A stretch of 64,000 bases of DNA. Source: Octopus vulgaris. Lineage: Eukaryota. The stretch is taken from contig OX597829.1 of the NCBI GenBank assembly GCA_951406725.2, forward strand, positions 35,588,001 to 35,652,000, in the 5' to 3' direction. Positions 1 through 64,000 of the stretch are shown piece by piece. Position numbers and translations under genes: made by a program. Position 1 is the first letter of the stretch; every line of letters starts with the position of its first letter. The notes beneath the pieces are model-generated. The model was not told where the DNA came from. It did not search any database and was given only the letters and a program-made list of their open reading frames with translations.

Positions 1-85
1 AAATTGTTGGGTATGTAGATGGAAGGCTAGATTGTTTACTCTACATGTGGCGTGTGACTTGGGGGTGAGACTTGTTGCAGGATGT

Positions 86-940
86 TACGAGGAGGTACCC
101 CAAAATAACCGGAATCATTCGCTGTGGAACAAGGCGGCTGTAGTTTAGGCTTCAACTGCTAGAAGCCACTTGATGCTACCCCCAAGACATCAGTATGCCG
201 ACCGGCGTCGTCGAGTGAAGTCTTAGTGTCACGTGGTGCTTCTTTGTTTGCAGTACTTCTCTCCTGTTCATCGATTTTGCTATGGCTGGAATGAGGGAGC
301 AACTTGCTTCTGTAAAATTCTGTTTTCTGCCGGGGAAACAGTTGTCATACTTCAAATACCTTTCAAGGACGCTGCTTCGAGCAAAACACAAATTTACAAG
401 TGGTTTTTACGTTTTAGGAATGGTCAAGTGCGTCCGTCAACCTCCTGAACGAATGAAGACATCATGAAAATTTATAAACTGATCTTCGACGACCATCACC
501 GAACAAGTGACGAACTTATTGATATGACTGGTGTATCCAGGAGCTTTAACCAACAAATTTTGAGCGGGGAATTGTGAATGAAAAGAGGTTGCAGCAAACT
601 TTGTGCCTAGCTTGCTCACGGAAGATCAAAAGCAGTCACGACAGAATACGTATAGTGAACTGAAAAAAACAGTTGGAAGTTGATCCGGACCTTCTTTCGA
701 AGGTCATCGCTGGTGTCGAAAGCTGGAGCTACGGAATTTGCAGATGTGGAAAAGGTGAAGAAAAAAACGAAGGTATTAAAAGGCATCACTTCGCAAGGGA
801 TCCAGCACTACTTCAAATAGCGAAAAATGCGTCTTTACTGATGCATTGCTTCAAACAGAGAATACTTTGAAGGCCATAAAAGTGTAAATTTCTAAAATTA
901 AGTGAATAAAATAATATTGAAAAGTTCTGGCTTCTTTTGT
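86..940 (+). mobile_element. Decayed, internally deleted mariner (Tc1/mariner) DNA transposon
   Basis: Starts TA-CGAGGAGGTACCCCAAAATAACCGGAAT, with a degenerate inverse near 925-940. Frame fragments REQLASVKFCFL / AGETVVILQIPFKDAASSKTQIYKWFLRFRNG (mariner HTH) and LLSKVIAGVESWSYG (ITGDESW-like). Confidence 0.85.
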
Positions 941-2235
941 GAAAGCTTTCGACTGAGCGTTTTAAGATTATGGTTAGTGTTTTGCTCTTTCACGATTAAA
1001 GATCTTGGAAGCAGTAGACGTGTTTCCACGCTTCCAGCTCATTACGGTGGTTCAGGTTAGGAGCCTGCTTGTCAATATAGTGTGTCTGATATTTTGAGGC
1101 TAAATTCCTCTCTTCCTCTTCCTAGTATGCGTATGGAGAAATCCCCATCTCAGTGTTGGGGTGCTGGAATACAGCGTTGGGTGGAGTGACCTTGTATAGA
1201 TTTGCCTTCAACTTAAGGTGAAGGTGTCTCCTGGTTAATTCTATGTATGCCGCCCGCACGAGTACGTCATCAGTTACATCCCAACTCTATCAAAGAGGAG
1301 AGGAATATTACGGCACTGAATCTAGAGGGTATATATATGGAAGAGATACCTTGACGATTGTTTCATTATCTAGACAAATTCTTCAGATACTCTGGAAGAA
1401 TTTAATATATTTCTGAACAATCTACACCCAACTCTCCAATTTATAATGATGAGTAGTACCAAATTACCATTTCAAGACATAATGGTAATTAAAAGTGGCA
1501 ATACCAGAACTTTAAATCGTGCTATCCAACACATACAAAACGCAGTATCCCATACTGCCTAGCTAGAAAAATTTGTACCATAGTGGGGAGATGTAAATAC
1601 CAGAAACAAACGCCTAACAAAACTCAATGAATTTATACTCAAACAAATATATCTAAGTCTACTTTTAGAAAATGTATACAGCGTTTTATAGAAATACCCA
1701 TAAATGACTTAGGGTAACCCCAAAAGGAGGAAAACAAGAACAGGTCATACCATTTATAGTGGCACACAATCCGTGTCACCAAAATATCTTTAGCATTGTC
1801 AAAGCAAACTTGCCGATAGTTGCTTCAAGCAATGAATTAAAGGATATAATCACGGATCGGGCTATGATTCTAAATAAAAGACAGCTGAAGAACTTGAAAC
1901 AATAATTAACAAAGGCAAAGTTTGACCTAAGCAACAATGACAATTCATTCATTGTATCTAAATGCAATGATAATCGATGTGATACATATCAGTTCATACA
2001 TACCGGTCAATAAATGAGCACAAAAACCGAAAGCATAATTGCAAATGCAAATATGAAGTGCAAAAGCAGAAATTTAATTTACTGCATCAAAACCCCGGAT
2101 TGTGAAGAGATATATGTTGGTCAGATTGGGAATGCATTGTCGGAGTGTTCACGTGTGCACCGACAGCAAATTAGGGACCCTGATGTTCGTCAGATATCTT
2201 TAAGCTACCACCTGGAACATGTGGTCAGAAAAAGT

Positions 2236-2664
2236 GGATCTTTTCGGTTTGAACGGCAGTTTTTAACATAATTTTTAGGTAACTAAAAAATTTTAAACTT
2301 CGTATACTGGTAGAATGTGTTTATAAAACATGTTTTTCTCTTGGCTTTATTGAGAAAATTCTATAGTTTGTAAGATATTTGGTCTTTAATTTCTTGCACT
2401 TTGGCAATTTCAACCAATCAAATACGTCTATTGAGGTAAAAAAAACCATCTGCGCCGTATGAATATGTCCCTCGTTTAAGAAACAGATTGGGTTTATTTG
2501 CATTAGTGAAGAAAAAAAGATACCCTTCCCCCCACCCCTAACCCTAACTAACCCTAACCCTAAAACAGATTGAAATGCAATAGATCGATACTAGGGTCAT
2601 AATTATGGGTGATAATTTCATATGACACCGCTAGAAAAAACTGCCGGTCAAACCGAAAAGATCC
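2236..2664. mobile_element. MITE with ~29-bp TIRs and 8-bp TSD (Merlin- or hAT-like), carrying CCCTAA repeats
   Basis: Left GGATCTTTTCGGTTTGAACGGCAGTTTTT; right AAAAACTGCCGGTCAAACCGAAAAGATCC (1 mismatch). Flanks GAAAAAGT (2228-2235) and GAAAAACT (2665-2672). Interrupts the GIY-YIG frame. Confidence 0.9.
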
Positions 2665-3397
2665 GAAAAACTTTATAATATTTCCATTCTACAGACTGCA
2701 CAGCTCAAGTGAAATTGAGAGAAAAGTCAGAGAAAATGGACAGTTATGGTAACAGTGATAACTATAGTGACAGTCGGAGTAACAGTGGTAATTATAATGA
2801 CGATAGTGGTGATAATAATAATAATAAATACTACAGGTATTATTACTGCGACTACCGCCATTAGTAACACCAAAAACAAAAATAATAAAAGTGATGGGGG
2901 GGGGTAGTAATGTTGGTCAAATGAACATTGGCTCAATTGAAATGTAAAAGTTTCTGGAGTAACATAGAGAATCAAGACTATTGAAAAGTTTGCAAGACGC
3001 AACGAAAATTTTAGGAAAAATAAAAACAAGTGGAAATTTTACCGGTGACTGTGTTACATTATAAGGCACAAAAAGAAAATGACTCTCCTCAGACACAACA
3101 GAATAGAATTCAATGAAAGCAAGGATATAGCCAAACAATTATTCCTTTAGGTGCAATCAAAGTAAAGAATCCTTGACGTACCCACGAATCCGTGATGTCT
3201 AAGCCACTTACTAATTCGTAGAAATACAGTTTGAACTTAGTTGAGGCGGTCAGCAAACCGCGACATCTAAGCCGCATGCTGATTGATCAAAATACAGTCC
3301 GTAAGTTTCAACTTGCTGGAGCCTATCGGACGGTATTTATAGGATAAATCCAACCATTTCGCTACAATTGTCAATTGTGGAACACGACTGTCACTAC

Positions 3398-3439
3398 ATA
3401 AACCTGATGATTGCGTAACGCATGAAAGTACTAGTTTAT
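3398..3439 (+). ncRNA. Type-I minimal hammerhead ribozyme
   Basis: ATAAAC-CTGATGA-T TGCG TAA CGCA T-GAAA-GTAC-TA-GTTTAT: 6-bp stem I, intact core, stem II, palindromic stem III (AGTACT). Confidence 0.85.
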
Positions 3440-3510
3440 TTCAATATTGTAAAATTGTAAATAATAAAACGTGAAAATCAGTCTAAATTGGAATTTCATT
3501 GACTATATAT

Positions 3511-3554
<44 letters not shown>

Positions 3555-3783
3555 AATGAAATTCCAACTTAGACTGTTTAACACCAAGTGGTTTAGCACA
3601 TAAAAAACCAGGGAGACAATACAAATTTATACATAAATATAAGAGAGTTACCGCTACCGCTAAGTGGTTAACTCTAGTGCTAAAAAGCGCTCCTTATTCT
3701 GGTATAGCCACCGAAGTTGTTTCCACCAAGAAATAACATTACCTTCAACGTAAGGAAAGTGAAATACAACGAACAGGTAGATT

Positions 3784-3861
3784 AATGCCGAACAATTGTT
3801 TCTTTATTAATATAATATGCAATTATACTCACATATTTATCTATAAATCATCAGCGGCATT
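3784..3861 (-). ncRNA. Type-I hammerhead ribozyme with long AT-rich stem II
   Basis: Minus strand: AATGCCG-CTGATGA-TTTAT..(35 nt)..ATAAA-GAAA-CAATTG-TT-CGGCATT. 7-bp stem I, palindromic stem III, GUU site. Confidence 0.8.
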
Positions 3862-3971
3862 TGTCTTCGATACAATTTATTAGACCCTCACAAGCGTCAA
3901 ATACCCATGTGGTCCAATCGATTGCATACATAGTTGTGATTCAGATTCCCCGCCAAAAGCATGGTAAGACT

Positions 3972-4009
<38 letters not shown>

Positions 4010-4014
4010 TGTAT

Positions 4015-4140
4015 ATAATTTCGGGTTCAGTCCCACTGCGTGGCACCTTGCACAAGTGTCTTCGACTATGGCCTTGCGTCAACCAGAGCTTTGTGAGTGA
4101 ATTTGGTAGATTGAAGCTGAAAGAAGCCCGTCGAATATTT
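4015..4140 (+). mobile_element. Partial tRNA-derived SINE (family A)
   Basis: GGGTTCAGTCCCACTGCGTGGCACCTTG..GTGAGTGAATTTGGTAG matches the full copy at 43049-43456. Confidence 0.8.
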
Positions 4141-4197
4141 ATTGTATATATGTATATATATATATGTGCGTGTATGTATGTGTTTATATATATGTGG

Positions 4198-4256
<59 letters not shown>

Positions 4257-4319
4257 TGTGTGTATGTGTGTGTGCGTGTGTGTGTGTTTGTGTGTGAGTA
4301 TTTATATATATATACTGCA

Positions 4320-5210
4320 GATAGAAAATGCAAGTCTTGAAAGGGGATAAAATGCAACTGAACGAGGGAAAATTTGAGCTGATGCATTTTGGAAGAAATT
4401 CCTCACTAAAACAGCCATACTCTCTTCCTCCAGGGGAACCGCTCACAGCCTCTAACAATATCAGAGACCTGGGTGTAATTGTTGATGACGATCTCAGTTG
4501 GAGTGCACACATCAACAAGAATTCGATATAGCTCGTAGGATGAGTTCCTGGATCTTAAGAACTTTCCGGTCCAGAGAACAAGGTGTCATCATACCACTTT
4601 TCTCCTCCTTTGTACGGCCACACCTCGAATACTGCTGCCCACTGTGGTCTCCCTATACAAGACAAAATATCTCGAGGATTGAATCACCCCAGAGGGCACT
4701 CACTAAACGAATTGAAGGCATGGCTGCTCTCGATTATTGGGATCGCCTTAAAGCCTTGAAACTCTACTCTCTCCAGCGTCGCCGTGAGCGGTACATCATT
4801 TGTACGATGTGGAGAATATACCGCCAACTTTGCCCAAACGACCTGAACATTAGCTTCAAGGTTCATCCAAGACTGGGACCACGGGCCATACGTCCCCTGC
4901 CCAATTCAAAATCACAGCATACATGTACACTGCAACATAATTTCTTTTCCTCAACAGGAATATTTAATATTGTCCCGAAAGTGATCAAAGAGGAAAAGGA
5001 TCCCATCAACTTTAAACGGAGTCTGGATAGATTCCTTCAAGGAATACCAGATAAGCCACCCATAATTGGATACAACTCACTACTTGAATGGACCATAAAC
5101 AAAACTTGACTTAAACAGGATTCAAATAATCCTATCAGGTGGTGCTATTAAGTTAGACATGGCCTGGACCAATCTTTGGTCGAAACATATCTAAGTTTAT
5201 CTAAGTTTAT
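4320..5210 (+). mobile_element. 5'-truncated CR1-clade LINE (RT C-terminus and 3' UTR)
   Basis: MQLNEGKFELMHFG..IRDLGVIVDDDLSWSAHI, then after a frameshift VRPHLEYCCPLWSP..IESPQRALTKRI..YWDRLKALKLYSLQRRRER. 3' stem-loop GACC..GGTCGAAAC and (ATCTAAGTTT)2 tail. Confidence 0.9.
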
Positions 5211-5659
5211 CATACTGAGCGTTTACATTACGAAAATCCTCGTCTTAGTGCAACGAATGTTAGTTAATTGACTTTGCTACTAGCACAAATGCAATTTATG
5301 GAAATCAGGTTTGTCGATTCATCAAAATCCTTTATATTGATTATACTTACAGTTATTTATTTATCGGTCAAAAGACAATGGCGAATGTGACTGAATTGGA
5401 GGAAACTGACCAGGTCAGTTACAATTTTTTTCCTATACACGAAAAAAAAAAATTGGGCAGAACTATTTATTTATTTGTATTTGTCCATTATATTTATTTA
5501 AACCTCGCATTGACGTCTAAAAAGTTTATCTTACTTGATCCACTAGTTCAGTTTCGCTCGCCAAAATCTGCTCCTTAGTACATCAATTGTGTGTATATGT
5601 GTGTGTGTGTGGGGGGGGGGGCGGTATGAATGCAAGTATGTATGCATGTGTTTTTTTTA

Positions 5660-6020
5660 TCTTTTATGTTTTGCATGTTTCAGTCATTGAACTGCGGTGA
5701 CACTGGAGCACCGCCTAGAAGGGTTTAGTCGAACTACCCGGACCTCACTACTATTTTTAAAGCCTTCTGCTTGCTTATTCTATTGACCTCCTTTGCCAAA
5801 CCTCATGAGGGAACGTAAACAAACCAACTCTAGTTTTTAAGAAATGGTGAAGAACACAAACACTGAGACAAATATAATCATGCATACATACATACTTTCA
5901 CACACACACACACGACGATGATCTTTATTCAGTTTCCGCTTACCAAATTTACTCACAATGATTTGGTCGAGCCAAGTCTATAGTAGAATCGAAATGAATC
6001 CGGAACTATGTGGTTCGGGA
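5660..6020 (-). mobile_element. Diverged SINE family A copy
   Basis: GTTTCAGTCATTGAACTGCGG..CTGGAGCACCGCC..CAGTTTCCG..CCGGAACTATGTGGTT is colinear with the 53765-54152 copy. Confidence 0.75.
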
Positions 6021-6180
6021 CAATATATATATATATATAAGGAGAGAAATAGAGATAGAGAGAGAGGGGGAGGAAGAGAAAAAGGAAGAGAAAAAAATAG
6101 AGAGAGAAAAAGATAGATAGAGAGAGAAGGAGAGGGAGAGAGGGAGAGAGAGGGAGAGAGAGAGAGAAGACAAGCAGGCA

Positions 6181-6277
<97 letters not shown>

Positions 6278-6282
6278 TATGT

Positions 6283-6420
6283 GTGGAGGCGCAATGGCCT
6301 AGTGGTTAGGGCAGCGGACTCGCGGTCGTAGGATCGCGGTTTCGATTCCCAGACCGGGCGTTGTGTGTGTTTATTGAGCGAAAACACCTAAAAGCTCCAC
6401 AAGGCTCCGGTAGGGGGGAG
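6283..6420 (+). mobile_element. tRNA(Arg)-like SINE head (family B), 3' truncated
   Basis: A box TGGCCTAGTGG, anticodon-like GACTCGC, B box GGTTTCGATTCCC. Same head as 55195-55563. Confidence 0.85.
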
Positions 6421-8580
6421 GGAATCCAAGGTAGCGTTCCAATCCCCTACTAACAGTAAAGGTCTAGACGTACCCAGGAAAACCTCTAGACGTCTGAAGA
6501 AATCCGCCCGACCCGTTAAGGACGGTGCATAAACTGCCATCAGACGGAATGCACACCCATTTCTGCCATCCATGTTCAAGACAACGAGCCTACCCTCCGG
6601 GTCTAGGAATATTGTTCTTACTTTTACATTTAGACTCTTTCGAAAAAGCACCGCGGTACCTTCACCACCCATGTTCGGCAGACGGGGAGAAAAATAAATG
6701 TCAAATTGATCGCCAAACATGGACGCGAGGGCCCGCAGCTTGCTGAGTCTGGTTTCACTGATAGCCACGTTCAGTGACTTGATGTCGTTTAGAAGGTAAC
6801 CTTGCTTCCAAGCCGACGCCAAGTCACGCGCATTCACACAACCTAATTTAAGCATAATTGACGTTTACGAAAATTGTGTTTCACACACTACATTGGAAGA
6901 GACAAGAGGCAAGAGGGAAGGTCACTTACTCATTTCGAAAGTTTCATTTTTTCTTCTTCTTTTGTAGTGTCTTTGACGAGGTGTTTGTATAGTTTTTTGA
7001 GAGGTATCGTTGAAACCCGCCTACCGCATTTGGAAATATTGTTTTCAGTGTATGGTGTTGTGTTTGTGTTATGAGTACAATTCTTATGTGTTTCGGTGGT
7101 GTGGTGCGCGGATGATTGTTTGTCTTAAAGTCATTTTCACAGATGTCCGTGTTGGATGCAATGTAATCCATTAATTTTTTATTGTCTGTGTCTATTGCAG
7201 TTAGTTGTGTGTATGGTTTTGCGGGTTCATTGATTTTTTTTATCGTCTAGGGGGATGCTGTCCGGAGTTAAATATCTCCTTGCTTTACTTCTTTGTTTGG
7301 TGGGGCTTTTTGATCTTTCCCTTTTACCCCCTGTGGCTATTTGCCATTCCGTCGAACTTTCGTCGTCCGACGAATCAGAAAGGGGTAAAGGCAAAGCATT
7401 TGCTTTAATATGTATGCTTGTAGAAATTGTTCATGTTTGTGCGGTGTTTGTGTTGTTGTGGTGTTAGGGGTAGAATTTGTCTTCTCGTCACTGTTTTCTG
7501 TCTTTTTAATTGTCGTCCTCGGTGTTGGTGTTGGTCTATCTTTTGGTTCAGTATGTTGAATTGGTTGCGACGTCAACGGTGATTGTGTTGGTACTGTTTC
7601 TTTTCTTGGTGATGTTGTTGGGGTTTGTTTGCTGGTTTGTTGTTTTTCTTGGCATTGTTCCATAATTGAGTGTGTTGGTGTTGGTGTTGGTGTTGGCAAC
7701 AAGGGTTTTTTATTTGTTTTCTGATTTGTTCTTTCTTGTTTTTTCTGTGTCAGAGCGCACTTGGCAATTAAATGTTCTGGGCTGCCACAGTTGTAGCATC
7801 TAGGCTTTTTGCCTTCTGCTACAACATATAGGCTTTGCTCATTTTCTAAATGGATCCTATCAGGTAGGTTCTCGATAGAGGACCCCTCAATCTGGATGGT
7901 CACTACTATTGTTTTACGACCCCAATTGTCGTTTTTGTACACGGCGCTTTCTAATATATTTATCTTTTTCAAATGGTAACAGATTGCCCCTGTTATCCAT
8001 TTGTTTGGTGTCTCGGGGGGTACATTTTTAATGCTAATTCTACTCACTCTCTGGCCTTTGTAATATGGTACCATGATGATTTCATCATTTTGCAAAGACT
8101 CCGTAGAGTGGTTTTTTATCACTTCCTGGTTGGGGAAGCGGACCACCACTGTATTAAACTGGGGACCCCAGTTTATATATTCTTTTTTTTTTCATTATGC
8201 TTTTTAAACACTTTTCTATGTCCGTTTTTGTAATCTGTTTATTTTGTTTTTTCTTATAATTTTATATATAATTGTCTTATTTTCTATTTGTTCCTTTATG
8301 TGTTGAGCTGTATGCAGCACTAAATCCTGCCCTTGTGTTGTAAAGAGTGCTCTCGTTTCTATTAACTCTTCATTCGTAAATTTTACTATTTCTTGCATAA
8401 GTTCTTTTTTCTTCAAGTGTTTCCACACTAGGAAAATGCTGGTCCATAAAGGAATGCGACCAGCGTTCTACAATAACATTTCTCGACATTTTTTAATGTC
8501 GAGAAGAAAAATACACAAATCAAATAGGGTTGAAACTGCCTCTAGAGGCGAATTCCTCCCTTGGAAAAGCACTCGTCCGT
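6421..8580 (-). mobile_element. L1/Tx1-like LINE 5' part: ORF1 (zinc knuckle) and start of ORF2 (AP endonuclease)
   Basis: ORF 7337-8149 has CYNCGSPEHLIAKC (CCHC). ORF 6388-6855 has LGCVNAR..AISET..GTAVLF..AVYAP..LVGDWNA (APE motifs). Truncated at the SINE junction; 5' end abuts (GATA)n. Confidence 0.9.
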
Positions 8581-8581
8581 C

Positions 8582-8617
8582 GATAAATAGATAGATAGAT
8601 AGATAGATAGATAGATT

Positions 8618-8695
<78 letters not shown>

Positions 8696-8720
8696 AAGAT
8701 AGATAGATAGATAATAGATA
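8582..8720. repeat. (GATA)n tetranucleotide microsatellite
   Basis: Direct reading. Confidence 0.95.
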
Positions 8721-11472
8721 TTCTGCAGCTCTATATACACAATGTCAGGATAAATGAAAACACCACATGATCATGTCTGTTGTGTCGGCACAGACTTGTG
8801 GCTAAACAACGACACCAGTTTTATGTTATTGTTTTAAGCACATCACGATATGGTGACATTGCGTAAATGATAGTTGATTTAATAAAGATTTCTTTCTTAG
8901 ATTCTCACTTATTTTTTTTTCATATTTCCCTGCTTAATTGTTTACTTTTTATTGTCGTCCTTTTGTCATTACTTTTTCTCTCTACCTTCTATTTTCTTCA
9001 TTCAATTTATTCTTCATTGACAGTACAAAGACCGTATAAGATGCTCAATCTATCATCCTGAAAACATTCATCAACATTGTACCAATCTACTTAGTCTCTG
9101 AAGTTAAAGGAGTTGACTACGTAACTTTTTTCTCATATTCTTTGCACCTCATTCTCTTCTAATCACTTCCTTCTGTATCGTCTCCCTCACCCCACCCCCC
9201 TTTATTTATATCACACTCGTTGTCCTTCACGATTTCTTTATTCAGATGCTTTCTCTTTCCACTCTCTTTTATCTATCTTCCTTTAAAATATTTACTTCCT
9301 TTTTCTCCCACTGTTCCTATTACTCTCATCCTATTTCTCTCTTTTCTTCTCGTCTTCGTTTCTTTATCTCTTTCTATTACGTCTTGCTCTTTCCCCCTCT
9401 TTCATTCACACCCACACGCATAAATTTAGAGGAATTTCACATTTCTTTTCTTTTATTTCCCTTAATCTCGTTACTCATCCCGTTCTCTCCAGCATATTCT
9501 GTATCTCAGTGTTTTCTTCTCTAACTATTGCTATGTTCTTTCATACTGAACCTCTATTTACAATATCCCCGTCTTCTTCGTTATAATTACCTCATATTTT
9601 TTGTCTTTTTCAAATCTCACTCCCTCTCTAATTTCTCTTTCATTCCTATTCTCTCTTCCACCTACCCCACTCACACCCTCTTCTACTTTCTCTTACTTTA
9701 TTTCTCTTTTTTCCTTCATCTCTCTTCCCCTTGGTTCCAGTTTTTATTAACCCTTCTTACACTTTCTTGCAGTCAACACATCTCTCTATCTCAAGCTCTT
9801 TCTCAATAGCAAAACTCCCTTATTCTTTCTCTTTTACCTCTCTCTCAACGATCTTGGTCATTCAACCACATTTTCTACTAGTTCACACGATGCACCTTTT
9901 TCCTGAATTTCGTCTGCATTTTGGTCTCTTTCTTTATTCTACTTCATTGTCATCACTGTCACTATCCCCACTACCGCCACCACAACCACCATCACCACAA
10001 CCAACATCCTCTTTCTCCTCCTCGTCATCCTCATCCTCACTCTCACATCGGCCACCTCCTCTTTATTCTTCTGTTTTTCTTTTTTCCTCTGTTTGTCTTT
10101 CTTGTTATGTGCTAAAGAGAGTGAACCTTTCATTCAGCCCTCCGTGAAAATGTAATATTTTAATCCCTATGATAAAGATTTTGTTTTATATTTACTCAGT
10201 TTTACTAACAGAAAAAAATCTTTCAAGCTATTTGAAAGTACACTCCATATTTTGGAATAGATTAAAATATTTTTTTATCTTTAGACCCTATTTTTGCCAT
10301 TTGTACTGCTATTCCAGATTCGAAATAATTTGAGAATTAGCAGGAAGAGCACCCGCCTTAGAGGAAGCAGTAGCCTGAATACGGGAAACAAATGTTCCCT
10401 TATATCATTTTTTAAATGTCAGAATTAAAATCATTATAAACAATGAAAATAAAAATCAAACAAACAGAACTTCGAAACTAGTGACATTACACTGGAGGAC
10501 ATAAAACAATAATTTTGCAAACAATAATTTGACAGGAAGAAAGCAGAACTCACAGCAACGACAACATCAAGGTTCTGTGTTTTGCAAACGTTGTAAGTCA
10601 AACAGAGCGACTTGACTTTAACCAACTCAAGGAAAAGTTATAAGAATGGATGAGCTATAATGCCGGACTCATTTATCCGAAACAGGACGATGAGAAAAAC
10701 GACATATTTATGTTTTTCAAACATGAATAAGAGAAAGCTCTGGCTGATATGCGGTAACATATATGGAACTGTGTAACTAGTTTTGAAGACTGAAAATCAT
10801 CCGAGGAAACAGACAGGCGTAGTAAGCCAGCAGTTCATGCGACATAAGTAGGCTTCAGTTAGTCGATGATCTCAGCCAAAGGTGTTAATACCAACAATGG
10901 CTCCTGGCTTATTGTTACGCCTGCACAATAGTGGAGACATTTTGTGATCACAGAGGGGATCACAATTAATATACGGTTAGAAGAGGTATGTACGAACGCC
11001 CGGGTACTAATGTCTGATGACCACCAAGTTATCTAGGTGCCTTTCATTGTTACCTATTACGGGAACAAATATGTATTCAATCAGTTTGGTGGATCAGTTT
11101 GAAGGCCTCGTTAGCATATGTGATCCTAAACAAACTTCAAACTTTCTGCACAAAAGAACAAGAAAAACAAATGAAGAAAAGAATGACAAATTTTAGAAAT
11201 AGCAACATCAACAAACCATAAATCGAAAACCATGACAAATGCTGTTGTTTTCAGACATCAGTTTTAGCTCCGAGCAAAACCAGCTCAGAGTCCGACAACG
11301 ATCAAAAAGTTGCGTGAATACATTTTCTTAACTTTTCATTTCTTAAATTATCTGAATTTAGATTATGTTTTTGCCTTAACCCATCCCCACTCAAATATAT
11401 ATATATATACAAGCGTCTATGTGCGTATGTGTATGCATACATATATATTATTTATTCGTATGTATGTATTTA

Positions 11473-11562
<90 letters not shown>

Positions 11563-11704
11563 TACTACATTTCTATACCTCACTTTTGTACGACATATTT
11601 TGATGACCCTTGTGGCTAATAAAGGAAACAGGTATAAAAATAATGATGATGATGATGACGATGATGTTGATGATGGTGATGATGATGGTGATAATTATAA
11701 TAAT

Positions 11705-11922
11705 TCTTTCTACTTTAGGAACAAAGCCTGAAATTTGGTAGAGGACATTAGTCGATTACGTCAACTCCAGTGCGTAACTGGTACTTAACTTATCGACCCT
11801 GAAAGGATGAAAGGCAAAGTCAACCTCGGTGGAATTTGAACTCAGAACGTGGCGGCAGACGAAATGCCGCTAAGTATTTCACTAATCCTTTAGCATGCTA
11901 ACGATTCTACCAGCTCGCCGCC
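11705..11922 (-). mobile_element. tRNA-derived SINE family C (central domain resembling Meta/Sauria-type SINEs)
   Basis: Reverse complement of GGCGGCGAGCTGGTAGAATCGTTAGCA..GAGTTCAAATTCC..GAGGTTGACTTTGCCTTTCATCCTTTCAGGGTCGATAA. The domain name is from recall only. Confidence 0.8.
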
Positions 11923-11929
11923 TAATTAT

Positions 11930-12245
<316 letters not shown>

Positions 12246-12491
12246 CATGCCATTTTATTTGTTTCGTTATTGATTTTATTTGAATGAAATCTCTAAAATT
12301 ACTGTTACCGCCCCGTCATTGCCCTACACCTCACATGCCCCTACTAAACACCCACCAGCAGCACATCACCAGCACCTCACCACCAGCAGCCCACTACCAT
12401 TACCACCCGCTAATATTTGTCACCCGAAATATTTTGTATTTTTTTTTTTTTTTTACTTTTTATATATTTAATTTATTCTTTATTGTGTGTA

Positions 12492-12541
<50 letters not shown>

Positions 12542-13551
12542 CTTGTATGTTTGCTATGTGTTTGCGCGTCAGCTCTTTGTTTGTTGCTTTATTTTTAAGC
12601 CAATTACAAATAAGAAGAATGTGGGCAGCATTTGCATGTTTACACAAATTGACTTTGTGGTTTTTACCAAGTTGTACATCTCTTAAGCAGGTCTTAGAAC
12701 TCTGCCGCCACTTGGCCATCAAGTTCATTAACAAGAAGCACTTACACTTCTTTTTCTATTTTCGTGTCGACTCGAGTCGAGTGGATAGCAAGCTGTCTGC
12801 TGTCGTCGCCCTGCACATTCAAAATGTTGGCATTGAGAAGAAAGCAAACGTATTAAGACGATATGAATATTAAAGCAGGAATTGGATAGAAACTGACTTG
12901 GAGTACAATTCCAATATTTGACCGCGACACGAGCAAAATTGTTCTTTTGAACCCCGGCAAACAAATCGCACCTGTTCTCGAGAAGGTTGTGCGTTTGCTA
13001 AAATAATGGCGTCGTTTGTTCAAGTAATTTAAGATTGTCCTTATAATGCTCAGGGACAGTAGAAGGATTTCCGTCGGAGATAACACCGTTGCGCGCTATA
13101 GATTGCTCGGATGATGCTGAGCAAACAAATCGACCGGCCTTTTTTTTTTATATTTTATTTTATTTTGCTATTTACTTATTCACAGATCTGTTAGGCTTTG
13201 CTGATTACATCCAGGGGCTTAGGTTGATGTAAGATACTTGTCAGCAACTGATCCCATCTGTCTGACAATAAACCCAGAAACGTATTGTGTTCACCCAACT
13301 CGACATATGCGCTAGCATGTTCAAGGGGGAAAGTACAATAAATAAATGGTGGAACGAAGAAAATAGCTACTCAAATGTCGACTTCAAATGTGTACACAGA
13401 GAACTATGCACATACACATATCAATGCGCGTGAATGTATTGTCTGTCATTGTGTGTGTGTGTGTGTGTGTGTATATGTATATATATAATTGTACGCTATT
13501 ATATGCATGTGTATTTATTTTTGTGTGCACATATGCATATGAATATAGGTA

Positions 13552-13597
<46 letters not shown>

Positions 13598-13670
13598 GTA
13601 AATTAACTTAAGTGAACACACACATACACGCACACACACACACATACACACACACATACACACACACACT

Positions 13671-13707
<37 letters not shown>

Positions 13708-13924
13708 GATTGTATTTCTTGGCATATAAATGTTAATATGTACGTCCATTAAATCTATCTATCGATACAAATGCATGTATTTATAACTTGCTGCATATTA
13801 ATCTCAAGATATAATGGTTTATAATTAGATATTTCGTAATTCCAAGGCTAATATATTGGTATGTATACAGGCTAATGTGTGTGTGTGTATGCGTGTGCAC
13901 GCGCATATGCGTATGTATGTATAC

Positions 13925-13956
<32 letters not shown>

Positions 13957-13984
13957 ATATGCATATGTGTATGTATTTATATAC

Positions 13985-14049
<65 letters not shown>

Positions 14050-14869
14050 CTACTGCAGAATATAAATATTAATATATTCATGTGGAGTACATTTGTCGGG
14101 AGGGAAAGAAGGATCAACCAGATTAGATCGAATTCTTTGTTGGTATTCAAAGTATATTTGAGCTAGAAAACCAAGATGGGACATTACTTGTAAACCTACT
14201 ATAACTAAGTGCTTAAGTAAAGTGGATTGATCGATTTGCATATTACAAAAAAAAAGCATATTTGGCATCATGTTCGATTAAAAATGAATTAGTACATTAA
14301 CAATATTTCGGTCAAACGTTATATAATATATATCAATATATATATATATCAATAGATATACTCAGTAACTAATGAAATCTCAACACAGGACTGAAGTTAG
14401 TCCGGTTAATGCTCCCGCCCCAGAAAACAAAGATACTGAATATGGTGCGAGTTTATATTTATCTATACATCTTAGAATGATCGCTAAAATTCACAGATAT
14501 ACTTTTAAAACATGTCTAATTTTTAAAAACAAGGACACCGGGCAGTAAGAAAATAAGGAAAAACGTGAAGAATGTTGGTGCAAAAGTGGAACGAGAAGAA
14601 AGAAACGAAATCAAGAATTATAAGTTCTCTCTGATTGCAGAAAGCTCATTAAATACAACAGGTTTAGAAAAAAATTACAGAAAATATGTCTAAGTCTGTG
14701 AGAAAGCAATTCAGTCCCGAGCGGGTGGTGTAAATATGTAAACTTCTGCAGTTCTACTAACATACAGACTGAACTAGGTAAAGTTTCCCGAGAGGACCAA
14801 TGTATCGGTCTTATCAGTCTTTGCAACACTTGATTATTTCTCAATCTTACCTTGCAGCACTCGACAGCG

Positions 14870-15345
14870 AACTAATTCAGTGGGAGATCACCTTTCGATG
14901 AGTCATGTAACACTAGGTCGTCTGCAAGTATCAGCCGACCGATCCTACACTCTACGATTCTGATACTGCTTTTACAACGGTGGCGCATGTCAATCCAGTT
15001 CGTAAAAATTATGAAATGAAGAGTTGAAAATACGCATCCCTGCCAAAGTCCAACACTCACGTTTAAAGATTTTGAGTTCGCACCAGTTACTTGAACACAG
15101 ACATTTAGGTATTCATATAGGGACTCACGACAATCAAAGTTTGCCCATTAAACTCAACCTTCTGTAAAACCCTCCACAACATGCCCCACGGTACGCAGTC
15201 ATTTGCCATTTCGAGGCCGACAAAGCAAGCATACACCTCTTGGCAATAATTCTTCGACTTCTCAAAAATCTGTCATAAAATGAATATTTGGTCTGTTGAG
15301 CTGCGTCAGAGTGGAAGTCACACTGTTCTTCAGCTAACTTGAGCT
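14870..15345 (-). mobile_element. Decayed RTE-like LINE RT fragment
   Basis: VGLWQGCVFSTLHFIIF..IGRLILADDLVL (GLRQG / ADD motifs). Confidence 0.75.
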
Positions 15346-15443
15346 AACCTTCTTTTTCCAGACACTGTATTTCGAAGACATAGCTTATCTCCGTGTGTGC
15401 ATGTATGCGTTTGTATGTATATATATGAGTGTGTATGTATATA

Positions 15444-15486
<43 letters not shown>

Positions 15487-17104
15487 GCATAAACACACGA
15501 AACACATTCATTCTTTTTTTAACAGGCAATCTAATCCAATGTGATTGGCTGTTTCTCTACCGCCGCGGTATAATCTGCTATAAATGGGCCAAAAGGGGTC
15601 GATAAATTAAGCACCAGTTACGTACTGGGGTCGATCTAATCGACTGGCCCCCTCCCCCAAAATTTCAGGCCTTGTGCCTAGAGTAGAAAAGAATAGTGGT
15701 ATCGGGAGTGGTAGTGTGGTGGTTTTAGTAGGTACATATGCCACACATATGTATGTGCTGTGTGTGAGAAAGAGACTATGTGTGTGAGTGTGTATCTCTG
15801 TGTGTGTTCAGATATGCATGCATGTATACATACATGCATACACTCACATGTGCATTGATGTGCGCCCGCGCGCACACACGTTCATTGATATACACTGGTG
15901 TGTTTATAGTGGTACTGACTATTTGTGCTGGTGGTGCATGTGTGTGTGTGTGTGTGTGTGTGTGTGGTAATGAAGAAGGTGGTTAGTGGTAAGGTAGTGG
16001 TGGTGACATTCTTCATCACTGAGTATTGTTAACAACTTTGCTGATCATAATGATGTATGCGACATTGGTGTAATTGCTGGTGATGTTATTACAGAACTAA
16101 TAACTGCATTGGCTCAGTGAAGACGCAAATGTTGATTATGGTGGTACTTCTCAGAGGCGTCGATGAGATGATTCTATTTCTTATAATAGCGATGTTGCTG
16201 CTGCTGCTGGTGGTGGTGGTGGTGGTGGTGTCGATACTGGTTGCAGCGGAAGGTGATGTGGCGACGGTGGTGGTGAAAAATATGGCGGTGACAATGGTGT
16301 TGTTTGCAGTGTTGTTGTTGTTGTTATTGTTGTAGTTGGAGTGATGTGGTGTTAGAGCGCTGGTGTTACTCGCAATAAAGGTAGTAAAGGAGGAAGTAGT
16401 GTAGTCTGTGGAAGTGGAAATACCAGTAGTAGTTTTTCAGATTGCTCTGTGTTAATGGTTGTAGCAATGATTGTGGTGGTTGAGGTGGTTTTGATGGTAG
16501 TGGTAGTAGTTGTGGAGGTAAGGATGAAAATGAGACAAAGGATGAGGCGGTGCAAGTGGCAATATAGTGTTACTCGGGATTTTAGTAGTAGTAGTAGTAG
16601 TAGTAGTAGTAGCAGCAGCAGTAATAATAGTAGTAGTTTTAGTAATTGTAGTTGTAATAAGAGTTGTAGAAGTAATAGTTGTTGTAGTAGTGGTGGTGTC
16701 ATTGTTGGTGATGGAAAATCTAGGTAGCTGAACTAGTAGTATTGGTGTAGTTTTTAGTTACAGTGGTGTGGGATTTAGTAACGACTGCAGAAATAGAAGA
16801 ACAATAATGTTAATGGTGATAAAGGTGGTGATAATATACATTTGTAATTGATGTGGAAAATGGCGAATGCTGTGGTACTTAAAAGGGTGTCACGACCGAG
16901 GGGAGTGACAAGAATGACACTTGTTTGAAGGAAGAACTTGGAGATAATGTGATGGTTTACAAAGTCTGTTTCCACAGCCACCATCTTCGCCAGATTTGGC
17001 AATCACTTTCTTTTTACCGACTTCTTCCATCATAATACCCACCACCACCACCACCACCAATTCCATCACTATCTCTGTAGCTACCGACAACAGCAAGAAA
17101 AACA

Positions 17105-17460
17105 ACAATTGTTTCTCATTTAGAAAAAGTGTTTCTAATTTTGGCTTCAAGAAGTGAGGAGTCAGTCGATAGCTTCAACCCCTGTACTTGACTGGTACGA
17201 TATTTTATCAAACCCGGAGGGATGAAAGCCATATAATAATAATAATAATCCTCCTCCACTAGGCCTGAAATTTCAAGGCGGGCTGGGTGGGAGTAGTCGA
17301 TTACATTGCTTACAGTGCTTGACTAATACTTATTTTATCGACTTTGAGAGTATGAGAGGCAAAGTCAACCTCGGCGGCTTTTGAGCACAGAAAAAGAGTC
17401 GGAAGAAATGTCGCTGAGCATTTTGTCTGATGCGCCAACGATTCTGCCATCTCGCTGTCC
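17105..17460 (-). mobile_element. Two degraded SINE family C fragments
   Basis: GGCAAAGTCAACCTCGGC..CAACGATTCTGCCA and GTCGAT..TGACTGGTAC..GGATGAAAG. Confidence 0.7.
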
Positions 17461-17726
17461 TATTTTGACTGACAATATAGTAACGAGTAAAGCATGTTTT
17501 TTTAATTTTTTTATTCCTGATCGGTGGAATTTACTCGCTCACTCTGCATGTCTCTTTCTGTCTATGTGTCTCTCTTTATGCTTCTGTGAATGTCAGTAAA
17601 ACTGTCAGTTTCTCTTTGTCTCTTCTTCTTTCCTCCCTCTCTCTCTCACTGACTGATTCAGTCGTTTTACTCTCTTCTATTTCACTTCTTTTTCTCTTTC
17701 CTTATTCTTCCTTCTCTCTTTCCCCA

Positions 17727-17775
<49 letters not shown>

Positions 17776-17776
17776 T

Positions 17777-17809
<33 letters not shown>

Positions 17810-17864
17810 TTCTTTCTCTCTTTCTCGCTCTCTCTCTCTCTCTTTCTCTCTCTATCTCTCTTTC

Positions 17865-17909
<45 letters not shown>

Positions 17910-17929
17910 ATCTCTTTCTCTCTCTTTCC

Positions 17930-17989
<60 letters not shown>

Positions 17990-18005
17990 CTCTCTTTCTC
18001 TCTCC

Positions 18006-18078
<73 letters not shown>

Positions 18079-18594
18079 TCTCTTTCATGTGTTTCTTTCT
18101 CTTGCCGATATTTGTCCATTTTCTAAAACGCCTTGGCGTTGCTCGATGCTCGATGCTTTCGCTTAAAAAAAAAATATTTTCCTATTAATTAAAGACATTG
18201 GTAGTGTGGAGTGGAGCGATAACCGACCGCTTGGGAAGTGTTTCACGGTTGGCATGGTGGCGATTACTAGAACGCAAACACGGTCTGCTAATTCGTAGAA
18301 GTTAGGCGGCGCCAGATCGATAAAGCAATTGTTATAATTCACTTAGCCGATATTGAAATCTATTGCACAAACATTTGTTGGTGTGTCATGTGAAAAAGTC
18401 CCGAAGTCTTAACGGCATTCCTCTTTATTTCTCTTGTAAATTACATGGATCTTCTGGTGAGGAGGAAATAAGGAAAGGGGAAGGAAGGAGCCAGAAGATG
18501 AAGGGAAAAGCAGAATAGAGAAACAGAAAACTAAACAAGAGAAAGAGAAATGAAGACAGAGTGTGAATGCAGGGAAGTAAAGGGACAGATAGAT

Positions 18595-18677
<83 letters not shown>

Positions 18678-18901
18678 AGGAGTGAGAGAGGTAGGGGAGA
18701 AAGAGAGAAAAGGAGTGAGAGGTAGAGGAGAGAAAGAGAGAAAAGGAGTGAGAGAGGTAGGGGAGAGAAAGAAGAAAAGAAAGAGAAGGAATGGAGATGA
18801 GTTAGTGGGACATAAACAGAGTATCTGTGAGCAAAAGGAGAACGGCAGAGAGAGAGGGAAATTAAAAAGAAAAGCGGGAAGACAGAAATAGAAAGAGAAA
18901 G

Positions 18902-18943
<42 letters not shown>

Positions 18944-19267
18944 TGAAAGAGAGAAATAGGGAGGGAGAGAGAAAGATAAGGGGAAATACTGGAAAATAAT
19001 AATGGTGAGCAAAAATGGCAGGGAGAGAAAGAGAAAGAGAATGAGAAAGTATAAGTGTATAAACGGAGAGAGTGTATATATATAAAGGAAAGCTATTAGT
19101 GTGTAAGAAAAAAAAGGGGAGAAATAAAAAGGGGGTGGTTAGAATTAAATACTAGAATGAAAGACTGACAGAAAGAGATACAGAGAGAAATAGAACAAGA
19201 GTGAAACAGCGAGTGATGAGAAGAGAATTGTCAGTAGTAGTAGCAGCAGTAGTAGTAGTACTGTAAG

Positions 19268-19365
<98 letters not shown>

Positions 19366-19602
19366 CATTATTATTATTATTATTATTATTAGTAGTAGTA
19401 GTAGTAGTAGTAGCAGTAGTAGTAGTAACAATAGTAGTAGTTGTAGTGGCAGTAGCAACAGGAGCAATCTTAATAGTAGTAGTAATATTGATCTTATTAA
19501 TATTGGTTTGGTGTGGTAATACCACCAGGAATACCAATAGAATTAATGATGTTAGTGGTGGTGGTAGTAGTAGTAGTAGTAGCAGCAGTAGTAGTAGTAG
19601 TG

Positions 19603-19644
<42 letters not shown>

Positions 19645-19862
19645 TTGGTATTTGATATGAGTGGTATTAGTCAACGTGTTAGAAATAGCTGCTAAATCTC
19701 CCTCAATTTGCGCCCTACTGTCTTAAAAGAAGCAAAGAAATTCATAAAATCTATTCTGCATCAGAAACGAAGATGGTATGTTCCATCAAGGCTGGCAGGT
19801 TTTAGATAACCTTTTCCTCTATCGAAGCTGCTTTATATCTAAACATCATCATAATCATCCTC

Positions 19863-20012
<150 letters not shown>

Positions 20013-20043
20013 CACCACCACCACCACCACCACCACAACAACA

Positions 20044-20087
<44 letters not shown>

Positions 20088-20972
20088 AAAACCTTCAACA
20101 ACAGCAAGTTCTGTAATATTTTGGGGTTGAATGTTACTACTGTTTTTGTTGTTGGTGGTGATTACGCTGAGATAATAAAAGCTGTGAAAGCGATTGTATA
20201 GGAATGATAATGGTGATGCTGATGTTACTATAAATGATGATGATAATGCTGATTATGATGATGACAATAAAAGTCATGGTAGTGGTGGCAGTGATAATTA
20301 CCATGATAGAAACGGTATTGTCGCTTATAGTTATGGATGCAAATTTATCGTGGACAGGCTGTATTTGTTATGGCAGGATTGATAATCCTGACTAATGGGT
20401 GGTGGTAGTAATGATTTTTAATAAAGTTTTGGATGATGATGGTGATGACGACGACGATGACGACGAAGACGACGACGACGACGACGATGTTGATGATGAT
20501 GATGAGAAGGAAGAAGTGAGTTTGGGAGAGGAGAATATGATGACGGTGATAAGTTTTCAAAGACTATGCTTCCCTGAAGTGTTCTAGCAATATCGAAATA
20601 TATTCAGAGTTGTTTCCCGTTGACACATTTAGCCACTGATTTATATTATTTTTCTTCACAGCCCATAGCTTTTTTATTTTATTTAAAAAAATTTTTTGTA
20701 TGTAACATCGAATTTATTGTTGTTATTGATGGTGGTGTTACAGTTGTTGTAGTACTCGATTTGTAGATATCAATATTAGCTGCTGGAGAATGGCATTTTA
20801 AGTGGTGTTGTTGTTCACGGTTTCAATGTAGCAATGTTAATGAAATAGTGATTATAATATAGTGTTAGTCATGGTGGTGATGAATGTTCAGTAGAAGTAG
20901 TTTTGGTAATACTAGTAGTAGTAGTAGCAGTAGTAGTAGTACTGGCAGCAGCAGCAGTAGCAGTAGTAGTAT

Positions 20973-21014
<42 letters not shown>

Positions 21015-21319
21015 TAGTAGTAATAGTAGTAATGAACGTGAAGATGACGACGATGATGATATGGCGTAGGTGTTGTTGATGATGACGATGACGACGACGA
21101 TGACGACAACGACGACGACGACGGCGACGATGAGGATGATAATGATGATGATGACGATTATCTCCGCAGTTAAGACAATGGTAGTAATGACAATAATGGT
21201 ATTGTGACTTCGCCCCAAAGCGTTCCATCAGTGACCAATCCTTTAAATGTATGATGTACGTACGCTGTCTATTTAAGACAGGATGGCATTTGATGGGGGA
21301 TTTGTGTGTCGTTGCTGAC

Positions 21320-21404
<85 letters not shown>

Positions 21405-21516
21405 GCAATGATGTAATGATGATGATGAGAAGGAGGACGTGGTGATGGTGGAAAAATGTAAATGAAGTGACATGGAAATATCCAGACAACAACAAGAACA
21501 AAAACAAAAATACCAA

Positions 21517-21589
21517 TAAATTCGTGTGACTGTGAGTAAATTCGTGTGACTGTGAGTAAATTCGTGTGACTGGGAGTAAATTCGTGTGA
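21517..21589. repeat. 20-bp minisatellite, ~3.6 copies
   Basis: TAAATTCGTGTGACTGTGAG in head-to-tail copies. Confidence 0.9.
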
Positions 21590-22006
21590 AGAAGGAGTGT
21601 GCTTGTGTGTCTGTATGTGAATAAAGTACATTTATATATGAGCATGTATACGAGATGAGATGTGTATATATGTATAGAAGAAACGTTAAGCTCTTTGCGT
21701 TGACCTGAAAGAATTTGAGTTGTAAGTATATCTCCTCTTTAGTTTTGTGTAAGTCACGTGTTCATCGACGTATGTTATTTACGCATGTGAGAATGGTGTG
21801 TGCACGCTTCTTTATATGTATGTGTGTGTATATTTGTGTGTGTTAGTGTGTGTGTGCGTGCGCATGTACACACGTAAACGTATACACATATACACGCACG
21901 AATATATATGCTTTGCATAAGTGTGCATATATATATGATATATATACATATATAAACACACACACACACACACATATATACATACTTATATATATTTATA
22001 TGTATA

Positions 22007-22109
<103 letters not shown>

Positions 22110-22132
22110 TATATATATATATATATACATAC

Positions 22133-22180
<48 letters not shown>

Positions 22181-22774
22181 TAATGCTATGCCTGTATGAT
22201 ATACATGCTTACATGCATACATAGATTTACATACATAAATATTTGCGTTTGTGTGCGCGTGTGACGTACGGTCGAATAGGCAAAAATGTGTGCTTGCCTA
22301 TATTCATATGGTTGTTAGTCTTTAAGTGTTTCAGTGTGTGTGTGTGAGTGTGAGTGTGTGAGTGTGAGTGTGTGTATGCGCGTGCGTGTAGAAAAGTGGT
22401 AGAGAGGTGTTGGTGTGTATAGATGTTAGTGTGTAAGGTGTCAGGTAAGAGATGTAAGGTGTGAGGTGTGAGCACAGTATGCTGAATATGAAAAGCAAAA
22501 ACACAAAAAACACACAAATTGCTGTTAATCGCAATCGTTTCGTATTTTGCATTATTCCTTCTACTTTCACTATCGGCCGACACCCTGCACCACCACCACC
22601 ACCACCACCACCATCATTACCATCACCCTCACACTCTTTTCACTATCACATCGTCTTCATCATACCCCCCCCCCACCTCACATCTCCACCGCCAGCCAGC
22701 CATTGCCAGTTTACCCACCATCATCACTACCATCGTCCCAGCACCCGTAACCATCTACATCACCACCGACACCA

Positions 22775-22806
<32 letters not shown>

Positions 22807-23134
22807 ACCGCCGCCGCCGCCACCACCACCACCACCACCACCATCACCACTGATACCACCGCCGCCACCACCATCACCCATTATAGTCATCGCCACCTAT
22901 AGCATCACCGTCATCATCACTACCGCCAACATATCTCAGCAGAACAAACACTAATGTATTTCTACCACTTCAACGAAGAGTAAGAAATCCGCTACCCACC
23001 CACCCACCCACAAACCCTTACCACCATTGTTTCTCACTGCCACTACAACTACTTCTACAATCACCATCACTACTGTCACTATTGCCATAACCACCACTTC
23101 AATCACTACTACTACTACCACCACCACCACCACG

Positions 23135-23190
<56 letters not shown>

Positions 23191-23293
23191 CACCACCACC
23201 ACCACGACCATCACGACCACCACGACAACAACAACTACTACTACTACTACCAGTACCAGCACCAGCACCAGTACTAGCAGCACCAGCACCACC

Positions 23294-23325
<32 letters not shown>

Positions 23326-23685
23326 CACCACCACCACTACTACAAACACCACAAACATCTCTTCACCCAACAACACAAACATCCTTTCAACCATCACTAC
23401 TAACACCTTCAACCAACACCACTAAAATCACCACCAACACCACTGGCACTTTCTCTAACACTAAGAGAAAACCGCCTTCAACAGCCCGACCATCTCTGCT
23501 AACACTAACACCAGTAACAGCACTAACATCCCATATCCCACACCAATAACACCCACACACACACACACACACACCCGACCCGACCCAATACCACCAACAT
23601 CTCACCATCACCATACCACATTTCCACAATCGTTGATAACACTAACACCACCATTGTTACATCACAAATCCACCACCACCGCCAA

Positions 23686-23723
<38 letters not shown>

Positions 23724-24107
23724 ACAACAACAACACCATCACCAATGCCACTAACAACCTTCACCATCGTCAGCACCTATGCGTCACCACCACCACTTTT
23801 GAACACCACTATCTTCGCTATCACCAACACCACTAGCATATCTCACAGCACGATTAACACCAATTCCAAAACCGCTTCCAACATCAGCAACAATAGCTCA
23901 GTGACAGCAACATGACGGCCACCAACCACGACCCAACTGTCGCCACTGTCTCTTCCACCACCACCACCACCACCACCACCACCGCCGCCGCCGCCGCCAA
24001 CAACAACAACAACAACAACACTAACAACAATAAGAACAGCAGCAGTACAGTTGCAACAACATCGATGACAGCAGCAGCAGCAACAACAAGACGAGGCTAA
24101 AGATGAT

Positions 24108-24141
<34 letters not shown>

Positions 24142-25596
24142 GCGACAACTAATCTAAGGAATTGAATGGTAAAATTAAAGCATGTCACTGCCGAAGAGTG
24201 GAATAGTAATGGTGACAATATAACGAGAAGTGGCGTCGAGGAATTATTGTTCACTCAGGTATACCGATGTTGATGTAATTATTCTTGTTGTTGTTGTTGT
24301 TGTTGTTGTTGTTATTGGTGGTTGTGGTATTAGAACTTCTAAACTCGGTGATATTTCTCATGTTGCTGCTATTGAAGTACCACAGTGCAAGACTGTTGTA
24401 GTTATTATCGATGAAATTGATGTTGGTAGGGTCGATTATTTTGTTGTTTAGGTCCCAGTAGACCTGTCATAGAAGGTGTTAAGGCCATGACTACTTCATC
24501 TTTATGGAAGTATATATCTAAGACTACGTTTATTCGAAGTAGCCTTTCCTTCTTTAAGATTAATTTGTGAGTGATTTGGCTGTTATTTCTAATAAGCCAA
24601 GATACCACGTAGATTTCCTCTCCTGAATGGTTGGCGATTTAGTTGCGTTCGTGACTGTTTTCGTGTTAATTTTAATGTTGGTGGTGTCAGTGGTTCTCTT
24701 ACTGACGTTGCTAGAAATGTTAGAATTAGTAGTGGTTATATTAATATTTAAGCTAACACTGCTTTGTGTTGGCAATGTTATAATAGTAATATTGCTTACT
24801 CTCAGGTCAGTAAAATCCAGCAGACCTGATGAACAATGTTCTGTTATAAGGTTGTGATGTTGCTTTCCGGCGTAGTGGATCTAGAACTACATAATTTTTT
24901 AAAAATTCTTTGTTTTAGAGGTTGAGTGAAATTTAAGAGTTATCTTGATGCTATTTCTCTTATTTGTAATGATAATAATGATTTCTAATCTAAGTAAATG
25001 CCAGCAATTTTGAAGATAGGCATTTGTCAATTACATCGATCTTGTATATCGGTAGCGTATTTTATCGGTCCCAGATGAATCAAAAATAAAATACCTCAAC
25101 AGAATTTGAACTCAATGCAAAAAGCTAACAAAAAATTAGAAAAGACATTTTAATGCGATGCTCAAAGGATTCTATTACTCCACTGACAATAACAACAAGA
25201 ACTGAACGACAGCATCAACAACACCAATAAAAGACTGGTGGCTTCTGATTTAAGCACAAGGCAAACAATTTGGAGAATTGGAGTTAAATCTATGTCATTG
25301 ATTCCAGTGGTATTTCTGTTTCACTGATCCCGAAATTTGAATTCAGAAAGAAAATTGCCGTGAGATACATTTGCACCTTCTTTATCTTTTATATGCTTCA
25401 GCCATTGGACTGTGGCCGCGCTGGGGCACGGCCTTGTGGGATTTTAGTCGCACAAATTGCCCCTAAGTACTTATGTTACTCTTTTAAGTCTGGTAGCTAA
25501 TCTATCAATCGCTTAGGCTGGAATGCTAAGTTACAGGTTCGTAAACGAGCCAGCACGGTTGTCAAGCGGTAGGAAGACAAACATAAGGACGCTCAA

Positions 25597-25630
<34 letters not shown>

Positions 25631-25778
25631 GCGTACATACATGCATTCATACATACATACATACAAACATGCGTACATACATTCATACACACATACAAAC
25701 ATATACACATATTGTTATACTTAGGGATGGTCATTTTTGCCAACATTTTGCCAATCATCATCATCATCATCATCATCA

Positions 25779-25845
<67 letters not shown>

Positions 25846-25847
<2 letters not shown>

Positions 25848-27046
25848 GTTTGACTTTTGCTTTATATTTGTACAAGTTGGCTCCAAGTCTCACCCGGAGA
25901 CCTCAAGAGACAACAGGCTGGAAAGTTCACGTTGTTGTTATGTCTAGCGTGCCATATATTTGGTTGTTTTTTGTGTTGTACTGGTGGATGTCTAAAAAAA
26001 AATGTTTGTTTTAAACCTTGAGATTACATAGAAAGTATTTTGCGTAGGATATGAGCAGTTCCCATGAGCACTATCTTTTAAATTTCTGCAATTTTTGGGT
26101 TTCCTGGTATCTGAGTTAGGTAGCTATCAGCCCCTTTTGCTATCATTCCCAAGGCACCTATGTCAACAGGTATTGTTTTAGTCTTCAGGTTCCACATTTT
26201 GCTGATTTCTATTTCAAGATCTTTATATTTGCTCAGTTTTTGGTAGGTCTTGACAGATACATTTATATCGATTGAGACAGTCATATCAATGAGGAGGCAT
26301 GTTCTTTGTTTGAAGTCTTTCAATATGATGTTTGGCCTATTTGCATCTGTCAGTTTGAATGGTGAAGTTCCAGAGGAGTGAGATGTGGTCTTTTTCAAGC
26401 ACTGGGGGTGATTTGTGTTCCCACCAGTTTTGTTCATGGGGCAAATCCAGGTTTTTGCAGATTACCCAGTGAATATATTGTGCAGCTCTATCGTGCCTGT
26501 TTAGATACTCTGTAGGCGCTAGAAGACTGCACTTGGAGACCACATGATCAATGGTTTCATTTTGTTGCTGGCATACACGACACGTTGGACTGCTGCTGAT
26601 CTTTAATATGTTGGCCTGGTAGTTTCTTGTTGGTAGGCATTGATCTTGAGCTGCTATGATAAACCCCTCTGTTTCAGATTTTAAGCCAGAGGCCATTAGC
26701 CATTGATGGGTCAGGGCTTTGTCAACATCTGCATTATTCGCTCTCTTTGGGTATTTGCCATAGAGAGGTTTTTCTTACCATTTATCATTCAGAATATCTA
26801 AGGCCGCAGATTTAGCACGGGTTTTCATGCGCTTAGCTTTTTCTGTGCCTGTTTCTTGTATGTCTATCTCTAATTCCGAAATTTGTTGTATTCAGAATTC
26901 ACTTAGATATTCCTTTGCCTGTTTTGTTACTGAGTATGATGCTTTCTTGTTTTCATGTTTTGAGACAAGTTTTAACATCCAGTTCTCACAGTTTTTCAGG
27001 TAGGTGACAAGTTTTAACATCCAGTCCTCAAAGTTTTACAGGTAGG

Positions 27047-27047
<1 letters not shown>
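25846..27047 (-). mobile_element. 5'-truncated R4/Dong-like non-LTR retrotransposon (CCHC finger and restriction-like endonuclease) in (TAA)n
   Basis: ETEGFIIAAQDQ..CRVCQQQNETIDHVVSKC..RHD, then RPNIILKD..LLIDMTV..KLSKYKDL..IPVDIGALG. Flanked on both sides by (ATT)n. Confidence 0.9.
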
Positions 27048-27126
<79 letters not shown>

Positions 27127-27146
27127 CATTATTATTATTATTATTA

Positions 27147-27612
27147 AGTCAGCGAGCTGGCAGAATCGTTAGCATGCTGGACGGAATGCTTAGCGGTTTT
27201 TCGCCCGTCGCTACGTTCTGAGTTCAAGTTCTGCCGAGGTCAACTTTGCCTTCCATCCTTTCGGGATTGATAAATTAAGTACCAGTGAAACACTGGGGTT
27301 GATATAGTCGACCTAAACTTTTCCCCAAAATTTGAGGCTTGTGCTTCTAGGAGAAAGGATTCTAATTATAATTATTGTCGTCGTTGTTGTTATTGTTGAA
27401 GGCGGTGAGTTGAAGAATCGTTGGCACGCTGGACGAAATACTTAGCGGTATTTTCCTGTCGCTCCGTTCTGAGTTTAAATTCTGCCGAAGTCGACTTTGC
27501 CTTTCGTCCATTCAGGGTCGATAAAATAAATACCAGTTGAAGACTGGGGTCAATGTATTCGACTCATTCTCTCCCCCCCAAATTACTACCCTTGTAGTAA
27601 AATGTGAAACCA
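27147..27612 (+). mobile_element. Two tandem SINE family C copies (27147-27365; 27398-27612)
   Basis: Each has GGCG(A/GT)GAGCTG..GAATCGTT..GTTCTGAGTT(C/T)AA..GACTTTGCCTT..GATAAA..TACCAG. Confidence 0.85.
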
Positions 27613-27794
27613 TTATTATTATTATTATTATTGTTCATCTATCGGCATGTGTTGCACATCGTTCCGTACGTTTTGTTGCTATTCATATTGTTACACATTG
27701 TTATACATTGTACATTTGTTATTTTTACGTAGTTAAACAAAATAGAACCTTGGGGAGCTGGTTAGTTAATCCCCATCTGTAGCCCTTAGGGACT

Positions 27795-29010
27795 ATTTGA
27801 TGTTTGTTTGAGCTAAGACGCGCCTAATTTTTTGCTAAAATCAAAGATGGCGAACAAAAATTGTCTGTACGCTGAAAGGAACAGCCGATTGTTTGGAAGA
27901 GAGAACAGCCAAGTCATGAAAGACAGTGACTGCTATAGCAGCGGTAGCAGCGGCAGCAGCAGCAGCAACAACAACAACAACAATTGCACACGTGAAACAT
28001 ATGAAAACGAATTTCCGTTGCTTCTGTCTTCCCCTTCACCGTTACAGGAACAAAAGAAAACGACAAAAAGCAACAACGCAAGTGAGAGCACTGCCACCTC
28101 CACCAGTACCGCCGACACCAGTAGCAGGCCCAACATCATCACCGTTACCAATGTAGCGAAAAGGGGCAGCGAAATCGAGACAAACAAATCCAGTCGAAGC
28201 AGTTTCGACTTTGCGCAAGAGACCCGACAAGTAAGTGAAGACATTTTCTTAGACGAAAATGAGTTTAAGAATGCTAAATGTATGTTGGAGAAATCTGGCA
28301 CTAAACATTCCTAGAACTGTACAGCATGAAAAATAATTTGCGGACAGTTCTATATAAAACAATTGGAGAGAAAAGTAGGAAATTGGAGTAGGCAAGACTG
28401 CAACAGATAGAGAAATGTCTAAAACTAGTTTGGAAAAGCAAAACCTACGAAGCCGGGGGCAAGAAATATGGGATCGTTGAGGTGACATTCGCCTGAGGAG
28501 GAGACAAAATATCACTCGACAGCTACTCTAACGAGTGGCGAAATCATTCTCATTCCCCTCTATCTCGGTCGAAGAGTGTTCAGAATTAGAATAATCAATA
28601 TCACACCAATGATTAGCATTTGTTGGTTAGTGGTTGCAATTCTCGTCGACATGGGAGAGAAAACCAAGATACTGCGAATACAGAAGATTCACAAGCAGAA
28701 CTGGTTAAGACAAGGGATACAGCTTCTACTACAAGCTGACCAGCTGAGCGTGGGAGGATGTCTCGGATTACATAATCCTACTGGGGGGCACAAAATTTCA
28801 CGTAGCCGTCGAGGGCAGAGAGCCAAGATGTTACCTGTGCAGATACACAAACCATCTAGAGGCATTTTGCCCACAACAAAAAGAGAAGGGAGTTCCGCAC
28901 TTTGGCGATACCAACAAAAAAATCTGGCAACAGTGATGACGGTGAGATGCCATTAAAGACAAACACACCTCTCCCAACAGCAGCTACACCCGCTCCATCA
29001 ACAACAAAAA
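27795..29010 (+). mobile_element. Decayed L1/Tx1-like ORF1 (gag-like)
   Basis: Frameshifted ORFs 27832-28314 and 28576-28956. An alternate frame reads VAVEGREPRCYLCRYTNHLEAFCP, paralogous to VVAEGKKPRCYNC at ~7800. Confidence 0.75.
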
Positions 29011-29134
29011 TGGTTTCTTTCAGTTGCCGTCTACCAAATCCATTCACAAAACAGTGGTCAACCCGGAGTCACGTGGTTGAGAAACAAACTTCTTACAACC
29101 TAGTTATGTCTGAACCTATTATTCCAAACAATAA

Positions 29135-29340
29135 TCATTTCAAATTTTGGTAGAAGGGCAGCAATGTTAGGAGAATGCACGTCAGTCAATTACATCGCCC
29201 CAGTTTGATACTTCATTTCATTCACACCGAAAGCATGGAAGAAAAAGTCGACCCCGGCGGAATTTGAACTCAAACCGTGAAGACGGACAAAATGCCTCTA
29301 AGCATTTGTCCGGCGTGCTAACGATTCTACCGCCTCGTGA
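29135..29340 (-). mobile_element. SINE family C copy
   Basis: AAAGTCGACCCCGGCGGAATTTGAACTC..CTAACGATTCT. Confidence 0.75.
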
Positions 29341-29369
29341 TCTCAATAATAATGATGATGATGATGATG

Positions 29370-29427
<58 letters not shown>

Positions 29428-29526
29428 TAACAATAATAATAACAATAATAATAACAATAATAATAACAATAATAATAATAATAATAACAATAACAATAAT
29501 AATAATAATAGTAATAGTAATGATAA

Positions 29527-29561
<35 letters not shown>

Positions 29562-29582
29562 GTAATAATAATAGTAATAATA

Positions 29583-29630
<48 letters not shown>

Positions 29631-29772
29631 GTAATAATAATAATAATAATATTAATAATTATAATAATAATAATAATAATAATAATAGTAATAATAATAG
29701 TAATAATAATAGTAATAATAATAGTAATAATAATAATAGTAATAATAATAGTAATAATAATAGTAATAATAA

Positions 29773-30327
29773 ATGCACTGATGCAGTACCAGGCAGTGGC
29801 TCTCATGGCTTCTGATCTTAACTGATTGGAAGTGTTATCATGTACATTGTTTTGTCTTGGTATAAAAGATGGGCTACAGCAAATATTCTGCTCAATACCA
29901 CAGATTTGCTTGTCAGTTGTTTGACCTTAACCAGTTGAGCATGTCCCTTAGTGGCTGACGATACGTGCATCTCTGATCACGAGCAGGAGTAGTGGGGGAG
30001 CATCATTGCCATGTATTGAGAGGGATTCTTTGGAGTTTGAATAATTTACTTCTGGAGATGTGTGTCTTGTTCAACATCCTAAAGCAACCCTTATTCAGGG
30101 ACCTTTTGAGCAGGATGGGCTACTCGACCTGAAGAAAATTCTAACTGGGCCCCACCTGCAAGGTCATGTGCTGTTTATCTTGATATGAGATCACCATGTC
30201 GCGCACATATGGTTGTGATGCATGTGCCTGGTGTACCCTTATCAGACGGGTAGTCATGATGGGTATGCTGGGCTTCGTATATTTTACCCCAGCGTCACTT
30301 TGATGGCATGCATTGCTCTCTCACTCT

Positions 30328-30328
<1 letters not shown>
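29773..30328. mobile_element. ~555-bp non-coding element inserted in (AAT)n; second 55-bp copy of its left end at 30444-30499
   Basis: Sharp boundaries against (AAT)n on both sides. The start ATGC(A/C)CTGA(T/C)GCAGTACCAGGC..GGCTCTCATGGCTTCTGATCTTAACTGATTG is repeated. Confidence 0.7.
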
Positions 30329-30387
<59 letters not shown>

Positions 30388-30389
30388 TC

Positions 30390-30444
<55 letters not shown>

Positions 30445-30519
30445 TGCCCTGACGCAGTACCAGGCGGTGGCTCTCATGGCTTCTGATCTTAACTGATTGC
30501 AGATTCGTTTGATACTTGA

Positions 30520-30800
30520 CACTTCAACGTAATTCAATGGAAAGTTACGATGAGACAGGTATTTTGTATTTCATTTGGAAAACTATTCGCTTCAAGATGC
30601 ACCACATTCTGTAAGGCCAACTGGGATTAACAGCGGCACCAATCCCGTCATACGGCCGGGATGATTGCAGAATATTTCCCCTAATATCCAAATCGAGTGT
30701 TGAAAACCATTTGCATGACCGAGCTCGATGTTAGGTTTCACATCAATTGAATAAGGCTAACGTTACCTAGCAGATTTCCATCTGCGATTCGTGGTTGAAA
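30520..30800 (-). mobile_element. Possible highly decayed Gypsy-like RT fragment
   Basis: The minus frame reads RSCKWFSTLDL, resembling the LTR-RT motif xWFSTLDL. Short evidence. Confidence 0.4.
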
Positions 30801-30919
30801 CGTGAAGAAAATGGTGACAGGCGGACAAAATAAAATGTATCGTCCAAAGAAAATGGTGACGGGACAAAATAAAATGGATCGTCTATAACAATGTGAAGTG
30901 CAAACGGTCATGGGGAAAG

Positions 30920-31445
30920 CACGGTGAACCACCACAAATAATCTCCAAAAATGGACTCCATTCGGAGAAAATTATCTTTTCAACATGGTGGGGGTGTCTT
31001 TTAAGAGCTTCTTCTCACGTACATGACCATCAATTCAGATGTGTATAGTGACCAGCTGGACAACACAGCAACCCACTAGAAACATCCAGCACTTGCTAAT
31101 CGTAAGAACATTTTCTTTTATTATGACCATGGCAGATCGCACCCTTTTTTGTTGACGCATTAGAGATTACTGTGGCTTGATTGGGAAATTTTCCCGCAAC
31201 TTGTGCCTCCAGATTTTCATCTGCTTCGGACTCTTAAAAATTCATTGAATGGACACACCTTCAACTTTTAAGAGGATGTAAAAAATTATCCGGGGAAGGT
31301 TTTCACTAGTAAAGACGGGAAATTCGTTGAGAAAGATTAATGGATCTGCCTACAAGATGGCAGAAAATACTGGAAAGAAACGCTAATTATATCATTGATT
31401 GAACATGTTTAAAATGTGCGTCTTATTTTTGCTTAAAAAATGAAT
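30920..31445 (+). mobile_element. Decayed mariner transposase 3' half
   Basis: YDHGRSH (HDNARPH-like), PDFHLLRTLKN, RWQKILE. Confidence 0.7.
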
Positions 31446-31539
31446 AGACACAATACATATAGAAGAAACGAAAGAGCACATTCCTGATGGACTGTGCAAA
31501 TAACACAGAATGTTTTTATAGGCGGTCGTTCACCTTAAC

Positions 31540-32100
31540 CATAGAGCAGATGTCGCTTTGAACTGGAGGCTGAAACCGGAAACTGTTAAGAATTGATGAT
31601 CGATTCTATCGAAAGCTTTATAATGAACTAAGTTGATTATGGATTTAGCTAAGCCAGTATCTTTACTGACCGTCTCTTCGCTTTGGTTAAAATCTTGAGA
31701 TCTTCATGTAGCGAGGGTATGGGGCCTATTTAAACAATTCCGTACACACTGATCTGGTCTTTTCTCAGCATTGCAATCGATTCTTGACTCACAGACCTGT
31801 GTAAGTATCTATCTAAAGGACGTCATTCTAGCGTATGAGCATAACTTATTCGCTAAACCAGTATATGTAGTCTTTGCACGGGTTAAGGGCATGTCTACCT
31901 TCTAGTAACCGAGCACCAGCCTACTGTGTCTGCCTAAGATGTCTATGATCACCGATCTTTTGTACGGGTACAAAAACATTGTTCGTACACCGAGATCTAA
32001 GAATTTCCGGGATAGGATAATACTGTCTGCCGCTGTCCGATCACAACAGGCTGCGTGACGTGTATATCTCGTAATCATTGAAAATGAGCGCAAGTACCTA
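31540..32100 (-). mobile_element. Decayed L1/Tx1 RT fragment
   Basis: Minus frame INLVHYKAFDRIDHQFL (DxxKAFDRVDH motif). Confidence 0.6.
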
Positions 32101-32649
32101 CTTTCCAGATGTCTTAATCTTACAAATGGTTAACACATCCATTTCTAGCGAGCTGATAGTGATGGGCACGCAATGTTATTGAGAATGTTGTTGTTAGATT
32201 TATAGTCAACGTTGGTGATGTTGTAGTTATTGTTGCTGCCAAGAAGTCTAGGTTGGCGCGGCTCTCCGATCCTTTCTCTTCACTCTACCGGCATCGGCTT
32301 AGACTTGGTCCACTAACTCGACTGATCAGTTGCTTTATAAAGACCTCGAAGGAATTTGAACCTCAGCGGAATTTGAACTCATGGACCAGAACAAATGTCA
32401 CAAAATATTTATTTTTCCGATGCCCTACCAATTCTGCCAATCCATCGCACTAGCAGCAGCAGCAACAGCAGCAGAAGTAACAACAAAAGCAGCGACGACG
32501 ACGACGAAGACGAAGACGAAGACGAAAATGATGATAATTTATTTTATTGCTACAAGGGTGACGAATAGAGAACATTGCAGTTGAGTTTATGATAATGAGA
32601 TGACAACAAAGACAACAACAATAACAAAAACAACAACAACAACAATAAC

Positions 32650-32705
<56 letters not shown>

Positions 32706-34148
32706 TAATAATAATAATAATAATGAGTGATGAATAAATAATAAGGGGGAAAATAATGAAAAATATAGAGGAATAGCAATTATATGCAAAATAACAGGAA
32801 GAGAAAACTGTATTACAATGGTAAGACACCGAAAGAGGGAGGGGGAAGTGGAAGGGTTGGGAGAGGGAACAGATATATATATATATATATACAGCGAGAG
32901 AGAGGGGGGGGGGAACAGAAATGTGACTAGGAAAAATTATCATGAAAAATAAGGAACAGATTGTAGTCGTTTGTGTCATATTTTTGTTGTTGCTTTCAGT
33001 CCCAGGACACTTCTAACTAAGCAAGCCATTGATCGAAAGCGTTCCAGTCATGACTATCCAGTTCTCCGCTTTGGTATTGTGTATGAAGGATTAACGAACC
33101 CAACGTATCTTTCCATCTAGGGAAGATCTGTCTCTCGTTGATATTGTTGTTCTTGCTAGTATTCACGTTATTCGTATTGTTTTTGTTGTTGTTGTTGTTG
33201 TTGTTGTTAATGTAATTAAAGTAAGAAGATGGTAAGATATAAGTGATATACAATAACGTAGCTGTTGTGAAATGAGTACTTAGTGGGTAGGTTGCTTTTT
33301 TTTTATTAAGTATATATATATGTAAGTATATATATATATGTGTTTGTGTGTGTGTATGTGTGTGTTGTGTGTGTGTATGTTGTGTGTGTGTGGGTGTTGT
33401 ATGTGTGTGTTTGTGTGCGTACGCATACTTACACACGCACACACACACACATATATATATATATGTACTTACATGCAGATAAACGCTTACACATATACAC
33501 ACATATACACACTCATATTTACATATAAATACATACATTCATACATACGTACACACACATATACCTGCGCGCACATGCACACGCATATGTACGTAAATAC
33601 ATACGCGTACGCGCGCGCGCGCACACACACACACACAAACACACAAAGACACACACCCACACACCCACACACCCACACACTCACACACACACACATTCAC
33701 ACACCCATACACTCACACGCAACTTGGTTAATGTCAATTACAAACAGGGATCGTATTTCTGCGAAATGTCTGCCATCCAATTGGTCAATTGCTCCACAAA
33801 GAAATTTGTCGACTGAAGCAACGGTGAATAATAGCCATGAAAACATAAACACCACGACTGACCTGAACAAGGGGCGGAGATGGGGTTTCACAAAACGGAA
33901 ACTAAAATAAACACAATGGCCACTGCAACAACAATACTAAAAAACAATACTGATGGCAAGACAGCAGCAGCAACAGCAGCAGCAGCGGCGGCAGGATATA
34001 AATAAAGAGAAATAGTAGCGGTAAGTATACAAGGACAGCAGAAGTAGCAGTAGTAGTAGTAGTAGTAGTAGTAGTAGAAGAAGAAGAAGAAGAAGTAGTA
34101 GTAGTAGTAGTAGAAGAAGAAGAAGAAGAAGAAGAAGTAGTAGTAGTA

Positions 34149-34181
<33 letters not shown>

Positions 34182-34192
34182 ATAGTAGTAGA

Positions 34193-34223
<31 letters not shown>

Positions 34224-34224
34224 A

Positions 34225-34259
<35 letters not shown>

Positions 34260-35319
34260 ATGGCTACTGCCGTTGTTATTGTAGTGATGGGTTTGTTGTA
34301 GTGCATATGATAGTGGTGGTGTTCATAGAAGTGTTAGCGAGTTCGATGGTCGTGACGGTGTGTGTTTCGAAGTTCGTGGTAGCAGTTTGTAGTATTGTTG
34401 ATACTGGTGGGGTGGGGTTATTGATTTGGGGAGTGCATATATGCTTTTCATGGAGGAGGTGGTGCAGTAGTTTGGTGTCGGTGTCGATGTTGATGACGGT
34501 TTAACAGCAGCAGCAGCTAAAAAACAGAAAAGAACAAGGGATAAGAAATGGGACATACAACAATGGGTACGGGAAGGTAAGTCAACAAGGTAACAACAAT
34601 AATATTATCACACAACAACAGCTCAAACAACAATGGCTCAACCTGTCGGCCATTTTTTCGAGAGCTCTCTCTATATAGAAATCACCTCGTTGTTTTCCCC
34701 ATGAAATAAGGTGGAAATTATTCTGCACATCTTTTACAAAGGATCAATACTCTAAGCAACATAATCCCCATCTTTTCATCAATAGTTTCACCAAGACATT
34801 TCATTCTGTGTTAAGTAAAGAGCTTAAATTTATTATTGATGTAATGTATACATATACATACACACACACACATATTCACGCGCACACATATATATATGTA
34901 TGGATGTATGTGTGTATATTTACACACATACATATATATACACGGACAGACACATGCGAGTACACACCAACACACACCAGCACACACACATAAGTTCCCA
35001 TGTTATATGTCTTGCAGATTCTTTGAATTATCTAAGACTGTGACTTAAGATTCTGTCTTAGGGTACAGACAGAATAAAGCCGAAGATTTAAAAAAACAGT
35101 CGATTTAATAGTTTTTGTCTGGGAGAAATGACTTTGTTCTCCACGTTCTCCGAGGTATCTCTGAGAAAGAGATCAACTTGATTAACATTCCATTTGAATA
35201 TTTACAAGTCAACAGCCACAAAAAAAGAAAGAAAAATATAGATGAGAAGGGTTATTTAAAGGACCGACATTCTGAGGAGGATGAAATGAGACTAGTCTTT
35301 TGTTGAATTGCTAATGTAA

Positions 35320-35583
35320 GGCGGCGTAAACACACCAACATCAGTTGTCAAGGGGTGTAGGGGACAAACACAAAACAGACAGAAACACACACACACGCAC
35401 GCACGCACACAAACACACACAGACACACATGTAGGACGAGCTTCTTTCAGTTTCTGACTACCAAATTCACTGACAAAGCTTTGGTCGGCCCGAGGCTAAA
35501 GCAGAACATAATTGCCCGAGGTGCCATGCCGTTAGACTGAACCCGAAACCATGTGGTTGGGAAGCAAGCTTCTCGCCACACAA
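35320..35583 (-). mobile_element. Partial SINE family A
   Basis: CGTAAACACACCAACATC..TTCTTTCAGTTTC..GAACCCGAAACCATGTGGTTGG. Confidence 0.8.
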
Positions 35584-36290
35584 CTGAAAATATTTTTCAG
35601 TGAACTCATTTCTTCTTCGTACTTTAGCACAAATTACTAGATGTGACCATTTGACAATTCTTATTTTTAACAAAACATTGAAAGTGAAACTTAAAGTTCA
35701 TTGATAGCAGGTTTAAGTAACATTGATTTTTTTTGTCTCTCTATCTATCCTTTCCACTAATACAAATGGGAAAGGTAGTTAGTTGTTGATTCTCTTCAGT
35801 AACGTAAACTGGAGTGAAAGTTCAGATTGAATATCCTTTTAGTTTTGTTAGATTACCAGTTGCCATCCTCCTGTTTTGATCAAGCTGCAAGTACTGTGCT
35901 GTAATTTGTTGAGCTAGTTTTGAGTTACTCCAGGTATATCTTATTGATGACAAGGATTTATTTATATGATAGCTTAAAATAACACCCAAATGTTCCTCAG
36001 ATCACATTCTTCCGTCTCACATACTTAAACATATACAAGAAACTGAAGTGTTACATACGTTTTAACGAACTCAAAATTTATCTCAACAAATTACAACACT
36101 GACATTTGCAGCTTGATCAAGACTGTCGGATGACAACTCGTAGTGTAACAAGAGATTCGTAAAGATGGACAAAGCATAGAGCTGACCCACTTGGTTTTCC
36201 TTTTTTATTTAAAATATTCCGACCTAGGAATCGGTTCATCCATGGTAACAATGTATGCATACGGCCGATCAGCAATAAGTGTTTAAAGGC

Positions 36291-37614
36291 TAACGTGTTG
36301 TACACAAAAAGTATTCGATTTTATTTTTTTCCGCCAAAACTAATGCTATGTTCGCAAAATCCTTTGTGTGGAAGGTGACATCGCCACTCCTGCGCATGCG
36401 AGAAAATTTTCGCGCCGGCAGGCGGTCGCAGCTCTTGGCTGTTACGCCTAGAGTACAAACGTATTGTGCACAGGCGTCAGATTTTCGTTTTCACGCAAGA
36501 TGACCAAACGCATCGAGCAGAGATATTGCATTAAGTTACGTCAAAAGTTTGGTGATACTCAAGCTCAAACCATCCAAAAGATTCAGTAGGACTTTGGAGA
36601 TGGTGCCATGGGCAAAAACAGTTGAAGAACTAGCACGACAGCTTCAAAGATGGCCGCACCTCAGTAGAGAGCAAGGTAACATTAGTAGAGAGCAAGTCAA
36701 TACGTGAAGTCGATTGAGATGGTTCGGCGAATAGTTATGGAAGATCGTCGTGTAACAATCCAAGAAATTGCTCACGAAGTAGGAATAAGCACAGGATCAG
36801 TGCATTCCATTTTAACGGAGGAGTTGTATACGCAAAATGTCGGCGAAATTTTACCCCAAGTTGCTGGCGGAACAGCAGAAGAAACTTGGAATGGAAATCG
36901 TCGCTCAGGACATACTGGACTATGCAAACAAAGAACGAGACTTCAGGAAGACCATCATTACTGGTGATGTGAAAACAGTCTATGCTTACGATCGTGAAAT
37001 CCAGTCCTTCCAATGGAAGCATCCCTCATTACCAAAGTGTAAAGTAACATGTCAAGTTCGTAGTAATGTAAAGGTAGTGTTGACCTGTTTCTTTGATTCC
37101 GTGGTATTGTGCATCATGAATACACACCACAATGCGAAACAATCAATAAAGAATACTATCTAGGGTTTATACATCACCTTCGTGATACTATGCGTCGAAA
37201 GCAGGCGTACATGGTGGCAGCGAAGAATTGGCAACTTCAGTAAGACAATGCGCCCTCTCATTCCATATACTTAGTCCTAGCTTTTCTGGCCAAGAACAAC
37301 ACACCGCTTGCGTGGCAGGCTTACTACTCTCATCCAAACTTGGCACTGTGAAACTTCTGGCTCTTCCCTAAACCGAAAACCATGTTGAAAGGGAAGTGAT
37401 TTGAGCCGTGAGAGGAAATTATGAGGAAAACGATGGCAGAGATCCATAGCATTTCAGAAAAGGTATTCCAGAGGTGTTACCAGCAGTGACAGAACTGCTG
37501 GAGGAAGTGTGTGAACTTCCAAAGGGCGTATTTTAAAGGCGATCAAGAAAAATTTGTGAATTATGCAATTTTGTTTAAGCCCGAAGATAAGATACTTTTT
37601 GAACGCATCTCGTA
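36291..37614 (+). mobile_element. Near full-length, inactivated mariner element (~1.3 kb)
   Basis: Degenerate TIRs (..CAAAAAGTATT / ATACTTTTTGAACGCATCTCGTA). MTKRIEQRYCIK.. from 36500; EDRRVTIQEIAHEVGIS; IITGDVKTVYAYD; DNAPSH. Stops and frameshifts. Confidence 0.9.
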
Positions 37615-38120
37615 AATGCTACATATAATTCACGTGTTATAGTTTTAACATCGGAAGCACCATTCAGAAACTGCACGTCTACATTAAAGAACACTTTCAG
37701 ACAAATGAATATTCTCTTAGAAAATATCTGTTAAGATGCCAATACAAGAATATCTCGGTCATCATCAAAAGAAAAGAATGGAAGCCTGAGGATTAACGAG
37801 TCCATTTTTATGAAAAAAAAAAATGAAAATTTCCAATCAATAACAGACAAAAACAGCAAGACGCTGATTAATCAATTTAGCAACGCCATGTCGTATGTCA
37901 TCTCATTCCTGCGCAGTTCAGAGTGAATCTTATTTTCCATTTCCTCTTGGTAAATATTTTTTCTCCCAATTATTGAAATATATTGTAAAAGTAAGAAATT
38001 TATTTCTATTTTGATTATATTTCAATATTCAACCTGTTTAGTAGAGGCTCTGTAAACCCTTAATTTACTTCACTATATTCATATGTACGCACACACTCAC
38101 ACATACATACATAAATACAT

Positions 38121-38526
38121 TCTCTTTTTCTCTTTCTCTTTTACTTGTTTCAGTTATTTGACTGCGGCCATGCTGGAGAGCTTTAATCGAGCAACTCGAC
38201 CCCGGGACTTATTCTTTGTAAGCCCAGTACTTATTCTATCGGTCTCTTTTTTTGCCGAACCGCTAAGTGACGGGGATGTAAACACACCAGCATCGGTTGT
38301 CAAGCAATGCTAGGGGGACAAACACAGACACACAAACATATACATATATATATATATACATATATACGACAGGCTTCTTTCAGTTTCCGTCTACCAAATC
38401 CACTCACAAGGCATTGGTCGGCCCGGGGCTATAGCAGAAGACACTTGCCCAAGATGCCACGCAGTGGGACTGAACCCGGAAGCATGTGGTTGGTTAGCAA
38501 GATACTTACCACACAGCCACTCTTGC
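38121..38526 (-). mobile_element. Full SINE family A copy
   Basis: Near-identical to the reverse complement of 43049-43456. Confidence 0.9.
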
Positions 38527-38732
38527 ACATACATACATACATACATACATACATACATAAGTAAGTACATTCAAACATACATATATACATACATGCATAC
38601 ATACATACAAACATATATACCCTGTTGTTGGCGTTGAGATTCCAATGAAGAAACTTTGGATCTAGGTTAGGAACCGGCTCTTTCTCTATTGGCAAGAAAT
38701 ATTGAAATAAAACTGAACAATGACATAAATAC

Positions 38733-38829
<97 letters not shown>

Positions 38830-38870
38830 AAAATTAAAAATTGTATAATATAGCAGCATTTTCGAACTTC

Positions 38871-38919
<49 letters not shown>

Positions 38920-39299
38920 TATTAGCAGAATTAACAGAGTGACTTAAAGTTCGAGGGTTTCGTGCGTTGGCACTTATCAAACTAAATAACGTTTCACCGA
39001 AGGAAACGGAGTAGTTTTACATTGATATTCTAACCACTTTTTATTGGCAGAGTTTCTTGAGAGTCGGGTAGAATAATATCCGTTTTTTTTTAAAATTCAT
39101 TTCGTAGCACTTTTAATTTAAATCTCATCGGGAACAAATTGATAGGCGTTAACATGTATGTGTGATTTAACATGTATGCTGTTGCATGACATCTTGCATA
39201 ACTTCTACAGCCTCGGGTGAACCAAATCTTTGTAAATAAAATTGATACCCGTGTTAAATTTGATAACCTGTGTTAAAATTGATAACCCATGTTATGTGG

Positions 39300-40340
39300 C
39301 TGTGGGTGTGTGCATGAAGTGTGTGCTTGAATATGTTAAATGAGAATTCATAATCAGAGTACAAGAGCTGTAAGTTCCGCATTAATTCACCGTAAATGTT
39401 CTCTTTTTCCTCGATTTTCTATTGTAAATTCATATCCGCTGGACTGCTGTTCTATATAACAGTGCATGACTTTTGTTATCTATGTACCACAAAACAATAT
39501 CAGGTGTGTTATGTTTGCACCAAATTCATGTTTATCTTGGAGTGTTCCACCAGTATTCCTTGTTTTTAAAGGTGCGAATATGGTAGTGGTTCTGACATGC
39601 CTCTGCTGTATATGGTTTGGCAATTCTTCTTGCGGATAATATTATAAATAGTCTTTGCAACTATATCATACCTCAGGGTGGGGGGCAGATAATATCTCGT
39701 ACACATTTTAGGACAGCTGCTGCTGATGTGGATGTTATCTTCCATAATGGTATAGCAGAGTCGACGTTTTTTTTTTCCTTTTATCACGACATGGAGTTTT
39801 GATGGTATTTTTGTCACTCTTCTTCATCAGGTATCAATTGCAGGTTCGGGAGGGGATACTCTTCCTGTCAATGCTGTTGTTGTCTTCTCGCTTACGGATG
39901 ATGTACCCATACATTGATTGGGTGGCACGAGACAGTTGTACTCTTAGAGTAACGGCACAATAGTTCTCCAACTGTGAAGATGTTGCTCTCACTTTTCAGT
40001 ATGCAAAGAATGTATTCATTTCTTTCTTTACTGTTCAACAGGTGCTGTGTGAATAATATAATGCGACATACAAAGACGGTTTGGACTGACCTTAGGCCTC
40101 TACCGCCGTCACTTTCTCTTACATAAATCCTATCGGTGTCGCTGGTAATGTGGAAGTTGCCAGTGGTGGTCAGTACCTTTCTGGTTTTAATGTCCAGGCT
40201 GCGTATCTCATTGAGTGTCCAGTCCAATATCCAAAATGTTGATATTAGAACTGGTACTGTAAAAACATTGTGGGGTATGGTCTTGTTAAATGCAGAAAGT
40301 TCTGAGTTCCATCTTTTCCGGAGTCTACGGAAGTACTCTT
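39300..40340 (-). mobile_element. Decayed R4/Dong-like retrotransposon fragment
   Basis: WTLNEIRSLDIKTRKVLT..HITSDTDRIYV..GGRGLRSV and HISSSCP..RYDIVAK. The truncation point abuts (TATG)n. Confidence 0.85.
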
Positions 40341-40613
40341 TTCTTATGTATGTATGTATGTATGTATGTATGTATGTATGTATGTATGTATGTATGTATG
40401 TATGTATGTACGTATGTATTTATGCATGCATGCATGTGTGTGTATGTATGCATGCATATGTGTGTATGTATGTATGTATACATGTGTGTATGTATGTATG
40501 CATGTGTATGTTGGATGTAAGTGTGTATGTATGCATGTAAGTATCCATATATGTTTGCATGCGTGTACGTATACATGTATAAATGAGTTTATGTATATAT
40601 GTATGTATGTATG

Positions 40614-40669
<56 letters not shown>

Positions 40670-40929
40670 TATTTCTTATGCTTACATGTACGCACATATT
40701 TGTGTGTGTGTACGTATATATTTTACATATGTATTCGAATACAGTTGTCGTATTGTAATGTAATTCAGTACAGAGCAGAACGCCCTACTGCGCACAAATT
40801 ATTTCCGATGTCTCTCTTATATTTCCATACTATAATATATTTCAACATTTGAAATATTTTATTTGTAATTTGACCCTCTATAAAAGCAGGTCTATATTTT
40901 CTGTTTTTGTAATTTAGTTGCAGGTGTAG

Positions 40930-41830
40930 ATCTCTTACAGCCATGTCCAAAGTGAAGGTCTCCAAGACCCTTTTTACAGCTTCTTTCATCTCACTATCTT
41001 CAAAACGACTACACCTGAAGTTCTCCATCATCTTAGGGAACAACTGAAAGTTACTGGAAGAAGCAAAGTAAGGAACAACTTTGATGCTCATTTCTGTCAA
41101 GTAGCTGGCTGCCAGGATGGAATTGTGGAATGGTGAACTGTTCGGGGACAGGTGCCACCGACCTGGCTTTTTGCAACGAAATTTCTTACTGAACTCCACG
41201 GAAACCTCTACAAAGTGCTCTTTGTTGACCGTTTTGCCAAAGGGAACCCGATGAATGTAGATGATGTACTTGTTGTCGAAAAAGAGCATCATCATAGGTC
41301 AATCAATGGATTTGCTTTGCCTGGCCTCCCTGGGTCAGGTGGACCCTGAATGCTTTCATTAACATTTTTCTCTTAGTCTCTGCTTTCATTGCAGGTTACC
41401 AGAGTTTCAAGTACTTTTGGATTGGATATAATGAGACCAGTGATTTCCTTGCTATTTGCACAAATATTTTGCAAGTGCAGGTCTTCATGAATAATTCTGT
41501 TCACAGGTGCCACACCAATTCTAAATAGTATGTTTACTGTCTTTATAGACACACAGCGCTCTTCATCCAGAAAATTATGAATTTTCTCAAGCAGGTCTGA
41601 TGTTCTGATACCCCTCTCCCCACTCACTTCTCACCGTCCCTTCCTTCCTCTCTACCGTCCTTGACCACTTGCGCCAGCGAAAAACTGAAGCTCCGATCAA
41701 ACAAGTTAGTCCATAAGCAGGCTAGAGCATTTCATAAGTTTCTGTAGTGTCTTTTTTGCCAAGTTTAACAGAAAACTTTATTACATAGCGAGGTCCTAAT
41801 TGTCTTCACGTCCCAACTGTATTCTGCACA
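40930..41830 (-). mobile_element. Decayed mariner transposase
   Basis: MMMLFFDNKYIIYIHRVPFGKTVNKEHFVEV, LVTCNES, NFQLFPKMME. Confidence 0.85.
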
Positions 41831-42020
41831 CTAACCAGTGTGACAAGCAATGTTTAGTAATGTGTGTTCAAAGTGCTGTAACAGCAGTCTCCTTCAGAAT
41901 CGAATATAATGTTGAAATATCAACTTATTAGACGTGTATCTTGACGTTAATCTTGAATGTACCTCGCGTACACATGTACGCTCTCTCTTTCTCTCTATGT
42001 GTATATATATATACATACAC

Positions 42021-42143
<123 letters not shown>

Positions 42144-43048
42144 CATCTGTGGACATAGCTTAAATTTTGCATTATTTTGAAGGAATTTTTGCATTTTGCA
42201 TTTTGCATTAATGCAGGCATGTAAGTAATTTGTTCATTATTGAATATAATAATATAAATTATTTACGTGCTTTTTAAGTTACGAAGCAATCTGTCGCGAT
42301 ATTACAATTTTCTTATTGTTAAATAAAATTTTATTAAACTATCTGAAAAGGAAGCCATGAAGAGAAATTTGGCGTTAAGTGAGACTAAGGGAATAACAAT
42401 AAACTGTGAAGAAACCAAATGGAAATTTGATTGAATTCTTAAAGGAAATGTAAGCAGAAATGTAAACACCGTCCTTCCAAAATTTAGATGTGTTGAAAAA
42501 GGAAATATCACGATTTTTAGAGGAGAAATCCTTGATTTCCTTCCCCAACTGATTACGTAGTATATCCGGTTGATTTTATAATCGTCAGGAATTATGCAAT
42601 TACCATAGTATATAGCTTAATTTTACATTTGGCATAGAAACGCCTCGTTAATAAAATTAGAAATGTATGGTTTTTTTTTAGAAATGTATGGGTTTCAATC
42701 CTTCTAGTTCATGTATTGTTAAATTAATGTCTAAAGCACAAATATGCTAACTAACCTACTCAGTTCGATATAATTGAAATCCTGACTGGTTTATATAATA
42801 CTTGAATATTCTTTATCAATGGCAGGAAAAAATCGGCTGTCTTCTCAGTTTACATCTGCTATCGTATACATAGTTGGATGTTGTAAACATTAATGAAAAC
42901 AAAATCAAATATAATCCTTTACGAGAACACAGCTTCTTCACTGAGCCCATTTTTAATATTGCTGCCAGACAGGAAGTAAGTTATTCATTGGTCTTCAGTA
43001 TGCTTTTTATCAAATATACCTGTATAGTTATCTGTTTGTATATTACTA

Positions 43049-43456
43049 GGCGCAGGAGTGGCTGTGTGGTAAGTAGCTTGCTAACCAACCACATGCTTCC
43101 GGGTTCAGTCCCACTGCGTGGCATCTTGGGCAAGTGTCTTCTGCTATAGCCCCGGGCCGACCAATGCCTTGTGAGTGGATTTGGTAGACGGAAACTGAAA
43201 GAAGCCTGTCGTATATGTGTATATATATATGTATGTATGTGTGTGTTTGTGTGTCTGTGTTTGTCCCCCTAGCATTGCTTGACAACCGATGCTGGTGTGT
43301 TTACGTCCCCGTCACTTAGCGGTTCGGCACAAGAGACCGATAGAATAAGTACTGGGCTTACAAAGAATAAGTCCCAGGGTCTATTGCTCGACTAAAGGCG
43401 GTACTCCAGCATGGCCGCAGTCAAATGAGTGAAACAAGTAAAAGAGTAAAAGAGTA
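43049..43456 (+). mobile_element. Full SINE family A copy (tRNA-like head, internal TA/TG tract, AAAAGAGT tail)
   Basis: GGCGCAGGAGTGGCTGTGTGGTAAG (A box), GGGTTCAGTCCC (B box), ends in tandem AAAAGAGT. At least 8 relatives in the window. Confidence 0.9.
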
Positions 43457-44469
43457 CTATATCGAACAACGGAATGAATGAAGTTCGGTCGAAGTTAGGC
43501 TACATTACGAAATAAATGTAGATGCTGCTGTACTGAATGACGTATGCGAAAATATTTTTGATTACGAAGATCAACGGAAATTTGCAGTATATTCGACAAG
43601 ATGGAGCTAAGAGAAATAGCTCAAATAAAGACATGGAGTATATAAAATATATTCAGTAGGTATTGAAATTCTGGTTGTCAAACTCTAAAGTTTTTTTAAT
43701 GAAATTTGAAATTTTATTTCCCTTTCACTTGACTATAGAAAACAAAAACCTAGCGATAATCGCAGCTGTTTCGCGAAATGTTGAAAAGTAATTTACAGAA
43801 AACAAAATATGAAGACAGGTATAGGAACAACAAGCAGGTGTATTAGTGTAACACTCGATATCTATATCTAGTGATAATATTCAGCGATTACCCGAATGTC
43901 ACGATTCGCTGGAATGTTGTTCACATGATCGAATCTGACCAATCGCGATTTGCTCACGTGATCGACAGGATCTGGCCAATCACGACTTCACGTGGAATAG
44001 GGCTCCTGCGACTAATATCAACTTTGATGTCTTTCTTCCTGAGCCTCTCGATCGGTATAGAATCAACACATGCGACCGTCAGCAGTCAGAAAGCCTTGGG
44101 TTGTAGCAGACACGACGGTGGACGACATGGCGATGCTGAACCTAATATCATCATGATGAACTACCGGCGGTAACTACGTCTAGTAGTAACTTTTCTAATA
44201 TTATTTCATTTACAATAACATCCAGACTCTCTCAACATTCGTTGTAATACTATTTCGATTACACTAAACACAATAATATTCAAACTCTTTCAAACTCTTT
44301 CAAATAAATTTTGATCATAAAAACCTCAACAGATTTCGTTATTTTCTTCTATCCAAAACTGTTGACCTACGACGGTTAGAAATAACAGCCAGCTCCTAAC
44401 ATTAGCAGTCAGATACAGCAATATATACATAAAAAAGAAAAATGTTTATAATTATGAACAAGTCACAAT

Positions 44470-44975
44470 TATAACTAAAAGGGTTAAAAAAAACCCTTAC
44501 TTGTTAAAAGTAGCAACCAAAACCGCTATAAAGCCATTACATCACTCATATTATTTCTCCTCATGATAAAAACCTGTCTTCGGGCGACATGGCAAATAGA
44601 TTCCACAACTTGAAAATAACTGGTTAATTCCTTATTGCAATTTCGGCGTTAAGGACCACTTAAGGGACCTATTCGCCTCATCAAGGGAAATATTCCTATA
44701 GATAGAAATCAAAACAAGACTTTACCTTGGGGCGAGCATGAATCCCGATCGGCAATAGAAATGTTTTCACCTCTATCTACACAATCAAGTGGTCCCTAAA
44801 GTCGAAATTGCAATAGGGAATTAACCAGTTATTTTCAAGTTATGGATTCTATTTGCCATGTCGCCCGAAGACAATTTTTATCGTGAGGAGAAATAATATG
44901 AGTTATATAATGACTTTATAGCGGTTTTGGCTGTTATTTTTAACATGTAAGGTTTTTTTAACCCTCTTAGTTATA
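44470..44975. repeat. Long inverted repeat (~190-bp arms, ~125-bp spacer) carrying a hammerhead motif
   Basis: 44470-44661 is the reverse complement of 44787-44975 (e.g. TGTCTTCGGGCGACATGGCAAATAG / CTATTTGCCATGTCGCCCGAAGACA). Confidence 0.9.
44628..44689 (-). ncRNA. Hammerhead ribozyme, C3>U variant
   Basis: TTCCC-TTGATGA-GGCG..CGCC-GAAA-TTGCAA-TA-AGGAA. The other arm keeps GAAATTGCAATAGGGAA, which restores stem I. Confidence 0.65.
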
Positions 44976-45119
44976 GTTTATGATAACTTGCTTGGTCATT
45001 GATATATTCATTAATAATGTTAATTATTTATAATATATCCTCCGTAATGTTTTGACATTACTTTCTATATATACCCCCCCACATATATATGTATGTATAT
45101 GTATATATATATATAATTC

Positions 45120-46235
45120 AAATTTACAGAAAAGCAAAAGACGAAGACAGGTGTAAGAACAACAAGCAAGTGTATTAGTTTAACGCTTGGGAAAATGGAA
45201 AAGTCTTTTACGTTTCGAGCCTTCTCTCTTTGATAGAAAGGAATAAGAGGGGGTGGGGTGGAAAGAGAATGAAAAAAAACTTTGAAGGAGGGAAGGAGTA
45301 GGTTAGGGAAGATGTGCGAGGTGGACAGGTCGGACTGGAGTCGACGGAAGGCTCGGATAATTGTGAGTTGGAGGGGTGGTAGGTGAGGGGAAATAGGAGA
45401 CAGGTAAGGGTGGGATGGGTGCAAGGAGAAAGAGCAGAAGCACAGTCTACAGATCGTGCCCGGGCAAGGGCAGTGTATTAATGGTGAGGGGATATTCATG
45501 TTGGACGAGTTGAAACTGAGTCTCAAAGTCATAATCGTCACTGCAGAGCCTGCGTAGACGGAAGAATTGGAAGTAGGGGATGAAGAGCTTGGTGTGGGTA
45601 GGGTGGGAGGAGGAGGAGGAGGAGAAGAAGTTACGGTATGAGTGTGAGTTAGTGTGTTTGTATGGTGGATGAAGGTAGTGCGAGCGGAGTGGTATATGCT
45701 GAGAGAAATGTCGAAAAATCCGACTGAAAAGTAGAGGAAAATTCGAGGGCAGGAAGAATTGGACAAAAGAGAAGGTGTCCAGCTGTTTGCGGGCGAATGA
45801 GGATGCGCTGATACAGTCATCGTTATAACGACTGTGTGTCTCGGGCGTGGCACCAGTGAGTATATTTGTACCTCAACGTAGCCAACGAACAGGTTCGCAT
45901 AGTTGGCGCCCTTTCTCGTTCCCATGGCCACTCCCGACACTTGTTGGTAAAACTCCCCCGCAAACGAGAAGAACTTGAGGAAGAAGAGAAGTTCGACCAG
46001 ACAAAGAAGTGTAAACGTGTCAGGTTAAGGGTCAGGCCGAAGATCAAGGAAGTGTTTAAGCGCAAGAAGTCCTTCTTTCTCTTGGATCACCGTATACAAA
46101 CTTTTAATGTCAAGAGTTGAGAAGGGCCAGAAGGGAAGATGCAAGAGTTAAACAGACGGAGAGCATGATTGCTGTCGTGGATGTGAGAGGAGGGAAGCCT
46201 CTAGGGGGACAAGAACACTGCCGAGGTATTTGGGG
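45120..46235 (-). mobile_element. Decayed Penelope-like RT with pLTR
   Basis: SGVAMGTRKGANYANLFVGYVE (PLE RT), FFDISLSI. The pLTR at 45120-45260 matches 43800-43860 and 47950-48195. Confidence 0.85.
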
Positions 46236-46515
46236 ACTATATATATATGTATGTATGTATTTATGCGTGTATGCTTGTACATATGCATGTACATGTATAC
46301 ATATGCATGCGTGTGTGTTGTCGCTGGCTTTGCTTTGAATTTGTGAAGTGCTGAGACAGCTTCTTCAAAGCATCCTCCCAAAGATGTAACCTGAAACTGA
46401 CTTCGCCATGATTTGAAACCAGAGCGGACAGCATTGGATAAACTATCACAAAGTATTTTATTATACATATTTAGATACCCTGCAAATTTGCCACTACATA
46501 TATGTGTCTGTGTGT

Positions 46516-46565
<50 letters not shown>

Positions 46566-46567
<2 letters not shown>

Positions 46568-46745
46568 CCAGCGAACAGGTTCGCATAGTTGGCGCCCTTT
46601 CTCGTTCCCATGGCCACTCCCGACACTTGCTGGTAAAACTCCCCGCAAACGAGAAGAAGTTGAGGAAGAAGAGAAGTTCGACCAGACGGATTTTATATAT
46701 TTATATATATGTCTGGTCGAACTTCTCTTCTTCCTCAACTTCTTC
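46566..46745 (-). repeat. Duplicated PLE RT fragment (copy of 45880-46000) with a ~33-bp fold-back
   Basis: AGAAGTTGAGGAAGAAGAGAAGTTCGACCAGAC..AT-rich loop..GTCTGGTCGAACTTCTCTTCTTCCTCAACTTCT. Confidence 0.85.
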
Positions 46746-46820
46746 TGGCCCTGTTCCTTGAATATTTTGAATAATATGAATAAAAAAATGGAGTTAACGC
46801 AGGTGTAATCAAATATTTTT

Positions 46821-46906
46821 ACTTTCGACACAAGTTTCGAAAATTCCACTGATACTATTCAAAAGAATAAATGGTATAAACAATGCAATCTTCTCCTCAG
46901 GAAAGT
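46821..46906 (-). ncRNA. Type-I hammerhead ribozyme (long stem II)
   Basis: ACTTTC-CTGAGGA-GAAGATT..AATTTTC-GAAA-CTTGTG-TC-GAAAGT; GUC site. Confidence 0.75.
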
Positions 46907-47287
46907 GAAAAAATGGTTGATTCTCTCAATTTCGATACCATATGACAAAGGCAAGAAATTCTGTCTTTGCAATTCTGAGCTATTTTTCATTATTTTTTCT
47001 AAAAAATACTCTTGTAAACACGGTTATAGAGCGAGCATACAGATGTAAGCTTTGGCAAAAACATACATTTAGTGCATATAAGTAGTCTCTATCATTATAT
47101 ATAATTTAAAATTTAAATTCCTTTATATTTAACATTCACTATTAATATCCCTACTGTTTCTGTTAGCTACTTATGACGTTATATCATATAACGTTTTTTT
47201 AATCAATATTAATAGCGTTCTGTCTATCGCTATACAAATCCATCATTTTTTGCTATAATGTCTTATTGACGAGTTTCGTTTTTTTTC

Positions 47288-47373
47288 ACTTTCTTGAGGA
47301 GAAGATTGCCTTGTTTATACCATTTATTCTTTTGAATATTATCAGTGGAATTTTCGAAACATGTGTCGAAAGT
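47288..47373 (+). ncRNA. Hammerhead ribozyme, mirror copy with C3>U
   Basis: ACTTTC-TTGAGGA-GAAGATT..AATTTTC-GAAA-CATGTG-TC-GAAAGT. Confidence 0.65.
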
Positions 47374-47413
47374 AAAAATATTTGATTACACCTGCGTTAA
47401 CTCCATTTTTTAA

Positions 47414-47457
<44 letters not shown>

Positions 47458-47949
47458 CATACATATATATATATGTATGCATGTATGTATGTATGTATGT
47501 ATGTATGTATGTATACATATATATATAGTTATATATTTGTATATACATATATGAATATATATATATGCATGTATACATCCATCTCTATCCATATCTAAAT
47601 CCATCTGTATATCTGTTTCCCCTCTCTCTCGCTTTCTCTCCCTCCCTTTCTTTCTCCCTTCCTCTTTCTCTATTTTTCTCTTTCTCTGTCTACCTATATG
47701 TCTACCTATTTATATGTAAATCTATATGTAGCACCATCACACCACACCACACACCACTACACCATGCACCACCATACCACACAACACATCACATCACACC
47801 ACCACGCACACACTAGCACTGACAACTTCCCAGCCCCACATCCACACATCTACACATACACACGCGCACACGTCGAGCTCACCAGCACTCTTCCACATGC
47901 ACATACATACTCTCTTATACACACGGACGCGCAACTTCGTTTTGGGATC

Positions 47950-48190
47950 ACCACTACTTTATTATCTCCCCTTCTTCCTAGCATTCCAGTGTAACCCCTC
48001 TGTCCGGCATTCGCCATGATAGATCGCTAGTCACTACACATTCTTTATTTTCTCTCCATGGTTCTTTCTGTCTTGCTTTCTGTGGAAGAGCGTAGGCTCG
48101 AAACGTTAAAGACTTTTTCACTTCCCGAGCGTTAAACTTATACATCTGTTTGTTGCCTACACCACCTGCCTTCGTCTTTTTGTGAATTGT

Positions 48191-48195
<5 letters not shown>
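47950..48195 (+). mobile_element. Solo Penelope-like pLTR with hammerhead-like variant (48070-48113)
   Basis: CTGTGGA-A-GAGC GTAG GCTC-GAAA-CG-TT-AAAGAC. Homologous to 45120-45260; ends at (TA)n. Confidence 0.65.
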
Positions 48196-48241
<46 letters not shown>

Positions 48242-48564
48242 TGTATGTATATAAATTTACAAGTTTTATTTCGTAAAAGTATATAATTTAGGCATACACA
48301 GTCCATTATTAATGTGTACAAATACACACATAAATACACACAGCTATAACATCAGAATATCAGATATATGTCCACTTCTCTTCCATATAAACCTATTCTT
48401 CGCTATGTTTTTTTTTATCCTTTCCATGTTCTAACACCATTGTCACACTGAGTCACTCTCTTTTTTCCGCCTCTCCTTTACTTACTTTCACTTTCTTTTT
48501 CTTCTCTATAACAATGACCTCTCCTATTCTACTTAAAATATCTCACCGAAACAATATGACCTCC

Positions 48565-48685
48565 TCTGTTTACATTTCCTTTAAGAATTCAATTAAATTT
48601 CCATTTGGTTTCTTCACTGATCAGTTTATTGTTATTCCCTTAGTCTCATTTAACGTCAAATTTCTCTTCATAGCTTCCTTTTCAA
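48565..48685 (-). repeat. Unclassified dispersed repeat, inverted copy of 42345-42460
   Basis: TTTAAGAATTCAAT..CCATTTGGTTTCTTCAC..GTTATTCCCTTAGTCTCA matches the reverse complement at 42345-42460. Confidence 0.8.
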
Positions 48686-49689
48686 ATTATTTATTCTTCC
48701 TGCTCTCTTTCTTTCCCTTTCTCTCTCTCTCTCTCCCTCTCTTTCTCTTTCTCTTACTCTTTCTAGTTCTCTTTTTTATTCTGTACTTTTAATGTCTCTT
48801 CTCTTTCCCTGTTTCTCCGTTCATAGAAATTTTTTTTATTTTCTTTTTCATCCTCCGTTTATCTCTTTCCCTCCTCTTTAAGTTACTTAATCAGTTTTCT
48901 CTTCTTTTTTCTCTATTATGTTTTTCCCTCCTTCCTTCCCTATTTCTCTCTCTCGCTTGCTCGATCGTTCGCTTGTTCGCTCTTTTTAACATTCATATGC
49001 ACTTTCCTGTATAGCTTCAGACACACACACACACATACTCACACAGACACACACATTCACACACATGCTCACATGCAGTTGTCTCTGATTCTATCCTCTT
49101 CTCTTTCTCTACATCTCATCTGTATTATTTTAAATTTCAGTTTTCATTGTACAACTGTTGTCTTAGAGGTTTTGTTGCAGCAAAATAGCAAAGCCAAACA
49201 CGGCTTTCTGATCTTCGAGGATAATACTCACAAAATCTTACAACAACCTCCTCCTCTCTCCCTTTCATTCATTCTCTCTGCGTCTCCTTAAATACCCCCA
49301 CCCCCGAACATGCCTGACGTAATGGAAAATTTATGCCCTTGACATTTTCATTGTCGGCGATTCTGTTAAATCCAGAAACGTTATTCCTACCATCATCGCC
49401 AACCATGAGAGCATATATATGATGGCTGAAGGTAGCACCCAAATGTTCCTCATATCGCATCCTAACGTTTGAAATATGAAAATCAGATATTTAAGTTTGA
49501 AGTGCTCTGTTCACTTTAAAGAACGGTATGGCTATGGCTGTAATATTTCCTTACTTTGCTTCCTGTAACTTTCGGTTGTTCCCTAAGATGAAGGAGAACC
49601 TCAGGAGTAGTCGTTTTGAAGATAGTGGGATGAAGGAAGCTGTAAAAAAGGATCTTGTCCTTCTTCTTACTGCAAGTTTTGAAGAGTGC

Positions 49690-50680
49690 AGTTCGATTTT
49701 AACAGTTATTTTTTCAAAGCATATTTTGCTGAATGAGCTCAATAAAAGCAACAACGCAACGGAATGTGCGAGGAATATTAATGCAGGATATGGGAATCGG
49801 ACAATAAGCGTAAGCCAGTGTTAACGGTGGTTCTAGAAGTTCTGAGCCGGAACCCACAGCCTAGAGGACATGCCTCGTTCTTGAAGATCTGTAGAGCTCG
49901 ACGATGTCGTCCTGCAAACCGCGGGGGAATTAAATTCCATCCTAACAAGCAGAGAAACTAGCAGAGAAACTTGGATTTGGTTATTCAACCATTCATCGAC
50001 ACCTGTGTGCCAATGGAAAGGTCATCCAATTGGGTCAATTGGGTTCCTCATAAACTCTCCGAGTCTAATCTCGAGCAGAGAGTGAATGTGTTCTCTTCTT
50101 TGCTGTCACGTTTCACGTATTAACCTTATTTGGGGGGCCGAATAGTGACTAGTGGTGAGAAATGGGTTCTCTATAAAAATTTCAGGTACCGAAAAGTGTG
50201 GGTAGGGAAAGGAGAAACCCCGGCATCGCAAGCTAAAAAGAGTCTTTACCCACGTAAGATGTTCTTATCTGTTTGGTCGGATATGAAAGGTCTAACCCTC
50301 TTTCAACTTTTAAAACCAAACCAAAAGATAACAAACGAAATCTTTTGTGAGCAGCTTGAGCGACTCAAGTCAGCGCTTGAAGAAAAACGGACATTTTTGG
50401 TTTCAAGACGAAATGTGTTCTATCAGGATAATGCTAGGCCGCATACAGCGAGGATGACATTCCAAAGACTGGAACAGTTTGAATGGGAAACGATGCCTCA
50501 CCCACCATATTCGCCGGACAGAACAGTACCGGAGGAGTATTTTTCGTCACGGACAAGTGAATTTTGGAAGAGGGGCCTTGCAAGTCTACAGATAGATAAA
50601 AAACATTGTAAAAAATGAAGGAGAGTATATTTTAGATTATAAAAGCACTTTCTCTTAATTTTGAGAAATAAAAGAAGTGT
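49690..50680 (+). mobile_element. Decayed mariner transposase
   Basis: HILLNELNKSNNATECARNINAGYG; RIVTSGEKWVLY; QDNARPHTA; HPPYSPD. Confidence 0.9.
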
Positions 50681-50781
50681 AAAAGAGACGCATGGGGGTG
50701 GTGCAAATACAGACTCAGAGACACACACACATAAATGTACATACATACATACATACATACCTACGTACATACATACATACA

Positions 50782-50844
<63 letters not shown>

Positions 50845-50848
<4 letters not shown>

Positions 50849-51177
50849 CCCCCCTCGGTCACGACACAGACCATGGGATTGCACCTTGAAAGTTACCCTC
50901 CTAGGTACAAGTCTGGGCAAGGTTGTTTATGGAAGACCAGCAGTCGCCCATGCATACCCGTCTCCCCTCTCGACGCCACCAGTGTTATCCAAGGGAAAGG
51001 CAACAGCAGATATAGCTTGGCACCTTTGACGTCGCAACTCATTTCTACAGCTGAGTGAACTGGAGCAACGTGAAATAAAGTGTCTTGCACAAGAACACAA
51101 CAAGCAGCCCGGTCCGGGATTCGAGCTCACAAGCTCATGATCGTAAGCTCGACGCTCTAACCACTGAGCCATACCTC
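50845..51177 (-). mobile_element. tRNA-derived SINE family D
   Basis: Minus strand: TGGCTCAGTGGTTAGAGCG (A box), TCGAATCCCG (B box), GTGTTCTTGTGCAAGACACTT core. Confidence 0.85.
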
Positions 51178-51179
51178 GA

Positions 51180-51660
51180 GAAAAGGACAGCAACTAGTCT
51201 TACAAAGCATGTCTGGGAATTGAAAGAGAAATTCTAGAAAAAGCATCATCATGCAGACACGGAGCTTATGAAAGACATATGAAATGTAATCATTGTCTCT
51301 CAGAAAAGTTCTTTATCCAGTTCCGTGATAAACATACTTTGAACCAGAGACTCAAGCTCTTAAATTCTTAGAGGCACGGCGTGAGGTTTAAAATGTCAAC
51401 CGATAAAATATCGTAAGGGTAATATATTTTGACTTTCGGAAAATTTTGACTGTCTCATTTGAATTTGACTTCACAACTTATAGTTATTTTGTATTACAAC
51501 GCTAATGTATATTTCGACTTCACTTTTAAGAAAGCCTTCGACTGTTTTTCAAATTTGAGCTGAAACTTCGCCGAGGTTTATTTTTATGGTTTACTCACGC
51601 ATTTAATTATGTTATATTAATTTATTGTGCAATTCCCTTATTTTAACATTTTAATATTAT
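51180..51660 (+). mobile_element. Penelope-like GIY-YIG C-terminal remnant and pLTR
   Basis: TSLTKHVWELKE..KCNHCLSEKFFI..LNQRLKLLNS*RH. Confidence 0.7.
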
Positions 51661-51843
51661 ATATAACAGACAGGATTTTAAAATGGTTGCGTATATACGT
51701 TATGATGTATATGTTTATCTTGATGTGAATAATGATCTCTCTATATATATGTGTATGCGTGTATTGTAGGTATGTGCATGTATGTATATGTATGTGTGTG
51801 TACGTATATATATATGTGCGTGTATGTGTATTTATATAAATAC

Positions 51844-51925
<82 letters not shown>

Positions 51926-52789
51926 ATTCATTTATAGATGTGTGCATGTATTTGCGTACATATTTTTTGTATATTTGTATGCATATCTATATGTGTGTGT
52001 ATTTGTATGTACGTTTGTATTTATGTAGATATACATGTAATTTTATGCGTGCGTTTTTATGTGTACGTTTCGAAAGATGAACAAAATATCTAAACTTCCC
52101 TTTCTCTCTCTAATTTTCCGTTTCTCTTTCTTTTATTTCTTTTTCTTCTTTTCCACTTTTTTCTTTCTTCCCCACTTATCATTATCTTTCTTCGCTTGTA
52201 ACAACTAACTTGTATAAGCATACGCCAGGAAATTTTGTGCGCTTGCGTATGTGTGCGTGCATACATATATATGCATTTGTATATATTTATGTCTTGCCTA
52301 TATATATATATCTGTATATGTATGTAGCCATGTACCTGCGTCTATATGTTTAGTGTACATACGTATATTATAGATTGTTTGGTATGTGTATATATTGCTA
52401 AATGTATATGTGATCTAGCGTAAAAACAAATTTTAAACAGTTATATATTTTAATTTATTGATTTATTAACATTTTACAGTTAATTATTTATCAAGGGCAT
52501 TCAGGCCTTTTCCTTCTTTATAAGCTATTTTTGATTTAAGGTTTTCTACGACTTTTATTATAAAATGATTTTAAACCGCACTTTGTTATTTCATGCAACC
52601 GGTTATCAAGAAGACCGTTAGTTGAAAGGAGTAATGGAACCAAACCATTTTCAAATGTGTATCTTCCAAAGTAATTGTATTTCTGCATATAACTTTATCT
52701 TGCTACATTCTAAACAAAACTACCCGACGAAGAGGAACGTGAAACTTTGAGTAACAGTTTTTGTGATATTTTTGGTGCTATTTAATAAA

Positions 52790-52832
<43 letters not shown>

Positions 52833-52984
52833 CTTTTACTTTTCTCTCTCTCTCTCTATATATATGTATATATGGTACTGTAAATTTAGGGTGAATATTT
52901 GATAAGTGTAAGTACCTGTATATGCCAGATAGTGGCATATATCGTGTACCGCGATATCCTTTGTGTTCTGTTTTTGATTTTATT

Positions 52985-53028
<44 letters not shown>

Positions 53029-53047
53029 TATATATACATATATGTAT

Positions 53048-53113
<66 letters not shown>

Positions 53114-53151
53114 CATACATACATACATACATACATACATACATACATACA

Positions 53152-53185
<34 letters not shown>

Positions 53186-53764
53186 AAATATATGTATATA
53201 TATCGTTTACTTAATTTCAGTCGGCGAATCGACACCAGTGCTCATTTCTTAAATCCTGGTACTTATTCTATCGGTCTCTTGCCAGACTGCTCTATTACGG
53301 TAATATAAACAAACCAAAACCGGTTGCTATGCGGTAGTGGTGGGTTTACATGCACGCATCCCCCCCACACACACACACACACATACAAACGGCAGGCGGT
53401 CTTCTTTCAGTGGCTGATAATCACTTCCATTGGCAAGGCTTTGCTCGGCCGGAGGCTATAGAAGACACTCGCCCAAGTGGGACTGAACCTGGAACTATGT
53501 GGTTGTGAAGAAAACCTTTTACTACAGACACGATTGCACCTACACACATACATGCGCACATACACATACACGTACGCACATATGCACACATATATATGTA
53601 TGCATGTTTGTATGTATGCACACAGACTCACTCACTCATACGTATATGTATATGCATGCATATGTGTAGTATGTTTGTGCTTGTGAATATGTACCAATGT
53701 ATGTGTATACTTAACTTTACTTCCATACAGTGGTTTCACGCCAGTATTTATAGTATGGAACTCG

Positions 53765-54152
53765 TACTCTTTTACTTGTTTCAGTCATTTGACTGCGGCC
53801 ATGCTGGAGCACCGCCTTTAATCGAGCAACTCGACCCCTGGACTTATTCTTTTGCAAGCCCAGTACTTATTCTATCGGTCTCTTTTGCCGAACCGCTAAG
53901 TGACGGGGACGTAAACACACCAGCATCGGTTGTCAAGCAATGCTAGGGGACAAACACAGACACACAAACACGCATATTTATACATATATACATATATACG
54001 ACGGGCTTCTTTCAGTTTCCGTCTACCAAATCCACTCACAAGGCTTTGGTCGGCCCGAGGCTATAATAGAAGACACTTACCCAAGGTGCCACGCAGTGGG
54101 ACTGAACCCGGAACCATGTGGCTGGTAGACAAGCTACTTACCACACAGCCAC
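53765..54152 (-). mobile_element. Full SINE family A copy (a diverged copy also at 53215-53530)
   Basis: Reverse complement of the family A sequence. Confidence 0.9.
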
Positions 54153-54422
54153 AGTGCATCTTAGTAGTACTTGAAAAACCAGAATTTTGTTTTGCACCTA
54201 AGTACTAGACAAATACTCCGAAGGTCAAAGCCTAGAAATTTCTGGATATTAGGAAGAAATTATCCTACGTTAGTAACAACTGGCACTGATGATATACACA
54301 CCTACGAATTTAAATTTTTACGCGAGAAAAGGATGTCTTTTTAACATATTTACACACACACACACACACACAAATATATACATACGTACACACACATACA
54401 CATAAGTATATATATATATACA

Positions 54423-54830
54423 CAGGAGTGGCTGTGTGGTAAGTAGCTTGCTAACCAACCACATGGTTGCGGGTTCAGTCCCACTGCGTGGCATCTTGGG
54501 CAAGTGTCTTCTGCTATAGCCCCGGGCCGACCAATGCCTTGTGAGTGGATTTGGTAGACGGAAACTGAAAGAAGCCTGTCGTATATATGTATATATATAT
54601 ATATGTATGTGTGTGTGTTTGTGTGTCTGTGTTTGTCCCCCTGGCATTGCTTGACAACCGATGCTGGTGTGTTTACGTCCCCGTCACTTAGCGGTTCGGC
54701 AAAAGAGACCGATAGAATAAGTACTGGGCTTACAAAGAATAAGTCCCGGGGTCGATTTGATCGACTAAAAGCGGTGCTCCAGCATGGCCACAGTCAAATG
54801 ACTGAAACAAGTAAAGGAGTAAAGAGAGAG
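54423..54830 (+). mobile_element. Full SINE family A copy
   Basis: Near-identical to 43049-43456. Confidence 0.9.
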
Positions 54831-54865
54831 TATATATATATATATATATATATAACATATATATA

Positions 54866-54900
<35 letters not shown>

Positions 54901-55194
54901 CACATATATATATATATATGCATATATACATACCTATACGTACATGCTTGCATATTTACGTATATACATATGCATATGTGGGCACATGCCGTCATAAGAC
55001 GTAAACAACGAAAAATACGAAGTACGAGGACATAGAATATGAACTTCTTTTGCGAACAACGAAAGAAACAAATGGAAAACAAGAGAAACAACACAAAGAA
55101 CGACCCTTCATCAGTTGTCGGCTGTTTTACTAATGCGTACACATATACACACATATGTATGCCTATATAGCTGTCTAAGAGAAAATTAAAGGAA

Positions 55195-55563
55195 GCACTC
55201 CGTCGGTTACGACGACGAGGGTTCCGGTTGATCCGATCAACGGAACAGCCTGCTCGTGAAATTAACGTGTAAGTGGCTGAGCACTCCACGGACAACGATA
55301 GTTCTCGGGGATATTCAGCGTGACACAGAGAGTGACAAGGCCAGCCCTTTGAAATACAGGTACAACAGAAACAGGAAGTGAGAGTGAGAGAAAGTTGTGG
55401 TGAAAGAGTACAGCAGGGATCACCACCATCCCCTGCCGGAGCCTCGCGGAGCTTTTAGGTGTTTTCGCTCAATAAACACTCACAACGCCCGGTCTGGGAA
55501 TCGAAACCGCGATCCTACGACCGCGAATCCGCTGCCCTAACCACTGGGCCATTGCGCCTCCAC
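55195..55563 (-). mobile_element. Full tRNA(Arg)-like SINE family B copy
   Basis: Head GTGGAGGCGCAATGGCCCAGTGGTTAGGGCAGCGGATTCGCGG..GGTTTCGATTCCC on the minus strand. Confidence 0.9.
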
Positions 55564-55828
55564 TTAAGAGAAAATAATGGGGTGAATATAATAATCTTTA
55601 AATTATTCAGTATTATAGATTCATCTCAGACGAGTCCACTATTCGGTTTCGCACATGAATTGAGCCATAACCTATGACGGCGCTCGTCAGCGATGTACGG
55701 AAAATATGGCGACATCTTTCCGCTACTGGTGGTCAGGAAGTGAGAGAATTTCGAAGAAGAACTCTTTGGGAGTTATACTCCTTGCACAGAGTGTGCCACA
55801 CCCAAATTTATATGTAAATATAAACCTG

Positions 55829-55909
<81 letters not shown>

Positions 55910-55919
55910 TATAGAAGGA

Positions 55920-55968
55920 GCTTCTACAGGACTAGAACTGTTTCATTCAAAAGAAATCATCAGGAAGC
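55920..55968 (-). ncRNA. Type-I hammerhead ribozyme, complete three-way junction
   Basis: GCTTC-CTGATGA-T TTC TTTT GAA T-GAAA-CAG TTCTAGTC CTG-TA-GAAGC; GUA site. Confidence 0.88.
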
Positions 55969-56013
55969 ATTGAGTACCTTATTTACTGTGGTTAACCCCG
56001 ACTCAACCCGGGA

Positions 56014-56062
<49 letters not shown>

Positions 56063-56471
56063 ATGCTACCCACTATTTTCCTCTTTAATTTGCTAATGTT
56101 ATACCTAATTACTATTCAAATACTAGAGTCGCTTTAAGTCATAGATTAATCAAAATGATCAAGGTAGGGCTTCCGCTCTTGGTTAAGTAGTCGCTAAAAT
56201 CTCTGTAATGTTCATGGGACAAGAGAAGACTAATTGTTCTAGAAATGTAGTAGCATGTTTATATTTTTTGTTTAGGCCGTTAAAATTAAGAGCCCACTGG
56301 GTGTACTCAGTTACACTGCCATCTAGCAAACAGATGAGTACTTAGACACGTACATTGCGATATTTGCAGTGTTTAATTGACTTGAGTTGCGCTGGTAAAC
56401 GCATATGATAAATACATACACATACACGCGCACAAACATAAATATGTATTTATACATATTTATATATGTAA

Positions 56472-56521
<50 letters not shown>

Positions 56522-56588
56522 CATAGACACACACACACGCAATCATATTTTTGCATACTATATATGTGCGATTGTATATTTATATATG

Positions 56589-56696
<108 letters not shown>

Positions 56697-56897
56697 ACAT
56701 ATATATATATATACATATATAAATATACAATCGCACATATATATATATGCGTGTGTGTTTGTGTGGGTGTGTATATCTATATATGTATATATATGTATGT
56801 ATAAATATACACACACAGACACACACACGCACATCCATCCATCCATCCATACATACATGCATACATGCATACATACATACATACATACATACATACA

Positions 56898-56931
<34 letters not shown>

Positions 56932-57106
56932 CATACGCACTCACGCACACACTCACACAAACACACACTCACTTATAAAATTTCAATCCTTGGACATGGC
57001 TAGTTTCAATTCTAAGTTTTGTACTTTATCTGTTTATAATAACCTCTGCAATCATGTTTTGAACGCTTCGCACAACGTATCAATGTTATATTTATGCTCA
57101 CACACA

Positions 57107-57157
<51 letters not shown>

Positions 57158-57231
57158 CATACATTAATGTGTGCTTGTATGAGTAAAGTAGTGTAGCTGT
57201 TCGTTTTGATATATTGCCGTATCCACACACA

Positions 57232-57263
<32 letters not shown>

Positions 57264-58095
57264 CAAACACTTATACATGCATGTGTGTTTTCTTTTTTGA
57301 TATATTTGTTAGTGTATGCTTGAATAAGTGAACCATTGCAATGATTACAATATCACGTGTGATTAAGTAAACAATGATTCTCTTCAAATCGTTCTCTAAA
57401 CACACCAATGATTTCGAATTTATATATTTTTCAATTTTTCAAACGCTCTTTAACCAGAAACATTACTGAATCATGGAAATAAATAATCCTCATATATTTC
57501 CATTTCTGACAATATTATAGTCACAAATATTCTGGTAACAATGACATGTTTTATAGTCAGTCAAATGTTTATTATTTATTGGCTCGTTAGTTTGACATAG
57601 AGTGCGAATCTAGTAGAAAGACATAACTATTCGATACTAGATACAAAATGTCGAAGAACTCGATAAACAAAGTATTTCTGGAGAACGGTTATTTATATTC
57701 CATATAGAATATTTCCATGAAATAAAATTTCTCTATTTGAAATGTATTTTTGTCTCAGCAATTTCATTCTTTAAATTACAATTTTCTTCTTCGTTTAATG
57801 TTTTATTTATTCAAACTATGGAAAAGAAGACATGATTTATCATCCGAGCTAAATCTCACCATCAATAATGAGATACTTGGAGTTGTTGGGCAGACAGTCA
57901 CTCGTTGTTGATGAGACTCAGTGTATCAAAACAGTTACGGGTATCCATTTTTCTATGTCTTACTTTGCGCATTGTCGTTCACCACTTCTGTGTTAATATA
58001 TACAATTTTTTGAAATGGCATGCATCCGTTTTATGTATATGTATGTATGTGCTTGCCTGCGTGCGTATGTATGATACACAGACACACATACACAC

Positions 58096-58130
<35 letters not shown>

Positions 58131-58251
58131 TGTATATGAATATATATGTATATATGAATATCTATAAATATATGAATATATACATACGTATACATATGGA
58201 TATATATATATATCAATATATAATCAAAATAAGCAACAAGAATATCTTCGG

Positions 58252-58345
58252 TAATTTGGTACGATCGTTTCAGGCTACATCATTTTATTAAACATTGTAA
58301 GCATTACAACAGTTTTAAAATGTTCAGCAATCATCAGCCAATTTA
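58252..58345 (-). ncRNA. Type-I hammerhead ribozyme with ~59-nt rod-like stem II
   Basis: TAAATTGG-CTGATGA-TTGCT..CATTTTA AAAC..TTGTAA TGC TTACAA..GTTT..TAAAATG..AGCCT-GAAA-CGATCG-TA-CCAAATTA. Confidence 0.82.
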
Positions 58346-58541
58346 TAGAGGTTTTCCATCAATACATATACTTATTTTCTTGTTAATTGATAACATTATG
58401 CTATATGAATATATATATATATATATGAACATATGTATATATTCATATATATATATACATATATGTCTATATATGTATATTATATATATATGTATACATA
58501 CATGCATACATACATACAAGCATGCATACATACATACATAT

Positions 58542-58594
<53 letters not shown>

Positions 58595-59076
58595 TACACA
58601 TTTATTTATAATATATATTTAACAAGAATAGCATTGACAGTGACTTCAAAGTTTTGGTCAGCTAAGCTGTCATCGGATATTAAGTTGATCTAGGCTTTAT
58701 AGATCAACTCCTGGCTGTTTCTGCCTGTTCTACACTTTCTGTGCGATAAAAGTGTAAAAGTGTTGGTATTTCATTGTTGTAGACACCCATGATACCTCGA
58801 CCGCCCATTCCAAAGTTCGGCCGTCTGTTTGTGGTTTGAAGAAGTTAAAACCAACACATTTTCAATTGTAACTCCATACTTTACTAAATTTTAAGAAAAT
58901 AGGATCACTTTGATCGCTCATAGAGCTAAGCAGAAATGGCTGTAATGGTAGGAATATTCGTAGTGGGTGTTGAGTTTGCTAAGTTAATCCCACTTCGAGG
59001 AGATAAGACAGAAAACACAGAAAACACGGAATCTAACTCTTCAGGTGTATCATAGAGAATGAAGGAGAGAAAGAGT

Positions 59077-59144
<68 letters not shown>

Positions 59145-59407
59145 AAGGGACAGACAGACAGTAGCGTAATTAAGCAGACCCTCTCCAGAAGTGATAGACT
59201 TAGCCTTTTCGCTTTCGAGTCCAGGCTTCAAGGCATCCTCTGTAATTGGAGACGTTACAGTTTTTTTTTCTTTAACATATTTGCTTTTGTCTGCGGGATC
59301 TTTACATACCATCCGCACCACGGAAAAAGATTTTCATGTGGGTTGAAACATATACTTATATGGAACCAGTTGCAGACGTATGCTTAACCTCTCTTTCTTT
59401 TTCTCCT

Positions 59408-59438
<31 letters not shown>

Positions 59439-59478
59439 TACATACATGCCTGCTTACATGCATACACACGAACACATA

Positions 59479-59534
<56 letters not shown>

Positions 59535-59554
59535 CACACAAGACACACATATCT

Positions 59555-59762
59555 TTTATCTTTTGCATGTTTCAGTCATTAGAGTGTGGCGATGCTGGGG
59601 CGCCGCGTTAAGTTCTTAGTCGAATGACTCGAACCCAGAACTTATTTTTTTAATCCTGGTACTTACTCTACCAAGCTCTTTTACCGAACGGCTAAGTTAC
59701 GGGAATGCAAACAGACCAAAACCAGTTGTCATGCGTTGGTAATGGGACAAACACAGACAGAA

Positions 59763-59765
<3 letters not shown>
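59555..59765 (-). mobile_element. Partial diverged SINE family A
   Basis: GTTTCAGTCATT..ATGCTGGGGCGCCGC..CCGAACGGCTAAGTTACGGG. Confidence 0.7.
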
Positions 59766-59818
<53 letters not shown>

Positions 59819-60299
59819 AATTGAGGTTGTCGCGTATGTGTAAACCATCATAACGTCTGGAGTTCACAACTGATTTTTTCCAAACTGGGAACATACATTG
59901 CTTATGTTCCAGAGATGGTTTTAGACTCGTAAAAATTTCCCATAATGAGTAACAGGCCTTCTGGGAGCAGAAAACACCTTTTCGTGGGTTATGTGGAGAA
60001 ATGAGGTAACTCTTTACGAAGTAACTTTCAGAAATTGATTTGTTTCCCTTACCACGCGCAGTTAATTCACTGAACGTTTTTCATCTTTTTAAAATATGAA
60101 ATTAATTAATGTTTTTTATAGACAATTAATCATTAACTTAACAGCGTCATCTCAGTTCATTGTATGTATTTCTTAAAATTTGCTAAGATATTGATATTAT
60201 TTACCTCTCTTATCGTCATTTCATTATTAATATACAATTGTCATCTCATCTATTTCATGATATTTCTTGACTTAATCTCTCCAAAGAGGAAGTCCTCCA

Positions 60300-61897
60300 T
60301 TGGTCGAAAAATTATAACAGTCTCAATTGGCTGTGTGAAAGAGCAATATTGGCTTCAAAAGAAACAGCTTTGTAAGTAAAAGGAATCAACAGCTGTTGCA
60401 GTACCTTCCTGGAAGTCCTCACATCTATAAGTCAGTTGATACAATGTTAGATCCAGAAGACATGGTAAATTATCCAACAGAATTTCTCAATTTATTGGAG
60501 CCTCCAGGACTACTTTCCCACAGATTGGAACTTAAAGTGGGAACTCCAGTAATATTATTGAGAAATTTGGATCCACCAAAACTCTGCAATGGGACAGCCC
60601 TGGTAGTAAAGAAGATGATGCGACATGTTATTGAGGCCACCGTTCTCTCTGGATGTGGAAAAGGAGAGGATGTTTTCATACCCAGAATTCTTCTCATTCC
60701 ATTGGGAGCAGAAATTCCTTTTTCATTCAGAAGACTGCAATTTCCTATTCGTATCAGCTTCGCAATGTCTATCAATAAACCCCAGGGTCAAACATTGTCT
60801 GTTGTAGGACTTCACTTGGAAGAGTCGTGCTTCTCACACGGGCTATTAAATGTTGGCTGCTCTAGAATGGGAGGCCAAAAATGTCAATTTGTATTTGTTT
60901 CACAATGGAAACAAAGAATATTGTTTACCAAGAGGTTTTGTAAGTATTACGTCTTACGATGCGCTCCAGTATCCATTAGTCTTTGTGAATGGTGAAGATG
61001 AATACCATTTCGGCATAATACCAACAAACCTGAAGACTGCATCAATAAAGCTGTTTCATGCATGGACTTCAATATCAAAGCATATTCTCCATTTACACCC
61101 ACCAACCACATGGTAAGTCATTACGCCTTATTTTTTCAAGTAATTCATTACAGTAATCCATCGATTATCGCGGATATTACGTTCCAAAACCCTCGCAATA
61201 GGTGAAAACGTAGAAACAGTACTGTATATTTGTTTTTATTCTTTTTATAATTTGTATATATTTATTTCATTATAAATGCAAAACAACACCACGGAGGAAT
61301 CGATGCAAGCTTAAATAATGAACCGCGATAGGTAAACCATGATAGGTGAACCGCGATATAGCGAGGAATTACTGTATTACATATTCTCATGTGACTGCAT
61401 AGGCTCAGTTTATGTTTTTTTGTTCTACAGCCACACCGGCAACCCAATGTCAGTCCTTCGCCTTCTGCAACATTTCAACAGTTCACTTCCCCGTTGCCAT
61501 CTCCCATTGCAGCCCTTTTCCGGAATGTACCTATTTGCGTACGATACCTCCTTTACACCTGCATTCATTCGACTGTCAAACATACGATGGGTCGTATTAC
61601 ATGCAGCGCCGACAGCCGCAACGATGAGTGTATCCAATGACAGCTTTTCAGTGCGTTCAAAAATCACATATCCCCACCCTCAATTTTCCATGACAGGTGA
61701 TGGTCCGGAATCTTCCATACAGATGCATGACATGTCGCTTAGTCCAATTAGCCTATCATTTACTCTACAAATGTTTTGCCGTCAATGCTACACTTTTCCG
61801 TATCATATGTTCCAACATAACTGTAATATATATATATATATATATATACACAAACTATGCCATTTTAATCCCGAGCAGCACCAGGTATCTCTTCTAG
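60300..61897 (+). mobile_element. Non-autonomous, rearranged Helitron: PIF1-type helicase remnant, Rep fragment and 3' hairpin-CTAG end
   Basis: ORF 60396-60995 has YPTEFLN..LKVGTPVILLRNLDPPKLCNGT..RRLQFPIRISFAMSINKPQGQTL..FSHG. SYDALQYPL..GEDEYH at ~60950. Ends CCCGAGCAGCACCAGG..CTAG|T at 61870-61898. Confidence 0.85.
61151..61374. mobile_element. pogo/Tigger-like MITE with TA TSD, nested in the Helitron
   Basis: TA|CAGTAATCCATCGATTATCGCGG ... CCGCGATATAGCGAGGAATTACTG|TA. Confidence 0.85.
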
Positions 61898-62097
61898 TAT
61901 ATATAACTTTTTAATAATTTTGATATATATTTAAAATAATATAAATTAATTAATCTTATGTATTGGCTTAAGTTTTTCATTGTATGATTTGCCTAATAGT
62001 GGTTTTATCTCTAATTTAATATAATATAATATTTTACTATAAAATTGGATTCAATCCTAAATCTGATATTTCCCTGTAAGTTTGGATTTATTCCCTA

Positions 62098-62170
<73 letters not shown>

Positions 62171-62281
62171 ATGTATACATATGTATATAAAGGTTTTATT
62201 AAACTTTTCGCATTGTCAGAAGCTTCTATTTTCTTTCTTCCCTTCTTCGATATTACCATACTTCAAGCGAGCTACAACATT

Positions 62282-62322
<41 letters not shown>

Positions 62323-63499
62323 ACACACACGCACACACACACTTGAAGAGGTACTCAGCATTGAATGGCTGTTAAATGTATATACCTTTACTATGTTTAA
62401 CTAAGTTTTATGCAACAAGTTTTTATGTAAATATTTTTGCATTTAATTTTGTTGTAATATAAATTATGTCTGAATTTGAACTTTTCAAGGTTCTTTGGTG
62501 TGCGAAGCTCTTTTTTCTCTGTTGATTTTAATTTTACGATTTTAGGAAACTATATTTTGTTTTACAGTATATATTTTCTTGTAATTCTAAATCATATTGA
62601 ACACACAAAAAAGGACGTAATTTTAACAGAAAACTGATTTATTCAGCAAGAGCTATTTGAGAAAGTGTTTCTTGTTCTACAGTTTTGTACTTTAATTAGA
62701 GGATATCCACTTGTCATGACACGTATGCACACATTGACCGTGAAAGAAATATTGATTCGACAGTTCAATCTTAGAGGATGGCCTCTTAAGCTTCATGATG
62801 GCTACAGAAAACATGGGACCTGGAAACTGAAAGGGGCTTTCAATTTGAAGTGAAGTGGCGTATTTGATGGGATATCGGAAAGCATGGAAAGAAAACATCT
62901 TTGTCCTTGGTACATCAAATTATATAATGGTGTCCATATTATGGGACATAAAATCTTGACAAAATGTCTTGTACTGTTATAGAGGTTTGGGACATCAAAA
63001 TTTTATAGCAACATAATGGGTGGTTTTACTTTCTGTTGCAGATTATGAGGATAAACAGTAGTGGATTGATGTTAGCCAATGTGAAGTTTGAGAAGATGCA
63101 CGTTCAACGAGAATAGCATTAATATTCTGATCAAACTCATTTGGAAGACTTGAAGTTAGGATGATACGTAAACAAATTCATCCATGAATTATCTGAGAAG
63201 CAAAGATAAAATTTTAGAAGGATTTCTAGAAACGTGTTGATGATTATTCCGGAATGGTTTGTTTTGGGGTTGGGTTGATATAGTCACTTTCATTTATTGC
63301 TAACTGGTAGCTGCTTATCCTTTCCATAGCCTGACGGCCAGTATTGGTTTGTTTACGTCCCCGTAACTTAGTGGTTCGGCCAAAAGTAGTTTACATTTCC
63401 CGCTTGGTTAAGGGCTGTGAGCGTCTGATGGCATTCCGGACATCAAGCACCCTACGTTGTTACTTTCTTGAGCCGTTGACCTGCCCAGTGTACTGAGTA

Positions 63500-63960
63500 G
63501 TTCAGAAGAACCTAAAGCTAGAAAAAATAAGTTTCAGCCCCACCCCCACCCCAGGACTGCAGATCTGATAATGAAGCGAACTGTGAAAGATCCCATCTGG
63601 AAACGGTAAAAACAGATTAATTGCCAAAGAGTTGCTGGAGATGTCGCGACATCAACCCTTCTCTATGCATCATCACCTACTGCATTCCAAGTTCTCCACC
63701 CAGCGGACGTTGACAACGAATTAAACGTCTGACCAGTGGAATGCGTCCCCTTCATAGAGAGCAGGACGACAGGCACCCCAGTCCGGTGAACCATGAAGTG
63801 AAACAGAGCTAAAATATATGACGGGGGTGATGTAAGCGTCCGCCAACTCCGACCAATCTTTCAGGGATAGCTTCCTCTCAGCCAATATCTGATTTAAATT
63901 TGCCGTTCTACTTGTCACACATTCCAGTTCTTTTCCTCTTGGAAATCTGTGTCAAACCAA
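63500..63960 (-). mobile_element. Decayed L1/Tx1 ORF2 fragment
   Basis: ERKLSLKDWSELADAYITPVIYF (RKLSLKGR..N.YI motif of the post-RT region). Confidence 0.6.
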
Positions 63961-64000
63961 TTTTACTGTCCGCCGTCATGTGCCTCTCAAAGTTTATGGA

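Follow-up and report, generated by a model that had tools for sequence, protein, structure and literature searches.

In the genome of Octopus vulgaris, a short island lying between two dinucleotide repeats carries a type I hammerhead ribozyme (HHR) and is built of two partial arms, both from a Penelope-like element (PLE), that meet head to head within a (TA)n target. The window, that is, the whole stretch of 64,000 nt analysed here (contig OX597829.1), offers a single example of this arrangement, and a census of related insertions in the same genome indicates how it may have arisen. From the comparison of these sequences, we consider it likely that the island results from twin priming on one RNA that was capped and still uncleaved, with cDNA synthesis running off its 5′ end.

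The Hammerhead Motif and the Architecture of the Island

The HHR motif of the window is real. It is encoded on the minus strand (Table 1) and keeps the CUGANGA core, the GAAA and the NUH at the cut, together with three helices of 5 + 3 + 4 standard pairs, helix I being open. A GUA site sets the predicted cut between 55925 and 55924. The stems, loops, site and cut of the original prediction, which was made from the letters alone, are borne out on the minus-strand sequence, including its normal hairpin at stem III. The bare core motif has 4 matches in the window against 3.05 expected by chance, the full three-helix descriptor a single one, which is this HHR; the same descriptor finds a match in 2 of 100 composition-matched random windows. 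The 44-nt hammerhead core has 1,312 exact copies in the 2.8-Gb genome and its reversed control none, so that the core is a repeat and no accident. At the gathering score, Rfam gave no matches in the window; the best hammerhead match was to the type III model RF00008 (14.1 bits versus 48.5, E 3.4), with the type I model unlisted, and the E-value mode returned mostly microsatellite-driven noise from the window. Stem II is weak and lacks the G10.1-C11.1 pair, a U.U standing there in all common variants of the family. This pair, which opens helix II, is common in type I HHRs and not universal. U...U is also found in many Hydra hammerheads (PMC8557442). Variation between subfamilies falls at N7, loop II and loop III and spares the helices; double-sided changes were not seen in these very similar copies.

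Table 1. Positions in the window of the island, its two arms and the parts of its hammerhead motif.
Feature	Position	Strand	Remarks
Left (TA)n target remnant, adjoining (CA)n 55832-55886	55887..55908	.	
Hammerhead arm (B arm), native 0-59, from first base of stem I to TA-like proximal end	55909..55968	-	60/60 identical to L135
Predicted hairpin UAGAAG/CUUCUA over cut site and stem I 3′ strand	55910..55928	-	MFE structures
Type I hammerhead motif	55920..55968	-	Sequence, three-helix descriptor; layout as Hydra-clade hammerheads (File S2 of PMC8557442)
Stem I GCUUC/GAAGC	55968-55964 with 55924-55920	-	5 bp
Core CUGAUGA	55963-55957	-	
U.U mismatch and 3-bp stem II, UUUU loop	55956-55945	-	GAAA next
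Stem III, 4 bp, 8-nt loop	55941-55926	-	GUA next
Head-to-head junction, blunt or 1-nt (T) microhomology; native 60-84 missing	55968..55969	.	2 exact genomic copies
Tail-tip arm (A arm), native 85-133, ending at distal TA-like end, inverted relative to hammerhead arm	55969..56017	+	49/49 identical to L135
Right (TA)n target remnant	56016..56060	.	

The island spans 55909-56017 (109 nt), between (CA)n(TA)n on one side and (TA)n on the other. TA repeats had been named as its boundaries, which agrees with what we see, and so does the start given to it; the end had been put at 56015, 2 nt too early. Counting from the first G of stem I as position 0, with the native-order copy L135 as reference, the island consists of native 0-59 followed by inverted 85-133, with 25 nt absent. 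Its second half, described previously as some ~50 nt of accompanying sequence, is the inverted tail tip of the element, given the 49/49 match to L135; this tail tip is seen in native order in L028, L065 and L135. At either outer edge, inside (TA)n, the island finishes with a 3′ end of the element, and the tail and hammerhead alleles come from the same subfamily.

The junction between the arms has two exact copies genome-wide, one in the window and one on contig C26 (locus L001), with unrelated flanks, and a DNA search with the island gave 15 full-span matches whose inner junctions differ from copy to copy. More generally, the island is a short form of a palindromic mini-insertion (mini) of ~200 bp, present at 41 of 77 sampled loci. 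In this light, the proposal of a solo pLTR end keeps the origin in a pLTR end and loses the solo, since two partial arms are joined head to head, and a minimal ribozyme mobile unit finds no backing in a junction with two copies, variable inner junctions and a parent that is a coding PLE. The search for copy number and constant boundaries, suggested at that time, gave many copies of the core (1,312) and two of the junction. The island, which lacks the promoter, is not a self-contained ribozyme unit and is predicted to be a dead-end by-product. Host sequence of ~80 bp is duplicated in inverted orientation around the C26 copy (at ~12003448), which stands alone in this among 75 short loci, so that such duplications are no rule of the family.

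Some neighbours in the window deserve mention. An unrelated minimal hammerhead of the PLE type, with a CUGUGGA core variant, a long helix II and GUU, lies at 48072-48193 (+); its repeat also ends in (TA)n, and similar sequence is found beside the insertions at L006, L016, L018 and L024. At 55420-55563 (-) there is what we take, by eye, to be a tRNA-like SINE head, a sequence that recurs in the right flank of L005. Transposon fragments occur at 60339-60992, 49501-50615, 6391-8191 and 26340-26774, in all a Pif1 2B (Helitron-like), mariner HTH and DDE, a LINE endonuclease with zinc knuckle, and zf-RVT.

The Parent Penelope-Like Element

The tandem unit of the parent is 4.8-5.4 kb long and runs in the order hammerhead, tail, ATG (+182), an ORF of 713 aa, a 3′ region of 2.5-3.1 kb and again a hammerhead. 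The HHR lies in the pLTR, with hammerhead regions at both ends of full elements, and the pLTRs are found in tandem or partial tandem, with an inverted 5′ copy and a tail at one end. Upstream of the HHR, long copies show the 2.5-3.1 kb region, which is microsatellite-like, and beyond it the ORF. This 3′ region (L065:5910-8374, L032:4950-7845) mimics (TA)n/(TG)n, a resemblance by which the element offers its own targets, and nested copies of the family occur in L045, L050 and L069.

The 713-aa ORF contains YRDD at 347 and a C-terminal LVY...YIG of the GIY-YIG type at 586, as well as RWR at 38 (R for the K of RWK), DKT at 116 (for DKG), GFKS (GxKF/Y is not kept), the CxCX5C linker CNCPDKTTC at 567, CDLC (CxxC) at 667 and CMH (CxH) at 695; no CCHH finger is present in its nuclease when the sequence is read by eye. 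A Pfam scan of this ORF gave nothing above the cut-off and one sub-threshold, unrelated match. The homologues P0002 and P0041 match PF01541 (GIY-YIG), with 41% identity over 719 columns, and a protein search with the parent ORF returned 1,118 relatives of ~40% identity. RWK, DKT, loss of GxKF/Y, CxCX5C, CxxC, CxH and the lack of CCHH are the marks of the Hydra clade in section 11 of PMC8557442, and on these motifs the parent would be placed in this clade. The likeness extends to a single ORF with RT and C-terminal GIY-YIG, the same RW[K/R], DKT, CxCX5C linker, CxxC and CxH without CCHH, (TA)n targets, tandem and inverted structures, and HHRs of the form CUGANGA-U...U-GAA, several of which have an ACAG/CUGU helix III and A at the cut (PMC8557442). 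On the other hand, Hydra-clade elements are generally below 3 kb, and the parent, at 4.8-5.4 kb including its 2.5-3.1 kb 3′ region, is larger than the 1.1-3.0 kb of the families listed there; its tail has ~70-75 nt versus 30-40 in Hydra, and the near-palindromic loop III of 8 nt is its own (PMC8557442). The HHR differs from that of Hydra-1_oBim, so that the parent is not this family. As far as the available portion of the PMC8557442 supplement shows, it appears to be a previously unlisted, Hydra-like family.

Boundaries and Polarity of the Family

The census comprised all 77 loci behind the first 100 core matches listed of the 1,312 (contig C1) and required the exact 44-nt core in one arm, which biases it towards the window subfamily and against arms shortened within the core. 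Besides the 41 head-to-head minis of ~200 bp, it contained 17 head-to-head pairs with longer arms, 13 long loci with the partner beyond the fetched stretch, and 6 short unpaired loci; a single partial tandem, of 247 bp, was found among the 77 (L035). The 3′ ends of the arms are almost confined to two sites, a distal end A at +132 to +139 (64 arms) and a proximal end B at +58 to +69 (71 arms), which together take 135 of 139 arms and are both TA-like in the native sequence. Pairing between them is strict: 55 of 58 pairs are A+B, three are irregular, and A+A or B+B was never found. Outside the C1 sample, 37 of 39 mini pairs were again A+B, the two exceptions being complex inserts with B and A at their outer ends.

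At the inner side, 53 of the 139 arms start at -1 (36) or 0 (17), and the 128 arms passing +6 are divided into 60 that stop at -2 to +1, 24 at +2 to +6, 14 in the next 98 nt and 30 beyond. Genome-wide, 6,594 arms reach position 0, among which 971 have a non-native GA in front and at least 2,590 show the native upstream pattern. In contigs of four other runs, with four organism labels and of uncertain kind, loose ends fall at most 2 bases from -1, +66 and +139. The family has, in short, three sharp boundaries, namely the inner wall at -1/0, the proximal B centred on about +58-66 and the distal A on about +133-139. It had been anticipated that all copies might turn out to be variable truncations of a coding PLE: the coding parent does exist, and the three boundaries are at odds with random truncation. 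As for the arm that extends further in the 5′ direction, a count in the 41 minis gave B in 21, A in 12, a tie in 7 and one irregular case. The partial tandems at L035:4682-4995 and L159 contain ORF-primed cDNA joined to an arm that starts at the wall.

The Inner Wall as a Proposed Transcription Start

Sequence features at the wall suggest that transcription would start at the A that precedes stem I, some 30 nt downstream of a TATA-like box. This box, TATAAAT, begins at -30 in the common upstream types; its conservation is not above that of much of its surroundings, and it is weak evidence for a start site because the whole upstream region is conserved. A second indication comes from untemplated bases. 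Copying of a cap adds an extra G, as known from LINE-1 and 5′ RACE, and where the partner arm is unable to supply the untemplated base beside the wall, this base is G in 13 of 22 arms (p 0.0007 versus 0.25). Among joints, 92 have the G on both arms and 34 on neither (reversed control 9), and many of the 92 hold a short patch of element sequence able to supply the G; fold-back of stem I, which accounts for 29 joins, can also add it. In 18 arms from window-like loci the untemplated base was T in 9 of 11, and the extra G is absent from the window copy. The Penelope of D. virilis uses an internal promoter without TATA (PMC2377424).

Folding and Cleavage

Monomer cleavage of the island HHR had been regarded as possible, and in its present context we consider it doubtful. 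In an energy model without tertiary contacts, the bare 49-mer pairs with probabilities of 0.88 for stem I, 0.20 for stem II and 0.31 for stem III, so that the isolated motif might cleave; stem I drops to 0.01 in the island itself and stays within 0.01-0.07 when flanks are added or when the native 5′ ends of two subfamilies are folded instead, because a downstream hairpin covers the cut site (Table 1). The folding z-score of the island (+1.05) is not significant, and another structure is predicted in place of the hammerhead. A perfect hairpin is expected to bury the ribozyme of full minis, and that of the island is predicted to be mostly folded shut rather than to cut host RNA. The idea that it could cut any host pre-mRNA transcribed on the minus strand finds no support either: among the 140 of 216 long window ORFs scanned there were no host exons, and the matches were transposon domains and weak sub-threshold or ambiguous ones, which would still allow for a large gene with an intron here. 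Helix III is nearly palindromic, with a homoduplex of -12.8 kcal/mol (-15.2 kcal/mol in the subfamily with intact ORFs) versus -1.4 for the hairpin, and this stronger homoduplex leaves open a dimer route, as known for PLE hammerheads. Dimeric PLE hammerheads were reportedly studied in 2017.

If cleaved RNA had served as template, arms should begin at the cut. Pattern matches for arm starts numbered 54 at +43, 101 at +44 and 206 at +45. Sorting of the loci left 28 true truncations out of 65 arms at +44 (59 loci, a sample enriched for T/C-preceded arms), where another 8 were joins through stem I microhomology; at +43 there were 7 of 21 (20 loci) and at +45 there were 5 of 30. These counts scale to ~36 (+44), 18 (+43) and 34 (+45). 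No single-base peak is seen among these three positions, where the local hairpin confounds the count. A few minis (L162, L190) have both arms starting at +44. Ultra-short palindromes, including L162, L190 and L193, gave 81 pattern matches (control 13), and in some of them both arms start at +42 to +46 with AT-rich filler in between, which makes them candidate copies of cleaved RNA.

A deletion hot spot at the cut was considered and rejected. One-base deletions in +37..+51 numbered 330, versus 7,891 arms of normal length and 40 insertions, and in the first 100 of the 330 listed, G44 was lost in 30 and G47, which is not the cut site, in about 61. The deletions affect the two Gs of AGAAG (+44 in ~1% and +47 in ~2.5% of arms) on several subfamily backgrounds, and their candidate causes are RT slippage in the hairpin or sequencing error.

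One RNA, Two Primers: A Proposed Mechanism

Alleles are shared between the two arms of the same insertion. In 29 minis outside C1 with three diagnostic sites readable on both arms, these were identical in 27, against 7.8 expected and a maximum of 16 in 10,000 shuffles. Together with the A+B polarity, this suggests two primers on one RNA, of which both would be expected; two RNAs from one active master are another possible source of shared alleles. The arms overlap in most minis, for which the same RNA would have to be copied twice (strand displacement). Because the arm extending further 5′ is sometimes A and sometimes B, the simple folding back of a single A-primed cDNA is excluded as a general rule. 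A precedent exists in a PLE of Anolis, which primes internally on uncleaved RNA, from both strands and at either end of the tail, and whose protein is a predicted dimer; no start-site difference was found there between strands in vitro (PMC11167929).

On these grounds we propose the following series of events. Transcription would start just before stem I, with the TATA-like box supplied by the upstream tandem unit, and a start at this A places the hammerhead, the tail and the ORF on one mRNA. The GIY-YIG nuclease would nick both strands of (TA)n, and the two resulting 3′ ends would prime at the TA-like sites A and B. Priming on the 5′-proximal copy of A/B would yield cDNAs of ~135 and 60 nt that run off at the cap, carry an extra C (G in sense) and are then end-joined into palindromes of ~200 bp, while priming on the 3′ copy of A/B would give the long insertions with inverted ends. 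In the window copy, the A-primed cDNA would have halted after 49 nt, before B, which corresponds to the textbook geometry of twin priming by LINE-1, in which the arms do not overlap (PMC11702581).

Alternative Origins

The same island might be left by an ordinary palindrome of ~200 bp, or by a self-primed fold-back cDNA, from which 85 nt of the A arm were later deleted. Long palindromes are prone to deletion, and the full minis fold as near-perfect hairpins of about -112 to -117 kcal/mol. The A-arm lengths of similar copies do form a ladder, and self-priming has been proposed for inverted junctions of PLEs (PMC3846280). We nevertheless find this history rather unlikely, in view of a B arm that ends exactly at the wall, a junction microhomology of at most 1 nt, arms that are both 100% identical to the native copy, and therefore young, and a second locus with the same junction in unrelated flanks; a single fold-back requires, moreover, the longer arm to be A, and B was the longer in 21 of 41 minis. 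Quite improbable, in our opinion, is that the inner wall marks RNA processing, either a splice acceptor or a point at which copying pauses or folds back after stem I. The main alternative to a start site is the splice acceptor, because an intron of the D. virilis Penelope ends at the matching spot, the 5′ end of helix I (PMC4209133, PMC2377424), and the octopus sequence upstream of the wall also reads as an acceptor, with a pyrimidine tract and a YAG ending at position 0. Perfect palindromic joints are explained equally by two arms that begin at +1 and by an AGCT overlap at -1, and the 29 stem I fold-back joins are in agreement. Against processing, no constant upstream exon is seen, arms whose partner is unable to supply the bases carry GAG with a varying base before it, and the 29 fold-back joins compare with about 4,000 arms at the wall. 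A pause meets the further objection that RNA structure stalls a polymerase entering a helix, not one leaving it.

A minimal self-propagating ribozyme unit, akin to retrozymes or SINEs, which cleaves as a monomer and cuts host transcripts, would fit the 4-bp stem III with its 8-nt loop (1-3 nt in most Hydra hammerheads listed in PMC8557442), the 0.88 of stem I in the bare 49-mer, the one identical copy elsewhere and the fact that the window copy avoids the full palindrome that would bury the ribozyme. Such a unit is nevertheless very improbable given two copies beside thousands of arms joined in other ways, the lack of tandem repeats, an island without promoter, a hammerhead fold that is not predicted in context (0.01-0.02), arm starts at the cut site that are ~1% of those at the wall and no commoner than one base further on, and no host exon in the 140 of 216 long ORFs scanned. 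Hardly credible is a solo pLTR produced by recombination between direct repeats of a full-length element: full elements do bear the hammerhead region at both ends and solo pLTRs are reported in rotifers (PMC3846280), but one native-order arm with upstream sequence would be predicted, and the island is formed by two inverted arms with nothing upstream of 0. Twin priming on one capped, uncleaved RNA is thus the reading we prefer.

Comparison with Known Systems

A close parallel is Poseidon PAc of Anolis, where two internal initiation sites also bound the tail, both strands are cut and extended, targets are AT-rich and the RNA template is uncleaved (PMC11167929). That system differs in that priming in vitro occurs without target homology or strand asymmetry, whereas here the ends are TA-like and one of each is found, and in that its ORF begins inside the hammerhead, here 182 nt after it; the Poseidon PAc hammerhead is inactive without protein (PMC11167929). 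The minimal hammerheads of PLEs resemble ours in lying in pLTRs, mostly as scattered remnants with some close opposite-strand pairs, and in a palindromic helix III that suggests dimers, and their activity in vitro is low; the octopus motif, however, combines a long helix III with a short helix II that lacks G10.1-C11.1, and the scattered motifs were read as truncated PLEs, with no fixed 5′ wall defined in the part of the study available (PMC4209133). In twin priming by LINE-1, too, the other DNA end starts synthesis at an internal site of the same RNA, and joining of the cDNA ends creates an inversion marked by microhomology or untemplated bases; the second site of LINE-1 is variable and its arms barely overlap, whereas here it is fixed and the two arms of most copies span the same 60 nt (PMC11702581). 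Non-LTR retrozymes are likewise non-coding, derived from PLEs and endowed with a type I hammerhead, but they form head-to-tail tandems with a hammerhead per unit, in contrast with the single head-to-head insert and variable junctions of the island (PMC7229834; bioRxiv 10.64898/2026.07.22.740005).

Earlier papers already describe hammerheads paired at short distance on opposite strands, inverted pLTRs with palindromes at the junction, and tails at one side. For a fixed 5′ wall, A+B polarity or twin priming in PLEs, no published description was found in a search that was thin on subscription literature and had supplementary figures outside its scope, and the available portion of PMC8557442 yielded no description of a mass production of 200-bp palindromes for the Hydra clade.

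Implications for Penelope-Like Elements

Taken alone, the island is an unremarkable scar, one among thousands, left by an element that belongs to a known class, and its value lies in the boundary statistics of the family. The origin of the inverted ends and the one-sided tail of PLEs has been named an open question (PMC8557442), and later steps of integration were left unvalidated (PMC11167929). A young, high-copy family with sharp boundaries, strict A+B pairing and shared alleles leads to countable predictions on PLE integration, and it supplies both a minimal template of ~140 nt and an intact 713-aa ORF. More tentatively, and aware that it may well prove wrong, we suggest that the minis are a fossil record of a dimeric RT that primes one capped RNA at two fixed sites on opposite strands, in which the start would coincide with the first base of the hammerhead and the hairpin would keep the ribozyme inactive as long as no protein or partner RNA enables it to remove the capped leader. 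If true, this would explain together the inverted pLTR, the one-sided tail and the palindromes. By extrapolation from 41 of 77 loci, the genome would harbour about two thousand perfect hairpins of 60 bp as possible sources of dsRNA. Finally, our results suggest that silent by-products make up many of the hammerheads recorded as solo in animal genomes.
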